Shown: positions 1 to 64,000 of the stretch, piece by piece | Numbering within the stretch: the first letter of the stretch is position 1 | Layout: every line of letters starts with the position of its first letter | Origin: Spirochaetia bacterium | GTDB lineage: Bacteria; Spirochaetota; Spirochaetia; UBA9216 | DNA length: 64,000 nucleotides | Direction: 5' to 3' | Assembly: GCA_963675665.1 (NCBI GenBank) | Contig: OY776510.1 | Location: 416,001-480,000, forward strand | The notes under the pieces: model-generated | Told to the model about the DNA's origin: nothing | The model's input: only the letters and a program-made list of their open reading frames with translations | Database searches by the model: none | Made by a program: the position numbers and the translations under genes

Positions 1-517
1 TTGCACACGCCGCAAAAGCATCCAGATCAAGGACCTGCATTGTCGGGTTCGCCATAGTTTCCGCATAGAGGACTTTCGTATTCGGACGCATTGCCTTGTC
101 GATGACATCGTCTGAAAAGTCTTCGACAAAAGTGACGTCTATCTTTAATTCTTCAAAGATCATTGTGAATAGTTTGAAAGAACCGCTGTAGATGGTTTTA
201 TAAGCGATGATATGGTCACCGGACTGGGCGGCATTCAGCACCGCCAGCGAAATGGCTGCCATTCCCGACGCTGTTACCAGACAACGCTCAGCGTTTTCAA
301 GACTTGCAATCTTGGCCTGAAGATCATTCTGTGTCGGGTTGCGCGAACGGCCGTAGGTATAAATTCCTTCCTTGTCCCCTGAAAGATAACGTTCCCGGGT
401 CTCGGGGTCCCAGCAGAATGTGCTTGTCATGTGCATGGGAGCAAGCAACGCCCCTGTCGCCGGATCAATCTTCTGTCCGGCATGTACAGCTTTTGTTCCA
501 AATTTCATATTTTCCAA
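1..517 (-). CDS. Cys/Met metabolism PLP-dependent enzyme (cystathionine gamma-synthase/methionine gamma-lyase family), truncated by window edge
   Basis: Manual translation (not in ORF track): MKFGTKAVHAGQ..P.HMTSTF..YGRSRNPT..LENAE..ASGMAAI..ETMANP; TTG at 517 (or ATG 508) after GAGGA. Confidence 0.88.
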   Translation of the reverse strand, partial: MENMKFGTKAVHAGQKIDPATGALLAPMHMTSTFCWDPETRERYLSGDKEGIYTYGRSRNPTQNDLQAKIASLENAERCLVTASGMAAISLAVLNAAQSGDHIIAYKTIYSGSFKLFTMIFEELKIDVTFVEDFSDDVIDKAMRPNTKVLYAETMANPTMQVLDLDAFAACA

Positions 518-519
518 AT

Positions 520-1584
520 CTATTGTCCTCTCTTCTCACTGATTTTTATTGCGATTTTGATGTGTTCGGGCCCGTTTTTTATCAGTTCCTCAAACCCGTC
601 TTCAACAAGCGTATCAAGGGTTACTTCACGGGTAATCAATTCATCCGCCCCTATAAGACCCTTTGAAAAATAGTCCAGTGCAGTTCCTATTTCATCAAGA
701 TGCGCCTGCGATGTATACAATTTTCTCTCGCCTTCCTGAAAATCATTCATCCTGAAAACCGGCGGCTCTTCAAACACACCCATCACCATTAATTGGGCGC
801 CCGGTTTCATCACGCTTATACAGCTGTCAAGCGTGCGCTGAGAACCGACGCATTCATAAACTACATCTGCATTTTTATTATCAGACCATTCGGCTACAGC
901 CTCATTAAGATCTGTTTTAACAACATCAATATATCTGCCGCCGTAGCTCTCAACAAGAGCCTTCCGATCTTCGCCCACACCGGCAACAAGAACCTTCCCT
1001 GCCCCTGCGAGTTTTGCGGCGAAAAAACATCCCAGTCCGATAATTCCCGGACCTACGATCACAACATCTTTGCCTTTTATGTCTCCAAGCAAACTCGTTG
1101 AATGTATGCCGCATGCGATCGGTTCCGCCAGGACAGCCTGACGAAGGGTTACGTCATCGGGTATTTTAAACAGACGCGAGGCTTCAACTTCTACATATTC
1201 CGCGAAGGCGCCGTCGAGGTTCACTCCGAGAAACCCGAGTTTTTCACAGACATTGTAACGGCCGCTTCTGCACATCTCGCATTTTCCGCAGCAAAGCGTT
1301 CCATTCGCTGTTACCCGGTCTGAAATTTTCCAACCGGAGACACCCTCGCCGACGGCACTGATTACTCCGGTAAATTCATGACCTATGGTCAAAGGCGCCA
1401 TTTTGCCTGTCAAACGGTGCGGTTTTGTTGTCGGTATAAAATTGGGTCCGGTATATTCATGCCGATCGGTTCCGCATATTCCCGCCCATACAACCTCAAT
1501 AACAACATGTCCCGGTTTGGGCTCCGGTACAGGGAGATCGCTGATTCGGATATCCTTGTATCCGTGCCAGACAGCAGCTTTCAT
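520..1584 (-). CDS. Zn-dependent medium-chain dehydrogenase (butanediol/sorbitol dehydrogenase-like)
   Basis: GICGTD, GHE, CGKCEMCRSGRYNVC structural Zn cluster, GPGIIG Rossmann motif. Confidence 0.88.
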   Translation of the reverse strand: MKAAVWHGYKDIRISDLPVPEPKPGHVVIEVVWAGICGTDRHEYTGPNFIPTTKPHRLTGKMAPLTIGHEFTGVISAVGEGVSGWKISDRVTANGTLCCGKCEMCRSGRYNVCEKLGFLGVNLDGAFAEYVEVEASRLFKIPDDVTLRQAVLAEPIACGIHSTSLLGDIKGKDVVIVGPGIIGLGCFFAAKLAGAGKVLVAGVGEDRKALVESYGGRYIDVVKTDLNEAVAEWSDNKNADVVYECVGSQRTLDSCISVMKPGAQLMVMGVFEEPPVFRMNDFQEGERKLYTSQAHLDEIGTALDYFSKGLIGADELITREVTLDTLVEDGFEELIKNGPEHIKIAIKISEKRGQ

Positions 1585-2567
1585 TATTCGGCACCTCCGG
1601 ACAACAATTTATTGAACAGGTCCTGAAGTATTTTCCCCGGTTTGGCCTCGGTTCCCGTAACAAAATCTGCGGGGATTTTTTCCTTCACAAATTTCATTGC
1701 CCCATTGATAAACGCAATGGAAGCCTTGCAGGCCTCTTCGGGGTCGTCCCGGTAGGGGTATTGATCCAGAGAATACCATCCGTCGTACCCGAGCTTATCC
1801 ATCCAGTAGAAAAACTCAAAAAACTGCAGCCAGTGTACGCTTCCGACAGGCATATCATCATCAACAATACGGTAATTATCATTAACATGTATATGAAATA
1901 ATCTTTTCTGCGAAAAAAGAATCGCTGCGACTTCAGCCGGGTTTTCTCCCGCATTTAGCGCATGTCCCATATCCAGCGTTATGCCTACGTTATCGCATCC
2001 GGTTGATTGTGCAGCAGCCAATGCCATTCCGGCATTCTTGATCATGCAGCTCATTTTGGGCTCGGAAACTTTATACTCAAGCCCGAGATTTATCTGCGAA
2101 TTATGCCCTGCGCATTCTTTCAGGGATTCTATTAAATACTGATAAGCCTTTACATAATCATTCTGAAACAGATAATCAAACCCGTCCTGACCTAACCATA
2201 AAGACACGGTTTTCACGCCGATTGACGCGGCAAAATCCATCGCCTTTTTTACAAGTTCTACCGATTTGCGTCTTCTTTCGGGATCAACAGCCGAAAGAGA
2301 ACCGTCTTTCCATTCCTTGTCGCATACAAGCTCAACGCCCATTCCGATAATACTCAACCCGGCCTTATCAAGTACCGGTTTAACACTGTTCCAGTTATCT
2401 TCGCTTACATCGCAGGGGTATGTGATTTCCATACCGGTTACGCCTTTCAGCCTTGAGATAGCGTGGATACGCTCCTCAAAGTTCATATATTCCTTGTAAC
2501 CGTTGCCGACATAGCGATCGGTTCCCATTCCGTAAACCCATGCGCCGACGCTCAGCTTATTATTCAT
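1584..2567 (-). CDS. Xylose isomerase-like TIM-barrel sugar isomerase/epimerase
   Basis: WLGQDG, LEYKVSEP, TLDMGH, HIHVNDN..DDD, LDQYP metal-binding motifs. Confidence 0.82.
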   Translation of the reverse strand: MNNKLSVGAWVYGMGTDRYVGNGYKEYMNFEERIHAISRLKGVTGMEITYPCDVSEDNWNSVKPVLDKAGLSIIGMGVELVCDKEWKDGSLSAVDPERRRKSVELVKKAMDFAASIGVKTVSLWLGQDGFDYLFQNDYVKAYQYLIESLKECAGHNSQINLGLEYKVSEPKMSCMIKNAGMALAAAQSTGCDNVGITLDMGHALNAGENPAEVAAILFSQKRLFHIHVNDNYRIVDDDMPVGSVHWLQFFEFFYWMDKLGYDGWYSLDQYPYRDDPEEACKASIAFINGAMKFVKEKIPADFVTGTEAKPGKILQDLFNKLLSGGAE

Positions 2568-2574
2568 ATTAATT

Positions 2575-3480
2575 CTACCTGTCCTTTATTTCATCTTTGC
2601 CCGGCAGAAACCCTTCATCGTAGAGGATCTCCGCCACCCATGCTGCGCTTGTTCCTACAACAGCCGGACACTTATCCAGAGTATGCGCCCCGGCTGCCTC
2701 AAAGGCTTCTTTTTCATCCGGTTTTGTAATATGAAAAGCCCTGCCGAATATATCCCTGTGGATGTCATGGCAGATTACACTACCGTAAGTTTCAATATAT
2801 TTTTTATGCAGTTTACCCACCAACAAAGTCGTCAGGTCCTTTTCTTCCTTGTCCCCGTCAAAAAACTCCTTGCGTCTTCCCGCAAACATGCCCAGGGACA
2901 AAATTCCTCCGCTGTATCCGCCGCAGACGCCGTCTCCGAGTAATCCCATTCCTGCGGCAAATCCATTGGCTGCGCGAAACATGGTTAAATCCTCTTTTCC
3001 GGTAACATCGGAAACGGCCGCCATGTGACATTGTGCACAACCCCGAAAGGCCTGCTCATAGTAATGCCCCCTGCGATACGCTTTTTTCATAAGTTCTGTT
3101 TTAAAAACATCCTTAATCCCCAAATCAGGCAGGTTATTATACGATTCGGCTACCATCTGTATCAGTTCAACTTCATATTCAATCCCGCAGTATTTCCGGA
3201 CAGCGGCCCTAATACCGTTTTCACTGATAAATTCCGCAGCATCGTCGCTCCGTACAGCCATCCATACTGCTATGACTTTGGCGGTGTAAAAAGGATATTC
3301 CCCTGCAAGCCGGATTGATTTTGCCGCCGCTGTAAGTTTTTTGGGTATAACAGGAGAATCATCCGCCGGATTTATGCTGTCCGCCTCTCCGCCCGAGGCC
3401 TTTACCTCGTTTTTCATCAGGGTTATAAGCGAATCTACTTCTTTGGCGTCCAATATTACTGTTTGTTTCTTATCCGTCAT
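2575..3480 (-). CDS. C_GCAxxG_C_C family putative redox protein with N-terminal extension
   Basis: GCAQC, GVCGGYSGG, VICHDI, KCPAVV motifs in the C-terminal ~170 aa. Confidence 0.78.
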   Translation of the reverse strand: MTDKKQTVILDAKEVDSLITLMKNEVKASGGEADSINPADDSPVIPKKLTAAAKSIRLAGEYPFYTAKVIAVWMAVRSDDAAEFISENGIRAAVRKYCGIEYEVELIQMVAESYNNLPDLGIKDVFKTELMKKAYRRGHYYEQAFRGCAQCHMAAVSDVTGKEDLTMFRAANGFAAGMGLLGDGVCGGYSGGILSLGMFAGRRKEFFDGDKEEKDLTTLLVGKLHKKYIETYGSVICHDIHRDIFGRAFHITKPDEKEAFEAAGAHTLDKCPAVVGTSAAWVAEILYDEGFLPGKDEIKDR

Positions 3481-3503
3481 TATTTAAAAACTCCTGCAGA
3501 AAG

Positions 3504-4538
3504 CTAATTCTCCGGGTCCAGTAAAACCTTCAAACCTTCCCTGTCCTTTACCGTGCGCAGCGCTTCTTCCCACTGCGACAACGGAAATACATGCGACACA
3601 ATTGCGTCAGTGTTGATTTTACCAAGCTGTACCAGGCGTATGGCTTTTTCCCAGGCGGTCGGAATCTGCGCATGGGACCCCTCAACAGTAAGTTCTTTCT
3701 TTTTTATATTATGAAAATCGATTGTAATTTCACTGTTAAAAATTCCCATCGGGACAAATGTCCCGCGTCTTGCAATAATATCCATTGCAAGCTTCACTGC
3801 AGGAGTCGCGCCTGTTGCTTCAACTACAACATCAGCGCCGTAACCTTCGGTTGCATCTTTGACGATCTGCATAACATCATCAGTTTCAACATCCACTACC
3901 TTGTCGATACCAAGAGTGAGGGCCAGCTCCAGGCGGGTTTTATCCGAACTTGTTCCGCCGACAATAACGTACGCTCCCTGCGCCTTTGCTGTCTGAGCTG
4001 CAAACAAACCTATAGGCCCCGGGCCAAGAATTACAACGACGCTTCCGGCATTAACTACAGTTCTTTCGGTAAGAGCATGAACTCCGCAGGCCAGCGGTTC
4101 GATACAGGCTCCCTGGTCAAAACTCAGGTCGTCGGGAAGGTGCATTACGCTCAATGCACGGTTGACCACATATTCGGCAAATCCGCCGTTTGCCGCCGAA
4201 CCAATTCCCTTTCGCTCAGGGCAGTGGTTATACTCACCCCTTTTACAGAATCTGCATTTTCCGCAAACATGATATGTAGTCTGCGTAATAACACGATCAC
4301 CGATAGCAAACCCGCTGACGCCGTCTCCGATAGCATCGATTACTCCGGCTATCTCATGGCCCAGAACTACCGGCGGCTTTAACGCAAAACCGCCCTCGTT
4401 AATGTATATATTATCTGTCTGACAGATTCCCGATCGTTTAATCTTGATTCTTACCTGTCCTTCACCCGGTTCAGGGGTATCAATCTCGGTAAAAATAATA
4501 TTCCCCGGCTCAATTTTTGTTTTCACTAATGCGCGCAT
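3504..4538 (-). CDS. Zn-dependent dehydrogenase (L-iditol/threonine dehydrogenase-like)
   Basis: GICQTD, GHE, CGKCRFCKRGEYNHC, GPGPIG. Confidence 0.88.
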   Translation of the reverse strand: MRALVKTKIEPGNIIFTEIDTPEPGEGQVRIKIKRSGICQTDNIYINEGGFALKPPVVLGHEIAGVIDAIGDGVSGFAIGDRVITQTTYHVCGKCRFCKRGEYNHCPERKGIGSAANGGFAEYVVNRALSVMHLPDDLSFDQGACIEPLACGVHALTERTVVNAGSVVVILGPGPIGLFAAQTAKAQGAYVIVGGTSSDKTRLELALTLGIDKVVDVETDDVMQIVKDATEGYGADVVVEATGATPAVKLAMDIIARRGTFVPMGIFNSEITIDFHNIKKKELTVEGSHAQIPTAWEKAIRLVQLGKINTDAIVSHVFPLSQWEEALRTVKDREGLKVLLDPEN

Positions 4539-4564
4539 ATATTCTCTCCATAATTTAAGTAAAA

Positions 4565-6043
4565 TCAGATTTCAGTTGATCGCCATTTCCAGTAATCACC
4601 CATGTTTTCTTTCAGGTTTAAAAACTTTTGATATAAAGCTTCAAATCTCCCGGCATCCGCCGGATCCGGAACGAATAAATCCGAATCTTCTTCACAGGCA
4701 TCCGGATTATCATCAATTCCAAGGCCAATCTTTATCACTTCAACGATTCCCCTCGCTCCATACTCCCCGCGGTTCAATCGCATTACATTTTTGTTAAGCG
4801 CATGGGCAATCAGCTGGCAGTTCAGATCGCTTGCAGCGCCCCCTCCCGACAGATAAATATTTCCGTCAGCCTCCGGCAGAGCCGTATAACAGTCCTTTAC
4901 TGAAAGAACCATCCCTTCAACAACCGCGCGAAGCATATCAAACCTGGTATGCTTCGCCGTCAGACCGTAAAATCCTCCGCAGGCAAACGGGTTCCTGAAA
5001 GGCGCCCGTTCTCCGCGGATGTAAGGATGATAGATTATCCCCCTGCTTCCGGTCGGAACTTCCGAGAGCGTTTTATTCAGATCCTCGAAACACATGTCTG
5101 GCGCAAGGATCTCTTTAGCCCAGTCAACGGTTGATGTACCGCTGAGAGCGGCCATTACCCTTAGATATTTACCGGGATAAATACTGCAAAGCGCACTGCC
5201 GGCTCTGTCGGAGGTATTCACAGATTCTTCATCAATCAGAACATCATTACAGAGGGTTGTTCCGAGGATCGTACAGCTGTCACCGGATTTTGTAACCCCG
5301 GCGCCTATTGAAGCCGCAACAACATCAATAACGCCCGCAACCACCGGAACCCCCTCGGGAATTCCGGTTTGCTCCATTGCCGCCCTGTTTACTTTGCCGA
5401 CAATATCTGTAGGAGCCGCGAGGGGCGGCAGCATTGCTTTCGTCTCGCCGATATTAAGCAAATCAAACATTTCAGGAACATATTCATGACTGAAAATATT
5501 GATTCCGCAGGTTGAAAAATCCGTGTAATCGCTTGCAATATTCCCGGTCAATTTAAAATTAAGCCAGTCTTTGCATCTGAAGACCTTGTCTATATCAGCA
5601 TATCTGCCCGGCTGGTTCTCTTTAATCCATCTCAGAATAAGCGGGAATGCCCCGGAAAAAAGAGCCGTTGATGAATTCTGCACCAGAAAGCTGTCCAGCT
5701 CTTCTTCGTTAATATTTTTTAAAACTTTAGTACGGGTGTCGTTCCATAAGACAGCATTGCCGGCCGGCCGGCCGTGCCTGTTAACAGCCCACAAACCATC
5801 GCCCTGGGCTGAAATTCCCGTACCGGCAATTTGCTTCCAGGCCTCCGGGTTTCTGAGTTTAAGACGTTTTGTAAAACCGCAAAGCCTGGTCCAAAGATCA
5901 TCCATATCCATTTCAGCAGCGCCTTCAAAAGGCATTTTAACCTCTGCGGAACCGCTTTCCATGTCTATGATGGAACCGTCGGAATCAGCAAGAACTACCT
6001 TAACATTGGTTGTTCCGACATCCATTCCTAAAAGTATCGCCAT
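4565..6043 (-). CDS. FGGY-family carbohydrate kinase
   Basis: GMDVGTTNVK, SAQGDG, WNDTR, GERAP, SGGGA motifs. Confidence 0.9.
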   Translation of the reverse strand: MAILLGMDVGTTNVKVVLADSDGSIIDMESGSAEVKMPFEGAAEMDMDDLWTRLCGFTKRLKLRNPEAWKQIAGTGISAQGDGLWAVNRHGRPAGNAVLWNDTRTKVLKNINEEELDSFLVQNSSTALFSGAFPLILRWIKENQPGRYADIDKVFRCKDWLNFKLTGNIASDYTDFSTCGINIFSHEYVPEMFDLLNIGETKAMLPPLAAPTDIVGKVNRAAMEQTGIPEGVPVVAGVIDVVAASIGAGVTKSGDSCTILGTTLCNDVLIDEESVNTSDRAGSALCSIYPGKYLRVMAALSGTSTVDWAKEILAPDMCFEDLNKTLSEVPTGSRGIIYHPYIRGERAPFRNPFACGGFYGLTAKHTRFDMLRAVVEGMVLSVKDCYTALPEADGNIYLSGGGAASDLNCQLIAHALNKNVMRLNRGEYGARGIVEVIKIGLGIDDNPDACEEDSDLFVPDPADAGRFEALYQKFLNLKENMGDYWKWRSTEI

Positions 6044-6049
6044 TTACCG

Positions 6050-6751
6050 TTATTCCCCTAAATATGCCTTACTCAATGAATTATCGGCCAATATTTCATC
6101 CCGGGTTCCGCATTTTTCAATATTTCCAACCGAAAGGATATAGGCCCTGTCGCAGATGGATAATGCCTTAAAGGCATTCTGCTCAACAATCATGATTGCT
6201 GTTCCTGCTTTATTTATTTCAGTAAGGATATCAAAAATCTGATTTACAATAATAGGAGCAAGACCCAATGACGGTTCATCCAGCAGCATAAGCTTCGGCC
6301 GGGCCATAATTCCGCGGCTGATTGCCAGCATCTGCTGTTCTCCTCCGCTTAAATGCCCTCCGTACTGGTTTTCTCTTTCTTCCAGGCGCGGAAAAAGTTT
6401 ATGGACCCTGTCGAGATCCTCTTTTATTCCCTTTATGTCCGTTCTCAAATATGCCCCTACCATGAGATTGTCCCGGACTGTCAGGTGTGTAAAAATCTGA
6501 CGCCCCTCCGGAACATGTACAAGGCCTGTACCGACAACGGCATAATCGCGCTTCGGAACAGGGTTTCCCATAAAGGTTATACTTCCTGCAGTCGGTTTTA
6601 CAACCGAAGAAATACAATTTAACAGGGTAGACTTGCCTGCTCCGTTTGAACCGAGAACGGCAACAACTTCCCCCTCGTTGACCTCGAGCGAAACACCCTT
6701 CAGAGCTTTAATTCCGCCGTAAGCAGCATGCAGGTTATCAATCTTAAGCAT
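6050..6751 (-). CDS. livF: Branched-chain amino acid-type ABC transporter ATPase
   Basis: GSNGAGKS, VPEGRQIF, LSGGEQQM, LDEPSLGLAP, VEQN. Confidence 0.9.
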   Translation of the reverse strand: MLKIDNLHAAYGGIKALKGVSLEVNEGEVVAVLGSNGAGKSTLLNCISSVVKPTAGSITFMGNPVPKRDYAVVGTGLVHVPEGRQIFTHLTVRDNLMVGAYLRTDIKGIKEDLDRVHKLFPRLEERENQYGGHLSGGEQQMLAISRGIMARPKLMLLDEPSLGLAPIIVNQIFDILTEINKAGTAIMIVEQNAFKALSICDRAYILSVGNIEKCGTRDEILADNSLSKAYLGE

Positions 6752-7517
6752 TTTCCGCTCCTCCTAAATACGCCTCAATTACATGCTCATTACTTTTTAC
6801 TTCCGCCGGTGTACCTGCAGCAATGGTTTTACCGAAGTTAAGAACCGTCACGCAGTCGCACAGGTTTGTTACTACATCCATATGGTGTTCAATCATCAGA
6901 ATCGTCAGATTGAAATTATTCTTGATTTCCAGAATGAATCCTACAAGCTCTTCCGATTCATCCGAGTTCATTCCGGCAGCCGGTTCATCCAGCAGTAAAA
7001 GACTGGGATTGAGAGCTATTGCCCTTGCTATTTCCAGTTTCCGCTGGTGCCCGTAAGGAAGCTTGCATGCAACATCATTATGATTATTCTCAAGCCCCAC
7101 CGCCTCAAGAAGCTTCATTGCTTTTTCTTCTATGCCTTTCTCAATTCTGCGGTATCGCGGTGATCTTAAAAAAGCATCGATATAATTATATTTGGCATCC
7201 ATGCTGCTGGCCAGAATTACATTCTGCAGCACGCTCAGATTTGAAAACAGGCGTATATTCTGAAATGTTCGCCCGATTCCGTATTGAGCTATTCTATAGG
7301 GTTTATTGCCGGTGATATCTTTTTCGTTAAAAATAATAGTACCGCTGCACGGCGCCAGAATCCCGGTTATGTTATTAAAAATCGTTGTTTTACCGGCGCC
7401 GTTGGGTCCTATCAGTCCATGAATTTTACCCGGTTCAATCACAACGCTGAAATCATCAATTGCCCTTACGCCTCCAAAATTCTTGGTTACGTTCTTTATT
7501 TCCAGTACTGGCGTCAT
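6744..7517 (-). CDS. livG: Branched-chain amino acid-type ABC transporter ATPase
   Basis: GPNGAGKT, RTFQNIRLF, LPYG, LDEPAAG, IEHHM, VIEAYLG. Confidence 0.9.
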   Translation of the reverse strand: MTPVLEIKNVTKNFGGVRAIDDFSVVIEPGKIHGLIGPNGAGKTTIFNNITGILAPCSGTIIFNEKDITGNKPYRIAQYGIGRTFQNIRLFSNLSVLQNVILASSMDAKYNYIDAFLRSPRYRRIEKGIEEKAMKLLEAVGLENNHNDVACKLPYGHQRKLEIARAIALNPSLLLLDEPAAGMNSDESEELVGFILEIKNNFNLTILMIEHHMDVVTNLCDCVTVLNFGKTIAAGTPAEVKSNEHVIEAYLGGAENA

Positions 7518-8431
7518 TATTTTTTGACCCCCATATCACATACGGATTCCGCTTCCTTTTTGCCGGAAGCTTTATCTCCAATTCCTCTAAAAAAAGCTAT
7601 TATCCTTCGAATTGAAAATTCTCTGTATCCGAACAAGCCGGACGGCCGCATGGTTATAATCAGAACAACCGCAATTCCGTAGAAAAACATTCTGTAGTTT
7701 GCGAATGATCTGAAAATCTCCGGAAGAAGTGTAACGACCAGAGAGCCGAAAATGGAACCGGTCAGACTTCCCAGCCCGCCGATAACTACCGTTATTGTAA
7801 GCTCGGCAGATTTCGGCAGATTAAACATAATCGGAGACAGAAACATCAGGTTGTGTGCATAAAGGGCGCCGGCCCAGCCGGCCAGCATTGCACTGAATAC
7901 AAAAGCAAGTTTCTTGCTTTTGGTTACGTCTATACCGACAGCTTCAGCTGCTATTTCCTGTTCTCTTATGGCGGTAAAATTTCTGCCGTATTTCGAATGA
8001 ATAAGCGTCCATGCTATTATTACAGTCAGCACAAGACTCACAACAGCAATAGGCAGAGTTGTATACTTCGGGATTCCCGACAAGCCTATTGCTCCACCGG
8101 TCACAGGTTTTATGTAATTAAATAAAACCCTTACCATTTCTCCGAACCCCAGGGTTGTTATCAAAAAGTAATCTCCCTGCAATTTCAGAGTCAGGGAACC
8201 CAGTAAATAAGCAATAAAACCTGCAGCAAGGATACCCACCAGAATGGCAGGAATAAACGGGATGCCCATCTTTGTGGTTAATAATGCGGAAGCATATGCT
8301 CCAATCGACATAAATCCGGCGTTTCCGAAAGAAAACAACCTGGTAAATCCCGTCAGAACCGAGACGCCTAAAACGGCTATCATATTAATACATACAAGAA
8401 TTATTATGCCTTGTGTATAATCAGAAAACAT
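7517..8431 (-). CDS. livM: Branched-chain amino acid-type ABC transporter permease
   Basis: SFGNAGFMSIGAY, GDYFLITTLGFGE, AIREQEIAAEAVG, GGLGS. Confidence 0.9.
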   Translation of the reverse strand: MFSDYTQGIIILVCINMIAVLGVSVLTGFTRLFSFGNAGFMSIGAYASALLTTKMGIPFIPAILVGILAAGFIAYLLGSLTLKLQGDYFLITTLGFGEMVRVLFNYIKPVTGGAIGLSGIPKYTTLPIAVVSLVLTVIIAWTLIHSKYGRNFTAIREQEIAAEAVGIDVTKSKKLAFVFSAMLAGWAGALYAHNLMFLSPIMFNLPKSAELTITVVIGGLGSLTGSIFGSLVVTLLPEIFRSFANYRMFFYGIAVVLIITMRPSGLFGYREFSIRRIIAFFRGIGDKASGKKEAESVCDMGVKK

Positions 8432-8448
8432 AGTTTCAAGACTCCTTT

Positions 8449-9321
8449 TTAGGCTTTTTCTTCAACAGTAACACCCATCAAACCGCTGGGTTTAATCAGT
8501 AAGATAGCTATCAGAAGGGCAAAGGTGATCAAGTCTCTAAGTCCCGAGTTTAAATACCCCGAAACCATTGTTTCCGTGATCCCTATTACAATAGCGCCCA
8601 CAATAGCTCCCCTGACACTTCCAAGCCCTCCGAATACTGAAGCTATGAATGCCTTTAATCCGATATTTCCCATAGTCGGATATACATTGTACTTCAATCC
8701 AAGAAGCACTCCCGCAACTCCGGCCAGCGCGCCGGCGATAGCAAACACCAGTGCGAACATTTTATTGATATTAATTCCCAGAAGTCCCGCAGTAGAGCTG
8801 TTTGAAGCAATTGCCCTGATACCGAGTCCTACTTTGGTCTTTGTGATAATGACTTCAAGTATTATCAGCGCTACAGCGGCTACAATCAAAGTTAATAAAT
8901 CCAGTACGCCGACATGGACATTTCCGATAGGTATCGAGGATACGGGAAGAACCGGCGGATATTTTTGAAATTTGGCGCCGAATACAAGCATTGACCCGTT
9001 CTGAAAAACAATTGAAAGCCCCATTGCAGCTATCATCAAAAACATTGTCGGAGATTTGTTTTCCCGAATACGGCGATATGCCAGTCTCTCGTTAAGAAAA
9101 CTAATAAGCCCTGCACCCAGAATACCTATAACGGCTGCGGCTACAAACGGCAGCTGCAGGGATGCTACGAATATCAAAGCTACATATGCGCCCAGCATCG
9201 CGACCTCACCATGAGCCCAGTTTGAAAAGCCCAGAAGACTGTAGATAAGGGCATAACCGGAAGCAATCAGTGCATATACGCCGCCGACCGAAATTCCGTT
9301 TACCAGTTGCTGTAGAAACAT
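8449..9321 (-). CDS. livH: Branched-chain amino acid-type ABC transporter permease
   Basis: QQLVNG..G.VYALIA.GY, NWAHGE, KAFIASVFGGLGS, KPSGL. Confidence 0.9.
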   Translation of the reverse strand: MFLQQLVNGISVGGVYALIASGYALIYSLLGFSNWAHGEVAMLGAYVALIFVASLQLPFVAAAVIGILGAGLISFLNERLAYRRIRENKSPTMFLMIAAMGLSIVFQNGSMLVFGAKFQKYPPVLPVSSIPIGNVHVGVLDLLTLIVAAVALIILEVIITKTKVGLGIRAIASNSSTAGLLGININKMFALVFAIAGALAGVAGVLLGLKYNVYPTMGNIGLKAFIASVFGGLGSVRGAIVGAIVIGITETMVSGYLNSGLRDLITFALLIAILLIKPSGLMGVTVEEKA

Positions 9322-9348
9322 ATATCTTACCTCTCGTTAATTACAAGA

Positions 9349-9380
9349 CAAGAGAGAGGAAGAGGTCCTCCCCTCTCTTG
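9349..9380 (-). terminator. Stem-loop between binding-protein gene and permease (partial terminator or mRNA stabiliser)
   Basis: mRNA CAAGAGAGGGGAGGA-CC-UCUUCCUCUCUCUUG; the two DNA mismatches become G-U pairs only on the minus strand. Confidence 0.6.
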
Positions 9381-9423
9381 TTTGTTTTATTTCAATAAAA
9401 TCTTTAAATCGATCAATAATGAT

Positions 9424-10578
9424 CTACTGGTACATCTCTACGAGTACTTCTTTTGCACCTTCAATTGTGAAGATTGCAAGCTCTCTCTGCGGGTTATGTG
9501 TTGCGGGATCTATAGACATATCACCCAGTAATCCGCTGAAATAAGTAGTATTTTCGAGACCTTCCCTGATAGCTTCAGAATCAGCAGAACCTGCTTCTTC
9601 TATTACCTGGGCCAGCCAGAGCACACCGTCGTTTCCGTAAAGACATTCTGCTTCAAGAGCTATATTGTATTCTTCCTGGTATTCAGCTCCGTACCGCATT
9701 GCTTCGGGAGTATTGAACCCGGGTCTTGAACAGAAAAGAGCACCTTCGAGCGCGCCTTCGGCCAGTGTAGGAAGTTCCATCGAATCCCAGCCGTCAAAAC
9801 CGACAAACTGACATGTAAGACCCAGTTCTCTTGCCTGCTTGCTGATAAGAGCAACATCGTTATAGATCCACGGAATAAAAAGGATTTCAGGATTGGCTTT
9901 TTTAATCTTTGAAAGTTGTGCCCTGAAGTCATTATCACCTGTATTGGCTTCTTCAGCTGCTACTATTTTCCCTCCGCCTGCTTCGAAAGCATCAATAGTG
10001 AACTCAGTAAGGCCCGAAGAGTATGAATCGCCTATATTTGTTAATATAGCTGCTGTTTTTACCCCTTTATTCAACATGTACTGTGCCATCTTTGCACCCT
10101 GAAATGAATCAATAAAGCAAAGGCGGAAAGAGTACGGGTGGAGTTTTCCGTTTTCATCTACAGTTACCAGATCGTTAGAAGCTGCGGTAGCAATTACCGG
10201 AACCTTTTTAACATCTGCAACAGCGGCAATAGGAATATTACAGCTGGAGAAGTTTGTTCCGACAACAGCGGCTACTTTGTATTCGTCAACAAGCTTGTTA
10301 TAAGCGTTAACTGAATCCTGAGGATCTCCGCGGCCGTCAAGACCTATTACTTCAATCTGTTTGCCCAATACGCCGCCGGCCTCATTGACTTTTTTGGCAG
10401 TCATAAGCATACCGTTAAGGCCGGCCTGACCCCAAAGCGCTGTGTCGCCGGAGAGAGCGGAGACGTAACCTATTTTTATGGTATCACCATCCGCTGAACT
10501 CTGATCCTCGCCCTGGCCGCCTGCAAAGACGACAGAAGCAATGCTTAATACAAGCAAGATCATCACAAGTTTCTTCAT
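9424..10578 (-). CDS. Leu/Ile/Val-type ABC substrate-binding protein
   Basis: Signal peptide, IKIG..ALSG, VNEAGGVLGK, FRLCFID, DFRAQLSKIK. Confidence 0.9.
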   Translation of the reverse strand: MKKLVMILLVLSIASVVFAGGQGEDQSSADGDTIKIGYVSALSGDTALWGQAGLNGMLMTAKKVNEAGGVLGKQIEVIGLDGRGDPQDSVNAYNKLVDEYKVAAVVGTNFSSCNIPIAAVADVKKVPVIATAASNDLVTVDENGKLHPYSFRLCFIDSFQGAKMAQYMLNKGVKTAAILTNIGDSYSSGLTEFTIDAFEAGGGKIVAAEEANTGDNDFRAQLSKIKKANPEILFIPWIYNDVALISKQARELGLTCQFVGFDGWDSMELPTLAEGALEGALFCSRPGFNTPEAMRYGAEYQEEYNIALEAECLYGNDGVLWLAQVIEEAGSADSEAIREGLENTTYFSGLLGDMSIDPATHNPQRELAIFTIEGAKEVLVEMYQ

Positions 10579-10669
10579 CTAATTTCCTCCTCATTAGTGA
10601 GAATCATGTTTTTCATGATTTCTCCTTCTGATTTTATTTGAAGTGATTTTCATCACTTATTAACTGATA

Positions 10670-11614
10670 TCAAATTCCCCGGGTTATTTTCTTTTCAAGT
10701 TCCCTTGCGATTGAACTGTCAATTACAAGAATATCAATGCTTCCGGTCTTTAGTGCCCCATATACTGCATCTGCTTTCCATTCTCCGCCGGCAATTGCTA
10801 TTACCGTGGGGATCTTTTTCAGCATGGACATATCGACTCCCATTACCCGGTTTTGCAGCTGAACTGTCCCGAAATCACCATCCGCCTTAAAATGGTTGAA
10901 GCAGATATCTCCGACATAACCTGAATCAAGAAGCATCCTGAAATCATCGTGACTCAGATAACCCTCAGAAACTATTGTTGATTCTTCTGTCAGCTCTCCA
11001 ACACCCATAATGGCAATATTACATTCATTCATCCGTTCAAAAGCCTGTTTATAAAAGTCTTCTTTTGCAACTTCTTTTACCAGTTTGCTGTTCATTGTTG
11101 CCGGGGCATACAGCATACTGAAATCACAGCCCAGTTTTGAAGCAAGCATTCTTGTAATTTCATCCGGCTTAATTGAATGATTTGTCGTATTAATCCCGCC
11201 TACCAGCTGGACAACAGTACTTTTTGTTTTTCTGGAAGGTCTCAGACACTGTATGGTTTCTCCCAGGGTTATTCCCCATGAAACCCCTATGGTATCTCCG
11301 TCATGAATAAATTCATCCAGAAACTCAGCCGCTTTTCGGCCGAGAACAGTCAATATCGGAAGATCGCTTCCGTCCGTATCTGCAATAACTACCTGCTTTA
11401 AAGAGAACTTCTGTTCAATCAGGTTCTCCAGTTCAACATGTTCATTTTCAATTCCGTTTATCGTAATACTTACAACACCTTCTTCGATCAACGAATTTAC
11501 AAGCTTGTTCACATGCTGACGTGATATCCGCAACTTGTTGGCAATCTGCTCTTGCGTCATATTCGCCTGGTAATACATATAAGCAATTTTTATTAAAGTA
11601 CTTTTATCTGCCAT
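10670..11614 (-). CDS. SorC/DeoR-type sugar-binding transcriptional regulator
   Basis: IAYMYY..MTQEQIA..L.ISR HTH, GVSWGIT, GDIC, IAGG..KA, VID motifs. Confidence 0.9.
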   Translation of the reverse strand: MADKSTLIKIAYMYYQANMTQEQIANKLRISRQHVNKLVNSLIEEGVVSITINGIENEHVELENLIEQKFSLKQVVIADTDGSDLPILTVLGRKAAEFLDEFIHDGDTIGVSWGITLGETIQCLRPSRKTKSTVVQLVGGINTTNHSIKPDEITRMLASKLGCDFSMLYAPATMNSKLVKEVAKEDFYKQAFERMNECNIAIMGVGELTEESTIVSEGYLSHDDFRMLLDSGYVGDICFNHFKADGDFGTVQLQNRVMGVDMSMLKKIPTVIAIAGGEWKADAVYGALKTGSIDILVIDSSIARELEKKITRGI

Positions 11615-11642
11615 ATTTTTATTCCGTCTTCCAAAACCTTAT

Positions 11643-11717
11643 TGACTTTTGTCGTCACACCTTACATAAGTCGTCTTTATTGTTTTGAATGATACATTAG
11701 AAATTTCAATCTGTCAA
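11643..11717 (-). promoter_or_regulatory. Sigma70 promoter with downstream candidate SorC operator
   Basis: TTGACA(11717-11712)-17 bp-TATCAT(11694-11689); repeated motif GACTTTTGTCGTC / TACATAAGTCGTC at 11643-11675. Confidence 0.6.
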
Positions 11718-11854
11718 ATAAATTCAAATCAAAATATAGCAAATCCTTAATAAAGCTTGATTCCGGAGTTATTACAGGTTTTCATCAGACAAATCCGTAA
11801 TAACCATCAAAAAATCGGCTTGCCCAATTTTGTTATCTGTTGCAGAATCATTTT

Positions 11855-13198
11855 ATGGCTAAAGAAAAAATCTTCTTTGAATGCAGCTCATGCGGTCATA
11901 CCGAACCCAAATGGCTTGGTAAATGTCCCGGCTGCGGCACATGGAACAGCTTTATAGAGATAAAACCGGCCAAAAGCGCTCTAACCGGTTCAAAATCCGC
12001 CAAATCAGCTAAAAGTGGTACCGGCCCGGGGCACATCAACCGCCCCGTTAAACTGGGCAGCATAACCTCCGGCAGCGGTTCAAGATTTGCTGCCGGACAG
12101 TCGGAAATTGACCGCGTGCTCGGCGGCGGTGTTATGAGGGGCGCATCCGTGCTTGTCGGAGGAGAACCCGGAATAGGGAAATCAACGCTGATGCTGCAGC
12201 TTTGCAGCACAATCAAAGCGGAAGGCCCGGTCCTCTACATCTCCGGCGAAGAATCTGCGGCCCAGCTTAAAATGCGCGCCGATAGGCTCGGCATTAAACG
12301 CGAAATCGATGTGCTCTGCGAAACCGAACTTACATCAATATTGAAACAGATTGATTATCTTAAACCGGTCCTGATTATTACCGATTCCGTACAAACCCTG
12401 TACAATACAGAACTGGGTATGGTTTCAGGTACCGTAAACCAGATTAAATTCTGTTCTTCGGAACTTATCGACCGGGCCAAACTATACAATTGCCCGCTCT
12501 TTCTGGTAGCCCATGTCACAAAGGAAGGAAATATAGCCGGGCCCAAGGTTCTTGAACACATGGTAGACACCGTACTTTACTTCGAACACGGAGCTTCCGA
12601 CGTAAGACTGCTACGGGCAAACAAGAACAGGTTCGGTTCAATCGATGAAATAGGCCTCTTCAGAATGACGGAAAAGGGCCTGAGCCAGGTTGACGAACCG
12701 GCGTCGCTGTTTCTTGTAAAACGAAAGGGAGAACAACCTGCAGGCACCTGCACTGCGGCCGTTTATGAAGGATCACGCGTATTGATGATGGAGATTCAGG
12801 CGCTAACCGTTCCTGCAAAAGGCGGCTTGTCGCGGGTATTCAGCGAAAAAATCGATCAGCGGCGGGTATCCAGGGTTGCGGCTGTTCTGGAAAAAAACCT
12901 GTCTCTCCGCTTCAGCGATCAGGACATATACGTTAATGTCGCCGGAGGAATCAGGATTGACGAGGTCGGAACCGATCTGCCGCTGGCGCTTGCGCTTTAT
13001 TCGGCGCGAACAGGTCTCAAGGTGCCGGCAGGGACAGCCTGCTCCGGAGAGATCAGCCTGGCCGGTGAAATTATGCCTGTGGCCCATCTTGACCGTCGCG
13101 CAAAAACATCGGCCGATATGGGTTTTAAAAATTTCGTCAGCCCTGAAAACACTTCAGTACTGAAAGACAGCATAAAGATAATCTTCAGCCGGCAATAA
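11855..13198 (+). CDS. radA: DNA repair protein RadA/Sms
   Basis: CSSCG..WLGKCPGC zinc finger, GEPGIGKST, KNRFG motif, Lon-like C-terminus; ATG at 11855 preferred. Confidence 0.96.
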   Translation: MAKEKIFFECSSCGHTEPKWLGKCPGCGTWNSFIEIKPAKSALTGSKSAKSAKSGTGPGHINRPVKLGSITSGSGSRFAAGQSEIDRVLGGGVMRGASVLVGGEPGIGKSTLMLQLCSTIKAEGPVLYISGEESAAQLKMRADRLGIKREIDVLCETELTSILKQIDYLKPVLIITDSVQTLYNTELGMVSGTVNQIKFCSSELIDRAKLYNCPLFLVAHVTKEGNIAGPKVLEHMVDTVLYFEHGASDVRLLRANKNRFGSIDEIGLFRMTEKGLSQVDEPASLFLVKRKGEQPAGTCTAAVYEGSRVLMMEIQALTVPAKGGLSRVFSEKIDQRRVSRVAAVLEKNLSLRFSDQDIYVNVAGGIRIDEVGTDLPLALALYSARTGLKVPAGTACSGEISLAGEIMPVAHLDRRAKTSADMGFKNFVSPENTSVLKDSIKIIFSRQ

Positions 13199-14378
13199 GG
13201 GCGGTAAGATACGGAAGCGCCACAAAGGTTCCGATACTGCTGCCTATGCTTGAAAAAAGAAAAACCAACAGGACTTTCGTCAGCCTGTTCCGGTAAAACC
13301 CGCGAAAACTTGTTATATCGGTATTAAGGTTTTCCAGGTCTTCCACCCGGGGTTTTCTCACCCAGGACTGAATCAGGCCGGTGACAATTCCGACGCCTAT
13401 AGTCGGGTTCATTGACGTAAACGGTGCCGCTGCAAATGATATTATAACGGTAAGCGGATGGGCCAGCGCAATAATAGCGCCGATTGCGGCAAGGGTTCCA
13501 TTTGCAAGAATCCATACTAGCAGCATTTCAACACCTTCTCGTGCTCCATTACGGATAAAACCCGAGGCAATCAGAGCAACAACTGCTACAGTAATTAACC
13601 ACGGAAGCTTTCCTACCCATTTGCTGCCCTTTGGAACCACGGATACATCTTCAAGGTTGGCGGTTTTCTCTTCTTTATCAAGAGCTTCCAGCCACATTAC
13701 TATTCCGTTCATATGCCCCGCCCCTACTACGGCAACTACCTTATCTTCTTTCTCCAGAAAAATATTTGTTGCAAGGTACTGATCACGTTCGTCTATAAAT
13801 ACTTCCTTAACCGCCGGAAGGTAATCGGCAAGTTCGTCCATCATTGTCTGCAGGGCTGATTTCTGCTTCAGGCTTTCAAGCTCTTCCTCGGAAAGCTTTT
13901 CATTTGTAAAGGCAGATCCTATCAGGGCCCCAAGCATTTTCATCTTCTGAAAAAAGCCCGATTTTGACCAGGCGCGCCGAAGCGTAGTCTGGATATCGCG
14001 GTCGGAATAAGAATAAGGAATACCAAGTTCGTCACACACATCGGCAGCAATCATCATCTCCTGCCCCTGGGTGGTACCTACATCCATACCCAGGCGCCTC
14101 TGATAGGCCGACAACACCAGGCTTGCAATCATCAGAAACGCCTGGCCGTTTTTCAGAACTTGTCCTATATTCAGTTTGCTCCAGTCCTGCCCCTCGCGCA
14201 TCTGCTTAAAACGGCCGGCATCGATTTCAATACAGACCCTGCCGGGCTGTTCTGTACGTATAATGCTTTCAACCTGGTCTACACTCTCTTTGGAAATATG
14301 TGCCGTTCCAACCAGAATAATCTCACGGCCGTTCAATTTTATTCGGCGTACCGTATCGTTTTCCGTTTTCTCATTCAT
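13185..14378 (-). CDS. TraB/GumN (PrgY) family membrane protein
   Basis: VGTAHIS, EID.GR, DRDIQTTL, IDERD, VVGAGH plus C-terminal TM helices. Confidence 0.9.
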   Translation of the reverse strand: MNEKTENDTVRRIKLNGREIILVGTAHISKESVDQVESIIRTEQPGRVCIEIDAGRFKQMREGQDWSKLNIGQVLKNGQAFLMIASLVLSAYQRRLGMDVGTTQGQEMMIAADVCDELGIPYSYSDRDIQTTLRRAWSKSGFFQKMKMLGALIGSAFTNEKLSEEELESLKQKSALQTMMDELADYLPAVKEVFIDERDQYLATNIFLEKEDKVVAVVGAGHMNGIVMWLEALDKEEKTANLEDVSVVPKGSKWVGKLPWLITVAVVALIASGFIRNGAREGVEMLLVWILANGTLAAIGAIIALAHPLTVIISFAAAPFTSMNPTIGVGIVTGLIQSWVRKPRVEDLENLNTDITSFRGFYRNRLTKVLLVFLFSSIGSSIGTFVALPYLTALIAG

Positions 14379-15777
14379 AATGATTCTCCAACTCGTAATC
14401 AGCCATCCTGCTCTCATAATAACCGAGATTACCGGCATCCCGTACCGTCACCAGGTAGGAATAAGCAGCTGTTTCCATTCCATTTTCGTGATAAAGCTCT
14501 GCTATATAAAAAAGAAGTCTTTTTTGGAGATTTTTATCTTCCTCTTCCTGAATCTTCCTCAGAGCATATGCATCATAGCCGCTTTCCCTGAAAGAACGGA
14601 TAATATGATAATATATGTTTCCGGACGGGATTTTATCCATCGCCGCGGCGTAATATTCCTGGGTTTCTTTCCATTCAGCCTTCTGTTTCATCATGGCCAG
14701 GGCCGCAGTAACAAGATATCCGTATTCCTGCGGTTCATATTCAAAGGCTGATTCAAATGAAGCTTTGCAGCCTTCCCAGTTGCCAAGCATAAACTGTACT
14801 GTTCCGAGCGCCGAATAGGCAAAATAATAATCCGGCTTCTGGTCAATTACCAGTTTGTAATCTTCAGCCGCAAGTTCATATTCATCCATTTCATCATAAA
14901 TCCCGGCCCTGAACACGTAGGGATAGAAAACAGCCGGGTTTATTTCTATCGCCCGGTTAAAATCCTCAAGGGCGCCGCTGCGATCTCCCAGATCGCGGAT
15001 TCGCAAGCGTCCCCTGTCCAGATAATGCCAGAAGTAATCGGGTTCAAGCCTGATAGCTTCGCTCATATCGCTTTCTGCTCCCTGAAAGTCGCCGATAGCC
15101 GCCCTTGCGCTGCTGCGGTCCAGGTATGTAAAAGGGTTTTCCGGATCAAGTTCAACAGCCCTGTTCAGATGCCCTTCAGCTTCCTGATATTTTTCTTCTC
15201 TAATCAGCGCGCTGCCTAAACCGGTAAGCGCAATAATGTTGTCCGGGTCAGATTCCAGCGCCCGCTTAAACATTTCAGAGGACTTTTTTAACTCTGATTC
15301 GGAAAGATAAATGCTGCCGAGAACCGACAAGGCCTGAGAATGCCCGGGGTCAACGGCTATTGCCTTTTCAAGCATTTCGAATTCGGCTTCTTCGTCTCCT
15401 GCCAGCCCTTCCACCAGGGCAAGATTAAAATAAGCGTCCGCATTCATCGGTTCCCGTTCAATCAGCGCACGAAGCTCGTCCCCGGCCTTTTTATAATCAC
15501 CGGAAGCCATAAGCAGTCCGGCATAGGCTATTACGGTTTCCGAACTGTCGTTTTTTACTTTCGCAAACTCTTTGACTGCCGAGTCCGTATCGCCCGAGTT
15601 TATCATTTTCTCAATATTTTCATATGTTTCAGCTTCTTTTTGGGGTCTTTTAACGGTTGAAGCCGGTTTTTCCGGCGATGCAGTTTCTGGGCTTTTCTCC
15701 ACAGTTGTGCATGAGGAAATCATACTGAATAGCAGGATTAAAACTGCCGGGACTGCTGCTGCGGTTTTAAGCTTCAT
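14371..15777 (-). CDS. TPR-repeat lipoprotein
   Basis: Lipobox-like ISSC after hydrophobic leader; many TPR units (A..D...AI...P); start MKLK at 15777 after GGGG. Confidence 0.85.
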   Translation of the reverse strand: MKLKTAAAVPAVLILLFSMISSCTTVEKSPETASPEKPASTVKRPQKEAETYENIEKMINSGDTDSAVKEFAKVKNDSSETVIAYAGLLMASGDYKKAGDELRALIEREPMNADAYFNLALVEGLAGDEEAEFEMLEKAIAVDPGHSQALSVLGSIYLSESELKKSSEMFKRALESDPDNIIALTGLGSALIREEKYQEAEGHLNRAVELDPENPFTYLDRSSARAAIGDFQGAESDMSEAIRLEPDYFWHYLDRGRLRIRDLGDRSGALEDFNRAIEINPAVFYPYVFRAGIYDEMDEYELAAEDYKLVIDQKPDYYFAYSALGTVQFMLGNWEGCKASFESAFEYEPQEYGYLVTAALAMMKQKAEWKETQEYYAAAMDKIPSGNIYYHIIRSFRESGYDAYALRKIQEEEDKNLQKRLLFYIAELYHENGMETAAYSYLVTVRDAGNLGYYESRMADYELENHYE

Positions 15778-15820
15778 ACTACCCCCTGAAACTATAAATA
15801 TATATGAATTCGAACTATTG

Positions 15821-16999
15821 TTAAAGCCTTGGCGCTGCCTGAGGCCTGACCGTCCCAACATCTGTTTTAAGCAGATACGCAAGCACCAACGTACCCAGTA
15901 AAAGCGGAACCGTAAAAACATAAAGGGCCTGCCGGTAACCGAAAGCATCAATCACCATGCCGAACAAAGCCGGACTCAGGGCTGACGTTACCGTAATAAC
16001 GCCCATCAGGATCCCGAAGATTTCTCCCTTGCCGAAACCCGAGCTCAGCCTTGAGATAAGCAGGTTCTGATTAATGACACATCCTGAGCTGAAAGCGCCG
16101 AAAAGAGTTATTACAATAATATAAACCCAGATGGGAAGGGTCCCGGACAGAATAAGCATTGTAACACCTGTGAATATTGTTCCGATCATGATAATTGCAT
16201 AAGAATTATATTTTTCAGACAGTTTTCCGGCAATTATCGAACCGGTTATTCCCCCGCCGAAGAAAAAAGCAGTTGCATATGATGCAGATCCTTCTTCCAT
16301 ACCGAAGAAATGAACAAAAATGGTCGGCAGAAAACTCAGCAGTGCAGAAACAGCAACAATACGAAGTATTACGGTAATCAGAAAAATCACAAGCCTTTTC
16401 AGATCGCGCGGTTCTTTCTGCGGGATTGATTCAGAAGACTGTCCCTGCCGCTTTTTTTGTCCCGGAGCGTTTCCAATTGTATCGGTTAACAGGTATACCG
16501 TACCCATTATAACCGCAGGCACAGCAGTTACCATAAGAACACCCCGGATCCCGATGCGACTGATAAGATAACCGTTTATCAAAAACATCAGCAGAATGGC
16601 TGATGTGCCGCAACATTCGTAGTACCCCATAATACTGCTTTTATTATCGGTGTAGGTTTCATCTATAACTGCATACATCACCGGATGAAACGTACTCATC
16701 CCTATGGCCGTGATCGAAATTAAAAGAATAAACACAGACAGATTGGGGGCAAAACCCGACGCTATTAATCCTGCGGCGGCCAGATAAAAACCGTAGCTTA
16801 GAATTTTTTTTCTTGTTATCCTGTCGGATATTTTTCCCAAAGTAATCGATCCGACAGCTGTAAAAAGAAGATAAACCGTAAGGATGCCTCCGGCTTCCGA
16901 ATAATTTAGCTGATACCGTGTAAGCAGTGAAGGCAGTACAAGCGGCAGAATAAACCAGAACAGGTCATTGGCACTATGCCCGAGAAGTTTCAATTTCAT
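15821..16999 (-). CDS. MFS transporter (Fsr-like)
   Basis: About 12 TM segments, H..ND, GKISDRI and GKLSEK motif A, FHP motif. Confidence 0.88.
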   Translation of the reverse strand: MKLKLLGHSANDLFWFILPLVLPSLLTRYQLNYSEAGGILTVYLLFTAVGSITLGKISDRITRKKILSYGFYLAAAGLIASGFAPNLSVFILLISITAIGMSTFHPVMYAVIDETYTDNKSSIMGYYECCGTSAILLMFLINGYLISRIGIRGVLMVTAVPAVIMGTVYLLTDTIGNAPGQKKRQGQSSESIPQKEPRDLKRLVIFLITVILRIVAVSALLSFLPTIFVHFFGMEEGSASYATAFFFGGGITGSIIAGKLSEKYNSYAIIMIGTIFTGVTMLILSGTLPIWVYIIVITLFGAFSSGCVINQNLLISRLSSGFGKGEIFGILMGVITVTSALSPALFGMVIDAFGYRQALYVFTVPLLLGTLVLAYLLKTDVGTVRPQAAPRL

Positions 17000-17016
17000 T
17001 GTTCTGTTATATTCTT

Positions 17017-18510
17017 TTAAAGAATGAGCATCAAGACTGCAAAGCTGAGAAAAAGCAGGCCGGTAAGAATTTTGATTATCCCCAGGTTGGTTTGAAATAT
17101 TCCGGTAATCTTTTTGGATGTAATCCCCAGATATACGACAATGAAGACTACAGCCAGAGGAATAATAAATGCAAGATTATACAATGCAAGGTAAAAATAA
17201 CCCGAAGCAGCTTTATCAGTCTGAATAATATAAGTAATAGTCGGAAAGTAGATCTGCCCTGTACAACCCAGTTCAAATATCGATATCAGAAAGCCCATAA
17301 CAATTGAACTTCCGGCAAGAGCCGCTGATTTCGTATAGGACCTTATAGAATCATGCATCCGCCGTTTTACAGAATCCGGAAGCTGTAAAATTATATCTTT
17401 TGTCTTTCCAGAGCGAATTTTCCCGTAATCATAAAAACTCAACCCCGCAAAGACAACAAGAACAGCAAAAAGAACCCACCTTATTATCCGGCTTACCAGC
17501 TCAAACGAATCGGCAATTCTTATAATTTTGAAAAATCCCAGCCCTATCAGATAATAGGTTATAAATACCGTTACCGTAAAAAACAGTCCGATAATCAGTG
17601 TCTCGCGCCGGCTTCTTCCGGCAACACTCAGCGCGCTTAATAAAAATATCAAGGTCGTAAAAGCACAGGGGTTTACTCCGTCCAGCAATCCGGCGGCAAG
17701 AACCGCAGCCAGAGACATGCTTATTCCATCAGATTTATTTCCCTTGCTTTCATTTTCTCCGGACGCGCCTGTATCCCGGCCGGAGTCGCCGGCCAGCAGC
17801 GCGGTATAACCTGCCATGACGGCTTCTTCACCCTGATAAATATCCTCTGTCGTAACAAAAACCGGGATCTCTTTTAACGATGTTCCGCGGTCGGCAAACA
17901 GCTGCTGCAGTTCTTCATAATACTCAGCTTCTGTTATATCCCGCTTGTCAATATTAATTTCGGCATCACGGAGAAACCGGTTGCAGCTCTTGCAGCCCGG
18001 GGTATAGTAATAACGGGGAATCTCTGTTGTCCCTTCCCCGGACATAATACCCGCGGAAGATTCCGGTTCAGCCGGCATTGTCGAATCATCCGCTGCATCT
18101 GCAGATACCGACGAAACATCCACACTGCCTGTAACTACAAAAAAGCCCTTGGGCATTGCATCTGAATTGGTCTGAATTATAAGCAGTTTTTCGAAGTCGC
18201 CGGAATCGTCATGGCTGTCAAAAACAATTGTAAATTCCGCCGATTCTCCGGCGGATATATCAAGGCTTTCAGGATAAGTTGTCATACAGCTGCAGGTACT
18301 GATTAAATCAACTGTAACATTTTCCGTAGTGTTGTTGGTAATTTTAACCGGCTGTTCAACAACATCCCCGTACTCAATCGAGCCTGTATTCCAGTCGGTT
18401 ATGCTGAATTCGAGATTGCCGCCGTCATCCTGGGCTGCAGCCGAAAATAAAACCAGAAAGGAAAAAGCAAGAGTTATAAATAATCTGTTCAGTCTGTTAA
18501 TTTTTTCCAT
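17017..18510 (-). CDS. DUF1573 Ig-like + CxxC glutaredoxin-like + CcdA-type membrane domain fusion
   Basis: TCSCM, YTPGCKSC, DGVNPCAF and ELGCTGQIYFP motifs. Confidence 0.75.
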   Translation of the reverse strand: MEKINRLNRLFITLAFSFLVLFSAAAQDDGGNLEFSITDWNTGSIEYGDVVEQPVKITNNTTENVTVDLISTCSCMTTYPESLDISAGESAEFTIVFDSHDDSGDFEKLLIIQTNSDAMPKGFFVVTGSVDVSSVSADAADDSTMPAEPESSAGIMSGEGTTEIPRYYYTPGCKSCNRFLRDAEINIDKRDITEAEYYEELQQLFADRGTSLKEIPVFVTTEDIYQGEEAVMAGYTALLAGDSGRDTGASGENESKGNKSDGISMSLAAVLAAGLLDGVNPCAFTTLIFLLSALSVAGRSRRETLIIGLFFTVTVFITYYLIGLGFFKIIRIADSFELVSRIIRWVLFAVLVVFAGLSFYDYGKIRSGKTKDIILQLPDSVKRRMHDSIRSYTKSAALAGSSIVMGFLISIFELGCTGQIYFPTITYIIQTDKAASGYFYLALYNLAFIIPLAVVFIVVYLGITSKKITGIFQTNLGIIKILTGLLFLSFAVLMLIL

Positions 18511-19408
18511 TCTTCAGGTTATTGATTAATTCCTTTTTATAATCTTCAAACGCCTGAAGAATAATCGGATCTTCAGGGTCCTTTTCATATGTAAAGTAGC
18601 GCATACTGTTTGAAACAGATTTCAGCTTTTTTAATCTGAACGACAGTTCGAGCCTTCCGACCCTGTTGCCTTCCTCACCGGGAGAAGCAATCACCCGCTG
18701 TCCGTCGATATTCTCATAAAGTATCTGATCATGCGCCGACAGGATCGCGTCCCATCCGGTTTGATCAGCAAATATTTCCTTTGAAGCATCAAGATTCCCA
18801 TGATAAACCAGCAGCTTGTAATGCGCGCCGCCGTCGACCAGAGCCTTGTATGCCTGCACAGCCGAATCGACCGGTGAAAAAACACTGACCCTTGATTTGA
18901 CGTCCTCCGGATAAAAGAAAAACACACCTGGATCTATTACTGCTGCAATTCCGATTTTAATTCCTTTCCTCTCAATGATTAAAGGCTTTTGATTGACCGG
19001 TTTACCGTCTATTTTTACGTTGTCCGCTATAAACGCAATCTCCCCTGATATGGATTTAAAAAAATCGACGCCTGATCCCAGCTCCTGATCGCCGAGAGCC
19101 GCCGCATCATAACCAAGCCCGGAATACAATTCCACAAGCTTGGCGCTTAGAAGCTTGTCTGTGCGGGCATCGTTAAAATCACCGAGATCTATTATCACTG
19201 ACGATTCCGGATCAAGTCCGCGTATATATGCTGCAGTAGTGGACAGCCCGGCTTTTGGCACTCCCTTACACTCACAGCCTATAAGGTTTCCATTGAGTGA
19301 TGCTGTATAGTAAATGGAAACATCCGTATCGGCAAATATGCCTGCTGATGATAAAACGGTTAAAGTCAGAACGGCAAGCAGCAGTCTGAAAGCAACCGGT
19401 TTAGCCAT
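18497..19408 (-). CDS. UshA-like (5'-nucleotidase N-domain) secreted protein with CxC motif
   Basis: YTASLNGNLIGCEC..GL, IDLGD, ALGDQE, YH, SAHD; signal peptide. Confidence 0.72.
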   Translation of the reverse strand: MAKPVAFRLLLAVLTLTVLSSAGIFADTDVSIYYTASLNGNLIGCECKGVPKAGLSTTAAYIRGLDPESSVIIDLGDFNDARTDKLLSAKLVELYSGLGYDAAALGDQELGSGVDFFKSISGEIAFIADNVKIDGKPVNQKPLIIERKGIKIGIAAVIDPGVFFFYPEDVKSRVSVFSPVDSAVQAYKALVDGGAHYKLLVYHGNLDASKEIFADQTGWDAILSAHDQILYENIDGQRVIASPGEEGNRVGRLELSFRLKKLKSVSNSMRYFTYEKDPEDPIILQAFEDYKKELINNLKNGKN

Positions 19409-19910
19409 TAAATGCTCCTGAAAGAATTTGCCTTATGTTATCGATATCTTCTTCATGGTACCCGACTGTTTTAAAGGCTATTTTACCGTCAGGATTAACC
19501 AGAAACATTGTCGGAAGCGCTTCAACGCCGAATGCTCCGGAGGCTTTCTGATATTTATCTATCAGGATCTGCACCGGTGTGGGTCTGTCTGCAAAAAACG
19601 GAACTACCACATCAAGCCCTTCATTGTCGGTGGCCATAAGAAAAACGTCGAAATCCCTGTCTGCAAATTCGTTGTAAAGCTCTTCGACATGAGGAAGTTC
19701 TTCATTACAGTTCTCACACCAGGTTGCATAAAAATCTATCAGCAGCCACCCGGTTCCATAGGTTTTCTTTGAAAAAACATAGTTTTTCCCGATATCCGTA
19801 AGTACAAACGCCGGAGCATCATCTCCTTCTTCTACAGCAAAGACCTGTACCGAAAAAATCATACTCATCAGCAGTACAATCAGAATTATTGCAGCAATTT
19901 TATTTTTCAC
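19401..19910 (-). CDS. TlpA/ResA family thiol-disulfide oxidoreductase
   Basis: APAF.L, DFYATWCENC.EELP, LPT cis-Pro; signal peptide; GTG start after GGAAGGT. Confidence 0.9.
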   Translation of the reverse strand: MKNKIAAIILIVLLMSMIFSVQVFAVEEGDDAPAFVLTDIGKNYVFSKKTYGTGWLLIDFYATWCENCNEELPHVEELYNEFADRDFDVFLMATDNEGLDVVVPFFADRPTPVQILIDKYQKASGAFGVEALPTMFLVNPDGKIAFKTVGYHEEDIDNIRQILSGAFNG

Positions 19911-19965
19911 AGCCCACCTTCCTGAAAATTGATATTATAAAGGATAACACCTTTGGAGTGCGGAA

Positions 19966-20433
19966 TCAATCCGCTTTGCATATTATCAGTTCCCAAACAA
20001 TGGAATCTTCTGTTTCAAGGTGCATATGAAAACCAAACCGTTTATGTAGACGTATTGAAGCCTCATTATTCCTGAAGCTTCGGCTTAAAAGTCTGTATAG
20101 CTTCCTTCTGCGGCAATCCTTAATCAGATCATCCATCATTAACGTTCCCAGGCCCTGTTTCTGTTTTGAAGGCAGAACCGCTATATCATAAATATGCGCT
20201 GTTTCAGTAATACGGGCATCACGCGGCCAAAGGGAATAACGGTAGAAACCTGCTATAACATCTCCGTCAAAAAGGTATTTAACACGGTCTTTATCGGTAT
20301 TGTGACTATCAATCATATCCGCAATCTTTTCAGAATCTGTTTTCTCACCGAATTCCCGCGGCCATTCAGCATTAATTAAATCAATTATTTCCGAGTAGTC
20401 CGGCAATCCTTCAATTTCTTTAAACATCATCAT
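19966..20433 (-). CDS. GNAT acetyltransferase
   Basis: IAVLP.KQKQGLGT motif A, N..SIRLHKRFGF. Confidence 0.85.
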   Translation of the reverse strand: MMMFKEIEGLPDYSEIIDLINAEWPREFGEKTDSEKIADMIDSHNTDKDRVKYLFDGDVIAGFYRYSLWPRDARITETAHIYDIAVLPSKQKQGLGTLMMDDLIKDCRRRKLYRLLSRSFRNNEASIRLHKRFGFHMHLETEDSIVWELIICKAD

Positions 20434-20453
20434 TTATAATGCCCCCGATCATT

Positions 20454-21317
20454 TCATATAAGCAGCCTTGTTGAGTCTTCCGGACTGTCAAGCGGTATTC
20501 TGATTACAGATAGCTCATCACCGTCATGCGCTCCGTTAATACATACGGTCCGGCCTATTTTCTGCATCCAGCTTCCGCTCAATCCTGCAGATTCATGCAC
20601 ATGCCCGTGTAAAGTCAGAAGCGGCTGACGCTCCTCAATAAAACGGTAAATTGCAATACTTCCAAGATGCTCATCGACCGGGACATGATCTACAACTGCG
20701 GCCCCTACATCGCCCAGATCCAGATCCGTACTGTAGGGCGGTGCGTGAAACAGAAACACTGCCTTATCAAGCTGTTCATCAGCAGTCAAATCATCAATAT
20801 CATCTTTTATTGTAGTCCACTTCTGTTCATGCTCGCTGGCCGGAAAAGATCGCCGGCCTTCTTCGGGACTGATGCATCCGACATCGATATATCTGGAAAC
20901 ATCATACCGTTCCCAGTCTTTCAGCATAAAAGGCGTCGGCGGTACATAGTTATAACCGTAAAAGGAATAGCTTTCCGCCAGCACTTTACGCTGATGGATA
21001 TATGTCCACAGTCCGTTTGCGCCGCCGGAAACCAGGGCTGATTCAAAATATTTCGGATCATCGTTTCCCATAATAATTAATGTTTCCGGATATTTTTTGC
21101 CGAGACGATTTTTTAAATCAGTAAAGTTTTTCACGAGGAATCCGTTTATAAAATCACTACCTCCGGGAACCGCAGAATCCGTCGCGGGCATAAAAGGCGA
21201 AAGGAGATCTCCTCCGACAAGAAGAATGTCCGGAGGGTTGCCGAGTAAATATTCAAACAGGGAAAGGTACCTTTCTTTTTTTCCGTGAAGATCCGTAACA
21301 AAAACAGCATCAGGCAT
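20454..21317 (-). CDS. Calcineurin-like metallophosphoesterase (Icc-related)
   Basis: TDLHG, GGD, GNDD, HAPP, GHVHE. Confidence 0.88.
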   Translation of the reverse strand: MPDAVFVTDLHGKKERYLSLFEYLLGNPPDILLVGGDLLSPFMPATDSAVPGGSDFINGFLVKNFTDLKNRLGKKYPETLIIMGNDDPKYFESALVSGGANGLWTYIHQRKVLAESYSFYGYNYVPPTPFMLKDWERYDVSRYIDVGCISPEEGRRSFPASEHEQKWTTIKDDIDDLTADEQLDKAVFLFHAPPYSTDLDLGDVGAAVVDHVPVDEHLGSIAIYRFIEERQPLLTLHGHVHESAGLSGSWMQKIGRTVCINGAHDGDELSVIRIPLDSPEDSTRLLI

Positions 21318-24300
21318 TTTCAGATCCTAATTTAAGTTCTCTTGCGGCATCGGTAACTGCATTTATTTTTACCGCAATACTGGTTCGTTTTTCAATATCC
21401 GAATCTGTAAGATAATGAACATCGAGTAATTCTTCAGTTTTATAACCGGTCCGCAGATAATTAATCCTGCCCAAAGCCCGGCTCCAGCCGTCAAGCCACA
21501 GGGCAAGCGCTTCCTTTTTCCCGGCGTCATCACCAATATGAATTATCAAATCAATATCGCTCATCGGTCCGGCGGTTGCATTCTTTGTGCTGCCGAAGAG
21601 ATAAAAGGCCTTCACCCCGAAGAACCCGGCATCCAGCGATTCCGCAATAGTTTCCGCCATTGAATAGCGCCAGCTCCAGTAATCTTCATGTGTTTCGTTG
21701 TTATGGGAATATATATCAATTTGTTTACCGGAAGAAGAGGGATCGGAAAAAATGGCGATCGCCTCATTAATCTCCTCGTTCATAAGAACCTTCAAGACCT
21801 TTCCTTCTGTTTCTTTTCTGATATCGGTTACGAAAATAACACGGGAGAGCTCCGAAAAGTCCGGAAGTATCTCAGTAAGTATATTCTTTGAACGCGTTAA
21901 AAATGCATCTTTCATCAATATTCCGGGATCGTCGGGATACAAAGGAAGATATTTTATTTCGGCCTCAACAAGATCCTGAAAAAAATGAGTTCCGAAAGAG
22001 ACTTCGGGAAGATAATCCCCTTTTTTCCTGGCAATCTCAATCAGCATGGCGGTATTATTAATATCCGAGTAATTAACCCTTACTCCCAGTTTAATATCTC
22101 CGCGGCTTCCCCAACGCCCCGGCCCCATAAGAATAAAACGGCGTTTCGGAAGAATTGAATTCAGCCTGCCGACAGCGGCCCCCACGCGTTCCAGCTGTTC
22201 AAACGACGGTAAATCATTGTAGGCCTCAGGATCTATATAAACAATATAGTCGATATTATCAACAAGCCCGTTTGCAATATGCTTCTTCGCTGTAAAAAGA
22301 ACCTGGTTCTCGTTTATATCCTTGGGAATGGGCTGAGGAAGGCTTTCCCGAACCCCGGCCTGGGGCCTGCACTGGAGAAGAAAAAGCCGGCCGCCGCTGA
22401 AAGCGAATTCTATATCAACAATTGTATTTAAACGTTCTTTCAGTTCATCTATTATGGATTTTATTTTTTCAATAAGACCTGTATTTCGAATCAGCGGATC
22501 AAGAGTAAACACAAGATCATCATTCGCCGTATCAAGCTGAAATTTATTCCTGTTCTTGAAAATATCATCTTCAAATACAGAAAACAGAAGATCCATATCG
22601 GGATATGTAACCGGGTTGTTTCTCAGAAAATCTCTGACATTAACGGTTTCGAATATATTCGTACGCAGATTTATCACATCCATCATTCTGGGTGAATACC
22701 TTACAGCTTCGGACGGCAAAGGATTTACCTTCATCCCCGGATTTCCCGGGCAGATTAATACGGGATAATCATCGCTTAACCTGTCGACAGCCCGGGTTCC
22801 GAGACCGGGAACTATCCTGAGCAGACCGTCTTCCTTTGAAATCCTCGGGGACCAGCGATATTCATTACGGCCGAATCCTACGCCTGCAAAAGAAGGGAAA
22901 AAAAAGTCTCCCGCCTGTTCTCCGACAACCTCCTGAATAATAACAGCCATCTCCTCATGAAATTCAAGAAGACCATGCGCTTTTCGGTATTCAAGCGGAT
23001 CCGGGCCGAAAGTTGAAGCATATATTTCTGCTATAGCATCCAGTACAGCCGTAAGACGCTCCTCTCTGGATCCCTGATTGGCAAGAAAAAGACTTTTATA
23101 TTTACCCGAAAAAGCAGTTCCGTAACGGTCTTCCAGCAGGCTGGAACTTCTTACAATAACGGGTTTGTTTCCGAAGTCTTCCATAGCCATTGACAGTCCG
23201 TTGACAAAATCGATTGGAAAATTCGAGTTCTTGAAAACCTGTATCAGATTCGGATAATCCGCCCTGATTTCTTCTATATCCTTGTATTTCTGTTCAAGAG
23301 ATTCTTCAAGGTTATTATAATAAATAAATTTATGCATATAATCCGAAGATATATACCAGGTTTTCGGAATACTTACATCTATGCCCGCCTTTTTCAGAAA
23401 CTGCCCGGCAATAAACAGACCGGCGCTTTTGCCTCCAAGTTTTCCATGACTGTTATTAGGGTATATTGCGTGCTGCAGTACTGAATAAAAATCATTTACA
23501 TCAAGGTAATCTTTTGCTGATCTTATAAATTCCATCTGTTCAGTAAATACACGCTGTATAAAGAGCGCATTAATATTTGTTCTCGAATAACTGGAAATCT
23601 CAAAATGAGACTGGTTCAAATGATGAAATCTTGAAATGGCCGCGGCAATTCCCGATAACGGAGTATTGAAATTCTCCAGCGCACTGACAAGAAAGCCTGT
23701 TTTATCTTCTTTGATCCATTTATTCAGATATATTTTTATTTCGTCCTCAGACAAATTCTGGGATGCAATCTTGAAAATATGCTGATTAAATTTATCGTAC
23801 AGTTCAAAGTTAATTTTTAGAGACGGGATATTCACATCCTGAAGAACAGTAATATTTTCGCATTGTTTCTGAAGGCCCATACATCCGAGAACGCTCTGAG
23901 CTTCCCGGACGCCCAGCAGACACAGCCGGTTCAGCATACGTCTGGATATTTTCCTGAAAAGAATACTGTCCATTTTTTCCACCAGTTCAAGAATAACCAT
24001 CCAGTCCGGCTTTTTGTTGGCATCGATATCCTGCCTGGCTTTCTCCCACTGTTCAAGCGAAAACTGAAGATCCTGCTGAAAGAGAAAATTTTCAATTCTT
24101 TCGGCTATGGTATTAAGCAATTGCTGTTCTTCAGGAAGAAACGGACTTGACAACCGTGTTGAACCGTCGCTGAAGTGAACTTCTATGATACCGACCGGCT
24201 CGCCGCGAAGTATTAATTCCGCACTTTGGAACCATTTTGATGTCGAGAACCCGTCCGTCGTATAACTTTTATTTCTATAAACGATCCTTACTGAGCAGAA

Positions 24301-24474
24301 CGCCGGAAACTGCCACCCGGAAGGAATAATATCTATAAGCCTGGGGAACACATCCTCTATACTGAGCTGTTCCTTGTTGACAACTTCCTTGACTCTGTAA
24401 AGACATTGGAGCTCTTTTGCTCTTTCATTTAGATTCTGAATCAACGTATTCTCATCGAATGAATTACCGTTCAT
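21310..24474 (-). CDS. PEP/pyruvate-binding (PPDK_N ATP-grasp) protein with N-terminal GAF-like domain, His motif and C-terminal nucleotidyltransferase domain
   Basis: ERAKELQCLY..PSGWQFP; LGGKSAG, VRSSSLLED..FSGKY, GLGT.AV, DIEFA, LQCRP; SFGTHFF; LFGS..SDIDL. Confidence 0.82.
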   Translation of the reverse strand: MNGNSFDENTLIQNLNERAKELQCLYRVKEVVNKEQLSIEDVFPRLIDIIPSGWQFPAFCSVRIVYRNKSYTTDGFSTSKWFQSAELILRGEPVGIIEVHFSDGSTRLSSPFLPEEQQLLNTIAERIENFLFQQDLQFSLEQWEKARQDIDANKKPDWMVILELVEKMDSILFRKISRRMLNRLCLLGVREAQSVLGCMGLQKQCENITVLQDVNIPSLKINFELYDKFNQHIFKIASQNLSEDEIKIYLNKWIKEDKTGFLVSALENFNTPLSGIAAAISRFHHLNQSHFEISSYSRTNINALFIQRVFTEQMEFIRSAKDYLDVNDFYSVLQHAIYPNNSHGKLGGKSAGLFIAGQFLKKAGIDVSIPKTWYISSDYMHKFIYYNNLEESLEQKYKDIEEIRADYPNLIQVFKNSNFPIDFVNGLSMAMEDFGNKPVIVRSSSLLEDRYGTAFSGKYKSLFLANQGSREERLTAVLDAIAEIYASTFGPDPLEYRKAHGLLEFHEEMAVIIQEVVGEQAGDFFFPSFAGVGFGRNEYRWSPRISKEDGLLRIVPGLGTRAVDRLSDDYPVLICPGNPGMKVNPLPSEAVRYSPRMMDVINLRTNIFETVNVRDFLRNNPVTYPDMDLLFSVFEDDIFKNRNKFQLDTANDDLVFTLDPLIRNTGLIEKIKSIIDELKERLNTIVDIEFAFSGGRLFLLQCRPQAGVRESLPQPIPKDINENQVLFTAKKHIANGLVDNIDYIVYIDPEAYNDLPSFEQLERVGAAVGRLNSILPKRRFILMGPGRWGSRGDIKLGVRVNYSDINNTAMLIEIARKKGDYLPEVSFGTHFFQDLVEAEIKYLPLYPDDPGILMKDAFLTRSKNILTEILPDFSELSRVIFVTDIRKETEGKVLKVLMNEEINEAIAIFSDPSSSGKQIDIYSHNNETHEDYWSWRYSMAETIAESLDAGFFGVKAFYLFGSTKNATAGPMSDIDLIIHIGDDAGKKEALALWLDGWSRALGRINYLRTGYKTEELLDVHYLTDSDIEKRTSIAVKINAVTDAARELKLGSENA

Positions 24475-26165
24475 AGTATAATAATTCCTTTCCGGGTATT
24501 TCCGTCTGCTATTATTTTAATACTTTTTTCAAATTTTATGTGCTTAAAAAACTTGCCTTCAAAAACAGTCTGTTGAGACTCCAGATAATTATAGTCTATA
24601 AAGCTGTCATTGTCCCGGCTGCAGGAATCTATCGAGAAATACACTGTGTCAGTATTCAGAATATTATGAAAAAAATGCGAACCCTGACTGAGTTCCGGAT
24701 TCATCTCCGGCAGCGTGGATTCGATGATTACGGAAGCCCCGGAAATCTGGGACCAGCTGACCGGAATTCCTAATGCCGGGTCCGAAGATCCCCAGCGGCC
24801 GAACCCGGACAAAATATATCTCTTGCCCTCAACAACCAGTTTCCGGTTGATTCTCTCAATTTCCAGCGGCATCTCGGCTGTTTTCAATGCGGAAAATCTT
24901 TGCGGATTTATATAGACAAAATCTTCAACATTTTCAATATATACGTTCCCCAGGGCATTATCGGTATAGGCAACCAGTTTACTCCTGTCGAAAGAAGATA
25001 TATCAGGGACAATACAGGTATTAAGTCTTTTCATGGGCCTTATTTGAAGAAAGGCGAAATCAGCCGTAGGTTTTTGAGGAAAATCAATATTGACGGCAAA
25101 TTCGATTTCTATTTCGGAACCTGTTTTTTCCCTGCATTTATCAAGAATATCCGTAACAAGTCTGTTTAAATTTATTATTTCGCCTTTAAGAATAGGTGAA
25201 AAATCAATTAGCTTGAAACCGGAGTCAAGAAAACCCATTTCCAGCCTGTCGGAGGACCTTGAATATGTCGAGCAGAGGCTGCTAATAATTTTACTTTCTT
25301 CAAGGCTTTTTACAGGCTGCAGCGACAAAAACTCTTTTTCATCAAGAGGCGACTCCTTATCCGGCGGTTTTAAATCAATTGCCCAGAAATCAGTCTGCCC
25401 GGCATCAAGAAGGTTTTTCAACGATGCGGGAGGCGGTGAAGCAGGTTTTTCAGGACTGTATATCCATTTTCGTCCGCCGTCAACAATTGTCTTTCCAAGT
25501 CCGGCCGCAAGTTCCACAATACCGCTTTCCGGCTTGCATCCGCTGAAAGGATAATAATTATATGAACGGCCGACGCCTGAAAATGCCGGATAAAAATATC
25601 TTCCGTATGATTTACCGTGAACCCTCTGGATAATGACCGCCATCCTTTCCATATCAATATCAATACCGGCTGATTTAAAACTGTCCCGGGAGGCTTCGAA
25701 CCAGACTGATGAATACACAAACTTTACAGCATTAATAAGCTGCAGAAACCTGACATCAGGGTCAGGATGATTATTGGGAATCATTTTTGTTGCAAACAAT
25801 CCGGCAAAAGGCCTGTTTAAAGAATCTTCGGTCAGACTGGAGGAACGTATTGCAAGAGGGCCTTTCCTGCCGTTTGAAATCTTTCTTACCTCTCCGATCA
25901 AAAACGGCGGAAAAGAAGCTTTGTTAAATAAAAGTGAAATCTGTTCATCTGTCTTGTTGTTTATGAGTTCAGATCTTAATTTATTTTCATTAATAAAAAG
26001 AGTAAATACATCAGAAAGAATGACTGTCATTTCGGGAACCCCGACAGAGATTCCGTGCCTGCCAACATCAGAAAAATATTCGTCTATCAGCGATTGTATC
26101 CTGATAAGGCCGGAACCTTTTCCTCCCGGAGCTCCGCTTCCAATAAATGATATTTTATTGTTCAT
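24471..26165 (-). CDS. PEP/pyruvate-binding (PPDK_N) domain protein with C-terminal His motif
   Basis: GGKGSGL, IRSSSLTED..FAGLF, GLGKTIVDG, EIEFA, LQIRP, GRWGS, SQGSHFF; ATG 26165 preferred to TTG 26204. Confidence 0.82.
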   Translation of the reverse strand: MNNKISFIGSGAPGGKGSGLIRIQSLIDEYFSDVGRHGISVGVPEMTVILSDVFTLFINENKLRSELINNKTDEQISLLFNKASFPPFLIGEVRKISNGRKGPLAIRSSSLTEDSLNRPFAGLFATKMIPNNHPDPDVRFLQLINAVKFVYSSVWFEASRDSFKSAGIDIDMERMAVIIQRVHGKSYGRYFYPAFSGVGRSYNYYPFSGCKPESGIVELAAGLGKTIVDGGRKWIYSPEKPASPPPASLKNLLDAGQTDFWAIDLKPPDKESPLDEKEFLSLQPVKSLEESKIISSLCSTYSRSSDRLEMGFLDSGFKLIDFSPILKGEIINLNRLVTDILDKCREKTGSEIEIEFAVNIDFPQKPTADFAFLQIRPMKRLNTCIVPDISSFDRSKLVAYTDNALGNVYIENVEDFVYINPQRFSALKTAEMPLEIERINRKLVVEGKRYILSGFGRWGSSDPALGIPVSWSQISGASVIIESTLPEMNPELSQGSHFFHNILNTDTVYFSIDSCSRDNDSFIDYNYLESQQTVFEGKFFKHIKFEKSIKIIADGNTRKGIIIL

Positions 26166-26177
26166 AAAGATAAAAAC

Positions 26178-26202
26178 GCCGGATACCGGCACGGTATCCG
26201 GC
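26178..26202 (-). terminator. Intrinsic terminator after gdhA
   Basis: Perfect 11-bp stem GCCGGATACCG / CGGTATCCGGC with 3-nt loop, followed by GTTTTTATCTTT on the minus strand. Confidence 0.75.
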
Positions 26203-26209
26203 AATATTA

Positions 26210-27496
26210 TTAAGTCCAGCCACGCTGTTTACAGGCGTCGGCCACACGATTAACAGAAATTATGTATGCAGCATCTCTCATGTAAAGATTATTCTTTCCG
26301 GCAAGTTCCGAAACAGACATAAACGCTGAAGTCATCTTTAGATCAAGTTTACTTATCACCTCATCTTTTTCCCAGTAATAATTCATATTATTCTGTACCT
26401 GCTCAAAATAGCTGCATGTTACTCCCCCGGCATTTGCGAGAAAATCCGGAATTATAAATATTCCGCGCTCTTTTAAAATTTCATCTGCTTCAGGGGTCGT
26501 CGGACCGTTGGCCGCTTCGGCAATTATCTTTACACCTTTGCCTATTTTTCCAACAGTCTCTTTGGTTATCTGATTTTCAAGTGCCGCAGGAATAATAATA
26601 TCAACATCCTGCTCAATCCAGACATCCCCCGGAAGCACCTCATATCCCAGTGAAATTGCCTTTTCACGGTCTATACCTCCGAACCGGTCGGCTATTCCCC
26701 GAAGCTCTTCAAGGTTTATCCCGTCTTTCTTCCTGAATGAAAATGATTTCGACTCCTTTTGATCCCAGCAGGATACGCAAACAACAGTTCCGCCAAGCTG
26801 TTCATACAACTGTATTGCATACTGGGCAACATTGCCAAACCCCTGAATACTGGCGATTGTTTTTTCAGGCGACATATTAAGTTCCTTCAAGGCCTCTCGC
26901 AGGGTAAATATCACCCCGAAACCGGTTGCTTCAGTTCTTCCAAGGGACCCGCCGAGACCGACCGGTTTACCGGTAATTACACCGGGATATTTTGCTCCGG
27001 TTATGGCTTCGTACTCATCCAGCATCCAGATCATATGTTGGCCGTTAGTCATTACATCCGGCGCCGGAACATCGCGAACCGGCCCAAGCGCACCCGCAAG
27101 CTGTCTAATCCAGCCCCTGCAGATTCTTTCCTGTTCTCCTGCGCTAAGATGATGCGGATCACATATTACTCCGCCTTTGCTTCCGCCCAAAGGAATATCC
27201 ACTACGCTGCATTTCCAGGTCATCCACATGGATAAAGCTCTGACGGTGTCAATTGTTTCAAGCGGATGAAATCTGATTCCGCCTTTCCCCGGACCAAGCG
27301 CATCATTATGCTGACACCTGAATCCGTTGAAAACCTTAACACTCCCGTCATCCATTCTCACGGGGATATTTACATGATATTCCCGCATGGGAACCCTTAA
27401 AAGATCTCTTGTGCCCTGATCAAGCATAAGATATTCGGCAATATTGTCGAACTGCTGTTGTGCCATTTTAAACGCATTATAAGACTGGTCTTTCAT
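26210..27496 (-). CDS. gdhA: Glu/Leu/Phe/Val dehydrogenase, probably glutamate dehydrogenase
   Basis: GPGKGGIRF, MTWKC, GGSKGG, VPAPD, GRTEATG, QGFGNV, EAANGP, ANAGGV..SYFE; ATG 27496 after GAGGTG. Confidence 0.92.
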   Translation of the reverse strand: MKDQSYNAFKMAQQQFDNIAEYLMLDQGTRDLLRVPMREYHVNIPVRMDDGSVKVFNGFRCQHNDALGPGKGGIRFHPLETIDTVRALSMWMTWKCSVVDIPLGGSKGGVICDPHHLSAGEQERICRGWIRQLAGALGPVRDVPAPDVMTNGQHMIWMLDEYEAITGAKYPGVITGKPVGLGGSLGRTEATGFGVIFTLREALKELNMSPEKTIASIQGFGNVAQYAIQLYEQLGGTVVCVSCWDQKESKSFSFRKKDGINLEELRGIADRFGGIDREKAISLGYEVLPGDVWIEQDVDIIIPAALENQITKETVGKIGKGVKIIAEAANGPTTPEADEILKERGIFIIPDFLANAGGVTCSYFEQVQNNMNYYWEKDEVISKLDLKMTSAFMSVSELAGKNNLYMRDAAYIISVNRVADACKQRGWT

Positions 27497-27706
27497 TCTC
27501 TGCACCTCTGTATCAATGAAAATATAAATAGAGTTTGCGCCAACATTACACAGCTGTCAATACGATTTCGGCTTTACCAGAGCCTTAACAGAACGCTATC
27601 ATCATTAAATTTAGAGCAAAACACGATATCCGTACGCAGAGAATATATAGATTATTAAATTTATTTGATAATGATTCAGAAGAAAGGTATTATATACTAT
27701 TTTCTA

Positions 27707-28405
27707 TTAATCTGCCGAACCGCAGATATACTCCGCATACTTATTTGGAACAAGAAGTGCTTTGCCGCCGTCAATTGTAACCCTGATCCCCTCGGTTTCA
27801 ACTGCGTCAACCATCATTCTGCGCCCCGGTCTGAGTTCATTTTCATAACAGAACTGGAGCAGACCTTCCTCGGCTTCCCCTTCTTCAGTTATCCTGACAA
27901 GCCGGACATTGCTGCTTTCAACTGCCTGACTGAGACGTGGCGCCGCAAGGATTTCATTTTCCAGGGGTGAACCGGGAAAAGGATTGCCGTGAGGACAGGT
28001 TTCCGGTCTGCCCAGTTTATCATGGAGAAAATATGCGAAATCATCAGATATTGCAGCCTGCAGCCTGGAAGCTTCCTCATCCGATTTAACCCAGTGATAA
28101 TCAAGCATTTTTATAAGAAGATGTTCAATCAGATAGTGTCTTTTCAGAAGCCTTGAGGCTGTTATTCTGCCTGAAGCCGTCAGATTTATCGAGCCGTATA
28201 GATCCTGCTCAATAAGGCTGTATCTTTTCAAACGATTCATGGCCTGTGTTACGGCGGGTTTCGATACTCCCAGACGAGCCGCTATTACCGAGTTTTTTAC
28301 AATACCGTAATCCCGGTTTGTGATAAATATTTCAATCAAGTACTCCGCCGCCGCCGGGAATTTCTTTGTTAATTCTTCCAAATCATAAACCTGATCTTTT
28401 CCCAT
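27707..28405 (-). CDS. DtxR/MntR family metal-dependent repressor with FeoA/SH3-like C-terminal domain
   Basis: EYL, VSKPAVTQAMNRL HTH, RHYLIE, CPHGNP; start MGKDQ at 28405. Confidence 0.88.
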   Translation of the reverse strand: MGKDQVYDLEELTKKFPAAAEYLIEIFITNRDYGIVKNSVIAARLGVSKPAVTQAMNRLKRYSLIEQDLYGSINLTASGRITASRLLKRHYLIEHLLIKMLDYHWVKSDEEASRLQAAISDDFAYFLHDKLGRPETCPHGNPFPGSPLENEILAAPRLSQAVESSNVRLVRITEEGEAEEGLLQFCYENELRPGRRMMVDAVETEGIRVTIDGGKALLVPNKYAEYICGSAD

Positions 28406-28450
28406 AAGCTCAGAATACACTATTTTGCCCCTTATAAAAAGAAATTCTAA

Positions 28451-29725
28451 CATAGCTGTCCAAAATAAGGACTATTAATAGCCTGAATCCCTGGTTATAA
28501 TGAATTGAGCGGGCAAGCTTAAATCATTACAACGGAAGGAAAACAGGCAATGAGTTATAAGAATAGCATTTTAAATCAGATACTTCAAATCATTCCGAGA
28601 CATGAATTTGAAAGATCTGTCAGAAAGTATAAAGGAGATTTTGCTTCAAAAGGATTCTCCTGTTGGGAACAATTTGTTTCAATGCTGTTTGCCCAATTTA
28701 CAGGACAGACCGGACTTAGAGGCATAGAAACAGCATTGGATTCGATTAAAAACATGCTTTATCATTTGGGGGTAAAAAAGCTTAAACGCTCAACACTTTC
28801 CTATGCAAATAACAACAGACCCTCAGAAATTTATGAAAATGTATTCAATAACCTGCTGACAAAGATCCTTAAAATGAAAAGGTCTCATAAGCATAGATTT
28901 AAAAATCCGCTGTACAGTGTTGATGCGACAACCATCGATTTATGCCTGTCAGTATTTCCATGGGCGAAGTTTAGAAAGAATAAAGGCGGAATCAAACTTA
29001 ATGTAAAACTTGATCACAGCGGATATATTCCGGACTTTGTATCTGTTACAACAGCTCAAACCCATGAGCTTAATTCACTCAAGAAAATGAAATTCAATAA
29101 AGGTGATGTAGTTGCATTCGATCGGGCCTATACAGATTTCAAATTATTTGCAAGTTATTGTATTGCAGGCATTTATTTTATTACTCGTATGAAAAAGAAT
29201 GCAGATTATAAAGTTGTTCAAAGAAATAATGTTTCAAAATATGAAAATATTTCATCAGATCAAATAATTGAAATGCGAGGATACTACACCAGCAAGAAGT
29301 GACCACTCCAATTACGGCGAATTAGAATAAAAGATCCGGAAACAGGAAAATATATTGTAATTCTTACAAATCAGCTTGATTGGGCACCTACAACAGTTGC
29401 TGCTGTCTATAAGGACAGATGGCAGATAGAAATATTCTTCAAAACAATCAAACAGAACCTGAAAATAAAGAAGTTTTTTGGAACGACGAAAAATGCAGTA
29501 ATGACTCAGATCTGGATAGCATTGATAACTCATCTGATGCTGCAATATCTGAAGATGTTATCTTCCGGTGGATGGACTCATTATTCGCTTATGAAATTGC
29601 TTCCATCAATCCTGACGACCAGAAAAGATCTCTGGAATATTCTGAATAAACTACCGCCGCCCGGCAGAAATGAGCCAGGCTTAAAACTTCAAATGGAGCT
29701 GTTATGATTGTTTTGGACAGCTATG
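28451..29725 (+). mobile_element. IS4-family insertion sequence (1275 bp)
   Basis: 15-bp perfect terminal IR CATAGCTGTCCAAAA; 9-bp target duplication AAATTCTAA at 28442-28450 and 29726-29734. Confidence 0.95.
28550..29707 (+). pseudogene. IS4-family DDE transposase interrupted by in-frame TGA at 29300-29302
   Basis: VDATTI, FDRAY; same frame resumes PLQLRRI..YKDRWQIEIFFKTIKQNL (YREK motif) to the stop at 29707. Confidence 0.9.
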
Positions 29726-29732
29726 AAATTCT

Positions 29733-29773
29733 AAAAAAAAAGTCCTGCACCGTTAATACCTGTGCAGGACTTT
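29733..29773 (-). terminator. Intrinsic terminator of feoB
   Basis: 12-bp stem AAAGTCCTGCAC / GTGCAGGACTTT followed by a T run on the minus strand. Confidence 0.8.
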
Positions 29774-29787
29774 ATTATGTAAAATCC

Positions 29788-32097
29788 TTATTGAAGGGAA
29801 AGACTTTTTGATTTTCTGCCCATTGCCCTGAAACTAAAATATATGGCAAGTGCAAGGATTACGGGAACTACTATCCAGACTACCTGACCTCCCTGAAAAA
29901 TCTGATAGAACAGGGTAGCAACAATCCAGGCGAGAAGGGTCAGGTAAGTAACGAGAAGTGTTCCGTAGGCCCTGCCTGTTTCCTGAACGGCTACACCCAG
30001 GGCGGCAACGCATGGAAAGTAGATCAGAATAAAGAGAAGATAAGCATAGGCGCTTACGGGCGTAAAGTTGTTCCTCAGCCCGGTAAAGACGCTGTCTCCG
30101 GTTTCAAGCTCTTCGCCTGTCACCTCTTCATCTCCGTTAATAATTCCGGCGCCGAAGGGATCGGACAGACCGCCGAAGATGCCGGCAAGGTTTTCTCCGA
30201 GGGTTATAAAAGCTTCGCCGAGAACCGGGCCGAGCCCCCATCCGGAATCATCATCGCTTTCGGCAGCATCTTCCGTAACAGCTTCCTGCGCATACAGAGA
30301 ATTCAACGTTCCGACCACAGCTTCTTTGGCAAAAAGGCCGGTAAACAGACTTACGGTGGCAGGCCAATTCTCCTTTTCAATTCCCATGGGGGTAAAAATC
30401 GGAGTAATAGCTTTTCCTACAACAGATAAAACCGATTCTTCCGAATCTTCATTTCCGAAGGAACCGTCCGTTCCAAGCGAGTTGAAAAACGCCAGAACCA
30501 GCACGACAAGAATGATCACCTTTCCCGCCCTGAAAAGGTAAACTTTAAGTCTCCGCCAGGCGCTTTTTGTTATCTGCCCCAAACGCGGTCGGTGATATTC
30601 GGGCAACTCCATGACAAAAGGAGAGTATTCACCCTTCAGGATACTGCTTTTAAGTAATAGTCCCGTAAGAATTGCCAGCACAATCCCCGCTGCGTAAATC
30701 GAGAATACAACGGCTCCGGAACGTGTTCCAAAAAAAGCGGCTGTGAACAGCGCATAAACAGGCAGACGGGCACCGCAGGACATAAACGGGGACATAAAGA
30801 TGGTCATGAATCTGTCCCGCCTCGATTCCAGAGTCCTGGTCGCCATAATAGCCGGAACAGTACAGCCGAAACCGACAAGCATGGGAACAAACGCCTTGCC
30901 CGGTAGACCGATTGCCCTCATTGCACGGTCCATAACAAAAGCAGCTCTGGACATGTACCCGGAATCTTCAAGAATAGCCAGCATAAAAAACATTACAAAA
31001 ATAATGGGAACAAAAGTCGAAACGGTCTGAATACCTCCGCCAATACCGCCTGCGATTATCGAAGTAAGCCATTCCGGACTTCCGATATTCGACAGCAGAG
31101 TTCCGAGACCGTCGACAAAGATTCCGCCGAAAACAATATCAAACCAGTCTATAAATGCGCCGCCGATGCTCATTGTTACCCAGAAAACAAGGTACATAAC
31201 ACCTATAAAAATTGGAATGCCCCAGATCCTGTGCATAAGAAGTTTATCCGCTCCGCTGGAAGTTTCCGCTTTTTCTTCAGGATGCTTAACACAAGAATCA
31301 CAAACCCCGGTAATCCATGAATAACGATCTTCGGCAACACTCATATCAACGCTTGTTTTCATTGAGGCTTCCAGCTTTTCAATTTGGGCATCTACTTCAA
31401 TACGTTTGATACTCCCCTCTGCAAGCGAAGTTATATATTCATCTTCCTCGAGAAGGTTAACAGCAAGAAATTTTGAATTGATTTTTAATTCTTTGGCAAG
31501 CGCCCCCAGCCTTAAGGCAAGAGTCCCTACCGCCGCTTCGATTTCCGGAGAGTATTCAACTGGATAAACCGAAACCGACGGCAATTTTTCAAGCACACTG
31601 ATTAATTCATTCCTGAAATTATCCAGGCTATCCTTTCTTACTGCAGAAAGCGGAATTACCGGGCAGCCGAGCTTCAGGGAAAGTTTTTCAACATCTATGC
31701 CGAGGCCTTCCTTTTCTGCCGCATCCATCATATTAAGTGCTATAACAACCGGAAGTCCGGCTTCCAGAATCGTTCCGGTCAGATAAAGATTACGTTCAAG
31801 ATTTGCCGCATCAATAATACTGACAACACAATCAACATTACCGCTGATGAGAAAATCACGTGCGACGCGCTCATCTTCAGACTCTGCAGAAAGACTGTAT
31901 ATACCGGGAAGATCAACTACTCTGTAATCCGACTTTTTCGTTTTTAACAGGCCCTGTTTGCGCTCAACAGTTACGCCGGGCCAGTTGCCGACTTTTGCGG
32001 TGGAACCGGTAAGTCCGTTAAAAATTGTAGTCTTTCCGCAATTCGGATTACCCGCGAGCGCTACCGTTATTGTTTTTGTTTCTGTTGCAGTATTCAT
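29788..32097 (-). CDS. feoB: Ferrous iron transporter B
   Basis: GNPNCGKT, NWPGVTVE, DLPGIYSL, NMMD, LEDSGYMSR, GFGCTVPA, MSCGARLP, YFPC. Confidence 0.97.
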   Translation of the reverse strand: MNTATETKTITVALAGNPNCGKTTIFNGLTGSTAKVGNWPGVTVERKQGLLKTKKSDYRVVDLPGIYSLSAESEDERVARDFLISGNVDCVVSIIDAANLERNLYLTGTILEAGLPVVIALNMMDAAEKEGLGIDVEKLSLKLGCPVIPLSAVRKDSLDNFRNELISVLEKLPSVSVYPVEYSPEIEAAVGTLALRLGALAKELKINSKFLAVNLLEEDEYITSLAEGSIKRIEVDAQIEKLEASMKTSVDMSVAEDRYSWITGVCDSCVKHPEEKAETSSGADKLLMHRIWGIPIFIGVMYLVFWVTMSIGGAFIDWFDIVFGGIFVDGLGTLLSNIGSPEWLTSIIAGGIGGGIQTVSTFVPIIFVMFFMLAILEDSGYMSRAAFVMDRAMRAIGLPGKAFVPMLVGFGCTVPAIMATRTLESRRDRFMTIFMSPFMSCGARLPVYALFTAAFFGTRSGAVVFSIYAAGIVLAILTGLLLKSSILKGEYSPFVMELPEYHRPRLGQITKSAWRRLKVYLFRAGKVIILVVLVLAFFNSLGTDGSFGNEDSEESVLSVVGKAITPIFTPMGIEKENWPATVSLFTGLFAKEAVVGTLNSLYAQEAVTEDAAESDDDSGWGLGPVLGEAFITLGENLAGIFGGLSDPFGAGIINGDEEVTGEELETGDSVFTGLRNNFTPVSAYAYLLFILIYFPCVAALGVAVQETGRAYGTLLVTYLTLLAWIVATLFYQIFQGGQVVWIVVPVILALAIYFSFRAMGRKSKSLSLQ

Positions 32098-32336
32098 TTG
32101 CAGGCCTCCAGCTCAAGAACCTCGGCTTCAGCCTTGCGGAGGCTGAGGTTATAGCCCCTGACCGATATTTCAACCGGATCGCCCAGCGGCGCTGTTTTCT
32201 TCATTACTATTTCAGTGCCCTGAGTAAGGCCGAAAGACAAAAGTTTTCTGCGGTAGTCTTTCCTGCCTTCCCGGTAGCCCGTTATGACCGCCTTTTCTTC
32301 AGGTTTCATAGCCGACAATTTAAGCAGCTCTTTCAT
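32094..32336 (-). CDS. feoA: Ferrous iron transport protein A
   Basis: RKLLSFGL..G, APLGDP, LSLRK.EA. Confidence 0.93.
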   Translation of the reverse strand: MKELLKLSAMKPEEKAVITGYREGRKDYRRKLLSFGLTQGTEIVMKKTAPLGDPVEISVRGYNLSLRKAEAEVLELEACK

Positions 32337-32593
32337 TATTTCTCTCCCTCTAATATTATTCCGGTCAGCATTTCACGGCCCAGCATTACCTTTCTGCGGT
32401 TTATTTCGATAACGCACGGACCATGTTTGTATCCGTTTATCAATCTCATCTCTGCACCGGGCCTTAACCCAAGACCAAGCATCTTTGCCCTGAACCCTCG
32501 TCCCGGCCCGAGTTCCGCGATACAGGCTTTCTGTCCTTCTTTCAAATCTGCTGCAGTTGAAAAATGGTACCCGCGACATCTTTTTTGTCTCAT
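32336..32593 (-). CDS. feoA: Second FeoA-family protein
   Basis: MLGLGLRPG, GP..I, LGR.M; ATG 32593 after AAGGGG. Confidence 0.85.
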   Translation of the reverse strand: MRQKRCRGYHFSTAADLKEGQKACIAELGPGRGFRAKMLGLGLRPGAEMRLINGYKHGPCVIEINRRKVMLGREMLTGIILEGEK

Positions 32594-32614
32594 AAGGATC
32601 CCCTTGCAAACTTT

Positions 32615-32657
32615 ATTAGTCTTAGCTAATGCTATCACAAACCATAGTTAATGTCAA
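32615..32657 (-). promoter_or_regulatory. feo promoter with overlapping DtxR-type palindrome
   Basis: TTGACA-17 bp-TAGCAT with TG extension; ATTAG-N6-CTAAT palindrome at 32615-32630 over the predicted start site. Confidence 0.72.
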
Positions 32658-32739
32658 TTAACCATGGTCGAGTCGGGCAAAATCAGAAAGAAATATCGCT
32701 TTTGCGCCGTAATCATAAGAAAAAACCTTGATCTATAAC

Positions 32740-32753
32740 ATAACACACGTTAT
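32740..32753. promoter_or_regulatory. Candidate TetR operator
   Basis: ATAAC-ACAC-GTTAT palindrome upstream of the DUF2141-tetR operon. Confidence 0.45.
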
Positions 32754-32797
32754 ATTATAGGTGTTATAAAACGGTTGTAATATATTTGGAGTTGGCA

Positions 32798-33232
32798 ATG
32801 CTTTCAAAAAAAACGGGACTTATCCTGGTTTTTATTCTTCTTGTTTCATCAGGATACAGACTCAACGCCCAGCTGAACGCCGGCGGAACAGTTTACTGTA
32901 AAAGCGGCAGGGACGGAACCCTTCTGATAATGCTTGTAGACGAGGAAACATTCAGCAGGCCCATGACGGGCCTGGCCGTAAAAGAGATCAGGGTTTCTTC
33001 GGGCGCCGCATTGATAGATTTTGAATTCGATAATGTCCCGCCGGGCATCTACGGTATAAGATGCTTTGTAGACACCGACGGCAATGAAAAACTCAACAGG
33101 GGGCTGTTTGGGCCCTCCGAACCCTGGGGGATGAGCTGGAATGAAACCGCCCATCCCGGATGGCCCGAATTCAGCATGATTTCATTCAAACTCGAAAAGA
33201 ATCTGTCGGGCCTGAAGATAACCGTTGAATGA
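32798..33232 (+). CDS. DUF2141 family secreted protein
   Basis: F.NVPPGIYGI..F.D.DGN.KLN...GP.EPWGMS. Confidence 0.8.
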   Translation: MLSKKTGLILVFILLVSSGYRLNAQLNAGGTVYCKSGRDGTLLIMLVDEETFSRPMTGLAVKEIRVSSGAALIDFEFDNVPPGIYGIRCFVDTDGNEKLNRGLFGPSEPWGMSWNETAHPGWPEFSMISFKLEKNLSGLKITVE

Positions 33233-33254
33233 TATAAATAAAAATGGAGGGAAT

Positions 33255-33869
33255 ATGCCGCCGAAAGGTAAATACAATTCGGAAATAATTATTGAAGCAG
33301 CATTTGAACTTGTGAGGGAAGAGGGCTTTGAACAGCTGTCCGCAAGAAATATTGCAAAGAGGCTCGGATGCTCAACCCAGCCAATATACAGTTTTTTTAA
33401 TTCGATTGAAGAACTGGAAGAAGTCCTGATGAAACGGGTAAAGCGCTACTCACAGGATCTTATCCTGGAATATGAAGACAGCGAGAGCAACTTTCTCGCT
33501 ACCGGCCTGGGTTATTTCCTGTTCGCCCGAAACGAACCGGAACTTTTCAAGGGACTTTTTGTAAAGGGCGGGTGGAGATGGAATTTCACCGCAGATGATC
33601 CTTTTTCGGCTCCTATTCTAATAAAAATGAAGAAGGATAAGTTTTTGGAAAAACTCAAGGAGGAAAAGCTTCTTGATCTTTTCAGGGATATGTTCATATA
33701 CACTCACGGACTGGCTACCCAGGATTACCTGAGCGACACTCCCGTGAGTCTCGAAGAGGCCAGGGAACTTCTTCAAAGGTTGGGGGGAGTGCTAATCGTC
33801 AGCGCCACGATCTCCGGAAAATTTGAAATAGAGAAACTCATGAGGAGGTTTCACGGATGGAACGATTAA
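33255..33869 (+). CDS. TetR/AcrR family regulator
   Basis: MPPK..IIEAAFELVREEG..LSARNIA..LGCSTQPIYS.F; ATG 33255 after GGAGG. Confidence 0.9.
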   Translation: MPPKGKYNSEIIIEAAFELVREEGFEQLSARNIAKRLGCSTQPIYSFFNSIEELEEVLMKRVKRYSQDLILEYEDSESNFLATGLGYFLFARNEPELFKGLFVKGGWRWNFTADDPFSAPILIKMKKDKFLEKLKEEKLLDLFRDMFIYTHGLATQDYLSDTPVSLEEARELLQRLGGVLIVSATISGKFEIEKLMRRFHGWND

Positions 33870-35260
33870 AAATAATCATATTAAACGGTTCTCCCAAGGG
33901 AGAAACAAGCGTCTCGGTTCAGTATATGCGTTACCTTGAGTTACGCTTCCCTCAACATAATTATGAATTTATTAACGCGGCACAGAACTGCACAAAATAC
34001 GAAAAGAACCGGGCAGCTTTTGAAACTGTTATGGATAAAATCGATAATTCCGACCTGGTCCTTTGGGCTTTTCCGCTGTATTACATGCTTGTCTGCTCAC
34101 AGTACAAACGCTTTATCGAACTTGTTTTCGAACGGGAAAAAACCGGCACATTCAAAGGCAAATATACTGCCGCATTAAGCACCTCGATACATTTTTTCGA
34201 TCATACGGCAATAAACTACATTCAGGCTGTCTGCGATGACCTCGGAATGAACTTCCTTGAAGGAATTACTGCAAAAATGGACGACCTCCGTAATGAAGAT
34301 TTTCGAACAGGTTTCGACAAACTATTTTCCGGTTGGGCGCAATCGGTAAGAACCGGACGACCGGTATCCAGGGGTTTTGCCCCGGTTACAAATGAAACAT
34401 TCAGCTTCGTCCCGGAAAACACAAACTCAATTGTTCAGCAACCCGGCCCGCAGAAGGTTTGCATAGTAGGAGATCTTGAACACAAAGACAGCAACGTCCG
34501 GAAAATGGCTGCCCTGGCTGCCGGCATTAAACCCGGAGCGGAAACAATAGATCTCGGCAGTCTGAAATTCGGGCCCTGCGCCGGGTGCCTTAAGTGCGGA
34601 TTCGACAACATCTGCGCCTATGAAGGCAAAGATAATCTAATCAACCTTCACCGAAATACGATTCTTAAGGCTGATATAATCATTTTTACCGGGGCTATAC
34701 ACGACCGTTACCTTTCATCTGTATGGCAGCGATATCTTGAAAGAACATTTAACTACACTCATCAGCCGAGACTTGTCGGAAAACAGATAGGGTTTATTAT
34801 AAGCGGCCCGCTTGCACAGAACCACAATATCAGGGAAATCCTGCAGGGATATGCCGAAACCATGGGCGGAAACCTGCTTGGGTTTGTAACAGATGAGCCT
34901 GCCGACAACAGCCTTGTATCCCGAAGTATTGAACATCTTATGCATCAGGCTCACGATTGGAATAAAGCAGGCGTCAGAAAACCAAAAAGCTTTTTGGGCA
35001 TCGGCGGCATGAAGATTTTCCGTGATGACATATACAGTCACCTGCGGTTCGTTTTTCAGGCCGACCATGAATTTTACAAACAGCAAGGACTTTATGATTT
35101 TCCGCAAAAAAGGTTTATAATGGCAATGGCAATATCAGCCGGCATGTTGCTTACAAAAATACCGCCGTTGAGGAAAAAGATCAGGCAGCAACTGAGGCAG
35201 GGGATGATAAATCCCTATAAAAAGCTGTTCAGCAAAATATTACCGGCAGGAGTGAAATGA
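33857..35260 (+). CDS. Tandem flavodoxin-fold NAD(P)H-dependent oxidoreductase / Fe-S flavoprotein
   Basis: LNGSPKG, FPLY; second domain with CAGCLKC..C. Confidence 0.78.
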   Translation: MERLKIIILNGSPKGETSVSVQYMRYLELRFPQHNYEFINAAQNCTKYEKNRAAFETVMDKIDNSDLVLWAFPLYYMLVCSQYKRFIELVFEREKTGTFKGKYTAALSTSIHFFDHTAINYIQAVCDDLGMNFLEGITAKMDDLRNEDFRTGFDKLFSGWAQSVRTGRPVSRGFAPVTNETFSFVPENTNSIVQQPGPQKVCIVGDLEHKDSNVRKMAALAAGIKPGAETIDLGSLKFGPCAGCLKCGFDNICAYEGKDNLINLHRNTILKADIIIFTGAIHDRYLSSVWQRYLERTFNYTHQPRLVGKQIGFIISGPLAQNHNIREILQGYAETMGGNLLGFVTDEPADNSLVSRSIEHLMHQAHDWNKAGVRKPKSFLGIGGMKIFRDDIYSHLRFVFQADHEFYKQQGLYDFPQKRFIMAMAISAGMLLTKIPPLRKKIRQQLRQGMINPYKKLFSKILPAGVK

Positions 35261-35745
35261 TGTATTATACACAATTCAAAACTCAATTCTGCGAAATAAT
35301 TCTTGCAGGAAATGATGAAGGTCTGAAGTTTCTGCAAATGAATACAAACGACGGAAAAGGCCTTTTCAGGGTTTCGCCGGACTGGGTGCGAAAAGATGCC
35401 TTTTTCTCCGGCATTGTTACACAGATTAATGAATATTTTACCGGCTCCAGACAGACTTTTGACGTGCGGCTTGCACCAGACGGCACAGATTTTCAGAAAA
35501 GCGTGTGGAAGCAATTGCAGGGAATTCCCTACGGTGAAACCCGAACCTACGGCGAGATTGCCGCTGCAGCAGGAAACCCGTCCGCCGTGCGCGCAGTAGG
35601 CGGTGCAAGCAGCCGCAACCCGGTACCGCTGATAATACCCTGCCACCGGGTAATTGGTGCGGGGGGAAAACTTACGGGATTCGTGTACGGCCTCAAGCTA
35701 AAAAAACAGCTCCTGGAGTTTGAAAAAGCAAATCTGTCAAAATAA
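35257..35745 (+). CDS. ogt: Methylated-DNA-protein-cysteine methyltransferase
   Basis: GTDFQ..VW..L..IPYG, RAVG, IPCHRV. Confidence 0.95.
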   Translation: MMYYTQFKTQFCEIILAGNDEGLKFLQMNTNDGKGLFRVSPDWVRKDAFFSGIVTQINEYFTGSRQTFDVRLAPDGTDFQKSVWKQLQGIPYGETRTYGEIAAAAGNPSAVRAVGGASSRNPVPLIIPCHRVIGAGGKLTGFVYGLKLKKQLLEFEKANLSK

Positions 35746-35837
35746 CAGGTATTTCAGAGCTTACGGGAAAAAGATCAATTCACCCCTTTGAGAACCGCCG
35801 GTCCCTATGTTATTCTTCCGTATCAGGAGAAAATATT

Positions 35838-36359
35838 ATGAAAAAAGGATATATTCAGGTATATACGGGCGACGGCAAAGGGAAAACCACTGCGTCAATA
35901 GGTCTCGCGGTCAGGGCGCTCGGCGCCGGAATGAAGGTATATTTCGGCCAATTTTTGAAAAACCACCCTTACAGCGAGGTAAAAGGCCTTGCAAGCTTTC
36001 CAGGCAACAATTTAAAGCAGGAGCAATTCGGTACAAAGCGCAGCATCAGCGATCCGATGACTGAGGCTGATTATGAAGCGGCCCTTACAGGAATTGAAAC
36101 TATTGAAAAAGAAATGCTTGAGGGCGGTTACGACCTTATGATCCTTGATGAGTTCAATCTTGTAGCCGGCTATAATATCGTAGCTGAAGAACGCCTGAAA
36201 GAATTTATAAGTAAAAAACCCGACACTACCGAACTTGTGTTTACCGGCCGATCAGCTCCTGAATGGCTTAAAGAACGTGCTGATCTTGTAACTGAAATGA
36301 AAATGATAAAACACTATTATGAAAAAGGCATTCCGGCAAGAAAAGGAATTGAACTTTAA
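35838..36359 (+). CDS. cobO: Cob(I)alamin adenosyltransferase (CobA/CobO/BtuR type)
   Basis: YTGDGKGKTT, QFLK, ILDE, TGR, ADLVTEM, ARKGIE. Confidence 0.9.
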   Translation: MKKGYIQVYTGDGKGKTTASIGLAVRALGAGMKVYFGQFLKNHPYSEVKGLASFPGNNLKQEQFGTKRSISDPMTEADYEAALTGIETIEKEMLEGGYDLMILDEFNLVAGYNIVAEERLKEFISKKPDTTELVFTGRSAPEWLKERADLVTEMKMIKHYYEKGIPARKGIEL

Positions 36360-36384
36360 CCGGCAACACCAGAAAGGAGACACT

Positions 36385-36864
36385 ATGTCATCAGAATTTT
36401 ACAGTTTTACTTTGGAACTTGGCAACGGAGAAAAAAAATCCATGAGCGAGTATTCCGGTAAGGTGGTTCTCATTGTAAACACGGCAAGTGAATGCATTCT
36501 CACTCCTCAGTATGAAGGTTTTCAGAAGCTTTATAAAAAATACAAGGATGCCGGTCTTGAAATACTTGCTTTCCCATGTGATCAGTTTGCCCATCAGGAA
36601 CCCGGAACAGATGAAGAAATTCTTCAATTCTGCAAAGTTAATTACGGCGTCAGTTTTCCGGTTTCCAGAAAAATAAATGTAAACGGCAAAAACACCGATC
36701 CGCTTTATAAATATCTTAAAAAAGAAGTGAAAACAAGGTTCGGAACTTCAATAAAATGGAACTTTACAAAATTCCTGGTTGATCGCACTGGAAAACCTGT
36801 AAAAAGGTTTAAACCGGAAACACTTCCCGAAGAGCTCGAAACAGAGATAGAAGCCTTATTGTAA
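36385..36864 (+). CDS. Cys-type glutathione peroxidase
   Basis: VNTASEC, FPCDQF..QEPG, KWNFTKFLV; ATG 36385 after AGGAG. Confidence 0.93.
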   Translation: MSSEFYSFTLELGNGEKKSMSEYSGKVVLIVNTASECILTPQYEGFQKLYKKYKDAGLEILAFPCDQFAHQEPGTDEEILQFCKVNYGVSFPVSRKINVNGKNTDPLYKYLKKEVKTRFGTSIKWNFTKFLVDRTGKPVKRFKPETLPEELETEIEALL

Positions 36865-36893
36865 CAATACAGGATAATAAATTGCCGTTTATA

Positions 36894-36938
36894 TTGACAA
36901 AAAGATAAAACCACGCTATCTTTATACAAGCTTGTATA
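36894..36938 (+). promoter_or_regulatory. padR promoter and operator
   Basis: TTGACA-17 bp-TATCTT followed by the perfect palindrome TATACAAGCTTGTATA (36923-36938). Confidence 0.75.
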
Positions 36939-36950
36939 TTAAAGGTTAAT

Positions 36951-37487
36951 ATGTCTGTAAAACTTGTCCTTCTCGGGATGCTGAAACATGAACCGATGCA
37001 CGGGTACGAACTCAAAGCCAGGATTGAACAGGAAATGGGAGACTGGACTTCAATAGCATTCGGTTCCATTTATTTCGCGCTTAAAAAGCTTACTGAAGAA
37101 GGCTTTGTTGAACAGGCAGGCCATGAACAGCACGGAAACAGGCCTTCCAGGATAATATACAGGATCACAAAAAAGGGTGAAAATGAGTTTTATAATCTTC
37201 TTGTTAAAACATGGACCGGACATGACAGGCAGTATTTTCCTTTGGACATCGGCCTGTATTTTCTAAATGAACTTGATACTGAAAAAAGACTGGAACTGGT
37301 TCGAAACCGGATAATGGAAGCCGAATATGTGCTTAAAAACCTCAGGCTCCATCAGTCGACAGAAATGAAGAACCCGTATATTCCCCCAATTGCGAATTCA
37401 ATCTTTACACACAGTCTGTATCATCTTGAAGCAGAACGTGACTGGCTACGGGAGGTTGAAATGAATCTGACGGAAGGAAATTATTAA
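36951..37487 (+). CDS. PadR family regulator
   Basis: LGML..EPMHGYEL, GSIYFALKKL..EG, YRIT.KG. Confidence 0.92.
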   Translation: MSVKLVLLGMLKHEPMHGYELKARIEQEMGDWTSIAFGSIYFALKKLTEEGFVEQAGHEQHGNRPSRIIYRITKKGENEFYNLLVKTWTGHDRQYFPLDIGLYFLNELDTEKRLELVRNRIMEAEYVLKNLRLHQSTEMKNPYIPPIANSIFTHSLYHLEAERDWLREVEMNLTEGNY

Positions 37488-37510
37488 GTAATGTATTTTT
37501 TTAATCTTAT

Positions 37511-37526
37511 TATACAAGTTTGTATA
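37511..37526. promoter_or_regulatory. Second copy of the PadR operator
   Basis: TATACAAGTTTGTATA, 15/16 identical to the site upstream of padR. Confidence 0.72.
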
Positions 37527-37561
37527 TTTAATCTTGTATTCATAAAACCAGGAGGAATAAA

Positions 37562-38227
37562 ATGAACAGAACAAGAGTAATCGAAACAAACGAAGGGATT
37601 CAGGCTGAAGCGACAGTCCGGGATTTCAACCTCTTTCAGCGCAGTTTCCGTGATCGCGGAATTCTGGAGACGGACGCAATCATACAAAGCGGAATAAACA
37701 GTGGAGTCGCCGTAGAGATAGGCCCCGGCCCGGGCTACCTCGGCCTTGAATGGCTAAAAAATACAGACGGAACAAAGCTCACCGGCGTAGAAATCAGCCG
37801 GGCCATGATCAGGCAGGCGGAAACCAACCGTAGCGAATACAGCCTTGACGAACGGGCAAGCTATATTGAAGGCAGCGCCCTTTCGGTTCCGCTTGAGAAC
37901 AATTCAGCCGATCACGTCTTCTCCAACGGCTCGCTGCACGAATGGGAAAACCCGTACCTGGTTCTTTCCGAAGCATACAGGGTTCTTAAACCAGGCGGAA
38001 GACTTTTTATTAGTGATCTGAAAAGAAACATCAACCCGATTATCGTAGCAGTGATGCTGTTAACCGTCAAAGGCAAGGTAATGAAAGCGGGCTTCCTGAG
38101 CTCTCTTCGGGCAGCCTACACGGCTGATGAGGTCCGCAGGCTTCTGGAATGGTCTGCTTTTAACAAGTATGACGTTCGGGAAAGCGTATTCGGGCTGGAA
38201 CTGACCGCGGAGAAAAATATGGACTGA
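37562..38227 (+). CDS. Class I SAM-dependent methyltransferase
   Basis: VEIGPGPG, GVEIS..M, LHEW, RVLKPGG. Confidence 0.9.
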   Translation: MNRTRVIETNEGIQAEATVRDFNLFQRSFRDRGILETDAIIQSGINSGVAVEIGPGPGYLGLEWLKNTDGTKLTGVEISRAMIRQAETNRSEYSLDERASYIEGSALSVPLENNSADHVFSNGSLHEWENPYLVLSEAYRVLKPGGRLFISDLKRNINPIIVAVMLLTVKGKVMKAGFLSSLRAAYTADEVRRLLEWSAFNKYDVRESVFGLELTAEKNMD

Positions 38228-38268
38228 TTTATCTGTACCGGCATGCCGACATTATAGTACAATAAAGC

Positions 38269-38805
38269 ATGAGATTATTTTATGCCGTTAACTTTACTCC
38301 CGAAACTGCTGCTATACTCAGAAAACTTCAGGTCAATCTTCGGGAACATGTGAGACACGGCCGGTGGGCGGAAATGGATAACCTCCACCTGACTCTTCAT
38401 TTTGTCGGAGAAGCGGAACCTGACGAGTTGCCGATCTTCAGGAAGGCTCTTGAAACCGCCGCTAAAGCAGTAGACCCGTTTTCAATAAGGTTTACATCAT
38501 ACGGATCGTTCAGGCAGGGAAAGCAGGATCTTATTTACATTAAAACCAAAAATACGGCAGACTCCCTTGAAACAGTTTCGGATATTCTGAAAGAACAGCT
38601 TAAACGCGGAGACATGAAATCTTTTACTCCACATATCACATTGGTCAGAAGGGCTGAGATGAATTACAGTACGCTCAAGCTGCTGAAAAAGCAGCGGTTT
38701 AATCTGCCGCCGTTCACTGTAAACTCCCTGGAACTTATGGAAAGCAGAAAAATCGACGGCAAACTGAAATATATACCGCTTCACTCGGTCAGTCTTAAAA
38801 ACTGA
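38269..38805 (+). CDS. thpR: RNA 2',3'-cyclic phosphodiesterase (2H family)
   Basis: MRLF.A, HLTL and HITL 2H motifs. Confidence 0.9.
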   Translation: MRLFYAVNFTPETAAILRKLQVNLREHVRHGRWAEMDNLHLTLHFVGEAEPDELPIFRKALETAAKAVDPFSIRFTSYGSFRQGKQDLIYIKTKNTADSLETVSDILKEQLKRGDMKSFTPHITLVRRAEMNYSTLKLLKKQRFNLPPFTVNSLELMESRKIDGKLKYIPLHSVSLKN

Positions 38806-38825
38806 TCTGTAAAGCTTCGACACCC

Positions 38826-39500
38826 CTATTCGACCGGCAAATTGTTTCTCATCCAGTCGCCTATTCCGTATCTCAGGTTATAAACCCTGCTGAAACCGGA
38901 ATCTATCAGCATTTTTGAAGCTACCGTGCTGCGATTGCCTGAAGCGCAGTAAACCAGAATATCCTGCTCTTTATACTCTTCAAGCTTTGCCATATTCTCT
39001 GCAAAAACCTGGACCGGAAGAAGACCGGCACCCGGGATATGTCCCGCTTTGTACTCATCAGGTGTGCGAACATCAAGAATAAGCGGGTTTACATTTTCAA
39101 TCAGCTCGGCAGCCTCCGCAGCTTTAAGCTCGTGATAATTCGGATTTTCAAGCTCAAGCACATGCAAAATTCCCGACTTATTACCCAGAGTGAACTTGTA
39201 GTCTCCACTTTCTTTCATCTTTACATAAGGTTTATCAGTCTCAGGTTTCGGCATGGTTTCATCAATTTCAAGATCCTGAACCCTGAACTGATAACTGCCG
39301 CCGTCTTCAAAATTGAAAACCACATAGTCTCCGCGATAGATTGTATATTCCAGAGCATCCGGACCGGAATCAACCTCAAGAACCCGTAGTCCCCCCTCAA
39401 TTGTTCCGGAGATATCTGTCGTCCCGCCCTCGGAACCGCCGCTTGCCGCAATCGGAAAAACAACCAATAGTCCTAGTAATATCATACCCAACAGTTTCAT
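38826..39500 (-). CDS. Secreted rhodanese-domain protein
   Basis: Signal peptide; LDVRTPDEY..GHIPGA, YCASGNRS. Confidence 0.87.
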   Translation of the reverse strand: MKLLGMILLGLLVVFPIAASGGSEGGTTDISGTIEGGLRVLEVDSGPDALEYTIYRGDYVVFNFEDGGSYQFRVQDLEIDETMPKPETDKPYVKMKESGDYKFTLGNKSGILHVLELENPNYHELKAAEAAELIENVNPLILDVRTPDEYKAGHIPGAGLLPVQVFAENMAKLEEYKEQDILVYCASGNRSTVASKMLIDSGFSRVYNLRYGIGDWMRNNLPVE

Positions 39501-39637
39501 AACTTACCTCGTTTATAGTTCTCTTATATAGTATATTAACTATATTTCACATCGTCCACTCTTTTTGTTTTTGTGACCATTCCAACAATCAAAATTGTAT
39601 CTTTACAACAATACACAGCTCGGGTAAGATTCCTGAA

Positions 39638-40336
39638 ATGAGCAGAAAAAAAGCGTTTACAGCAGCACTAAAAGCTTCCTCGCCTGTTTTTTTCGGATAC
39701 ATATCAATCGGCTTTGCATACGGATTTCTGCTGGTCAAGTCCGGTTTTGAATGGTACTGGGCTCCGATTATGAGCCTCACTATTTTTGCCGGGGCTGCCC
39801 AGTTTATGGCAATAAACCTCATCAACCAGAATAAAAGCTTTATCGAAATGGGACTTGCCGTTTTTCTGCTCAATGCAAGGCACATGGTATACGGTTTTTC
39901 CGTACTTGAACGTTTCGCCCCGTTTAAAAAATTCAAAAAATATCTTATTTTCGGACTTACCGATGAAACATATGCCCTTTTAACAACAATAGACCCTCCT
40001 GAAGACTCTGATCCTGAATTCTTCGATTTCTGCGTAACAGCCCTTGATCAGTCGTACTGGACAATCGGGGGAATTCTCGGCGCGCTGCTCGGAACAGTTA
40101 TAAGCTGGAACGCTCCGGGGCTTGATTTTGCCCTGACCGCTTTGTTTGTGGTTCTTCTTATTGAACAGATAAAAACCCTCAAAAGACCCGGACCGTTCAT
40201 TCTGGGGTTTATTGCTCCCGTGCTTTTCTATGTTGCAGGGTTTACCGAGCAGGCTCTTTTCCTCGGAATAGTCATCAGCTCAATCGGCTGCTTTCTCATG
40301 AAAAAACCGAAACCATGCGGAGTTGCTGATGATTAG
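39638..40336 (+). CDS. azlC: AzlC family branched-chain amino acid exporter subunit
   Basis: FAGAAQF, NARH..YG, LTDETYA, DFALTALF. Confidence 0.9.
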   Translation: MSRKKAFTAALKASSPVFFGYISIGFAYGFLLVKSGFEWYWAPIMSLTIFAGAAQFMAINLINQNKSFIEMGLAVFLLNARHMVYGFSVLERFAPFKKFKKYLIFGLTDETYALLTTIDPPEDSDPEFFDFCVTALDQSYWTIGGILGALLGTVISWNAPGLDFALTALFVVLLIEQIKTLKRPGPFILGFIAPVLFYVAGFTEQALFLGIVISSIGCFLMKKPKPCGVADD

Positions 40337-40646
40337 AATACTTATCGCAGTTGCAGTTATGACACTGGCAACACAGCTTACCAGGTTTTTTCCGTTTCTG
40401 CTGTTTTCCAGACGTGAACCTCCCAAATGGCTTATTACAGGAGCCAAACTGATTCCCGGCGCGGTTATGACGGTGCTTGTGGTCTCATGCATGCCGCATA
40501 ACTTCAACTTTACATCGCCTGAAACATGGATCCCGTGGGCCGGAGTAGCTGTTGTAAGCATTCTGCACCTGCTGTTCAGACATCCGCTGGTAAGCATTTT
40601 CGGAGGCACCGGCGTTTATATGACCCTGCTTCACTTTTTCGGGTAA
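40329..40646 (+). CDS. azlD: AzlD family subunit
   Basis: TRFFPF, P.AVM..LV, SIFGGT..YM. Confidence 0.87.
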   Translation: MIRILIAVAVMTLATQLTRFFPFLLFSRREPPKWLITGAKLIPGAVMTVLVVSCMPHNFNFTSPETWIPWAGVAVVSILHLLFRHPLVSIFGGTGVYMTLLHFFG

Positions 40647-40665
40647 ACTTCATCTTAAAGTACTC

Positions 40666-40714
40666 TTGACAAAAAGCAAGTCTTTTATTACCGTTGGTAA
40701 TTACCATTGGTAAT
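40666..40714 (+). promoter_or_regulatory. Promoter with tandem palindromic operators (probably for the downstream TetR)
   Basis: TTGACA at 40666; TTACC-GTT-GGTAA immediately followed by TTACC-ATT-GGTAA. Confidence 0.7.
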
Positions 40715-40736
40715 CTATAATTAAGAGGAAAAGTAA

Positions 40737-41495
40737 ATGAAGAAACTCAATATTGTATCTGGCATTCTTGCCGTAGCGGCTTCAGTTGCCGGGATTTTTT
40801 TTAATATCTACAAGGATATTCCATGGGCTGTATATCAGATGAAGGGACAGGATGTCGTTACCATAATAGCTTCTGCAGTACTGATTCTCAGCGTTTTACA
40901 TTATGACAGGAAATCACTGACGATAACCGCCGGCATCAATGCCTATCTGATCTATACCTATTTTTTATATGCGATTGCATCAAGGCTCAATCCTTTCTTT
41001 CATATTTATCTTGCTGTAGTTTTAACTTCGCTGGTGTCCCTGGTTACCGCAATAGACCGGCTAAGAGGTATATCCGGGGCTTCCGCAGGGAAAAGAGCAA
41101 AGGCTTTTTCAGTTATCTATCTGAGCGTTATTGCTTCGGTGCTGACATTTCTTTGGAATGCAGACATATTTGCCACTCTTTCCGGCAGTCCGATTTTGAA
41201 TACACCTGCCGGAGACCCTCTGACAATAGTCTATGTTTTCGATCTGACATTTGTTATCCCGGCAATAATATATACCCTATACCTGTTAAAAACAGGTAAG
41301 AGCTTCGGCATCCCGCTGTGCTGTGTTGTTCTGGTTAAGTGCGTAACCATGGGCGCGGCTCTTCTCGGAATGACTATCGGGGTCTGTATCGGCGGATTTG
41401 AACTTGAAACTTTTCTTGCGGCATTCTGGTTTATCCTTGCCTTGACAGGCGCCGCCGCTCTGACAGTATTTTTGAAGGGGAGCAGAATTGGTTAA
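40737..41495 (+). CDS. Multi-pass membrane protein of unknown function
   Basis: About 8 hydrophobic helices, GQD and DL..P motifs; RBS GAGG. Confidence 0.75.
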   Translation: MKKLNIVSGILAVAASVAGIFFNIYKDIPWAVYQMKGQDVVTIIASAVLILSVLHYDRKSLTITAGINAYLIYTYFLYAIASRLNPFFHIYLAVVLTSLVSLVTAIDRLRGISGASAGKRAKAFSVIYLSVIASVLTFLWNADIFATLSGSPILNTPAGDPLTIVYVFDLTFVIPAIIYTLYLLKTGKSFGIPLCCVVLVKCVTMGAALLGMTIGVCIGGFELETFLAAFWFILALTGAAALTVFLKGSRIG

Positions 41496-42012
41496 AAAAA
41501 GCAAAAAGAAAGAAATTCTGGATGCCGCATTCCATCTTCTGAAAGAATCAGGAGATATATCTTCACTGAACCTGAGGAAAACGGCCAGACTGGCCGGTTG
41601 CGCTCATACGAATGTTTATAACTACTTCCCGAACCTTGAAGCATTAAAGTGGGCCATGCTCGAACAGGCCCTCCATATGCTTGAAAAATTCATATTCGAT
41701 GTTTCAGAGAAACAAAACGATATTATAAAAGTGATATCACGCTACATTGATTTTGCGTTTCTGCATCCGGAGCTTTATAAGCTGATATGGATTACAAACC
41801 TGAGTTCTGAATTCGAACCTTCAGATACCGGTTCTTTGACGAGAATTCCGGATAGACTGCTTATGTACGCGGATCCCGTCAGGCTGGATACGGCTTATTC
41901 ATTTGTGCACGGCAAACTGGTGAATATAATCTTCTCACGGACAAAAATGGAAAACCCCGAAACAACCAAAGCAAACATCCTCAAAATCTGTAAAGGGATT
42001 CTTGAGGAATAA
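41488..42012 (+). CDS. TetR/AcrR family regulator
   Basis: ILDAA, LRKTARLAGCAHTNVYNYF HTH. Confidence 0.87.
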   Translation: MVKKSKKKEILDAAFHLLKESGDISSLNLRKTARLAGCAHTNVYNYFPNLEALKWAMLEQALHMLEKFIFDVSEKQNDIIKVISRYIDFAFLHPELYKLIWITNLSSEFEPSDTGSLTRIPDRLLMYADPVRLDTAYSFVHGKLVNIIFSRTKMENPETTKANILKICKGILEE

Positions 42013-42015
42013 CCA

Positions 42016-42172
42016 TTTTACGCTCCACGAGCACCTAAAATGTTGCTACGCTACGCTCCACATGCATTTGAAAGTGCTGCTCCACTACGCTCCGCAGACA
42101 TTTGACATTGTTGTTTCAGTTCCTTCCACAGACATTGGAAAATGTTGCTACGCTACGCTCCACAGCATTTTT
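42016..42172. repeat. Degenerate 34-bp tandem repeat (about 4.5 units) overlapping the 3' end of the YchJ gene
   Basis: Units start at 42037, 42071, 42105, 42139; consensus AAAATGTTGCTACGCTACGCTCCACAGxCATTTG. Confidence 0.8.
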
Positions 42173-42629
42173 TGAACTTTTTGCCGCTGCCGCAGGGACA
42201 AGGTTCGTTGCGGCCGATCTTCGGCGTTTCCCGCACTACGGTAGCCGACGGCGTATAACCGTCGCTGAAATACCAGAAACCGTTCTTTTTTACGAAACTG
42301 CTTATTTCATGATGATCGTATTCTGTTCCATCCTGGCTGAATTTTGCAGTAAATTCTACCTCGCCTTCATCACCCGAACTTTCTGCGCGTTTTATCTCAA
42401 GCCCCAGCCAGTCCGATTCCGCCGCCCATTTTTCAGTAGCTTTGCGATCGAGCCTGTTGAGTCTTGCAGGATCATGCGTATCAACGATGAAATCTATTTC
42501 CTGCATAACATATGCGGTATACCGCGCGCGCATCAGCGCTTCGGGTCCGGAGGCGTTCTTTTTACCGCTGATATACGGTTCGCAGCAAGCTGTATATGAT
42601 TTTCCGCTTCCGCAGGGACAATTACTCAT
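42153..42629 (-). CDS. ychJ: YchJ family SEC-C motif protein
   Basis: N-terminal CPCGSG..Y..CC, LMRARY, W.GL.I, HE.S.F, C-terminal [18 protein letters not shown]. Confidence 0.9.
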
Positions 42630-42729
42630 TTTTCACTCCTGAAAATAATCTTAAATTATCGGTTTTATCCCTAAAATTCAAGCTTTCCCCTTAAAAACAG
42701 GAAGATTACACAAATTCATAAACATTTTC

Positions 42730-42784
42730 TTGACTTATAACACCTATAGTACTATAGTTATATTGTACTAATGGTTTAGTACAA
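42730..42784 (+). promoter_or_regulatory. Promoter and YtrA-type operator
   Basis: TTGACT-17 bp-TATAGT; palindrome TTGTACTAA-TGGT-TTAGTACAA at 42763-42784. Confidence 0.78.
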
Positions 42785-42815
42785 GTATACAACTCCATCA
42801 TATGGGGGATGCAAT

Positions 42816-43271
42816 GTGACAGAAAATTCGTTAAAAACCCTGGTTTTCAGTCTTGATCCGAAGAGCGGTGTGCCTTTCTATAAACAGGTAATCCTGCAGA
42901 TAGAAATGGCAATCGCCGACGGACGGTTGATAAACGGCGATCAGCTGCCTACGGTTCGAAGCCTGGCAGTTGATCTGAGTATAAATCCCAATACCGTTGC
43001 CCGAGCCTACAATGAACTCGAAATACGTGGAATCGTTAACACTCAGCAGGGAACGGGAACATTCATCAGCGGGAAAACCGTAGAGATCGATGATATCAAG
43101 CGCGAGAAGGTCCTCGCCGGCATAAGCCGTTCCTTTATCTCAAAAGCCGGATCTTACGGTTTCACTCTGAAAGAGATTATAGAATATCTTCAATCGCTGA
43201 ACACTGCAGGAGGGGCTTCCGCCTCATCAGTGAATCATAAAGCGGGTGAAGATAAAGGAGGAAAAGAATGA
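42816..43271 (+). CDS. GntR family (YtrA subfamily) regulator
   Basis: PFYKQ, LPTVRSLA..L.INPNTVARAY.ELE..G, G.GTF; short C-terminal domain. Confidence 0.92.
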   Translation: MTENSLKTLVFSLDPKSGVPFYKQVILQIEMAIADGRLINGDQLPTVRSLAVDLSINPNTVARAYNELEIRGIVNTQQGTGTFISGKTVEIDDIKREKVLAGISRSFISKAGSYGFTLKEIIEYLQSLNTAGGASASSVNHKAGEDKGGKE

Positions 43272-44362
43272 ATCTTTTTCAAACAAAACCAACAAGAATA
43301 AAAAACTTTCAAACACCGGTATTCCATAAAGATTTCAGCTACAGCGCAGTTTCACTTCTTGTGCTCGGTATTTTTGTAGCAGTCGGTGTATTTATCCAGA
43401 TACAGATGTATCCTGACAGTACAACAGAACAGGTAGTGCAGCTTACTGCAGGCCTGTTTTTCGGCGGTGTACTTCTGGCGATGCTTCCGTTATGGCTGTT
43501 CAGCATTGTGATAATAAGCGCCATATGGATTAACCTTCTTGCTTTTTTCAACCTGGACTTCTGGCCTCTGGCAACAGCCGGATCAATAGGGGTACTCATC
43601 TCGGCATCTGTAGAGCTGGTCTACCAATGGGATAAGGTAGTTATTCTGCGTATGGGAAAATTCAAAAAAGTACACGGCCCCGGAATATTCGTTCTTCTTC
43701 CCCTTCTTGATCGTACCGCGGCATATATCGACACACGAATAAGGGCAACTGATTTCAGCGCCGAAAAAACACTTACTATCGATACGGTACCGGTACATGT
43801 AGACGCACTCTGCTTCTGGATGATCTGGGACGCTAAAAAAGCGGTGCTGGAAGTAGAAAACTACCTGGAAGCGGTAACACTGTCTGCACAGACTGCGCTT
43901 CGCGATTCCATAGGCAAACATGATCTGGCATCACTATTGTCAGAACGCGAAGAACTCGGACGGGAAATTCAGCAGGCCCTCGATTCAAAAACAAACCCGT
44001 GGGGAGTCTCAATCCTTTCGGTTGAAATTACCGATATAATCATCCCGAAAGAGCTGGAAGATTCGATGAGCAAACAGGCACAGGCCGAACGCGAACGGAG
44101 ATCGCGAGTCATCCTCAGTACCGCGGAAGTGGAAATTGCGGAGAAATTCGAAATGGCTGCTGAAAAATACAGCAAAAACCCTACAGCTTTCCAGCTGAGA
44201 GCAATGAACATGGTATACGAAGGCCTGAGACAAAATAATTCCATGATGCTTATGCCGTCTTCTGCCCTGGACAATATGAACCTCGGCGCTGTGATGGGAA
44301 CGGCAGCCATGAATGAAATAAACAAGCAGAAAAAAGATTCCAAGGAGAAACATGATGATTAA
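43268..44362 (+). CDS. SPFH/stomatin family protein with extra N-terminal TM helices
   Basis: VILRMGK..GPG, T.D.VPV.VD, QT.LR..IG, PWGV..VEI.D, QAQAERERR. Confidence 0.9.
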   Translation: MNLFQTKPTRIKNFQTPVFHKDFSYSAVSLLVLGIFVAVGVFIQIQMYPDSTTEQVVQLTAGLFFGGVLLAMLPLWLFSIVIISAIWINLLAFFNLDFWPLATAGSIGVLISASVELVYQWDKVVILRMGKFKKVHGPGIFVLLPLLDRTAAYIDTRIRATDFSAEKTLTIDTVPVHVDALCFWMIWDAKKAVLEVENYLEAVTLSAQTALRDSIGKHDLASLLSEREELGREIQQALDSKTNPWGVSILSVEITDIIIPKELEDSMSKQAQAERERRSRVILSTAEVEIAEKFEMAAEKYSKNPTAFQLRAMNMVYEGLRQNNSMMLMPSSALDNMNLGAVMGTAAMNEINKQKKDSKEKHDD

Positions 44363-45032
44363 GATTGACAATGTAATAAAAAACTACCGGAACGGTGAAA
44401 CCGAAGTTAAAGCTCTGAGAGGTGTTTCCCTTGAAATCGACAAGGGCGAATTCACCTCAATTGCAGGCCCTTCCGGCTCGGGAAAAACAACCCTTCTTAA
44501 TCTTATAGGCTGCATCGATGTTCTTGATCGCGGAGAAATCACAATTAAGAACGAGCCTGTTTCAAGCATGAACAAAAAGGAAAAAACAAATTTCAGACGC
44601 CTGAATCTCGGGTTCGTCTTCCAGACTTACAACCTTATTCCGGTGCTTTCGGCTTATGAAAATGTATCCTTTGTTTTGTCTTTACTCGATATCAGCGAAA
44701 ATGAGGTACAGGAGCGCACAATGAACATTCTGAAGGAAGTCGGTCTTGAAGGCATGGAAAACCGAAAGCCGGCAAAACTTTCCGGAGGCCAGCAGCAGCG
44801 TGTGGCAATAGCACGTGCGCTTATAAAGAACCCGGAGATTGTGCTGGCCGATGAACCGACGGCAAATCTTGATTCCGGTACTGGAGAAGAAATTCTGAAG
44901 TTGATGAAGGAGATGAATGAGAAACACGGAACGACCTTCATCTTTTCAACTCACGATCCGATGGTTATGGATTATGCCCGGCGTGTTGTTATGCTTCATG
45001 ACGGTCAGATACACAGCGACAAGAGGAAATAA
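44352..45032 (+). CDS. LolD/MacB-type ABC ATPase
   Basis: [37 protein letters not shown]. Confidence 0.92.
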
Positions 45033-45034
45033 TT

Positions 45035-46294
45035 ATGAAATTTATAATATCTCTGGCTTTTAAGAATTTGACCAGATATAAAAGACGTACATTAATTACC
45101 GCCGGCGCAATCGCTGTCGGAATAATGATGTTCATAATGATCGACTCTATGCTCAAGGGCGCCGAATATGAATCCGTAAGAAATCTGAAGTGGTATGAAA
45201 CTTCATCCGTCAGGCTCTATAACGAGGAGTATTGGGAAAACCGGCATCAGTTGCCGCTTGATATTAATATTGCCGATGCGGATACGGTTGTTGCCGAACT
45301 CGAAAGCGCAGGATATACGTCAGCAGCAAGAACGGTTTTCTCGGGAGACCTGATCCTTAATGCTGATGATTTTGGCGAAGACGGAAACATGCCCGTTCAG
45401 GTTACTGCAATAGACCCTGAAAAAGACTTTAAAGTCTTTCATTTTACCGACACGCTCATAGACGGCCGGTTCCTGAATACCGGAGAAGAGGCCGTTCTGC
45501 TTGGCTCCTGGATGGCTGAGGACATAGGCGCCGAAGTAGGATACTGGATAACGATAGTAACTCGCGGCAACGGCGGTTTTTATGAATCGATGGATCTCGA
45601 GGTTGTGGGCATAGTCAACTGTCCAAACCCGAACGTTAACCGCGGACTGGTAATGATGCCCTTAGATACCGCCGGAGATTATCTGGCAATGGAAGGAGCG
45701 GCAACCGAGATAAACATCAGGCTGTCGGATAAAGCGGACGTTGAAGCTGAAACGGCAATAATACAGAAAATTGTAGATAAAGCCGGCTTTTCTGAGAAAC
45801 TTACCGCTCTGGACTGGAAGTACATGGCGGCTGATTACCTGGCAATCGCACAGGCGAAACGCGGCGGTACCGGCATGGTTCTTTTTCTTATCTTTATAAT
45901 CGCCGCGGTAGGCATTTCCAATACCATGCTGATGGCCATCTTTGAACGGATTCGTGAATTGGGAATGATGCGCTCACTTGGAATGCCCGACAAAAAAATC
46001 CGGGCCGCCTTTTTGGTAGAAGCCTCCGGCATAGGAATGATTGGATCTATAATCGGTGTTATCCTCGGAATTCTGGTTAATATCTATGTCGTCAATATAG
46101 GTTTTGATTTCGGTTTCATCATGCGGGATATGGACATAGGATACCGGATTCAATCCGTAATGCGCGGAGTCTGGAATTTCGATACGATGATAGGGGCATT
46201 TTTTGCCGGAACTGTCATATCAACACTTGTAGCGTTTTTTCCGACCGGTAAAGCACTGAAAATGGACATTCCGTCCTGCCTCAGGCACCAGTAA
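45035..46294 (+). CDS. LolC/E (FtsX-like) ABC permease
   Basis: KNL.R.KRRT, large periplasmic loop, NTMLMAIFER.RELG. Confidence 0.88.
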   Translation: MKFIISLAFKNLTRYKRRTLITAGAIAVGIMMFIMIDSMLKGAEYESVRNLKWYETSSVRLYNEEYWENRHQLPLDINIADADTVVAELESAGYTSAARTVFSGDLILNADDFGEDGNMPVQVTAIDPEKDFKVFHFTDTLIDGRFLNTGEEAVLLGSWMAEDIGAEVGYWITIVTRGNGGFYESMDLEVVGIVNCPNPNVNRGLVMMPLDTAGDYLAMEGAATEINIRLSDKADVEAETAIIQKIVDKAGFSEKLTALDWKYMAADYLAIAQAKRGGTGMVLFLIFIIAAVGISNTMLMAIFERIRELGMMRSLGMPDKKIRAAFLVEASGIGMIGSIIGVILGILVNIYVVNIGFDFGFIMRDMDIGYRIQSVMRGVWNFDTMIGAFFAGTVISTLVAFFPTGKALKMDIPSCLRHQ

Positions 46295-46348
46295 CGGAAT
46301 ACTGAAATTACTACCCTGTAATTTTTGGTATTCACAGGAGGATATAAA

Positions 46349-47581
46349 ATGACTTTGAAAATAGCTAAAACAGCCTATAAAAACATTTCCAGAAACAAGC
46401 GCCGTTCTATTCTTTCCGGGGCTGCAATCAGTATTGCAGCAATGAGCATAGTAATGTTTTTCGCATTGATTGGCGGGATGTCGCAGGATATGGAAAACAA
46501 CCTCGGTGCCTATTATTCAGGAGATGTTAATATAAGGAACACTGACTATGAAAAATATGAGCGGTTTAATCCTGTTCATCTGACTGTAAATATCGACGAG
46601 ACCGAAGCTGTGCTGAAACAGACAGAAGGGATTGACGAATGGGTATACCGAACAAATTTTCCCGCAAATATGTATATAAACGGCACCAATCACGGCGCCC
46701 TCGGCGTAGGAGTTGATTTCGCAAGGGAAGCCGGTTATATCGATCTTGGTTCTATCCTGAAAAAAGGAAAAATTCCTGAAACGGGAAAAAACGAGATGCT
46801 CATTGGAGCAGTTCTGGCAAACAACCTTCATCTTGATGTGGGCGACAAGGTAACTATTATTTCAATGACCGCCAGCCGCGGCTCAAACGCAATTACGCTT
46901 AAAATTGCGGGAATCGCAGCTTTTCCGGTCGCCGCCCTTAATGCCGGATACTTCTGGATGCCGATTGACCGTGTGCAGCACTTTCTGCAGATACCCGGAG
47001 CCACACAGCAGATCCTCATAAAAACCGCCGACGGATATAAACGCAAAAACATAGCGAACGAGATTGACGAAGCGCTTATTGCCGCCGGAATACCGGCTGA
47101 TGTTAACGAGATGGAGGATATGAGTATGATGTTTATATTCCTCCGACTTGCCGATATGGTTTACAACGTAATTGCCGTTTTCTTCTTTGTTCTGGGAAGC
47201 ACAGTAATCATAAATACCACAATGATGGTCATATTTGAAAGGATGCGGGAAATAGGCACACTGTCGGCGCTCGGCATGCACGGAAAGGAGCTGACGCGCC
47301 TCTTTCTTCTGGAAGGGACTTTTATAAGCGCGGCGGGCGCGGCAATAGGTGTTGTGGTCGGGGTAATTATCACCCTTTACCTGTCAAAAACCGGCATTGA
47401 TTTTACCGACGCCATGCAGGGAATTGAAATGGAAATATCTTCAGTACTGTATCCGGTTCTGAGTGTACCGAGGACCATTTTCGTATTTTTCTATTCGGTT
47501 ATCATCTCAAGTCTTGCAACCCTGATACCCTCGAAAAAAGCGTCACGTATTGAACCGGTTGAAGCGCTCAGATACATATAA
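46349..47581 (+). CDS. LolC/E (FtsX-like) ABC permease
   Basis: KNI.RNKRRS, NTTMMVIFER.REIG, P.EALR; ATG 46349 after AGGAGG. Confidence 0.88.
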   Translation: MTLKIAKTAYKNISRNKRRSILSGAAISIAAMSIVMFFALIGGMSQDMENNLGAYYSGDVNIRNTDYEKYERFNPVHLTVNIDETEAVLKQTEGIDEWVYRTNFPANMYINGTNHGALGVGVDFAREAGYIDLGSILKKGKIPETGKNEMLIGAVLANNLHLDVGDKVTIISMTASRGSNAITLKIAGIAAFPVAALNAGYFWMPIDRVQHFLQIPGATQQILIKTADGYKRKNIANEIDEALIAAGIPADVNEMEDMSMMFIFLRLADMVYNVIAVFFFVLGSTVIINTTMMVIFERMREIGTLSALGMHGKELTRLFLLEGTFISAAGAAIGVVVGVIITLYLSKTGIDFTDAMQGIEMEISSVLYPVLSVPRTIFVFFYSVIISSLATLIPSKKASRIEPVEALRYI

Positions 47582-47729
47582 TACTGAAATGACATCCATG
47601 ACATTTCAGTATATTGAAGTATGAAATTAATAAGCTGAGAGACAGGCTTGTCATACTTCATCAATAAAATCTGCCATACCTGCGGCGCTGCTTCGCAGTC
47701 TATGGCAGGATCTTTTACAGGAGGAACAT

Positions 47730-48464
47730 ATGAAAATCAAACTTTTGGTATTTACAATAATTGTCCTGCTTCCCGCAACAGTTTTCGGAATCAGCGGCGA
47801 TGAAATAGTAAGACTGGCCGATGAAGCCCAGACATTTGAAACCGCCGAATCCTCAGGCGAAATGAGAATCACCGACCGTTTCGGAACAAAGATCACGACA
47901 TTCAATTCGTGGGCAAGGGGAGAATCGGAATCGCTGATCGAATTTACCAGCCGTGCGGAACGCGGTCAGAAAGTTCTGCGCACCGAGGATGAGATTTATC
48001 TTTACTATCCCGACGCCGAAGAACTTATCAGAATGCAGGGGGCCGCTCTCAGACAGGGCATGCTGGGCTCGGACATCTCCTACGAAGATATGACCGGGGG
48101 CAAAGATCGGGCATCCAAATATGATATAGAAATCACAGGCGAAGAACGCGTACTTGGAAAAGATTGCTGGGTTCTTACGTTAACTGCCAATACCAGAACC
48201 GTCCCGTATCCGAAGGAAATAGTCTGGATAGACAAAGATAACTATATGGTCTTAAAGGGTGAATACTACACAAAATCCGGAAGACTTCTGAAAGAGATGG
48301 AAGTACTTGAAACAGACGTTCTCGGAGGAATCGAAGTTGCAGTTGAAACAAGGATCTCGGACAAGATGAAATCTGATTCTGAAACAATCATGATTTTAAA
48401 TGAGCTTAAAACCGACATAAAGCTTGATGATGAAATGTTTTCACTGGAGGAACTTTCATGGTAA
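47730..48464 (+). CDS. LolA-like outer-membrane lipoprotein-sorting protein
   Basis: Signal peptide; G.KVL, YLY.P, GSD.SYEDM, WIDK, G.LLK, F....L. Confidence 0.82.
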   Translation: MKIKLLVFTIIVLLPATVFGISGDEIVRLADEAQTFETAESSGEMRITDRFGTKITTFNSWARGESESLIEFTSRAERGQKVLRTEDEIYLYYPDAEELIRMQGAALRQGMLGSDISYEDMTGGKDRASKYDIEITGEERVLGKDCWVLTLTANTRTVPYPKEIVWIDKDNYMVLKGEYYTKSGRLLKEMEVLETDVLGGIEVAVETRISDKMKSDSETIMILNELKTDIKLDDEMFSLEELSW

Positions 48465-49729
48465 AAAAAACCCTGATGCTGCTGTTTCTTGCTGCGGTAA
48501 TGCTTCTTCCTGCAACAGCAGAGGGAGATTTATCGATGGAACTCGGCATCAGTCATCTTGTTCTGCAAACAAGAGAAACAGAACCCGTTTACGACATGAG
48601 TAACCCGGAAGCTCCCGAACTTATCGGAACAGAAGGCGGCGATAAATACTGGGCATTGACCTCAAGCGGTTCCGGAGCTTTTTCATTTAAATCAGGCGGC
48701 AACAAAAACGTCAAAGCCGACCTTGCTTTCAGTTTCGCGTTTCCTGAAACGGATATTTCCGAGGCTGCAGGAGCTCCGTCCGGAACAGTAGTGATGCCAC
48801 TTTTAAGCCTTGATCGCGCCTGGGTTAAAGCGCGCTTTCCATGGTTCAGGGTTACCACCGGCAAAACAAGGCTCGACTGGGGCGAAGGTTTTATATTTAA
48901 TGCCGGGGATGTTATCCAGGGATCTACCGATACTGCAGTTGATCTGACCGCAGCCGAACTGCGGACTGAAACTAATTGGCTTGCAGCGCTGAATGTCCCG
49001 CTTGGCAGGTTCAGTTTTATAGAGGGCGTATATCTGCCGCCTGAACCCGACAGCGAAGCCGGTGAAATCATCGGCCGTATAGATAAATCGTCGGGCGGCG
49101 GAAGGTTATACACTAAATTGGCAGGAGTGAAAATAGAAGCCGGTTATTTTTTTGATCAGACAGCCGCAGATGATTCTTCCGATGATAATGCATTATCACA
49201 AAGACACAAACCGTATTTATCACTGCAGGGCAATCTTCTTGCCGACTGGTATCTTTCAACATCAGCAGCATTGCCGGTCAGCAGCAATCCGGAAGAACCG
49301 TTCAGGGATTCTTTTAACATCAGCGGAGGACTTTTTTATATTAAACAGCTGAACAGCATAAGTACAATAAGTTTCCGCCTTGAAGGTTTATATAAACCGT
49401 TCTTCAGCTGGCAGGAGGAATCTCGTGATCAAAACTCCGAACCTCCGGTTTATGCACTGCTTCTGTATCCTGAAATCAGCTGGAGTCCTGTTGATACTGT
49501 CAATTTATCAGTCCGTTCAATATGGTCCCCGGTGGACATGTCGGCGATGGCGGCAATCGGAGCAGGATGGAATGTTTTTGAAGGGTTCGATTTAAACTTT
49601 TACGCCGTAGCAAATGCAGGTGATCCCGACGACACTTTTGCCTGGAACAGGGATACTGCCTTGTGGGTGCCTGGAACCGATATAATCGACGCGGCAGCTT
49701 TTATTCTCGGAGTAAATTATATATATTGA
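48458..49729 (+). CDS. Putative outer-membrane beta-barrel protein
   Basis: Signal peptide, DRAW..GK.R..WG, alternating aromatic beta-strands, C-terminal LGVNYIY. Confidence 0.6.
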   Translation: MVKKTLMLLFLAAVMLLPATAEGDLSMELGISHLVLQTRETEPVYDMSNPEAPELIGTEGGDKYWALTSSGSGAFSFKSGGNKNVKADLAFSFAFPETDISEAAGAPSGTVVMPLLSLDRAWVKARFPWFRVTTGKTRLDWGEGFIFNAGDVIQGSTDTAVDLTAAELRTETNWLAALNVPLGRFSFIEGVYLPPEPDSEAGEIIGRIDKSSGGGRLYTKLAGVKIEAGYFFDQTAADDSSDDNALSQRHKPYLSLQGNLLADWYLSTSAALPVSSNPEEPFRDSFNISGGLFYIKQLNSISTISFRLEGLYKPFFSWQEESRDQNSEPPVYALLLYPEISWSPVDTVNLSVRSIWSPVDMSAMAAIGAGWNVFEGFDLNFYAVANAGDPDDTFAWNRDTALWVPGTDIIDAAAFILGVNYIY

Positions 49730-49801
49730 CAGCGGAAATATTCTCATATTTTTCCAGGAAAGCTTGAGTTTCCATGATTGTTTAACAATAATTATACATA
49801 G

Positions 49802-51304
49802 ATGACCGACAAAAATGATTTTACCGCTGACAGGAACATCATATTGGCTGTATCCCTTTCAAAAGAAAGGGATATGCTGATTGAATTACTCGCCAACTCT
49901 AATCCGGATTGCAGGGTCTACTGTCCCGAGTCACTATCGGAACTTGATCGGATATCTGAAGAATGTAATATTGACTTGATCATTACCGATCTGGAATTTA
50001 AAAACGGCAGCCTGGTAGACTGGCTGGTCCTGTGGCCATACCCGTTTATCCTTCTGGCAAATCCGAACGGCTGTGAAAAAATCGATACTGTAATGAATGA
50101 TGAAGCAAGTTCTTTTATCATTCGTCGGGAAGATATGGCTCATGTACAGTTTATTCCCAGCATGATCAATAAGGTCCTGAAAATAAAAAAAAGCAGATCC
50201 GTTCAGAATGATTTTCTTAAAACCTCCGAAAAACAGTATATGAACCTTGTTCAGACTCTCCCTGATATAATATATGTTCTGGATAAAGACGGGCACTTCA
50301 CTTTTATAAACAATGCCGTCCGCAGCCTGGGCTGGGAACCGGTCGAACTAATCGGAAAACATTTCTCGGTCCTGCTGTTTCAGGATGATATTTCAAAAGT
50401 CTCAAGAGACATGATTCTGCCCAATCTGCGGGGAAGGGTTACCGGAAACGACAGGGCTCCAAAACTTTTCGACGAACGCAGAACAGGCAGCCGGATGACA
50501 CGGGGTCTGAAATTAAAACTCAAACGAAAACCCACAATAGGGGGAGCAGTTGACGTATCGCTTATTTCTTACGGTGAGGTCTCATCAATAGGATACGACG
50601 GTTTTCAGGAACCGAGTCATCATAAACTTGGAACCGCCGGAATAATCAGGGAAAACAAGAATTCCCATTTCAGCTCCTCACATAAAGAAGCTGAAAGTAT
50701 TTTCGACAGCAAGGGGGCCCTGACTCATGATCAGGTAATGCACCTGATCAATAACAAGCTGCAGATTCTGAACAGCCTGGTTTCTCTTAAACAAAGCATT
50801 TCCAACGAGCCCAAAGCATGTTCGGCTCTTGGAGAAGTCCAGATTCAGGTATATACGCTTTCACTTGTTTATCAGAACATGGTGACGATTGACGACAAGA
50901 TCAAGATAAGAATGGAATCTTATCTTGACGATATCTTAAAACATCTTATTTCATCCTATGCCGGCAACCCGTGGATACAGCAAACCGATCTTCACTGCGA
51001 TCCGATACATCTTGATGAAGATCAGGCAATAACCATATCCCTGTTTGTTAACGAACTGGTAACGTTATTTCTGAAAATTCAGGAATCTTTGAATAACAGC
51101 AGGCTTCCGCTTACAATAACCTTTCTTGTTAACAACGACATAGCTCAGCTGAAAATCAGGGCATCGGAAAAAATCTTCAACGAATACCGCACAATTATGA
51201 AAAACGAAGATTCAAATATCATAATTAAAACACTTGCCGAGATTTTAAAGGGCGAAATTTTCATCGATAAAGATTCAGTCACCCTTTTTTTCAATATTGA
51301 ATAA
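49802..51304 (+). CDS. REC-like + PAS + degenerate HisKA_2/HATPase protein
   Basis: IDLIITD; LPDIIY.LD..G.F.FIN..LGW...ELIGKH PAS; MHLINNKLQILNSL resembles HHRVKNNLQ. Confidence 0.72.
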   Translation: MTDKNDFTADRNIILAVSLSKERDMLIELLANSNPDCRVYCPESLSELDRISEECNIDLIITDLEFKNGSLVDWLVLWPYPFILLANPNGCEKIDTVMNDEASSFIIRREDMAHVQFIPSMINKVLKIKKSRSVQNDFLKTSEKQYMNLVQTLPDIIYVLDKDGHFTFINNAVRSLGWEPVELIGKHFSVLLFQDDISKVSRDMILPNLRGRVTGNDRAPKLFDERRTGSRMTRGLKLKLKRKPTIGGAVDVSLISYGEVSSIGYDGFQEPSHHKLGTAGIIRENKNSHFSSSHKEAESIFDSKGALTHDQVMHLINNKLQILNSLVSLKQSISNEPKACSALGEVQIQVYTLSLVYQNMVTIDDKIKIRMESYLDDILKHLISSYAGNPWIQQTDLHCDPIHLDEDQAITISLFVNELVTLFLKIQESLNNSRLPLTITFLVNNDIAQLKIRASEKIFNEYRTIMKNEDSNIIIKTLAEILKGEIFIDKDSVTLFFNIE

Positions 51305-51335
51305 CAGAAATCTTTACAGTCAAACCCCTGTAAAT

Positions 51336-52712
51336 TTATCCTGTCTTTTTCATTAAAAGTGATGCCGCCGTCAGCAGAGGATCCCATACAGGGCTGAATG
51401 GGGGCGCATAGGCAAGATCACATTCATAAAATTCCTCAATGGTCATTCCCGCCTGAATCGCAACAGCCGCTGCATTGATTCTCCTTGCAACGCCTTCGGT
51501 CCCGACCATTTGTGCTCCCAGAATTTTCCCGGTTGCCTTGTCTGCAATAAAAGACGCATGCAGGGGCGCTGAACCTTCAAATACATGAGCTTTTGATTTG
51601 GCAACAACAGCCTTGTAAACCGGTTCAAACCCGGCATCTTCAGCCTCTTCGAGCGACAAACCCGTACGCGCTATCTCAAGATTAAAGGCTTTGAAAACAC
51701 CGGTTCCGGCTATACCCCTGAACAGCTGCTCATCACCCAGCATATTATCCGCAGCTATGCGACCGCCCCTGTTGGCTGTTAATGCAAGAGGTATCCAGAT
51801 TTTACGGCCGCTGATAATACTGACGTTGTCGGCGCAATCCCCGGCGGCAAAGATGTCCGGATCCGAGGTCCTCATATTCATGTCAATCGCTACGGCCCCT
51901 GACGCTCCGAGTTCTATTCCCGCATCCGAGGCAAGCTCCGATTCCGGTTTAACGCCGATTGCCAGCAGCACCATGTCGCAACCGAACGCCCTGCCGCCGG
52001 CCCGAAGGGTGAGCCTTCCGTCGGCGGAACCGTCAGTATTTTTCTCTATCGATTCAAGATTCAACCCGGGCAGATACTGTACTCCGTTTTCGTCAAGTTC
52101 TTTGCCGACAACCGAAGACAGTTCCGGAAGCATCCACGGTAAAAGCTGCTCGCGCTTTTTTACCATTGTCACCTTAATACCGCGTGCACTCAGTGCTTCG
52201 GCCATCTCCAGCGCGATATATCCCATTCCTACAATAACCGCCGATTTAACGACCCCGGCAGAACCCGGGCTGTCTTCAGCAAGATATTTTTTTATTTTTC
52301 TGGCGTCTTCAAGGGCTTTGAGGACAAAAACTCCGTCCAGGTCTGTTCCCGGAACAGAGGGGATTATTGCCGATGCGCCTGTTGCGATGAGAAGCTTATC
52401 ATAGCCGGAAACAAATTCTTTTCCTGATAAATCGGTACCGTAAACCTTTCCGGCGCTTCTGTCTATTTTTTCTACACAATGGCCCGTGTGCAGTTCGATT
52501 CCCTGTTGATTTATAAATGCGTCTGCTGTCCGGACAACCAGTTTTTCAATTGGATTGTCTTTTGCCGCGATATTGTACGGCATTCCGCATGCGCTGTAGG
52601 AAACATCTTCCGTCTTTTCGTAAACGACTACGTCCGAGTCGGGCTCTCTTCGTTTCAGTCTTGAAGCGGCGCTCATTCCGGCCGCGTCTCCGCCAATAAT
52701 TAAATATCTCAT
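51336..52712 (-). CDS. CoA-disulfide reductase / NADH oxidase family flavoprotein
   Basis: GGDAAG, SYSACG redox Cys, ATG, G.GYIALE, AAGDC, YAPP. Confidence 0.9.
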   Translation of the reverse strand: MRYLIIGGDAAGMSAASRLKRREPDSDVVVYEKTEDVSYSACGMPYNIAAKDNPIEKLVVRTADAFINQQGIELHTGHCVEKIDRSAGKVYGTDLSGKEFVSGYDKLLIATGASAIIPSVPGTDLDGVFVLKALEDARKIKKYLAEDSPGSAGVVKSAVIVGMGYIALEMAEALSARGIKVTMVKKREQLLPWMLPELSSVVGKELDENGVQYLPGLNLESIEKNTDGSADGRLTLRAGGRAFGCDMVLLAIGVKPESELASDAGIELGASGAVAIDMNMRTSDPDIFAAGDCADNVSIISGRKIWIPLALTANRGGRIAADNMLGDEQLFRGIAGTGVFKAFNLEIARTGLSLEEAEDAGFEPVYKAVVAKSKAHVFEGSAPLHASFIADKATGKILGAQMVGTEGVARRINAAAVAIQAGMTIEEFYECDLAYAPPFSPVWDPLLTAASLLMKKTG

Positions 52713-52774
52713 AATATATGGATAGTAATATATTTTGCTGCAACAGTCAAAAGAAAGGACATTAAATTTTAAGA

Positions 52775-54109
52775 TTAATACAGACCGTATTCTTTAATTT
52801 TATTGAACAGGGTTTTACGATCAATACCCAGTTCTTCAGCAGCTTTTATCTTTTTACCTTCCCATCGTGCAAGACTTTCCCGAATCATCTCTTTTTCCAT
52901 GTCCCTCAAGGTTCCGCGGCTTTTTAAAGTATGATGATTTGAAGATGGTTGTTCCAAACCGGAACCGAGAGAAAAATCAGCGGACTGCAGTTCATTTCTT
53001 TCCGACAAAATAAAGGCCCGTTCAATCAGGTTCTCCAATTCACGAATATTTCCCGGAAAGCGATACGCCTTCAGCATGTCCATAGCATCGGAAGAAATCC
53101 CGCTGATTGCCCTTCCCATACGATTATTCATTACGGAGATAAATGTACCGCATAACAGCGGCATGTCTTCAGATCTTTCCCTGAGCGGAGGAAGATGAAT
53201 CCTTACAACATTCAGTCTGTAAAACAGGTCTTCCCGGAATTTTCCAGTCTTTACGTCTTCTTCTATGGGTCTGTTGGTAGCGGCAATTATCCTTACGTCG
53301 AGTTTGATCTGTTTAACCGAACCGAGCCGCTGAACCGAACGCTCCTGTATGGCCCTGAGAAGCTTTACCTGAAGATGAACCGGCATATCGCCGATTTCAT
53401 CCAGAAAAATCGTTCCGCCGGAGGCCGCCTCAAAAAGTCCTGTTTTCATTCTCTCAGCCCCTGTAAAAGCCCCTTTTTCATGCCCGAAAAGTTCACTTTC
53501 AAGAAGGGTTTCAGGAATACTGCCGACATTTACCGGAACAAACGGGCTGTCGGCTCTTTCCGACCTGCCGTGGATAAACCGTGCAAAGACCTCTTTTCCC
53601 GTCCCGCTTTCCCCGGTTATCAGGACATTGGATTGCGTCGGTGCTGCCTTTTCCGCCAGAGTTATTATTCTGTTCATTTCCGAATTGTTACTTTCAAGTT
53701 TAAACCCTCTGCCGCTGAGGTTCCGCAACCGAAAAACTTCCTGCTGAAGCCGTTTTTTTTCACCGGCCTTTATTATCTTTAATTTTAGCTCTTCTGTTTC
53801 AAATGGCTTTGTAAGATAATCTTCTGCACCCAGTTTCATGGCTTCAACTGCATCAGCTACATCACCGTAGGCTGAAATCATTATAACCGGGAGTTTAAGA
53901 TCTTCCTTTTCAAGCCGACGGAGAACTTCCAGCCCGTCCGCTCCCGGCATTTTGAGATCCATAACAAGAACATCAAAAACTTCTTCTGAAAGCAGCCTTA
54001 GTGCCGACAAACCGTTTTCGGCCGTTCTGACCTCGAATCCGTCAATCGTCAGATACTCAACTATTGATTCCCTTATTCCTTTTTCATCATCAGCTATGAG
54101 TACTCTCAT
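52775..54109 (-). CDS. Sigma54-dependent NtrC/ZraR-type response regulator
   Basis: REC domain (DD, D.KMP), GESGTGKE, ESELFGHEKGAFTGA, FLDEI, Fis HTH. Confidence 0.95.
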   Translation of the reverse strand: MRVLIADDEKGIRESIVEYLTIDGFEVRTAENGLSALRLLSEEVFDVLVMDLKMPGADGLEVLRRLEKEDLKLPVIMISAYGDVADAVEAMKLGAEDYLTKPFETEELKLKIIKAGEKKRLQQEVFRLRNLSGRGFKLESNNSEMNRIITLAEKAAPTQSNVLITGESGTGKEVFARFIHGRSERADSPFVPVNVGSIPETLLESELFGHEKGAFTGAERMKTGLFEAASGGTIFLDEIGDMPVHLQVKLLRAIQERSVQRLGSVKQIKLDVRIIAATNRPIEEDVKTGKFREDLFYRLNVVRIHLPPLRERSEDMPLLCGTFISVMNNRMGRAISGISSDAMDMLKAYRFPGNIRELENLIERAFILSERNELQSADFSLGSGLEQPSSNHHTLKSRGTLRDMEKEMIRESLARWEGKKIKAAEELGIDRKTLFNKIKEYGLY

Positions 54110-55380
54110 GTTTCTCTCCGGAAGAAAAGCTCCGCTTCCGCCCCGCCTTCTTTCCTGTTGTTTATTTTTACCGAACCGCCTGCAGCCTCCGTTAAACGCT
54201 TTACAACCGACAGCCCCAAACCCGTACCGCTGTTTTTGGTTGTGAAAAAAGGATCAAACATTCTCCTCAGGGCTTCCTCTGTAAATCCTGCACCGTTATC
54301 CGTCACCGAAAGCAGTATTCCGCGGCTCACTTCTGTAACCGCGATCCCGGCAGCGCCTGCGCTTTCTACGGCATTATTCACAATGTTATCGAGTACGGTT
54401 CGTAATCTTTCCCTGTCGAAATAAATACAAGCCGCAGAATCAGGAATGCTGAATACTATTTCATTACGGCTGCCGTATAATTCAGTAACAAAGCGGCCAA
54501 GATCAATTTTCTCCGGTTTACCAACCGGGTTTCGCAGAAATTCCCCAACCCTGTCGACCAGCAGATTAAGCCTTTTAAGTTCACGATCAATAATATCCAG
54601 ATTTGTTTCGTAACCCGGCGGAAGCTTCTTTACAAGAAGATCACGCTGTATTTTTAATGCACCCAGGGGATTTCTAATCTCATGGGCAAGAGTTCTGGCC
54701 GCCTCGCCAAGCTGAATAAGCTGTCTGTCATGCTCCGTTTTCTCTATCAGCCGTCTGTTGGATCGGTATAAACGAAACAAAAAGAATGCAGCAACAGAAA
54801 AAAGCGTGATAAAAAGAATAATCAGAAGAATAATCAACCGTCGTTCAGAAATATAACCGCTGTTAAGATATTCAATATAGATTCCCACCTGATATTTTCG
54901 AAGCATCGGCGCCAACGGCTGTCGCTGATCCCTGTCATCCCTGAGTTCCTGCAGCCTCCGCTGCATATTGGGCGGCATTCTCTGCATCATTGACTCAGCT
55001 CCGCGTAAAACGGCAGCATCATCCGGCAGTGTTCTTATAACAACTATACTGCGACGACCGGCCATAATCACTTCGTTATTGCGGCCCGCTGCATCAGGCA
55101 GCCGCAAGGGTGCACTCCCGTATCTTTTCAGAGAATTATTATCTGCTCCGTATATTCCGAAACCTGTTATATTTTCATCTATTTGAGAAGGGTCGTTCAG
55201 CTGATCATTTACCTGAAGATCAAGAAGCAGGTCAATAAGCCGGGAGGCCTTGTATTCCAGCATCAGTGCATTATTTGACTGTTTCTGGTCTATAAGCATT
55301 ACAAGAAGAATTATAAAAATAATAAAAACAGCTGAAACCGGAAGCAAAATCACTCCCGGCTTCATTTTAATTGGTTTCAT
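54106..55380 (-). CDS. Membrane sensor histidine kinase (ZraS-like)
   Basis: 2 TM; AHEIRNPL, N box, DNG.G, FDPFFTTK, GTGLGL. Confidence 0.92.
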   Translation of the reverse strand: MKPIKMKPGVILLPVSAVFIIFIILLVMLIDQKQSNNALMLEYKASRLIDLLLDLQVNDQLNDPSQIDENITGFGIYGADNNSLKRYGSAPLRLPDAAGRNNEVIMAGRRSIVVIRTLPDDAAVLRGAESMMQRMPPNMQRRLQELRDDRDQRQPLAPMLRKYQVGIYIEYLNSGYISERRLIILLIILFITLFSVAAFFLFRLYRSNRRLIEKTEHDRQLIQLGEAARTLAHEIRNPLGALKIQRDLLVKKLPPGYETNLDIIDRELKRLNLLVDRVGEFLRNPVGKPEKIDLGRFVTELYGSRNEIVFSIPDSAACIYFDRERLRTVLDNIVNNAVESAGAAGIAVTEVSRGILLSVTDNGAGFTEEALRRMFDPFFTTKNSGTGLGLSVVKRLTEAAGGSVKINNRKEGGAEAELFFRRET

Positions 55381-55427
55381 TCTTTGTTTAAGATACTATA
55401 AACCTGTAATTATTGCCATTAAGAACT

Positions 55428-56000
55428 CTAAAAAGGTCTCTGCCTGCCGTCCGCTTTTCCACCATACATTCGGTTGTCGTCCCGGCTGCTCATTCCGCCC
55501 CGACCGAACATTCCGTCTTTATCGGCCATTCTTCCGAATCCGGTTTCGTTATCCACCCACGGCAGCTGATATGTGGTACCGTCAATTTCTACAGATTCCA
55601 CAAGCAGCTCTATATTTCCTTCAAGCGCCTCAAGATCGAACATCCTTCCCCGCCCCCCGGGCCCTGCCGCAGGTCCGGCATTCCATGGCATGGTCTCTTC
55701 ATCAACAATATAACCTTTAACTGTGATTTTATCTCCTTCGCTGACATAATCATAAAAAGCCATTGCTCCGGGGGCAATCAGAGTATAACTCTTACCGCCG
55801 GCAACCAGTTCCGGAACGGGAGATTCAAACTTTACCGTACCGGTTACCTCTGCCTGCTCAAGGTCTTCAAGATAACTGTTTCTTGCAAGCTCCCTGGGCT
55901 GCAGTTTAACCACACCGTCTTCATCTGCTTCCTGCGCGCCTGTCGCAAATACTGTCGCAGCAGCTGCAGACATGCATAAAATTAAAAATATTTTCTTCAT
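55428..56000 (-). CDS. Secreted accessory protein with Gly/Arg/Met-rich segments
   Basis: Signal peptide MKKIFLILC..VFA; RBS AGGAG; first gene of the sensor/regulator run. Confidence 0.72.
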   Translation of the reverse strand: MKKIFLILCMSAAAATVFATGAQEADEDGVVKLQPRELARNSYLEDLEQAEVTGTVKFESPVPELVAGGKSYTLIAPGAMAFYDYVSEGDKITVKGYIVDEETMPWNAGPAAGPGGRGRMFDLEALEGNIELLVESVEIDGTTYQLPWVDNETGFGRMADKDGMFGRGGMSSRDDNRMYGGKADGRQRPF

Positions 56001-56062
56001 TTTTTGCTCCTATAAAAAGTCAACCACAAGCTAAAAATATAAGCTTATGATCTGGTCGGATA

Positions 56063-57175
56063 TCAACCGACCATTACAGCTTCCCATGCTGCTGCCTGCA
56101 TTTCCCTGTATTCTTTTCTAAAAGCCATTTTCATCGGATCAAACGGCTCTCTGGTTTTTAAAATTGTATATACCAAAGTGCTCATCTTGCGGGCGGCAGC
56201 TATTACACTCTTACCCGAGCCTTTCTGCTTCTTCATCGCTGCATACTTCGTCATTATTCGGTACGTCCCGGTCTTCTTTTGCATACGAACCATTCCCATC
56301 ACCATCTGTACGAAGGCTGTCCTCAGTTCTACAGGCCCACGCTTTGTTATATGTCCATGATGTATTGTCATATTTGAGTTCTGCACCCATGGCACAAGCC
56401 CGGCGTTTGCTGCATATTTCTTCGCACTATCATATCTGCCGATATCGTCTGTATAGGCTCTTACTGTTGCTGCTGTTATTAGACCCACGCCTGGTATTGT
56501 CTGCAGAAGCTCAACATCTTCATCGTCCTCCACAAGCTCAGCCAAAACCTTTTCAAGCTGCTTGACTTGCGATGCCTGATTATCTATCATATCCAGTAAC
56601 GGTATTACCGTTTTGGCAGCGCTTCCGTAAAAGTCGTGGTCCTCGAGACCGTTCAGGATTCGCTGCCTTTCTTTTTTACTCTGCAGCTGTCCGCGTTTGG
56701 TCTCTATTCCATAACCAAGTAATAAGCCATGCACCTGGTTCTTTAACGACACAACAGATTTTACCAGTATCGACCTGGATTTCAGCACCCTTCGAATATC
56801 CTCACTCTCTTGGGAACATAATATCGATTCAGGCAGCATGTCTTTCTCAAGAAACTCCGCCAGGGTGCGTGCATCATGTTTGTCTGTCTTTTTTACAGAT
56901 TCATTCACTACCTTGAATTTCAAAGTATTCACTACAACCACTTCGACTCCAGCCTTTAACAGTTTATTGCGGAAATAACGGGCATTCCCGGTTGTTTCCA
57001 CCGCTGCTCTCAACTCATATTCCTCTTCACAATATTCATCCAGCATTTTCAGAAATGCTCCATAACCATTTCCGCTGGTCGGATACATTCCCAATTGATC
57101 AATTTTTCGGTCTTCACTTAAAAGGCATACTGTAAACTGCGTTTTGTGAAGATCCACGCCAATACTCATCTTCAT
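56063..57175 (-). CDS. IS110-family DEDD recombinase/transposase
   Basis: IGVDLHK, VETT, KTDKHDA (DEDD RuvC); IPGVG, GLVP...S, I.KRG, AARK. Confidence 0.95.
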   Translation of the reverse strand: MKMSIGVDLHKTQFTVCLLSEDRKIDQLGMYPTSGNGYGAFLKMLDEYCEEEYELRAAVETTGNARYFRNKLLKAGVEVVVVNTLKFKVVNESVKKTDKHDARTLAEFLEKDMLPESILCSQESEDIRRVLKSRSILVKSVVSLKNQVHGLLLGYGIETKRGQLQSKKERQRILNGLEDHDFYGSAAKTVIPLLDMIDNQASQVKQLEKVLAELVEDDEDVELLQTIPGVGLITAATVRAYTDDIGRYDSAKKYAANAGLVPWVQNSNMTIHHGHITKRGPVELRTAFVQMVMGMVRMQKKTGTYRIMTKYAAMKKQKGSGKSVIAAARKMSTLVYTILKTREPFDPMKMAFRKEYREMQAAAWEAVMVG

Positions 57176-57210
57176 GTTCTATCTCCAATAGTTTGAAGCA
57201 GTGCCTATAC

Positions 57211-57363
57211 GGTGAATTGTTCCATTCTCCTATCCGGTCTCGCAGACCATTGAATGTTTCGGTTACGGCTCTTCAATCTCCTAAACGGTCTCGCGGACCA
57301 GTAAAAATGTCGAACAGTAACCTTACTGCCTCAATTAAAGTTAAGGCAGTATATCAATTCACC
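57211..57363 (-). ncRNA. Putative bridge RNA (seekRNA) of the IS110 element
   Basis: Outer stem GGTGAATTG/CAATTCACC, 5' hairpin, two repeated internal loops capped by GGTC-YGCGA-GACC whose strands match the target and donor junctions. Confidence 0.75.
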
Positions 57364-57414
57364 AGCTCATGAAGACTTTTTATCATTCCTCCTAAAAAGT
57401 TGTTACTTTTATAA

Positions 57415-57430
57415 AGCAATATGCATACCA
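57415..57430 (-). promoter_or_regulatory. Sigma54 -24/-12 promoter
   Basis: TGGTATGCATATTGCT (GG-N10-GC). Confidence 0.78.
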
Positions 57431-57509
57431 AAAAAATATTGAAAAAGAGGATTTATTGGGTATTTTTTAGAGATTTAACAGTGAATTTAAGGATTTCAAA
57501 ATGCCTCCC

Positions 57510-57552
57510 GGGGCAATTTTCCCCATCATAGAATTCAGAGGATTTTTGCCCC
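57510..57552. promoter_or_regulatory. Paired upstream activator sites for an NtrC-family protein
   Basis: GGGGCAATTTTCCCC and GAGGATTTTTGCCCC, 80-120 bp upstream of the -24 box and separated from it by an AT-rich spacer. Confidence 0.58.
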
Positions 57553-57599
57553 GAAGATTGCAGAACCCGTGCTTAAAAAGCAACAGGCCCGGTGCAGGT

Positions 57600-58043
57600 T
57601 TAAATTACTGATTCAGATTCAACGGTATCCGGTGAAGATGAATATGCAAGCTCTTCATCAGTAATCTCATCAGCTTCTGTATCACCGCCGTTTTCGGTTC
57701 TGAAATCTTCCTTACCGAATGTCGGCCTTTTCTCAATATACTCTGCTACGAGTTTTAACCTTGATCTCGGATTTCCTTCCCTGTCTTCCCAGCGGTCCTG
57801 TTTTAATCTTCCTACTATACGGACTCCCTTGCCTTTGGAGAAATTGTTCTCACTGTAGGTTGCAAGCCTCGTCCATGCTTCAATATCCAGAAACGTCACT
57901 TCTTTCTGGTATTCATCATCCTGTTTATAATAACGGTTTGATGCCACGGTAAAGTTACAAACCTTCGTACCTTTAGGCGTTTCACTTAGAATCGGATCTC
58001 TGACAAGATTTCCTTCAATTATTACTGAGTTAACAGAATTCAT
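57600..58043 (-). CDS. ssb: Single-stranded DNA-binding protein
   Basis: N.V.IEGNLVRDP, F.VASNR, F.D..AW, KG..V..VGRL.QDRW. Confidence 0.92.
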   Translation of the reverse strand: MNSVNSVIIEGNLVRDPILSETPKGTKVCNFTVASNRYYKQDDEYQKEVTFLDIEAWTRLATYSENNFSKGKGVRIVGRLKQDRWEDREGNPRSRLKLVAEYIEKRPTFGKEDFRTENGGDTEADEITDEELAYSSSPDTVESESVI

Positions 58044-58310
58044 TTTAATACCTCTTTAGTTTTCTCTGTCCCGGAACTGTTTATATATAAGGAATAATCT
58101 TCTTTTTTCCTGATGCTTTAATAAATCAGACACTTCATGTTGCAAATTTTGCACCGATAACCTGCTTGATCGTTGCCGTTTCATGGATTATGATGAGATA
58201 AACGCGTGCTTCCACGTACACGTTTCTCTTGAAGTTTGCATCGCAGCGCTTTTCAAATTTCAATATGTTAACTCACCGTCCAGGGTGAGCCTCTAATGAA
58301 GGAGAAAGAA

Positions 58311-59402
58311 ATGGCAAAAGGATTTTCACTTGAAACGTACCCATGGGCATATCTTGCGCAATACGATAAAGAAACTGAATGGCGTGAGGAATACATCGAA
58401 AATCCGCATAAAACCCCGAAGGAAGAAGCGGACCTTCCCGCCGATGAGTTTGCGGCACTGCTTCAGAAGAGAAATTCGTTTCCCGGGCTTCCGCTTGTTA
58501 ATTATACAACACAATACGGCATGGGCTGCTTTGAAGGCCTAAAGGCATATCCGCAAAAGGACGGCTCTCTAAAATTATTCCGACCGGATGAAAATGCCGC
58601 CAGGATGTTTAAATCAATGAAGGGATTGATGATGCCTCCATTCCCGGAAAAAATGTTTCTTGAAGCATCAAAAACCGTAGTTAAAAAGAATATGGCCTGC
58701 GGCTTTGCGCCTGAATATGATTCGGAGTGGGAAAAGGATAATTATATTACTGGACATGCAGTGTACCTGAGACCGTTTACGTATTCGGAACCGGCGATAG
58801 GCCTGGGCGTATCAAATCGTCCATGGGTAGTAATTGTTGCAACACCTGTCGGAGCATATTTCGCGCCGGGGAATTCCAAAGCCGTCGTCACAGATAAAGC
58901 CAGAGCAACTCCCAACGGCACAGGCTGGATAAAATGCAATGCGAATTATGTTATTCCCATTCTTGCAAAGAAAGAAGCAGTAAACGCCGGATATATGGAA
59001 GCTATTTTTCTTGATTCCGTTGAAAAAAAATATGTTGAAGAAGGTTCATCATGCAACATATTTTTCAAACTAAAAGACGGCACACTGATTACTCCGGAGC
59101 TCGGCGATACAATACTGCCCGGAATAAACAGAAAGAGCGTAATAGAACTTGCCGGGGATATGGGAACAAAAGTCGAAGAAAGAAAAGTCCCCATTGCGGA
59201 GGTTATGGAAAAAGCTGACGAATGCTTTGTTACCGGAACAGCCGCAGGAGTTTCATATATCGAATCCATCACTTTAAAGGGAAAAACCCTAGTCCTCAAC
59301 AAAGGTGTACAGGGAGAACTCACGACTGAACTTCAAAAAACGCTTAAAAAGATACAGTACGGAGCTATAGAAGACACAAAAGGATGGATGTTCGGACTTT
59401 AA
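58311..59402 (+). CDS. ilvE: Branched-chain amino acid aminotransferase (class IV PLP)
   Basis: YG..CFEGLKAY, LFRP..N..R, YLRP, K..ANY, EE..S.N.F, ILPGI.R, GTAA; ATG 58311 after AGGAG. Confidence 0.93.
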   Translation: MAKGFSLETYPWAYLAQYDKETEWREEYIENPHKTPKEEADLPADEFAALLQKRNSFPGLPLVNYTTQYGMGCFEGLKAYPQKDGSLKLFRPDENAARMFKSMKGLMMPPFPEKMFLEASKTVVKKNMACGFAPEYDSEWEKDNYITGHAVYLRPFTYSEPAIGLGVSNRPWVVIVATPVGAYFAPGNSKAVVTDKARATPNGTGWIKCNANYVIPILAKKEAVNAGYMEAIFLDSVEKKYVEEGSSCNIFFKLKDGTLITPELGDTILPGINRKSVIELAGDMGTKVEERKVPIAEVMEKADECFVTGTAAGVSYIESITLKGKTLVLNKGVQGELTTELQKTLKKIQYGAIEDTKGWMFGL

Positions 59403-59406
59403 GACT

Positions 59407-62400
59407 TTACAAACTCAGCCTTGAAAGGTCCTTGGGAATATCCTGATATATCTGCAGCCGGTAATCTTCGACCGGATAAAATACCGCCCGTGAATTCAAA
59501 TATGAAAGATTAACCGTATCCGGCTCTACAAGCGAGTTCGGATCACGGGAAAGTTTATCGTAATATTCAACCGAATCGGTAAGAAGCACCATTGCTTCCG
59601 CATTTTTTTCCGGTTCACGGCTTCTCTCATACAGACGGTATTTGGTAACTCCCAGGTTATTGCTTACCTTCATCATATTCTCAAGCAGGGCCCGATGCTC
59701 CGGAATCTCATCAATAAGCAGGTAATTAATTGACGAATATTCTTTACTGAGCAAATCAAGAAGATGTGTATAGTATCCCTCAGCAAGATAATAATCGTTT
59801 CGGTTGAACAGAGTATTGGCTGTTGAGTACATCAAAGCCCTGTCTACGGAAAACCCGCCGGCTGTATCATAAAACTCGATCAAAGCCTCTCTATAATTCT
59901 TGTTATAATACTGTATATAACCTTTTTTGTATTTCAATATCTCGGAAGAATATTCATTCAGTTCGGCTTTGGTATAATACTCAAGCGCCAGGTCATAATC
60001 TCCGCTGATATAATACGATAAATCTCCCAGGTTGGAAAAAATCATGCCGAATTCAGGTTTCGGCTGTATCTGCCTGTTGGCTATTGCTTCATCATACCGT
60101 TCGGCCGCTTTCTGATAAAACTCTTCGGCATCCAGATAATTCTCCTGTTCATACAGGATCATCCCTTTACGGTTATACGAATCGATCAGTAAACCGTTTC
60201 GGGTGCGGGTCAGCGGGTCTGTATTTTCAAAAAGCCAGATTGCTGCATTAAGCGCTTTCTCTTCCTCTTCCGGAATGTTGATAATACCAAAATAACGGGC
60301 AAGTTCATAATGTATTTCCGGAAGTTCCGCCTCTACAGAACGTGCTTTCATCAGGATCTCTCTTACATCCTCAAAACGGCCGCTGTCAATCAGATATCCT
60401 GCCAGTTCGGCATAAATGTCCGGCTCAATATCCGCTTTCGCATTCTGTTTAAAAGCATCATAAAGATTCATTGCTTCAGTATGGTTATCTGTTCTGATAA
60501 AATACCGCAACATTCTGAACAGAATCTCATCTCTGCCGCCGTACAGTTCAAGCAGCTTGGCATAATTAAATCTTGCCTCTTCATATCGTGATGGATCAAT
60601 TTCCCTTGCCCATTCCATATAGGTATCACCGAGCATCAGACGGGCTTCATAATCATTAAGGTGATCAAAAAGTAAATCAGTTAAAAGCTTTTCAGCTTCC
60701 GGATACTTGCCTAGAATCTTAAATTCCAGTTCGGCATAATCCAGCACAGCCTCGCGTTCATCCGGGTACCAGCCGAGCAGCTGCTCGTATTTTTCTTCGG
60801 CAAGAAGATATTGTTTATTATCTTCAAATGATTCTGCATATCTGTAAAACCAGTTTTTCTTTTTCCATTCACTGAATGCACGTTCGAAATATGAGTTGGC
60901 CTGTTCGTTGTTTCCCTGCGGAATTTCTTCATAGCCTTTTTTATATAGCGATTCAGCGTGCAGAGGGGTATATACAAACCGATACCCTAAAAACAATAAT
61001 AGCATCAGGGAAGCCGCTGCTATCAATGCTGTTCTGAACATCGGTATAAAGTTTTTTCTGAACATATAGCTGAAGGAACTCTTTTCTTTCTCGAATTCCT
61101 CAGCGGTGCGCTTTTCATACTGCGCCGGGATTTTTACCTTCTTTCCGGTTATTTTCGATACGACATTCCCAATTTCTCTTGCGCTGGAACCGGAAGTCAT
61201 CGCCTCAATGAGTTTATCCAGATTTTCACCGGTAAGCCGCTTTTCTCCTATCAGCTCCTCAATTATGAGCTTGAGATTCCGAGGCATTTGACCAAGAGTC
61301 TTTTTAAGTTCTATAAACTCATCATCGGGAATGGCGTAACTTTCATCGGAATACGCATCGTCAAAATCACCGCTTTCATCCGCAGAAGGAACATCAAGAC
61401 TTTCAAGATGCCCCATGTCTTCAGCAGGTTCTTCATCTACTCCGAATTCCTGCCCCAGATCTCCGAGACTGAACTCTGAAGCTTCAATATCATCGCCGTC
61501 TATCTCTCCTAGACTGAAATCTTCAAGACTGAATTCATCCTCTCCGGAGTCATCGGAACTTTCCATATCGGAGCCGAAGTCGCCGACCTCGGATTCACCG
61601 AGTTCATCCATGTCGGTGTCGAAGCCGGCCGTGTCGAGCTCACCGGCATCAGGTTCGCCCAGGTCATCCATGTCGGCGTCGAATTCGCCGGTGTCGAAGT
61701 CAGCCGTGTCCAGCTCTCCGAGGTCATCCATGTCGGTGTCGAAACCGGCCGTGTCGAGTTCACCGGCATCAGGTTCGCTCAGATCATCCATGTCGGCTTC
61801 GAATTCGCCGGTATCGAAGTCAGCCGTGTCCAGCTCTCCGAGGTCATCCATGTCTGTGTCGAAGCCGGTCGTGTCTATCTCACCGGCATCAGGTTCGCCC
61901 AGGTCATCCATATCGGCGTCGAATTCGCCGGTGTCGAAGTCAGCCGTGTCCAGCTCTCCGAGGTCATCCATGTCGGTGTCGAAGCCGGTCGTGTCGAGCT
62001 CACCGGCATCAGGTTCGCCCAGGTCATCCATGTCGGCTTCGAATTCGCCGGTATCGAAGTCGGCCGTGTCCAGCTCTCCGAGGTCATCCATGTCTGTGTC
62101 GAAACCGGCCGTGTCGAGTTCACCGGCATCAGGTTCGCCCAGGTCATCCATGTCGGCGTCGAATTCGCCGGTATCGAAGTCAGCCGTGTCGAGTTCATCA
62201 GCATCAGGTTCGCCCAGGTCATCCATGTCGACGTCAAAATCGCCGGTATCGAAGCCGGTCGTGTCTATCTCACCGGCATCAGGTTCGCCCAGGTCATCCA
62301 TGTCGGCTTCGAATTCGCCGGTATCGAAGCCGGTCGTGTCGAGTTCATCGGCATCAGTAATCTCTTCACCAGAACTTTCAAGATCAAACGAATCAAGATC

Positions 62401-62754
62401 CGCATCGAAACCTTCCGCTTCCAGGGCATCCATCTCTTCGAATTGATCCCCGGAAGAGGATTCTTCTGCAAGCTCTTCGTCGAGCCCCGAAAGTAATTCT
62501 TCAGGAAGATTATAATCGCCCTCAAATTCATCCGGTTCAGCTTCTGAATCTGTCGGCTCCTCGGCAAAAAGGGATGATTCTTCCAGAACATCTGTATCAT
62601 CCTCATCGAAAAGCGCACTCAAATCTCCGATCGATTCAGCTTCAGGCGGAGTAATATCCGGCATAACTTCACCGCGCTGTCTGCGTATCTCCTCTTCGTT
62701 GCCGAGACGAGTCAGATCTGTCTTAAAATCGTCTATTTCTTGAATCTGGGGCAT
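59407..62754 (-). CDS. flcA: Spirochaetal flagellar collar protein FlcA-like (acidic N-terminus, TM, TPR periplasmic domain)
   Basis: MP....F...L..LGNE...R..RGE start, P.NLK..IEE motif, single TM, TPR array; recognised from family memory, not searched. Confidence 0.72.
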   Translation of the reverse strand: MPQIQEIDDFKTDLTRLGNEEEIRRQRGEVMPDITPPEAESIGDLSALFDEDDTDVLEESSLFAEEPTDSEAEPDEFEGDYNLPEELLSGLDEELAEESSSGDQFEEMDALEAEGFDADLDSFDLESSGEEITDADELDTTGFDTGEFEADMDDLGEPDAGEIDTTGFDTGDFDVDMDDLGEPDADELDTADFDTGEFDADMDDLGEPDAGELDTAGFDTDMDDLGELDTADFDTGEFEADMDDLGEPDAGELDTTGFDTDMDDLGELDTADFDTGEFDADMDDLGEPDAGEIDTTGFDTDMDDLGELDTADFDTGEFEADMDDLSEPDAGELDTAGFDTDMDDLGELDTADFDTGEFDADMDDLGEPDAGELDTAGFDTDMDELGESEVGDFGSDMESSDDSGEDEFSLEDFSLGEIDGDDIEASEFSLGDLGQEFGVDEEPAEDMGHLESLDVPSADESGDFDDAYSDESYAIPDDEFIELKKTLGQMPRNLKLIIEELIGEKRLTGENLDKLIEAMTSGSSAREIGNVVSKITGKKVKIPAQYEKRTAEEFEKEKSSFSYMFRKNFIPMFRTALIAAASLMLLLFLGYRFVYTPLHAESLYKKGYEEIPQGNNEQANSYFERAFSEWKKKNWFYRYAESFEDNKQYLLAEEKYEQLLGWYPDEREAVLDYAELEFKILGKYPEAEKLLTDLLFDHLNDYEARLMLGDTYMEWAREIDPSRYEEARFNYAKLLELYGGRDEILFRMLRYFIRTDNHTEAMNLYDAFKQNAKADIEPDIYAELAGYLIDSGRFEDVREILMKARSVEAELPEIHYELARYFGIINIPEEEEKALNAAIWLFENTDPLTRTRNGLLIDSYNRKGMILYEQENYLDAEEFYQKAAERYDEAIANRQIQPKPEFGMIFSNLGDLSYYISGDYDLALEYYTKAELNEYSSEILKYKKGYIQYYNKNYREALIEFYDTAGGFSVDRALMYSTANTLFNRNDYYLAEGYYTHLLDLLSKEYSSINYLLIDEIPEHRALLENMMKVSNNLGVTKYRLYERSREPEKNAEAMVLLTDSVEYYDKLSRDPNSLVEPDTVNLSYLNSRAVFYPVEDYRLQIYQDIPKDLSRLSL
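61605..62350. repeat. Intragenic tandem repeat: about 4.75 x 120 bp (two alternating 60-bp subunits) plus about 2 x 75 bp
   Basis: Encodes (DMDDLGEPDAGELDTAGFDT DMDDLGELDTADFDTGEFEA)n. Confidence 0.95.
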
Positions 62755-62885
62755 ACTTGATTTTCGGTACTTTTTATTCGATGAGTTAGAGGATTTTAAT
62801 TCAAATCAGGGTTCATCCAATATCTTTAACTAAATCAGAAATCTGTCAAGCAATGAGCGCACAAAACCGAAATTATAATAGAACC

Positions 62886-63596
62886 ATGTATAACATACGT
62901 AAAAAAACACAGTCAATATTATTTTTTCTCCTGCTGCTTCCTGTAACCGCGTTGTTTGCTGATCCTGTAACTGTTCAGCTACATTTTGCCATAACAGAAG
63001 CTGTAGTCGCTTCGCCGCCTGAAGTTATTGATGATCATCTTGTACTTTCATATAAAGGCAGCAGACATTACCGATTTGTCGGAGCTGCTTTCAAACATGA
63101 AGATTTCAAGATTATCCATCCTTTCTATGTTAATACAAACGGAGTTTATGTTCTTACCTATCCGCTGGAAGAAGGTATAAGCGAACTGGAATACCGGCTT
63201 GTTGTTGACGGTTTATGGATGACCGATCCGAATAATCAGAATACGATAACAGATTTAAGCGGACTTTCACTTTCAAGCTACATGATCCCGGAAAAAGAAG
63301 GGCCTCCGGAATCGCCTAAACATACAGATAAATCTGTGACCTTTCGTTACCTCGGGGCCCGCGGTCAGAAAGTATTTGTATACGGAGATTTCAACAACTG
63401 GGATCCTTATATGTACAGGCTTGCGGAAGAACCGGGTACAGGTTTATACAGTTGCAAACTGCGTTTAAGTCCGGGGACTTACAAATATAAATATATTGTA
63501 GACGGAACAGCCATGCCGGATCCACTTAATGAAGAAAAATCTCTTGACACCTTCGGAGAGACTGCCTCTGTTTTTACTGTACCGTTTGAATTCTAA
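62886..63596 (+). CDS. Secreted protein with two CBM48/AMPK-beta-like glycogen-binding domains
   Basis: Signal peptide; YRLVVDGLW.TDP.N; GDFNNWDP, G.Y.YKYIVDG...DP.N; alternative start 62853. Confidence 0.8.
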   Translation: MYNIRKKTQSILFFLLLLPVTALFADPVTVQLHFAITEAVVASPPEVIDDHLVLSYKGSRHYRFVGAAFKHEDFKIIHPFYVNTNGVYVLTYPLEEGISELEYRLVVDGLWMTDPNNQNTITDLSGLSLSSYMIPEKEGPPESPKHTDKSVTFRYLGARGQKVFVYGDFNNWDPYMYRLAEEPGTGLYSCKLRLSPGTYKYKYIVDGTAMPDPLNEEKSLDTFGETASVFTVPFEF

Positions 63597-63999
63597 GCAG
63601 AATACTGTCTTCTCTTCGGCAACTGTCCGCTATATCGGCAAGTGCAAGCCCTTTTCCGGTCTTGAAAAGGGCTGTTGATTCTCCTTCCCAGAATAAATCA
63701 AGATAGCAGCCTACAGCACAAACAGTCATTCCGAAATTTACTTCAGTATTGAGCATTCGCATGGGCAGCGCCCGCAGAAAACTCCGTTTCTGGTCCGGGT
63801 CGTAAACTTCACCGTTAGCTTTAATATCTACCCAGAGAAAGGCTCCTGAATTTTTTTTCTCCCAGTCGGTTGAATATGCATCACGGCAGATCGTCAGGGC
63901 AATGTCCTGAGCTTTTACCTGAAAAAACCCGGCATCATCAAGACTTCCCGGGCTTAATCCGATAACACCGGTCTCAAAATCAGTAAGAAAGACTTTGTC
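63574..63999 (-). CDS. Carbon-nitrogen hydrolase (nitrilase superfamily), C-terminal part, truncated by window edge
   Basis: Manual translation: DKVFLTDFE..GLSPG..IALTICRDAY; catalytic K and C contexts. Confidence 0.65.
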   Translation of the reverse strand, partial: DKVFLTDFETGVIGLSPGSLDDAGFFQVKAQDIALTICRDAYSTDWEKKNSGAFLWVDIKANGEVYDPDQKRSFLRALPMRMLNTEVNFGMTVCAVGCYLDLFWEGESTALFKTGKGLALADIADSCRREDSILLRIQTVQ

Positions 64000-64000
64000 T

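Follow-up and report, generated by a model that had tools for sequence, protein, structure and literature searches.

The window analyzed here, a 64,000-nucleotide stretch of a Spirochaetia bacterium contig, carries four minus-strand open reading frames, at 26210-27505, 24471-26204, 21310-24474 and 20454-21317; all cluster features described below lie on this strand. The first frame opens with a GTG at 27505 and contains gdhA, encoding a glutamate dehydrogenase (GDH). The likely gdhA start is the ATG at 27496, in agreement with the end coordinate in the initial annotation of this DNA, which gives a gene (26210..27496) for a protein of 428 residues. Between the gdhA stop codon and the ATG of the next gene lies a hairpin with a U-tract (26168..26203) that resembles an intrinsic terminator, with a 12-bp stem, a 3-nt loop and a stability of −22.4 kcal/mol (z −5.3); none of 200 shuffled sequences was equally stable. 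Because the 13 extra codons gained by starting the second gene at the TTG at 26204 would be the translated terminator hairpin, its start is most likely the ATG at 26165, giving a small paralogue gene (24471..26165) of 564 codons. This is followed by a large paralogue gene (21310..24474; 1054 residues) and a metallophosphoesterase gene (20454..21317; 287 residues). The overlaps among these last three genes, read from the sequence, are ATGA (4 bp) and ATGCCTGA (8 bp), as initially annotated, and every sequence feature recorded in that annotation was found at its position. The gene order of the proposed operon likewise stands. However, given the strong terminator after gdhA, co-transcription would require read-through, and the term operon, insofar as it implies a single transcript with gdhA, needs qualification. 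A comparable hairpin with a T-tract was found in 17 of 60 related loci.

The gdhA product is a hexameric-type GDH (Pfam PF00208, 2.8e-69; PF02812, 7.4e-53), with 1euz as the nearest chain of known structure (E 7.7e-123). To assess gene-neighborhood conservation, we used the best 80 of 590 relatives in a genome-contig database, of which 68 loci were evaluable for GDH. At 66 of these 68, the gene directly upstream, with the same orientation, encodes a GDH of a distinct clade, and the record titles of the best 80 name at least 14 phyla. Clustering of the neighboring ORFs revealed no other conserved neighbor; GNAT, redoxin, UshA-like, DsbD and DtxR genes were each found in 0 of the 80 loci. Thus, in the neighborhood survey that the initial annotation had proposed, the tie to GDH proved conserved and recurred in two paralogous subfamilies (see below). 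Neighborhood conservation strongly supports a link between the cluster and GDH, although adjacency to gdhA fits a metabolic link as well as it fits contact with GDH or its modification.

The GDHs of linked loci are 65-76% identical to the GDH in the window. Among the matches listed from 301 genomes of the phylum, seven further genomes encode a GDH 68-72% identical to it; the system lies directly downstream in five and is absent beside the GDH in two. The other 22 GDH loci among these matches show at most 55% identity, and the system is absent from their 1.5-kb flanking sequences. By sequence comparison, the GDHs accompanying the cluster form a separate clade, with 28 private invariant residues and with insertions in the coenzyme-binding domain, directly after one of its strands. 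One such clade-specific insertion, SCWDQKESKSFS (26738..26773), contains a Trp that is invariant in linked GDHs: the alignment column of W247 is W in 66/66 linked and a gap in 22/22 unlinked GDHs. The insertion may serve in docking or regulation. One of its positions is mostly Tyr in linked GDHs; the GDH in the window has Phe there, which excludes that residue as a universal acceptor.

The small protein consists of an ATP-grasp nucleotide-binding domain (25017..26126; Pfam PPDK_N, 8.3e-27, residues 27-396) and a C-terminal domain, here termed domain X (24474..24992), with which it ends; it has neither a sensor domain nor a pyruvate-binding barrel. Domain X contains a GSHFF motif, invariant in 37/37 sequences, with its His at codon 24675-24677. 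The AlphaFold2 model of the protein (pLDDT 85.8, pTM 0.88) was compared with known structures. Over residues 17-392 the model matches 5hv6_A, the rifampin phosphotransferase ATP-binding domain (Z 24.0), and chains comprising only the ATP-grasp domain end near residue 392. The alignments of PEP synthase (2ols, chain residues 9-465, Z 26.2) and PPDK (1dik, 8-505, Z 18.5) continue to model residue 577, passing through the central phosphohistidine domains of these enzymes, and the G[ST]H is located at a helix start in the model. Equivalence of the domain X histidine is based on alignment ranges and secondary structure rather than on residue-level superposition. No Pfam family matched domain X at E<=10, the genome's six PF00391 matches all fall outside these cluster genes, and profile-profile comparison returned probabilities of 0.2% and 1.1%. 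The assignment of G[S/T]HFF as a swivel-His carrier in the initial annotation is therefore backed by the predicted-structure alignments and not by sequence profiles; on the former, the view that domain X is a highly diverged swivel-phosphohistidine-like domain gains support.

The large protein is a paralogue of the small one (25% identity over 531 residues, E 9e-37) and is composed, in order, of a GAF domain, a helical region, an ATP-grasp domain, a paralogous domain X and a minimal nucleotidyltransferase. The N-terminal region (24040..24447; residues 10-145) is predicted to adopt a GAF fold, as had been suspected: the model blocks within residues 11-100 have pLDDT values of 86-96 and the top structural matches are GAF domains (3cit_B, Z 12.8, rmsd 2.3, 123 aligned), even though the Pfam GAF match is sub-threshold (E 0.023). 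Within this domain, which carries an invariant ERAKEL-C-LY pattern, residues E17, R18, E21, L22, C24, F112 and E116 are invariant. The region that follows (23467..24006; residues 157-336) is all-helical in the model; the matches of the fold search covering it were taken up by GAF domains, such that it was barely probed. The ATP-grasp domain (22309..23442; Pfam PPDK_N, 4.9e-53, residues 345-722) is followed by domain X (21760..22287), whose SFGTHFFQD His830 (codon 21985-21987) is invariant in 51/51 sequences. A profile of the large-protein family finds rifampin phosphotransferase chains at profile positions 370-528, with the 5hv6 ATP-grasp at 4.7e-09. At the C terminus, where true dikinases have the pyruvate-binding barrel, stands the minimal Pol-beta-type nucleotidyltransferase domain (21313..21672), with GS...DxD and a third Asp. 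This domain exceeds the Pfam cut-off for NTP_transf_2 (28.2 bits against 21, residues 953-1028), consistent with its earlier description; G961, S962, D973 and D1018 are invariant and D975 is conserved at 90% or more. The GSHFF, GTHFF and GSTKNATAGPMSDIDLIIH motifs were read directly from the sequence. Pfam matches to PEP-utilizers_C or PEP-utilizers are absent from both PPDK_N proteins at E<=0.01, in keeping with the annotated pair of barrel-less paralogues. In some bacteria the small and large proteins are fused into a single protein of 1617-1655 residues (e.g., loci L017 and L040).

The product of the fourth gene is, as annotated, a calcineurin-like metallophosphoesterase (Pfam Metallophos, 7.9e-10) with no evident signal peptide. 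A relative with 37-55% identity is encoded in 52 of the best 80 related loci. It adjoins the large gene in most of them, lies 1.7-2.3 kb away in two, and has the opposite orientation in 43 of the 52. The phosphoesterase is present in 45/52 loci with the small gene (absent from 7) vs. 2/15 without it. When relatedness is allowed for, this co-occurrence is not established: among six independent pairs, 3-4 changed in the same direction and none in the opposite one (sign test p 0.125).

The genome encodes a third family member, P0123, composed of a receiver domain, an ATP-grasp domain and domain X, which is encoded 115 nt upstream of the second GDH of this genome, an enzyme of a different GDH class. 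Relatives of P0123 have this second class within 5 kb in 35/80 metagenome loci, and in a third subfamily, of ~870 residues, 15/18 loci have it no more than about 7 kb away. The GDH pairing of these two paralogous subfamilies constitutes independent repeats of that seen in the window. The receiver domain of P0123 and the GAF N terminus of the large protein both count in favor of regulation. Among the ORFs near P0123 relatives, judged by eye, 2-oxoacid:ferredoxin oxidoreductase-like genes occurred in 8-9/80 loci and NuoE/NuoF/GltD-like genes in 14-16/80.

The GDH-linked cluster probably represents an undescribed control system for GDH, a central nitrogen and carbon enzyme; our literature searches found no paper describing one of this kind, in agreement with the initial annotation. 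More specifically, we put at about even the chance that the cluster encodes enzymes that act under the control of a signal and are dedicated to the adjoining GDH. The domain make-up, conserved catalytic-type motifs, fold similarities, fusion proteins and recurrent pairing with GDH are observed; histidine phosphorylation, the acceptor's identity and what the nucleotidyltransferase and phosphoesterase do are inferred, as follows. The GAF domain of the large protein would sense a metabolite, and its PPDK-type ATP-grasp domain would load a phosphoryl or pyrophosphoryl group from ATP onto the GTHFF His, a carrier that would cooperate with the fused nucleotidyltransferase. The small protein may act as a second ATP-grasp/His-carrier unit, partnering the large one. 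GDH would then be covalently modified, by phosphorylation and/or nucleotidylation, or have its activity switched in an ATP-dependent manner by another route, and the metallophosphoesterase might undo or edit the modification. The reversible-modification reading offered initially is partly supported, in its tie to GDH and, through the structural models, in its carrier domain.

Several known systems share parts of this arrangement. GlnE and GlnD, which place glutamine synthetase and PII under reversible AMP/UMP transfer, are Pol-beta-fold nucleotidyltransferases fused to sensor modules, a likeness to the cluster at the level of fold class. Neither is known to have an ATP-grasp domain or to carry phosphate on a histidine, nor is GDH known as a target of either. 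Bacterial hexameric GDHs of the type in the window are not known to have an antenna. Mammalian Glud1 is AMPylated and inactivated by the pseudokinase-fold enzyme SelO, showing that a GDH can be turned off by AMP transfer, with the reported site in the antenna (PMC12375108). In Enzyme I-Ntr (PtsP), an N-terminal GAF domain likewise precedes a swivel-histidine phosphotransfer enzyme, and glutamine on that domain blocks His autophosphorylation, tying the relay to nitrogen status; its phosphate, however, comes from PEP via a barrel and passes to NPr (PMC4848567), whereas the cluster has an ATP-grasp donor site. No HPr-like partner is encoded near the cluster. The structural matches of the large-protein N terminus include a PtsP GAF domain, 3trc_A (Z 10.5, rmsd 2.6, 115 aligned). 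VadK (Rv1127c) of Mycobacterium tuberculosis is described as a PPDK-derived regulatory histidine (di)kinase that autophosphorylates the carrier His422 and interacts with methylcitrate-cycle enzymes (PMC13400623). Like the cluster proteins, it combines an ATP-grasp and a histidine-carrier domain without a pyruvate-binding barrel, and its proposed role is control of metabolic enzymes rather than PEP synthesis. Its phospho-transfer histidine domain is described as still resembling that of PPDK (PMC13400623), whereas domain X has no Pfam match at E<=10. VadK as described lacks the GAF or receiver sensor, nucleotidyltransferase, paired paralogue and phosphoesterase of the cluster family, and it is linked to the methylcitrate cycle and the cluster to GDH. 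The best fold matches of the small-protein model are rifampin phosphotransferase, PEP synthase and PPDK (5hv3, 5hv1, 2ols and 1dik, with Z values of 27.1, 26.4, 26.2 and 18.5). These alignments extend from the ATP-grasp into the swivel domain, at 13-19% sequence identity; the small protein lacks a third, substrate domain (barrel or rifampin-binding).

These relatives, together with HpeI, act on small molecules, and it is possible, if rather doubtful, that the cluster proteins do too. The dikinase-like pair and the nucleotidyltransferase would then make a phosphorylated or nucleotidylated compound tied to the GDH reaction (a metabolite, signal nucleotide or cofactor variant), the phosphoesterase would degrade the product, and GDH would be affected allosterically, via its coenzyme site, or not at all. 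The weak best NCBIfam matches, which include PigC/RedH and PEP synthase models, point the same way, as do the position of the linked-GDH insertions in the coenzyme-binding domain and the oxidoreductase-like and NuoE/NuoF/GltD-like genes near P0123 relatives. Yet, the nucleotidyltransferase aside, the proteins have no substrate-binding domain, the small one stopping at domain X; sensor domains (GAF, receiver) on a catalytic core are more typical of regulators, and biosynthetic partner genes are not conserved nearby. We consider it unlikely that the system controls not GDH but, for example, a different enzyme in the breakdown of amino acids or a general signal for energy or nitrogen, and adjoins gdhA only because the two are needed under shared conditions. 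The terminator and the often opposite-strand phosphoesterase indicate that one transcript is not required, fewer than half of the receiver-subfamily loci have a nearby GDH, and the enzymes with which VadK interacts are not reported as its neighbors (PMC13400623). Against this stand the near-universal adjacency across many phyla with no further conserved neighbor, its recurrence in three subfamilies and two GDH classes, and the private insertions of the linked GDH clade.

A toxin-antitoxin-like or anti-phage module, built on the minimal nucleotidyltransferase and phosphoesterase and unrelated to metabolism, is highly improbable. The weak PADLOC matches (nucleotidyltransferase, PDC-S09, 5.9e-05; phosphoesterase, PDC-S10, 4.5e-10) and the similarly weak MntA match in NCBIfam (20.1 bits, where the cut-off is 60) that would suggest it are confined to generic catalytic motifs. 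The cluster has neither a HEPN nor any other partner, the PPDK_N proteins have no PADLOC match beyond the nucleotidyltransferase motif of the large one, and synteny with a housekeeping enzyme is kept across phyla. That the two PPDK_N proteins are simply a PEP synthase or pyruvate phosphate dikinase of the ordinary kind, split in two, as their PPDK_N domains and source database names such as "pyruvate, phosphate dikinase" might imply, is exceedingly improbable: the PEP-utilizers_C barrel is in neither, NCBIfam equivalog scores fall far under their cut-offs (e.g., TIGR01418, 53.3 bits vs. 739.75), and a separate 924-residue frame in the genome has both PPDK_N and PEP-utilizers matches.

The cluster consists of four consecutive ORFs on the minus strand (window 20454 to 27505), which encode a GDH, two proteins with a PPDK_N ATP-grasp domain, here called the small and the large protein, and a phosphoesterase. 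Both ELFV domains are present in the GDH (Pfam PF00208, 2.8e-69; PF02812, 7.4e-53). Its closest solved chain is 1euz (7.7e-123), and it looks like an ordinary hexameric GDH apart from clade-specific features, scoring under the NCBIfam equivalog cut-offs (for example, 469.7 bits versus 750 for GdhA_Arch). The small protein matches PPDK_N (PF01326) alone in Pfam (8.3e-27, 94.7 bits versus a cut-off of 27). The large protein matches PPDK_N over residues 345 to 722 (4.9e-53, 181 bits versus 27) and has a C-terminal NTP_transf_2 domain (PF01909; 28.2 and 32 bits versus a cut-off of 21), in agreement with the pol-beta-type nucleotidyltransferase placed there by the initial annotation. The small and the large protein align as paralogues at 25% identity over 531 residues (E 9e-37), the alignment spanning the ATP-grasp domain and a C-terminal domain, termed domain X, that ends in GRWGS...G[ST]HFF. 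Neither protein had a Pfam match to the PEP/pyruvate-binding barrel (PEP-utilizers_C) at E ≤ 0.01, confirming the initial description of a pair that lacks this barrel. Both scored far under the NCBIfam equivalog cut-offs for PEP synthase, PPDK, rifampin phosphotransferase and PigC, and single-sequence PDB searches with them returned nothing at E ≤ 0.01. The fourth ORF is, as first described, a calcineurin-like phosphoesterase (Metallophos, PF00149, residues 5 to 242; 7.9e-10, 39.9 bits versus a cut-off of 21.5), for which we found no closer family, there being no NCBIfam hits and no PDB relative by sequence (only a chance match, E 0.64). The overlaps reported for the last three genes (ATGA and ATGCCTGA) and the motifs GSHFF, GTHFF and GSTKNATAGPMSDIDLIIH were read directly in the sequence, which together with the domain matches confirms the earlier observation.

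The most likely start of gdhA is the ATG at 27496, giving 428 aa as in relatives. For the small gene, the ATG at 26165 is the most probable start, because the upstream TTG codons would be translated hairpin and because a fused homologue aligns from that Met. The hairpin lies between the gdhA stop and this ATG (26168 to 26203, minus strand) and resembles an intrinsic terminator, with a 12-bp stem, a 3-nt loop and a U-tract (−22.4 kcal/mol, z −5.3; 0 of 200 shuffles as stable). Among 60 related loci with a gap of 20 to 700 nt, 17 have a comparable hairpin and T-tract after gdhA. With a terminator at this position gdhA may be made in excess, the downstream genes relying on read-through, and the arrangement suggests high expression of GDH and low expression of the downstream enzymes.

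The small protein was modeled with AlphaFold2 from 37 sequences (pLDDT 85.8, pTM 0.88), and the best Foldseek matches of the model were rifampin phosphotransferase (5.6e-12), PPDK, HpeI and PEP synthase. Matches to the ATP-grasp fold had Z scores of 24 to 27. In VIA-align comparisons, chains of the ATP-binding domain only aligned to model residues 17 to 392 (5hv6_A; Z 24.0, 275 aligned). Longer alignments were obtained with PEP synthase 2ols (model 17 to 577, chain 9 to 465; Z 26.2, rmsd 4.4, 362 aligned), PPDK 1dik (model 17 to 577, chain 8 to 505; Z 18.5, rmsd 4.9, 348 aligned) and rifampin phosphotransferase 5hv3 (model 2 to 531, chain up to 866; Z 27.1, rmsd 3.6, 352 aligned). The extra chain ranges aligned in these three enzymes are, we take it, their central swivel phosphohistidine domains. 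In the model, the G[ST]H sequence, which is invariant in the family alignments, stands at the start of a helix (residues 509 to 517), and the strand/helix order of domain X fits the canonical GG-x-TSH-helix arrangement of 26 extracted canonical swivel domains. Domain X itself had no Pfam match at E ≤ 10, a genome-wide search gave no PF00391 match in the genes of the cluster, and the ESM Atlas returned fragments of the same family only. Comparison of domain X with the 26 canonical swivel domains by hhalign gave probabilities of 0.2% and 1.1%, the only match being a 6-column DG-x-x-G (E 0.047, probability 1.1%). Because sequence methods miss the relationship, domain X is classed by its predicted fold, which is swivel-phosphohistidine-like; its His would accordingly be equivalent to the catalytic swivel His.

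A model of the first 337 residues of the large protein (pLDDT 80.4, pTM 0.51) has a predicted GAF fold at residues 10 to 145. Most of the 50 matches listed are GAF domains, the best four being 3cit_B (Z 12.8), 9bgv_A (12.4), 4g3k_A (12.1) and 8w26_A (11.7). The GAF-like N terminus of the initial annotation is thus recovered in the predicted structure, with the Pfam GAF match under threshold (E 0.023, 15.6 bits versus 22.4). Residues 157 to 336, which follow the GAF, are predicted to be all-helical; they received no fold assignment, because GAF matches took up the whole listing of the fold search. At the other end of the protein, the hG[GS] motif, the DxD pair and the third carboxylate of a minimal Pol-beta nucleotidyltransferase are all present; G961, S962, D973 and D1018 are invariant in 51 sequences and D975 is conserved in at least 90%. 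This intact-looking minimal nucleotidyltransferase sits exactly at the position of the dikinase substrate domain.

Full-length relatives of the large protein number in the thousands, at about 50% identity; of 7999 candidates scored, 7996 had E ≤ 0.001. Two family searches, one with the large protein and one with a receiver-domain paralogue, each scored more than 7,900 relatives. When one genome per species was scanned, at least 590 relatives turned up among 600 matched stretches, and the best 80 of them were analyzed. Their record titles name Ignavibacteria, Melioribacter, Planctomycetota, Acidobacteriota including Aminicenantes, Cloacimonadota, Calditrichia, Zixibacteria, Krumholzibacteriia, Eisenbacteria, Bacteroidota, Bacillota, Chloroflexota, Bradymonadales, Chitinispirillaceae, Leptospirales and Spirochaetes. 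For the tblastn counts of GDH, small gene and phosphoesterase, we first put aside five loci in which the large gene is partial. The gene-neighborhood survey bore out the association with gdhA: in 66 of 68 evaluable loci of the best 80, a GDH 65 to 76% identical to that of the window lies upstream of the small or large gene, and among the 68 loci where such a GDH occurs the strand agrees in 66. A true small paralogue (37 to 43% identity) is present in 52 of 67 evaluable loci of the best 80 and the phosphoesterase (37 to 55% identity) in 52 of 80 loci. All-against-all clustering of the neighboring ORFs gave no further conserved gene. Of the "gdhA operon" initially proposed, the gene adjacency stands, and the word operon is qualified by the terminator between gdhA and the small gene. 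The phosphoesterase is on the opposite strand in 43 of the 52 loci that have it. The cluster holds two paralogous units of ATP-grasp and carrier-like domain, and these are fused in some lineages. Specifically, proteins of 1617 to 1655 aa are small-large fusions; one of them, P0007, is 63% identical to the small protein over 563 residues and continues into large-protein sequence, and fusions are present at loci L017 and L040. One further locus, L009, has a partial large gene and the phosphoesterase, then a 659-aa GDH-like ORF (33% identity) and a 991-aa paralogue, and may be a composite of two subfamilies.

The phosphoesterase occurs in 45 of 52 loci with the small gene versus 2 of 15 without it (Fisher p 2.5e-7, a figure inflated because the loci are related). 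A FastTree phylogeny of 76 large proteins shows 8 changes of state for the small gene and 10 for the phosphoesterase. Among six independent pairs differing in the small gene, the phosphoesterase differed the same way in three to four, the opposite way in none and was equal in two to three, so that the raw signal was lost in this test (sign test p 0.125). The two genes trend together consistently, but an association is not established.

The phosphoesterase lies beside the large gene, and the GDH upstream belongs to a private clade. Among the matches listed from 301 genomes of the phylum, seven genomes besides the window's own have a GDH 68 to 72% identical to that of the window, five with the cluster directly downstream and two without it within 1.5 kb. 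The latter two loci, L219 and L224, have GDHs of the linked type (69 to 70% identity), and the large protein was not found in their genomes at E ≤ 1e-50. The 22 other GDH loci fetched from the 301 genomes all show 55% identity or less, and none has the cluster in its flanks. Comparison of 66 linked with 22 unlinked GDHs revealed 28 private invariant positions, including H118, H157, T87, T392, C129 and C364, and two insertions in the coenzyme-binding domain of the linked GDHs, one of which is S-C-W-D with an invariant Trp. These insertions are candidates for a docking or regulatory site. No universal acceptor residue was singled out among the 28 positions; an insertion position that is mostly Tyr was rejected as a universal acceptor, being Phe in the GDH of the window.

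Pairing with GDH recurs in other subfamilies. Just two GDH genes are present in the genome of the window, along with four PPDK_N proteins. A third family member in this genome, the 988-aa protein P0123, consists of a receiver domain, an ATP-grasp domain and then GPGRWG...QGTHFFHN, and shares 29% identity with the large protein (E 2e-45). Sensor domains thus stand ahead of the catalytic core in both proteins, GAF in the large protein and receiver in P0123. The P0123 gene lies outside the window, 115 nt upstream of the second GDH of the genome (448 aa, another class). The pair occupies L089:4881-9309, equivalent to G000:C1:3307880-3312308, with two M20 peptidase genes on the other side. The receiver-domain subfamily has 7956 relatives, and the 448-aa GDH class was found near them in 35 of 80 metagenome loci with 5-kb flanks, many of these loci being short; identities were mostly 60 to 76%, with one locus at 46%. 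In loci L093, L096 and L100, two tandem receiver-type paralogues of about 990 aa precede the GDH, an echo of the small/large pair of the window. By eye, ORFs like NuoE/NuoF/GltD-type electron-transfer subunits were seen near the receiver-domain subfamily in 14 to 16 of the loci L090 to L169, and ORFs like 2-oxoacid:ferredoxin oxidoreductase subunits in 8 to 9. Only about six of the 301 phylum genomes sampled have a full-length orthologue of the large protein, and about forty have a third subfamily of about 870 aa, which has an N terminus of about 300 residues and is 30 to 38% identical over the ATP-grasp domain and domain X. A 448-aa-type GDH lies within about 7 kb of the third-subfamily gene in 15 of 18 loci fetched (L170 to L187), mostly directly downstream. 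At L170 and L177 a different metallophosphoesterase, of 235 aa, adjoins this gene. By a rough estimate, as opposed to a computed control, the chance of a GDH falling in a 10-kb stretch of a several-Mb genome with one to two GDH genes is well under 1%. That the pairing recurs in three subfamilies and with two classes of GDH speaks against gene order inherited from one accidental arrangement.

We would place the cluster among sensor-controlled enzyme modification systems and dikinase-derived regulators. The reading we favor, at about even confidence, is that it is a signal-controlled enzyme system that modifies or switches GDH. In the proposed mechanism, a ligand of the GAF domain would gate His loading, as glutamine gates EI-Ntr. 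ATP would load His830 of the large protein and His510 of the small protein (His497 counted from the ATG), in the manner of PPDK, PEP synthase, rifampin phosphotransferase and VadK. The loaded group would then be passed to GDH, or GDH would be nucleotidylated by the fused nucleotidyltransferase, and the phosphoesterase would reverse the modification. The cluster's two PPDK_N proteins resemble VadK (Rv1127c of Mycobacterium tuberculosis), as it is described, in combining an ATP-grasp and a His-carrier domain, putative in their case, with no barrel; they share the N-terminal PPDK_N ATP-grasp with PPDK and PEP synthase but differ from these in having no C-terminal PEP/pyruvate-binding TIM barrel. 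Precedents support each of the putative steps in kind. VadK is a barrel-less PPDK that autophosphorylates its carrier residue His422 in an ATP- and Mg-dependent manner and interacts with methylcitrate-cycle enzymes (PMC13400623), glutamine gates EI-Ntr through its GAF domain (PMC4848567), and SelO AMPylates and inactivates mammalian Glud1 (PMC12375108). A literature search on GDH with the domains of the cluster, with subscription journals largely outside its reach, found no paper on the cluster, in keeping with the initial statement that no pathway of this kind had been characterized. We know of no description, in any bacterium, of covalent or enzyme-borne control dedicated to GDH. Reversible inactivation of the Bacteroides fragilis GDH was reportedly observed in the 1980s; our search for reversible inactivation of Bacteroides GDH found nothing.

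The main rival to modification of GDH is that the enzymes make a small-molecule product or effector. The closest folds have small-molecule chemistry, and the clade-specific insertions of GDH lie in its coenzyme domain, both of which fit this explanation; we regard it as possible, with clearly less than even probability. It is rather improbable that the cluster regulates some target other than GDH. A defense module is close to excluded: PADLOC gave no matches for the small protein, and the large protein and the phosphoesterase matched over generic motifs only, so this reading was rejected. The least probable explanation, likewise close to excluded, is an ordinary PEP synthase, since PEP-utilizers_C is missing from both proteins, the small one ending with domain X and the large one with the nucleotidyltransferase.

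Beyond GDH control by this one cluster, we tentatively propose that a superfamily of sensor-tagged ATP-grasp/swivel-His enzymes (with a GAF domain, a receiver domain or the third N terminus) might provide dedicated covalent control of bacterial GDHs, with a separate GDH clade for each subfamily. For the GAF type we picture a phosphohistidine carrier that would hand over to the fused nucleotidyltransferase in place of a substrate barrel; phosphoryl and nucleotidyl modification would occur at the coenzyme-domain insertion, and the phosphoesterase would erase it. GDH joins carbon and nitrogen metabolism, and reversible modification controls central metabolism in GlnE/glutamine synthetase, AceK/isocitrate dehydrogenase and the PEP-synthase regulatory protein. 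If true, the superfamily reading would add a fourth great example beside these three. This large family spans many phyla, its carriers being mostly uncultured anaerobes and soil bacteria, and has three ties to GDH. Should control of GDH hold, it would represent a new signaling use of the dikinase His-swivel mechanism, of which there is one published regulatory example so far (VadK, 2026), and would give a testable handle on GDH switching in amino-acid-fermenting and soil bacteria. If a small molecule is made instead, a metabolite or GDH effector awaits discovery.

Downstream of the cluster, window 17017 to 20433 (minus strand) encodes a GNAT acetyltransferase and a redoxin, as well as a 303-aa ORF whose sole NCBIfam match, a weak one, is to a UshA-like (seleno)protein model, and a membrane protein of the DUF1573/DsbD type. 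These GNAT, redoxin, UshA-like and DsbD-like neighbors, and the DtxR-like one, accompany the cluster in 0 of 80 loci and were rejected as parts of the unit. On the other side, a 250-aa DUF4372/DDE_Tnp_1 transposase ORF (28550 to 29302, plus strand) lies in a low-GC stretch (0.345) between the gene for the DtxR-like regulator (27707 to 28453, minus strand) and feoB (29788 to 32097, minus strand).

What the first reader, a model, noticed from the sequence alone, without database searches (positions are those of the whole stretch)
55995..57430. Mobile element apparently programmed to hit ribosome-binding sites and rebuild them
Seen: the two target guides together specify TTTAGGAG-TAAAAA(TG) on the gene strand, which is a Shine-Dalgarno sequence plus A-rich spacer running into ATG. 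The actual site is TTTAGGAGCAAAAAATG, the initiation region of the 55428-56000 gene. Because the donor also contains TAGGAG, insertion regenerates the host RBS (ATAGGAGCAAAAAATG), keeps the ORF intact and places the element co-oriented 20-25 bp downstream of a host sigma54 promoter. Inference: a safe-harbour and promoter-capture strategy in which bridge RNA and recombinase expression become conditional on the host signal.
Basis: partly seen in the sequence, partly recalled or inferred. Interest (0 to 1): 0.75.

Follow-up and report, generated by a model that had tools for sequence, protein, structure and literature searches.

The report
Mobile element that targets ribosome-binding sites
This jumping gene uses a small guide RNA to insert itself exactly at the translation start signal in front of host genes and rebuilds that signal with its own end, so the host gene is probably left working; the habit is shared by relatives in several bacterial groups.

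Summary
Window 56007-57388 (minus strand) is a 1382-bp IS110-family element: a bridge-RNA gene, a 370-aa recombinase, and a right end reading TTGACTTTTTATAGGAG.

- **Own genome:** all 15 near-identical copies sit directly after the AGGAG of a Shine-Dalgarno site, in the same direction as the gene. ATG follows 5-7 nt after the rebuilt GGAG, opening an ORF of 93-729 aa. Only 17% of free TWWAGGAG sites in the genome look like that.
- **Relatives:** in elements with 52-88% identical recombinase (Spirochaetota and Desulfobacterota MAGs, metagenomes), 96 of 111 distinct right flanks have ATG 4-9 nt after GGAG.
- **Guide RNA:** the target loop carries NNNAGGAG on one arm and CAT-N6 on the other. Of 83 distinct loops, 69 have both, 12 have neither and 2 have AGGAG only. 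The variable guide letters change together with the flanks. The pairing appears anchored at ATG, with a flexible spacer.
- **Promoter:** a sigma-54 promoter upstream is supported by intact orthologous loci. Capture of that promoter stays an inference, because no RNA data were available.
- **Precedent:** IS900 and IS901 are already known to insert between the Shine-Dalgarno site and the start codon. This is therefore a new variant: same direction as the gene, and it rebuilds the site.
- **By-product:** about 40 miniature derivatives match the orphan Rfam motif TD-2.

The parts
57415..57430 (-). Host sigma-54-type promoter (TGGTAT-N5-TTGCT) of the 190-aa gene and its two-component operon
   Evidence: Sequence. 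Orthologous loci in G001, G004, G008 and G010 carry TGGCAC-N5-(T/C/A)TGCT/AGCT at the same distance from AGGAG-N6-ATG, with no insertion. A sigma-54 activator lies downstream. The consensus itself is recalled.
57389..57398 (-). Left half of the target: TTTTTAGGAG, the host Shine-Dalgarno, with core AG at 57390-57389
   Evidence: Junction alignment of 15 copies; matches the 3' arm of the target loop.
56007..57388 (-). The IS110-family element, 1382 bp counting one core copy. The exact crossover is ambiguous within the shared AGGAG.
   Evidence: 15 copies at 99.6-100% identity; element length 1382 in all 15; contig loose ends at 55997-56007 and 57391-57398.
57176..57388 (-). Left end encoding the bridge RNA: 5' stem-loop, target-binding loop and donor-binding loop inside a long-range helix. 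The first bases GAATGATAAAAAG serve as right-donor site and -10-like box.
   Evidence: Single-sequence fold z = -4.3. Consensus fold of 30 relatives: 33 pairs, 17 with compensatory changes.
57261..57322 (-). Target-binding loop: 5' arm CATTTTTACT (57309-57300, complement of spacer + ATG), 3' arm TTTAGGAG (57285-57278, same as the Shine-Dalgarno strand)
   Evidence: covariation with flanks.
57218..57260 (-). Donor-binding loop: CATTC (57256-57252) pairs with the element's first bases GAATG; ATAGGAG (57233-57227) equals the element's last bases
   Evidence: 113 of 119 relatives keep 5 of 5 pairs between this arm and their own left end, in at least 7 different compensating pair types.
56063..57175 (-). 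Recombinase gene, 370 aa
   Evidence: Pfam DEDD_Tnp_IS110 9.3e-18 and Transposase_20 1.4e-17. NCBIfam NF033542 'IS110 family RNA-guided transposase', 216.8 bits against a cut-off of 140. PDB matches ISCro4 and IS621 transposases, E 7e-16 and 6e-15.
56007..56062 (-). Right end: TTGACT (56023-56018, -35-like) and terminal TATAGGAG (56014-56007), which is both left-donor site and new Shine-Dalgarno
   Evidence: GACTTTTTATAGGAG is identical in 128 of 132 relatives' right ends found. By counting bases, TTGACT lies 17 bp from TAAAAA once the ends are joined.
55998..56014 (-). Rebuilt initiation region TATAGGAG-CAAAAA-ATG of the host gene
55428..56000 (-). Host gene, 190 aa, with a signal-peptide-like N-terminus and no family match; followed by a histidine kinase (54106-55380) and a sigma-54-dependent response regulator (52775-54109)

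Best explanation
This is an active IS110-family element with a bridge recombinase. Its bridge RNA is set to recognise the two universal marks of bacterial translation initiation.

**Target recognition.** In the target loop, the 3' arm (NNN-AGGAG) pairs with the strand opposite the Shine-Dalgarno sequence. The 5' arm (CAT plus about 3 further bases) pairs with the start codon and the bases just before it. The 5-8 nt between them are read loosely.

**Recombination.** It occurs at the AG (CT on the other strand) that ends GGAG. The donor loop holds the joined ends of the element (TATAGGAG | GAATG).

**Outcome of insertion.**
- The element lies in the direction of the host gene.
- The host's own Shine-Dalgarno sits in front of the bridge-RNA gene.
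- The element's terminal TATAGGAG takes its place 5-7 nt before the host ATG, so the host ORF keeps a ribosome-binding site.

**Status of each step.**
- Shown: anatomy, site choice, orientation, and guide/flank and guide/end covariation.
- Inferred: the host gene is still translated; bridge RNA and recombinase of the resting copy are made by read-through from the host promoter (here a sigma-54 promoter); a TTGACT-17-TAAAAA promoter forms when the ends are joined in a circle.

**Consequences.** The rebuilt site is again a target, which explains stacking. The ends alone suffice as donor, which explains a family of roughly 100-125-bp miniature derivatives at other ribosome-binding sites.
For: - **Own copies.** 15 of 15 lie after (A/T)(A/T)AGGAG, with ATG 5 nt (2 copies), 6 nt (12) or 7 nt (1) after the rebuilt GGAG and an ORF of 93-729 aa.
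- **Background.** 93 of 540 free TWWAGGAG sites and 611 of 6577 AGGAG sites fit that pattern. By my arithmetic, 0.172^15 is about 3e-12.
- **No bias between left half-sites.** TTTAGGAG+ATG sites: 3 occupied, 12 free. TATAGGAG+ATG sites: 9 occupied, 35 free. That is 20% occupancy for each.
- **Relatives.** 96 of 111 distinct right flanks have ATG 4-9 nt after GGAG, with a mode of 6 (47 flanks). This includes 9 copies in a Syntrophales MAG and 10 in an Oceanispirochaeta MAG.
- **Target loops.** A loop was found in 119 of 160 loci, giving 83 distinct loops. 69 have CAT and AGGAG, 12 have neither, 2 have AGGAG without CAT in register, and 0 have CAT without AGGAG. The 12 re-aimed loops keep the conserved 3' extension A-N-(T/C)-G-R-R-G, so CAT is not needed for RNA folding.
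- **Covariation, Shine-Dalgarno side.** The 3 bases before AGGAG match 2.03 of 3, against 1.11 for permuted guides; 0 of 2000 permutations reach the observed value.
- **Covariation, start-codon side.** For spacers 6, 7 and 8, the 3 bases before ATG match at the ATG-anchored offset (0.49, 0.64, 0.59, against 0.33-0.41 for permuted guides). They do not match at the core-anchored offset.
- **Donor loop.** 113 of 119 elements keep 5 of 5 pairs with their own left end through compensating changes.
- **RNA architecture.** 5' stem-loop plus two internal loops; 17 of 33 pairs show compensatory changes.
- **Read-through.** No terminator-like site in 55900-57650. Read-through is required for IS621 excision (PMC13626964, section 5 read).
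Against: - Complementarity in the spacer is weak: about half of the positions match.
- In the register calibrated by the re-aimed relatives, CAT would face an ATG at spacer 5. Most sites have spacer 6, so a bulge or slipped pairing must be assumed.
- The permutation tests treat related elements as independent.
- The right end TATAGGAG is just as invariant in the 12 re-aimed relatives. Its conservation therefore cannot be credited to rebuilding the ribosome-binding site alone.
- 6 of the 15 own copies abut a miniature element that was already at a ribosome-binding site.
- No empty allele of the same species and no joined-ends circle was seen.
- There are no expression or activity data.
Confidence: 0.8

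Rival explanations
1. The guide RNA only reads the left half-site (xxAGGAG). The apparent restriction to real ribosome-binding sites, in the sense orientation, comes from loss of harmful insertions elsewhere.
For: Spacer pairing is weak, and the ATG is one base out of the strict register in most sites. Half-match recombination is reported for IS621 (abstract of 10.64898/2026.08.31.748434).
Against: The copies are 99.6-100% identical, so they are young, yet 15 of 15 are at start sites against a 17% expectation. CAT is kept in 69 of the 71 distinct loops aimed at AGGAG and is absent from all 12 re-aimed loops. Covariation is anchored at ATG. Insertions into non-essential genes or other intergenic AGGAG sites should have survived.
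Confidence: 0.1
2. The element really targets the ends of a repeated miniature element, as IS621 targets REP sequences. Ribosome-binding sites are hit only because those repeats sit there.
For: 6 of 15 own copies directly follow a miniature element, and 9 of 15 left flanks read TATAGGAG like the element's own end.
Against: 9 of 15 own copies are not next to one. TTTAGGAG and TATAGGAG start sites are occupied equally, at 20% each. The 19 copies in the Syntrophales and Oceanispirochaeta MAGs have unrelated left flanks ending in the bases their own guide specifies (AAAGGAG, TACAGGAG).
Confidence: 0.05
3. Targeting and rebuilding are real, but the benefit is only a neutral landing site found in every bacterium. 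Expression of the element does not depend on host promoters; it relies on its own weak or junction promoter.
For: A junction promoter TTGACT-17-TAAAAA is conserved. The clade occurs in at least two phyla, which fits a universal target. There are no RNA data.
Against: The orientation is always sense to the host gene, which a merely neutral site would not require. IS621 excision needs read-through and is abolished by an upstream terminator (PMC13626964). No sigma-70-like promoter was found on the element's strand upstream of the bridge RNA in the resting copy.
Confidence: 0.25

Closest known systems
IS621 and other IS110-group bridge-RNA elements (Durrant 2024 PMC11208160; Hiraizumi 2024 PMC11208158; both read in passages)
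   Same: DEDD/serine recombinase family. RNA encoded in the left end with a 5' stem-loop, target loop and donor loop. Each loop reads one strand on each side of a CT core. A promoter is rebuilt across the joined ends. No target duplication.
   Different: IS621's natural target is different; as I recall, it is REP repeats. Here the arms are fixed on AGGAG and ATG with a loosely read, variable spacer. In the frame set by the guide arms (5' arm = left target), the recombinase and RNA genes lie on the opposite strand from IS621. As a result the element ends up sense to the host gene.
IS900 / IS901 of Mycobacterium avium (IS110 family). Doran 1997 and Inglis 2003 as cited in PMC2942039; target motif from PMC8141618; both read in passages.
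   Same: Insertion between the Shine-Dalgarno site and the start codon in one orientation. The published motif CATGNNNNNNTCTCCTT is the same kind of site as CAT-N5-7-CTCCT here.
   Different: In IS900 the transposase is antisense to the host gene, and an antisense ORF (hed) takes over the host ribosome-binding site. Here the recombinase is sense, there is no full-length antisense ORF, and the element's end supplies a new AGGAG to the host gene. In the papers I saw, no bridge-RNA explanation was given for IS900 targeting.
ISPpu10 'sequence-structure dual-match' targeting (bioRxiv 10.64898/2026.03.19.712850; abstract only)
   Same: An IS110 element whose site choice involves more than one contiguous guide match.
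   Different: There the extra determinant is a stem-loop in the target DNA. Here it is a second, distal guide segment facing the start codon.
Rfam TD-2 (RF03162) / TD-1 motifs of Treponema denticola (Weinberg 2007, PMC1950547; passages read)
   Same: The miniature derivatives match the TD-2 model on their reverse strand: 18 hits above the cut-off in this genome. TD-1 is described as overlapping the reverse complement of TD-2 and as lying 5' of unrelated genes.
   Different: They were described as candidate structured RNAs of unknown function, not as mobile elements. I did not search the T. denticola genome itself.

Membership tests
IS110 family (bridge-recombinase insertion sequences) | Recombinase with an N-terminal DEDD RuvC-like domain and a C-terminal Tnp (Transposase_20) domain | tested here: met
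   Pfam PF01548 (residues 5-155) and PF02371 (222-303). NCBIfam NF033542, 216.8 bits against a cut-off of 140. PDB IS621 and ISCro4 matches. Individual catalytic residues were not checked.
IS110 family (bridge-recombinase insertion sequences) | Non-coding RNA in the left end with a 5' stem-loop and two internal loops (target-binding and donor-binding) | tested here: met
   Consensus fold of 30 sequences: 33 pairs, 17 with compensatory changes. Single fold z = -4.3. No Rfam family matched this region.
IS110 family (bridge-recombinase insertion sequences) | Donor-loop arms match the element's own two ends and change together with them | tested here: met
   113 of 119 elements show 5 of 5 pairs between the 5' arm and the left end, with at least 7 compensating pair types. 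The 3' arm ATAGGAG equals the right end.
IS110 family (bridge-recombinase insertion sequences) | Target-loop arms match the flanks of insertions and change together with them | tested here: met
   Weak in the spacer; strong next to AGGAG and next to ATG.
IS110 family (bridge-recombinase insertion sequences) | Circular intermediate with a promoter formed across the joined ends | tested here: inconclusive
   TTGACT in the right end and TAAAAA in the left end would lie 17 bp apart, and both are conserved. No junction contig was seen in 4 public runs.
IS900/IS901-type start-site targeting | Insertion between the Shine-Dalgarno site and the start codon, in one orientation | tested here: met
   15 of 15 own copies and 96 of 111 distinct flanks of relatives.
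IS900/IS901-type start-site targeting | Transposase antisense to the host gene, with an antisense ORF (hed) using the host ribosome-binding site | tested here: not met
   The recombinase is sense to the host gene in all 15 copies. The longest ORF on the opposite strand inside the element is 133 aa.
Rfam TD-2 (for the miniature derivatives only) | Score above the family's gathering cut-off (48.7 bits) | tested here: met
   18 hits over the cut-off and 33 at E<=0.01 in the own genome; 0 in 14 control genomes. The copy next to the IS at G000:C1:3764695 scores 44.7 bits, just under the cut-off.

The most novel reading that the evidence does not exclude
A clade of bridge-recombinase elements found in at least two phyla has fixed its guide RNA on the two universal translation-start marks: one arm reads the Shine-Dalgarno site and one reads the start codon, across a flexible, loosely read spacer. 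This gives the clade a landing site in front of most genes in most bacteria. It rides on host transcription and pays for the insertion by supplying a new Shine-Dalgarno. It has also spawned miniature derivatives, the long-orphan TD-1/TD-2 'RNA motifs', which now supply the ribosome-binding sites of dozens of genes. The split, distance-tolerant guide would be a mode of bridge-RNA recognition not yet described.
Probability: 0.45. Interest if true: 0.75.

Novelty: new variant of a known kind. Interest (0 to 1): 0.62.

Why it matters
- **An old puzzle.** It offers a sequence-level explanation for a 1997 observation, that IS900 aims at translation start signals, in terms of the bridge-RNA mechanism found in 2024.
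- **A different solution to the same problem.** The element inserts sense to the gene and rebuilds the ribosome-binding site.
- **A natural distance-tolerant guide.** The guide seems to tolerate variable spacing between two short anchors. That bears on off-target rules for bridge editors.
- **Spread.** A universal target may explain spread across phyla.
- **Orphan motifs.** The miniature derivatives suggest what the orphan Rfam motifs TD-1 and TD-2 are. They also show that mobile DNA can supply the working ribosome-binding sites of many host genes.
- **Annotation.** Such insertions split operons without necessarily inactivating them.

Tried and rejected
- **Rfam scan** of window 55000-58500 at E<=1: no match.
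- **RNA evidence:** no RNA holder listed.
- **Four DNA runs laid as contigs:**
  - The element is a collapsed repeat, with word depth about 230-400 against about 25-28 in the flanks in X1 and X2.
  - Loose ends fall at the predicted boundaries.
  - There is no contig joining the two flanks (no empty allele) and no joined-ends junction.
  - The one 'joint' (56026 to 57356, with 6 other letters and 4 mismatches) is a miniature-element look-alike, not an excision product.
- **Empty allele in relatives:** the nearest genomes are only 66-68% identical in the host gene. Only the orthologous architecture could be compared.
- **Strict IS621-like register** (guide read contiguously from the core): not supported for sites with spacers 6-8.
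- **First donor-loop pattern** was mis-specified and found one loop. It was corrected.
- **Earlier notes of this scan:** nothing relevant.
- **Supplements of PMC11208160:** the 7 files held as text contain neither end sequence of this clade. One PDF without text could not be searched.
- **Not in print, as far as I searched.**
  - 'bridge RNA' + 'ribosome binding site': 10 papers, none relevant by title.
  - 'IS110' + 'Shine-Dalgarno' + 'insertion sequence': 7 papers.
  - 'IS110 family' + 'ribosome binding site' / 'start codon' / 'target site'.
  - These searches do not cover subscription journals or ISfinder.
Full report
**What is there**

Read on the minus strand, window 57430-55998 runs in this order:
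- a sigma-54-like promoter, TGGTATGCATATTGCT;
- 21 nt, then AGGAG;
- a 1382-bp insertion (57388-56007) that begins GAATGATAAAAAGTC and ends TTGACTTTTTATAGGAG;
- CAAAAA, then the ATG of a 190-aa ORF.

The insertion encodes a 370-aa protein with both IS110 domains:
- Pfam PF01548 and PF02371;
- NCBIfam 'IS110 family RNA-guided transposase', 216.8 bits against a cut-off of 140;
- nearest solved structures ISCro4 and IS621 transposases.

The 213 nt before the protein gene fold better than every one of 200 shuffles, z = -4.3. Aligned with 29 relatives, this region gives a long-range helix that encloses a 5' stem-loop and two internal loops, each capped by a short GGTC...GACC hairpin. That fold has 33 pairs, 17 with compensatory changes. 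This is the published bridge-RNA architecture (PMC11208160 and PMC11208158, passages read). No Rfam family matches the region.

**The guides**

The second loop is the donor loop.
- Its 5' arm, CATTC, is the complement of the element's first five bases.
- Its 3' arm, ATAGGAG, equals the element's last seven bases.
- Among 119 relatives where both could be read, 113 keep 5 of 5 pairs between this arm and their own left end. They do so through at least seven compensating combinations, such as CGTGC/GCACG, CATAC/GTATG and CGTTC/GAACG.

The first loop is the target loop.
- Its 3' arm is TTTAGGAG.
- Its 5' arm is CATTTTTACT, the complement of AG-TAAAA-ATG.
- In the frame used for IS621 (5' arm = left target), the core is the usual CT, on the window's plus strand. 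The recombinase and RNA genes lie on the opposite strand from IS621 in that frame. That is why the element ends up sense to the host gene.

**Site choice in this genome**

The assembly holds 15 copies at 99.6-100% identity.
- In all 15 the left flank ends in (A/T)(A/T)AGGAG: TATAGGAG 9, TTTAGGAG 3, and TAAAGGAG, ATAAGGAG and ATTAGGAG once each.
- In all 15 the right end TATAGGAG is followed by 5 nt (2 copies), 6 nt (12) or 7 nt (1), and then an ATG opening an ORF of 93-729 aa.

The left half-site alone does not predict this.
- Of 540 unoccupied TWWAGGAG sites, 93 (17%) have ATG at +5..7 with an ORF of at least 90 aa.
- Of 6577 AGGAG sites, 611 (9%) do.
- The excess of TATAGGAG among occupied sites reflects supply, not preference. 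Start sites with TATAGGAG are 9 occupied and 35 free; those with TTTAGGAG are 3 occupied and 12 free.

**Relatives**

One scan of species-representative genomes and one of metagenomes each returned 80 loci, with recombinases 32-88% identical. Those at about 52% identity and above share the same ends.
- The right end GACTTTTTATAGGAG is identical in 128 of the 132 right ends found.
- Of 111 distinct right flanks, 96 have ATG 4-9 nt after GGAG: 2, 17, 47, 18, 10 and 2 flanks for spacers 4 to 9.
- Multi-copy cases on megabase contigs are a Syntrophales MAG (9 copies, left flanks AAAGGAG, guide CAAAGGAG) and an Oceanispirochaeta MAG (10 copies, left flanks mostly TACAGGAG, guide TACAGGAG).
- Several other hosts rest on short MAG contigs (Gracilibacteria, Dehalococcoidales, Dysgonamonadaceae). 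Those assignments should not be trusted.

**How the target loop reads the site**

A target loop could be extracted from 119 of the 160 loci, giving 83 distinct loops.
- 69 have CAT at the same place in the 5' arm together with AGGAG in the 3' arm.
- 12 have neither. Their 3' arms read CACGGAG, GGGGAG, GCAGAG or GAGAG, and most come from termite-gut metagenomes.
- 2 have AGGAG with CAT shifted or mutated.
- None has CAT without AGGAG.

The 12 re-aimed loops keep the conserved sequence that follows the 3' arm. CAT is therefore not needed for RNA folding. Their flanks lack a nearby ATG and match their own 5' arm contiguously from the core (for example, the flank of L205 against the GTCTGTGCAT-type arm). 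This calibrates the register: read strictly, CAT would face an ATG at spacer 5.

Covariation supports guide pairing on both sides.
- The three variable bases before AGGAG match the flank at 2.03 of 3, against 1.11 for permuted guides; 0 of 2000 permutations reach this value. The match rate rises towards AGGAG: 32%, 76% and 94% at the three positions.
- On the other side, for spacers 6, 7 and 8, the three bases before ATG match the guide at the ATG-anchored offset (0.49, 0.64 and 0.59, against 0.33-0.41). They do not match at the core-anchored offset.

My reading is two short anchors, xxAGGAG and xxxATG, with slack between them. This part is inference from comparison only. The tests count related elements as independent.

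**Rebuilding and expression**

The element's last bases put AGGAG back at the original distance from the host ATG in every copy.
- No terminator-like site lies in 55900-57650, and no sigma-70-like site lies on the element's strand ahead of the RNA gene.
- Four more distant species carry the same small gene with an uninterrupted TGGCAC-N5-xTGCT or AGCT about 22 nt before AGGAG-N6-ATG.
- A histidine kinase and a sigma-54 activator follow the gene. This supports both the promoter call and the inferred empty-site architecture.
- For IS621, excision needs read-through transcription and is abolished by an upstream terminator (PMC13626964, section 5). An element that always lands sense, just after a transcribed Shine-Dalgarno, would meet that need.
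- This could not be tested. No RNA run was listed, and DNA contigs showed neither an empty site nor a circle junction.
- TTGACT in the right end and TAAAAA in the left end would lie 17 bp apart in a circle. Both are conserved.

**Miniature derivatives**

Several left flanks of the IS carry a hairpin followed by TTATAGGAG. These belong to a family of roughly 100-125-bp elements.
- They begin like the IS (GAATGATAAAA, preceded by GGAG).
- They end like it (TTTTATAGGAG or ACAGGAG).
- They contain three hairpins.

Of 38 copies taken from 101 BLAST hits, 27 are followed by ATG within 3-10 nt, 10 by another element, and 1 by neither. There are tandem arrays of 5, 3, 2 and 2 copies. Six of the 15 IS copies directly follow such an element. 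So the rebuilt site is itself a target.

On the reverse strand these elements match Rfam TD-2: 18 hits over the cut-off and 33 at E<=0.01, with 0 in the 14 control genomes. They occur in all 5 other genomes of the genus that were searched (examples), although no close copy of the recombinase was found in those genomes. TD-1 and TD-2 were described in 2007 as repeated structured motifs of unknown function in Treponema denticola. TD-1 lies 5' of unrelated genes and overlaps the reverse complement of TD-2 (PMC1950547).

**Comparison with what is known**

Start-site targeting is not new for this family.
- The IS900 motif is CATGNNNNNNTCTCCTT (PMC8141618).
- There the transposase is antisense to the host gene, and an antisense ORF, hed, uses the host signals.

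The present clade differs in three ways:
- its orientation is sense to the host gene;
- its own end supplies the replacement Shine-Dalgarno;
- its guide RNA shows how the site is read.

I found no paper linking bridge RNAs to ribosome-binding sites. The supplements of the 2024 discovery paper that are held as text do not contain this clade's ends. I therefore rate it a new variant of a known kind.

**Caveats**

- The crossover point is fixed only to within the shared AGGAG.
- The right end is equally invariant in the re-aimed relatives, so its conservation is not proof of selection for rebuilding.
- Survival bias cannot be fully excluded without unselected insertions.
- All functional statements are untested.

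Noticed in passing
G000:C1:3764695-3764802 (type copy); arrays at 1652333-1652891, 2973058-2973366, 836234-836447, 4576529-4576751: A family of miniature elements of roughly 100-125 bp that share both ends with the IS. They sit at ribosome-binding sites, form tandem arrays, and match Rfam TD-2 on the reverse strand. They are also present in all 5 congeneric genomes searched, which lack a close copy of the recombinase.
   Followed up: partly
L199, L203, L205, L207, L208, L211, L213, L214 (metagenome loci, mostly termite gut): A subclade with the same ends but re-aimed target loops (3' arm CACGGAG, GCAGAG or GGGGAG; 5' arm without CAT). It is inserted in CACGGAG/CACAGAG-like repeats with no nearby ATG. 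It is a useful natural control; the nature of its target repeat is unknown.
   Followed up: partly
G000:C1:1288538-1289945 and 1296999-1298390: Two copies in direct orientation about 8.4 kb apart. One sits before a gene whose product looks like a 2-oxoacid dehydrogenase E1 beta subunit, the other before one that looks like a dihydrolipoamide dehydrogenase (by eye from the N-termini). So the insertions appear to lie between genes of one operon, and they could delete or circularise the segment between them.
   Followed up: no
G000:C1:554254, 2046753, 2621717, 2819077, 3725667, 4982017, 5030971 (387-aa frames) and 4457074: A second, unrelated IS110-family element (about 23% identical to this recombinase) is present in at least 7 copies in the same genome. 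Its targets were not examined.
   Followed up: no
L083:about 2300-2380; L192 right flank: A duplicated right-end remnant (two TGACTTTTTATAGGAG ends 30 nt apart) in one relative, and in another a right flank that runs into a second left end. These are further signs of repeated insertion at the rebuilt site.
   Followed up: no
window 59407-62754 (minus strand): A 1115-aa ORF whose first 400 residues or so are a long array of very acidic repeats (DTxGFDTGEFDADMDDLGEPDAGEL-like), followed by a membrane segment and TPR-like sequence.
   Followed up: no
window 52775-56000 with L019-L022: A small signal-peptide protein, a histidine kinase and a sigma-54 response regulator lie behind a sigma-54 promoter. 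The small gene and its promoter are conserved in four related species. This is probably a self-regulated module of unknown signal.
   Followed up: partly

What the first reader, a model, noticed from the sequence alone, without database searches (positions are those of the whole stretch)
57211..57363. IS110 bridge-RNA-like ncRNA whose guide loops read out its own target and donor
Seen: on the transposase strand the 5' noncoding end folds into an outer stem (GGUGAAUUG/CAAUUCACC), a 5' hairpin (57324-57351) and two sequence-related internal loops, each capped by GGUC-YGCGA-GACC. Loop 1 carries UUUUUACU and UUUAGGAG, matching the reconstructed empty site TTTTTG-CT-CCTAAA with one mismatch. Loop 2 carries CAUUC and AUAGGAG, matching the circle junction ATCATTC-CT-CCTAT. 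Established: IS621 bridge RNAs have this hairpin/target-loop/donor-loop order and a CT core. Inference: this is an intact, programmable RNA-guided recombinase from a spirochaete-like host, with long right-hand guides (7-8 nt including the core) and the CT-core strand opposite to the transposase strand.
Basis: partly seen in the sequence, partly recalled or inferred. Interest (0 to 1): 0.85.

Follow-up and report, generated by a model that had tools for sequence, protein, structure and literature searches.

The report
Bridge RNA aimed at ribosome-binding sites
This is a real guide RNA carried by a small jumping gene: it steers insertion into the short gap between a gene's ribosome-binding site and its start codon, and its guide arms are arranged the opposite way round from the textbook example.

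Summary
Window 56007-57388 (- strand) is a 1382-bp IS110-superfamily element with an intact DEDD/Ser recombinase and 15 near-identical copies in this genome. Its 5' end encodes a bridge RNA of about 153 nt (57363-57211): outer stem, 5' hairpin and two internal-loop stem-loops. This fold is supported by covariation across 57 relatives. All 15 copies sit between a Shine-Dalgarno GGAG and an ATG, in the same direction as the gene. The element's right end (..TATAGGAG) restores the Shine-Dalgarno sequence.

Three of the four guide arms are confirmed by covariation. The loop 1 3' arm reads the left flank (7 nt including the core). The loop 2 5' arm reads the element's first 5 nt. The loop 2 3' arm equals the invariant right end. 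It fits better anchored on an invariant CAU opposite the ATG.

The reversed arm order, 6-10-bp subterminal inverted repeats and 7/3-bp terminal extensions match the IS1111 type, although the RNA lies upstream as in IS621. IS900 is already known to target translation starts. Verdict: a real, probably active new variant of a known kind. No expression data.

The parts
56007..57388 (-). Whole insertion sequence, 1382 bp, counting one copy of the AG core
   Evidence: 15 copies of identical length share these ends. Assembly contigs of 4 runs break at 56007 and at 57391-57398, and depth over the IS is about 9-14 times that of the flanks.
57389..57395 (-). Left target half TTAGG-AG, a host Shine-Dalgarno sequence. 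The last two bases are the AG core (CT on the + strand).
   Evidence: Identical to the loop 1 3' arm. Positions -7 to -5 covary with that arm across 48 RNA species.
57384..57388 (-). Element start GAATG, the right half of the donor site
   Evidence: Complementary to the loop 2 5' arm CAUUC. 44 of 53 species are perfect Watson-Crick and 50 of 53 with G-T wobble; covariation is seen at +2, +3 and +4.
57374..57383 (-). Left subterminal inverted repeat ATAAAAAGTC. It also holds a TG-extended -10-like TAAAAA (57382-57377).
   Evidence: Reverse complement of 56021-56012. The perfect run has a median of 9 (range 6-10) in 42 distinct elements. The promoter role is inferred.
57211..57363 (-). Bridge RNA core, from the outer stem 5' strand to the outer stem 3' strand. 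The transcript ends are unknown.
   Evidence: Fold z = -4.37. Model R1 finds 57 relatives. Structural covariation is shown.
57325..57350 (-). 5' hairpin (P2)
   Evidence: All 9 of its 9 pairs show changes on both sides (helix 2).
57261..57322 (-). Target-binding stem-loop (loop 1)
   Evidence: Helices 3-5. Its arms covary with the target flanks.
57301..57309 (-). Loop 1 5' arm CAU-UUUUAC, proposed to pair with the sense strand of the spacer plus ATG
Evidence: Weak support. The ATG-anchored register gives z = 4.0, 0 of 3000 shuffles, and 2.43 against 1.92 matches of 5. 12 of 15 own copies have a 6-nt spacer.
57278..57284 (-). [quoted passage not shown]
   Evidence: identity to the flank is 0.75 at -7 (null 0.35), 0.93 at -6 (null 0.66) and 0.95 at -5 (null 0.90). 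There is no signal at -8.
57222..57256 (-). Donor-binding stem-loop (loop 2)
   Evidence: Helices 6-7. Its arms match the element ends.
57252..57256 (-). Loop 2 5' arm CAUUC, the guide for the element's first 5 nt on the sense strand
57227..57233 (-). Loop 2 3' arm AUAGGAG, the guide for the bottom strand of the right end including the core
   Evidence: Nearly invariant in the family, as is the right end ..ATAGGAG. Because it does not vary, covariation cannot test it.
57193..57202 (-). Segment ACUGCUUCAA, which can pair with the 3' strand of the 5' hairpin instead of the hairpin's own 5' strand
   Evidence: On the MAFFT alignment A1, 80% of cells pair against 66.9% in shuffles, with 62 against 26.8 cells changed on both sides.
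56063..57175 (-). Recombinase gene, 370 aa
   Evidence: Pfam PF01548 (9.3e-18) and PF02371 (1.4e-17). D8, E60, D98, D101 and S267 are invariant in 10 relatives down to 32% identity. PDB hits: ISCro4 7.2e-16 and IS621 5.6e-15.
56007..56023 (-). Right end TTGACTTTTTATAGG-AG. It contains a -35-like TTGACT, the right inverted repeat GACTTTTTAT (56021-56012), a 3-nt extension AGG and the AG core, and it recreates a Shine-Dalgarno sequence.
   Evidence: Conserved in relatives found by protein similarity. The promoter and Shine-Dalgarno roles are inferred.
55998..56006 (-). Right target half: the 6-nt spacer CAAAAA and the ATG of the downstream 190-aa gene (55428-56000)

Best explanation
The stretch is the guide RNA of an active RNA-guided insertion sequence that aims at translation-initiation regions.

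Proposed cycle (inferred by analogy with IS621 and IS1111 elements). Excision joins the right end to the left end. This places TTGACT 17 bp upstream of TG-n-TAAAAA, and that junction drives the RNA and the recombinase gene. [quoted passage not shown] Loop 1 holds the target. [quoted passage not shown] Its U-rich 5' arm, with an invariant CAU, pairs weakly with the A-rich spacer and the ATG on the sense strand. Exchange at the AG/CT core places the element between the Shine-Dalgarno sequence and the ATG, in the same direction as the gene. The right end then supplies a new Shine-Dalgarno sequence at the original spacing.

What is shown: the element ends, the target class, the RNA fold, and three guide-DNA correspondences by covariation. 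What is inferred: transcription, the junction promoter, the chemistry, the role of the loop 1 5' arm, and low harm to the host gene.

In arm order, inverted repeats and end extensions the element follows the IS1111 plan. In RNA position and two-loop shape it follows the IS621 plan.
For: Copies and target class.
- There are 15 copies at 99.6-100% identity, each 1382 bp. All lie at GG-AG followed by 5-7 nt and then ATG, in the same direction as the gene.
- The left flank equals the loop 1 3' arm in 7/7 positions for 4 copies, 6/7 for 10 copies and 5/7 for 1 copy.
- Congeners G001 and G004 have the uninterrupted site.

Data set. They give 105 RNA hits and 102 distinct records.

Guide arms.
- Loop 1 3' arm against the left flank: 84 usable sites and 48 species; 2.85 against 2.14 matches of 4; 0 of 5000 shuffles reach this. 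Non-GGAG examples also follow the arm: L150 has CACAGAG opposite CACAGAG, and L072 has UUGAGAG opposite TTTAGAG.
- Loop 2 5' arm against the element start: 53 species, 4.79 against 4.27 matches of 5, 0 of 5000. Examples are CGUGC with GCACG, CAUGC with GCATG, CAUAC with GTATG and CACUC with GAGTG. Six of the nine imperfect species are explained by G-T wobble alone.
- Loop 1 5' arm: ATG-anchored z = 4.0. Own right flanks fit the arm better than 542 background sites (MWU p = 9e-5 at c=12). 12 of 15 own copies have a 6-nt spacer against 31% of 503 ORF-opening sites (p = 1.3e-4).

Structure and protein.
- Structural covariation is shown.
- The catalytic residues are invariant.
- Inverted repeats have a median perfect run of 9 bp.

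Literature. Durrant 2024 and Siddiquee 2024 give the reference geometries.
Against: - No RNA-seq run is available, so transcription, RNA ends and the junction promoter are untested. The -10-like hexamer TAAAAA lacks the final T, and the promoter scan of the linear window finds nothing there.
- The loop 1 5' arm matches real sites in only about 49% of positions against 38% by chance. CAU never varies, so its pairing with ATG cannot be shown by covariation. A 6-nt spacer could also be favoured by selection after insertion.
- 9 of 15 left flanks read ATAGGAG, which fits loop 2's arm better than loop 1's. At least 3 of these are right ends of miniature elements. That confounds target statistics in this genome.
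- L116 lies at a non-SD site that matches the 3' arm in only 4 of 7 positions.
- Related sequences are not independent, and the shuffles do not fully correct for this.
- The recombinase is about equally distant from IS621/ISCro4 and ISEc11 (22.9% identity). Its family placement is therefore open.
Confidence: 0.82

Rival explanations
1. It is a canonical IS621-type bridge RNA. [quoted passage not shown]
For: It has the same position (left end), the same hairpin/target-loop/donor-loop order, and a two-base core that reads CT on one strand.
Against: The arm whose sequence equals the left flank is the 3' arm of loop 1. The arm complementary to the sense strand of the element start is the 5' arm of loop 2. 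This is the reverse of the text of Durrant 2024 and of ISEc21 in Siddiquee 2024. The inverted repeats are 6-10 bp rather than 2-3 bp.
Confidence: 0.03
2. The folded left end is only a leader that controls recombinase expression. Site choice is made by the protein, or reflects survival of harmless insertions, and the loop-flank likeness is inherited end similarity.
For: The target left half and the donor left half are alike (..AGGAG). The GGAG part of both 3' arms hardly varies. A conserved alternative helix near the recombinase start hints at regulation. No RNA data exist.
Against: The variable positions change together in RNA and DNA at -7, -6 and -5 and at +2, +3 and +4. The exceptions are mostly G-T wobbles, as expected for pairing. 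The loop 2 5' arm does not covary with its potential RNA partner GAAUG (by eye). The system is homologous to systems shown by experiment to be RNA-guided.
Confidence: 0.06
3. The RNA guides recombination, but the loop 1 5' arm makes no specific DNA contact. Targeting is a half-site match through the 3' arm alone, and the A-rich 6-nt spacers reflect ordinary ribosome-binding-site composition or selection.
For: The effect sizes are small. The arm is low-complexity U-rich opposite A-rich spacers. 'Half-match' recombination is reported for IS621 (abstract of 10.64898/2026.08.31.748434).
Against: The ATG-anchored covariation is reached by 0 of 3000 shuffles. Own sites differ from background ribosome-binding sites in both fit and spacer length. 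L040 matches 9 of 10 positions and L116 has 6 contiguous pairs. The homologous arm of loop 2 clearly pairs.
Confidence: 0.3

Closest known systems
IS621 / IS110-group bridge RNA (Durrant et al. 2024, PMC11208160; structures 8WT6, 9T56)
   Same: The RNA is encoded in the long left end upstream of a DEDD/Ser recombinase. [quoted passage not shown] Each loop reads both strands around a 2-nt core (CT on one strand). The -35 lies in the right end and the -10 in the left end.
   Different: The arm order is reversed: here the 3' arms carry the long, core-including guides for the left halves, and the 5' arms read the right halves on the sense strand. The CT strand is therefore antisense to the recombinase. 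The inverted repeats are 6-10 bp, not 2-3 bp. The target-loop 5' arm fits natural sites poorly, and the loop 2 5' arm does not pair with the core. The protein is similar only in the C-terminal domain (about 59-62 bits).
IS1111-family seekRNA elements such as ISEc11 and ISPa11 (Siddiquee et al. 2024, PMC11187229)
   Same: The top-strand match lies 5' of the bottom-strand match. There are subterminal inverted repeats. The terminal extensions are 7 bp on the left (AG+GAATG) and 3 bp on the right (AGG) if the core is assigned to the left end.
   Different: The non-coding region is upstream, not downstream; the paper notes ISMtsp17 as such an exception. The repeats are 6-10 bp perfect against the usual 11-13 bp. 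The donor is read by a simple internal loop. Relatedness of the recombinase to IS1111 was not established (22.9% identity to ISEc11 over residues 96-353).
IS900 of Mycobacterium avium subsp. paratuberculosis (IS110 family)
   Same: It targets translation-initiation signals. The motif CATGNNNNNNTCTCCTT (PMC8141618) is the reverse complement of AAGGAGA-N6-CATG, that is a Shine-Dalgarno sequence, a 6-nt spacer and ATG, as here.
   Different: The motif as printed puts the CATG..CTCCTT strand in IS900's frame of reference, and by my recollection the transposase points against the target gene. Here the recombinase runs with the gene and the right end rebuilds the Shine-Dalgarno sequence. No bridge RNA of IS900 was examined here. 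Doran 1997 was seen only as a title in a reference list.

Membership tests
IS110 superfamily (DEDD recombinase elements) | N-terminal RuvC-like DEDD domain and C-terminal Tnp domain with a conserved Ser | tested here: met
   PF01548 and PF02371 both score above their cut-offs. D8, E60, D98, D101 and S267 are invariant. S267 aligns with a Ser of ISCro4.
IS110 superfamily (DEDD recombinase elements) | Sequence-specific, orientation-specific insertion with only a short shared core at both junctions | tested here: met
   15 of 15 copies have the same site class, the same orientation relative to the gene, and an AG core at both junctions.
Bridge RNA, IS621 type | RNA in the left end with a 5' stem-loop and two internal-loop stem-loops | tested here: met
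Bridge RNA, IS621 type | First loop covaries with the target and second loop with the donor | tested here: met
Bridge RNA, IS621 type | [quoted passage not shown] | tested here: not met
   The order is reversed in both loops (against the text seen).
Bridge RNA, IS621 type | The RNA is transcribed from a promoter rebuilt at the circle junction and is bound by the recombinase | not testable with these tools
   No RNA run is listed. The motifs TTGACT-17-TAAAAA were read from the sequence only, and the promoter scan finds nothing in the linear copy.
Bridge RNA, IS621 type | Match to a curated RNA family | tested here: not met
   Rfam 15 gives no match at E up to 1 in 55800-57700. This shows only that no curated model fits.
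IS1111 family (Partridge & Hall; Siddiquee 2024) | Subterminal inverted repeats (usually 11-13 bp; Durrant gives 7-17 bp) | tested here: met
   The perfect run has a median of 9 (6-10), and matches within the first 20 bp have a median of 12 and reach 19, in 42 elements. This lies at the short end of the stated range.
IS1111 family (Partridge & Hall; Siddiquee 2024) | Terminal extensions of 7 bp (left) and 3 bp (right) beyond the repeats | tested here: met
   AG+GAATG on the left and AGG on the right, if the core is assigned to the left as that paper does.
IS1111 family (Partridge & Hall; Siddiquee 2024) | Top-strand match 5' of the bottom-strand match in the RNA | tested here: met
   against.
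IS1111 family (Partridge & Hall; Siddiquee 2024) | Long non-coding region downstream of the transposase gene | tested here: not met
   212 nt lie upstream and 56 nt downstream.
IS1111 family (Partridge & Hall; Siddiquee 2024) | Transposase related over its full length to that of IS1111 | tested here: inconclusive
   Only one named IS1111-type hit was seen (ISEc11, 22.9% identity over residues 96-353, E = 1e-6). No reference tree was built.

The most novel reading that the evidence does not exclude
The target loop reads both hallmarks of a translation start at once. The Shine-Dalgarno sequence is read through the 3' arm on one strand. The start codon is read through an invariant CAU on the other strand, with a variable stretch sized for a 6-nt spacer and a register set by the ATG rather than by the core. 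The donor site (..AGG-AG-GA-ATG..) is a compressed copy of the same signal. As a result each insertion rebuilds a working ribosome-binding site, and the element spreads almost harmlessly, together with miniature elements that carry the same ends. The element would also be a living intermediate between the IS110 plan (RNA upstream, two simple loops) and the IS1111 plan (arm order, inverted repeats, 7/3 extensions).
Probability: 0.3. Interest if true: 0.72.

Novelty: new variant of a known kind. Interest (0 to 1): 0.55.

Why it matters
Bridge and seek RNAs are established, and tens of thousands have been predicted, so the existence of one more is not news. Three things here are useful.

1. The subfamily mixes IS621-type and IS1111-type features. 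That bears on how the guide RNA moved between element ends and on whether the two arm orders are one mechanism seen from opposite sides.
2. The target is a functional signal, the Shine-Dalgarno-to-ATG interval. Insertion runs in the same direction as the gene and rebuilds the Shine-Dalgarno sequence. This gives a mechanistic reading of the long-known habit of IS900 of targeting translation starts, and a model for low-cost spread.
3. The natural sites show a strong half-site and a weak half-site, which is relevant to the off-target behaviour of bridge recombinases.

Fifteen identical copies plus miniature derivatives in a complete genome make this a convenient test system.

Tried and rejected
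- Rfam 15 gave no match.
- RNA evidence: no RNA holder was listed among the 4 runs found, which come from one study.
- Contigs of those runs laid on 55600-57800 gave no contig that skips exactly the IS and no circle junction. One 'joint' (56026 to 57356, six other letters between, 20-nt sides) is too short to interpret and probably comes from another short element with similar ends.
- The promoter scan of the linear window found nothing on the - strand at the left end. It cannot see the junction.
- Loop 1 5' arm registers c = 8-11 and 13-17, and all registers with wobble allowed, gave no convincing signal. The best of them, c = 17, gave 49 of 2000 shuffles (Watson-Crick only) and 41 of 2000 (wobble) before correction for testing ten registers.
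- Pairing of loop 2's CAUUC with GAAUG inside the RNA, as in the MFE fold, was rejected as a conserved stem. The 3' partner does not follow the 5' changes (by eye).
- An antisense transcript was considered. Its arms would pair with the 5' halves of each strand, unlike any described system, so it was rejected by reasoning only.
- Placing the recombinase in the IS110 or the IS1111 group failed for lack of named reference sequences. The PDB and plasmid hits are equally distant.
- Literature: five searches found no paper in the held library that links a bridge or seek RNA to a Shine-Dalgarno or start-codon target. bioRxiv supplements are closed, so I could not see whether this family is among the 86 covariance models of preprint 10.64898/2026.10.21.760802.
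- The search of earlier findings returned nothing.

Full report
**What is there.**
On the - strand, window 56063-57175 encodes a 370-aa protein with the two Pfam domains of IS110-family recombinases: PF01548 (9.3e-18) and PF02371 (1.4e-17). Ten relatives down to 32% identity keep D8, E60, D98, D101 and S267. The solved IS621 and ISCro4 recombinases match the C-terminal domain (5.6e-15 and 7.2e-16).

The genome (one 5.15-Mb contig) holds 15 copies at 99.6-100% identity. Aligning their flanks sets the element at 1382 bp, window 56007-57388. It reads ..GG-AG|GAATGATAAAAAG ... TTGACTTTTTATAGG-AG|N5-7-ATG.

Two congeners carry the same neighbouring genes with an uninterrupted Shine-Dalgarno (SD), spacer and ATG (G001: GCAGGAG-AGAAAA-ATG; G004: AAGGAG-TGAACA-ATG). 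Contigs of four public DNA runs from one study break at the same ends and show about 9-14 times the flank depth.

**The observation.**
The 225-nt left end folds at -65.8 kcal/mol against -48.3 +/- 4 for shuffles (z = -4.37, 0 of 200). Rfam 15 has no match.

I built a covariance model from 22 relatives with a hand-written structure. It found 57 full-length matches in 63 sources. On that alignment:
- 93.7% of cells pair, against 81.2% in shuffles (0 of 500);
- 30 of 42 pairs change on both sides;
- sliding the partners drops pairing to 40.2% or less.

The alignment is fitted to the model, so these figures lean towards the structure. The compensatory changes in all five longer helices are nevertheless clear.

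**Target class.**
All 15 copies, and the relatives with intact ends, lie just after an SD-like ..AGGAG and a few nucleotides before an ATG that opens a gene in the same direction as the recombinase. These relatives come from genome MAGs labelled Oceanispirochaeta, Marispirochaeta, Syntrophales, Desulfobacterales, Treponema and Leptospira, and from metagenome contigs. The right end ..TATAGGAG puts a new SD at the same distance from the ATG. Whether the gene stays expressed is inferred.

**Guide arms.**
I extracted the four arms and both flanks for 105 RNA hits (102 distinct records) with a profile HMM and regular expressions. I tested them by shuffling RNA 'species' against sites. Records with non-canonical arm length or missing flanks were dropped before each test.

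(a) Loop 1 3' arm against the left flank.
- 84 sites and 48 species were usable.
- Identity over -8 to -5 is 2.85 against 2.14 (0 of 5000 shuffles).
- The signal lies at -7 (0.75 against 0.35), -6 (0.93 against 0.66) and -5 (0.95 against 0.90). There is none at -8. The guide is therefore 7 nt including the AG core.
- Examples: UACAGGAG with TACAGGAG in 6 of 10 Oceanispirochaeta copies, and CACAGAG with CACAGAG in L150.

(b) Loop 2 5' arm against the first five bases of the element.
- 53 species were usable: 44 are perfect and 50 pair if G-T wobble is allowed.
- 0 of 5000 shuffles reach this. Covariation is seen at +2 and +4 (0 of 2000 each) and at +3 (12 of 2000).

(c) Loop 2 3' arm.
- AUAGGAG and the right end ..ATAGGAG are both nearly invariant. 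They agree, but this cannot be tested by covariation.

(d) Loop 1 5' arm against the right flank.
- 78 sites and 42 species were usable.
- Only the register one base further gives a signal (3 of 2000 before correction for ten registers).
- Anchoring on the start codon (CAU opposite ATG, the next five RNA bases opposite the last five spacer bases) does better. With 66 sites and 32 species, matches are 2.43 against 1.92 of 5, z = 4.0, 0 of 3000.
- In this genome the used right flanks fit the arm better than 542 other WAGGAG-N5-8-ATG sites (p = 9e-5).
- 12 of 15 copies have a 6-nt spacer against 31% of 503 ORF-opening sites (p = 1.3e-4).
- The effect is small, CAU never varies, and selection on spacing is an alternative. 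I hold this arm's role at about 0.5-0.6.

**Results against a simple reading.**
- 9 of 15 left flanks read ATAGGAG. That is one mismatch to loop 1's arm and a perfect fit to loop 2's.
- At least three of these flanks are the right ends of miniature elements lying directly upstream; up to six by eye.
- L116 sits at a non-SD site that fits the 3' arm in 4 of 7 positions but the 5' arm in 6 contiguous pairs.

**Geometry and family.**
Durrant et al. [quoted passage not shown] Here the arm that carries the left-flank sequence is the 3' arm, and the arm complementary to the sense strand of the element start is the 5' arm. Rotating the site by 180 degrees restores the IS621 picture, with CT on the strand paired by the 3' arm. 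So the chemistry can be the same while the RNA and recombinase genes point the other way.

Siddiquee et al. 2024 (passages) report exactly this order for IS1111-family seekRNAs: the top-strand match lies 5' of the bottom-strand match, and the opposite holds for the IS110-type ISEc21. They define IS1111 elements by subterminal inverted repeats and by extensions of 7 bp (left) and 3 bp (right).

This element has GACTTTTTAT/ATAAAAAGTC repeats. The perfect run has a median of 9 (range 6-10), and matches within the first 20 bp have a median of 12 and reach 19, in 42 elements. Its extensions are AG+GAATG (7) and AGG (3). Its long non-coding region, however, is upstream, as in IS110-type elements; the paper names ISMtsp17 as an IS1111 exception of that kind.

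The recombinase is about equally far from IS621/ISCro4 and from the IS1111-type ISEc11 (22.9% identity). I therefore leave the placement open and describe the element as a hybrid of the two plans.

**Precedent for the target.**
Conde et al. 2021 (PMC8141618, passages) give the IS900 target motif as CATGNNNNNNTCTCCTT. This is the reverse complement of AAGGAGA-N6-CATG. They also cite Doran et al. [quoted passage not shown] Targeting of ribosome-binding sites by this superfamily is therefore known. What differs here is insertion in the same direction as the gene with SD regeneration, and the fact that the RNA logic can be read directly.

Five searches found no paper in the held library that connects a bridge or seek RNA with such a target. 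A 2026 preprint predicts 32,190 bridge RNAs with 86 models, many of which deviate from IS621 (section 8 read). Its supplements are closed, so this family may already be among them.

**Distribution.**
The RNA model matches 8 of 151 sampled genomes of the class, counting G000, and none of the three congeners searched. The closest recombinase in an annotated record is on a Thiospirochaeta perfilievii plasmid (76.6%). Patchy presence plus 15 identical copies points to recent gain and expansion.

**Limits.**
- No RNA run was listed, so expression, RNA ends and the junction promoter are inferences. The junction promoter is TTGACT, 17 bp, then a TG-extended TAAAAA. It is invisible to the scan of the linear window.
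- Half-match behaviour of IS621 (abstract only) and alternative transposition routes (abstract only) show that the mechanism of even the model elements is still being revised.

**Verdict.**
This is a real and probably active bridge RNA. Three of its four guide readings are confirmed. The fourth is doubtful in the stated register. The element is better compared with the IS1111 plan than with IS621. It is a new variant of a known kind, of moderate interest.

Noticed in passing
Genome G000 outside the window, e.g. C1:1454627-1454769, 2400712-2400821 and 2525930-2526039; directly upstream of the IS copies at 894809, 4930041 and 3764794: Miniature elements of about 100-160 bp carry the IS's ends. 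They start GAATGATAAAA plus a palindrome and end ..CCGCATCCATGCGG..TTTTTATAGGAG. Each lies after a GGAG and before a spacer plus ATG, and some are in tandem, including a triple array. Of 63 non-IS matches to GRATGATAAAA, 18 follow GGAG, and 13 have a recognisable right end within 420 nt. They carry no guide RNA, so they would have to be moved in trans.
   Followed up: partly
window 57193-57202 with 57325-57334 (- strand): The 3' strand of the 5' hairpin can instead pair with ACUGCUUCAA, just downstream of the outer stem and near the recombinase's own Shine-Dalgarno sequence. In 30 relatives 80% of cells pair against 66.9% in shuffles, with many compensatory changes. It may be a pseudoknot, or a switch between the guide RNA and the mRNA.
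   Followed up: partly
L078-L096 (Lentisphaeria and Victivallales MAGs, recombinase 32-40% identical): Their upstream regions carry ..GGAAAGGAGAUUAG.. and ..GUAUAGGAGGAUGG... This suggests that the same 3'-arm logic and SD-like target extend to a much more distant clade. Their ends and flanks were not analysed.
   Followed up: no
L046:2300-2380 and L074:1080-1110: L046 has its right end duplicated in tandem (..TGACTTTTTATAGGAG twice). L074 has the loop 1 cap and 3' arm duplicated (GACCGUGAAGGAG twice). These look like footprints of recombination at the element's own sites.
   Followed up: no
window 57355-57388 (- strand): The element starts GA-ATG directly after the host Shine-Dalgarno sequence. 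This opens a 10-codon frame (MIKSLHELVN) that ends inside the outer stem. The donor right half thus imitates 'spacer plus ATG' with a 2-nt spacer.
   Followed up: no
L116:180-200 and 1665-1680: One relative is inserted at a site without GGAG (..GACGCTA-AG|). There the loop 1 3' arm fits only 4 of 7 positions, but the 5' arm makes 6 contiguous pairs with the right flank. It looks like a natural 'other half' match.
   Followed up: partly
window 59407-62754 (- strand): A 1115-aa ORF with a long, very acidic N-terminal region of degenerate repeats (..DTxGFDTGEFDADMDDLGEPDAGE..), followed by a TPR-like C-terminal part.
   Followed up: no
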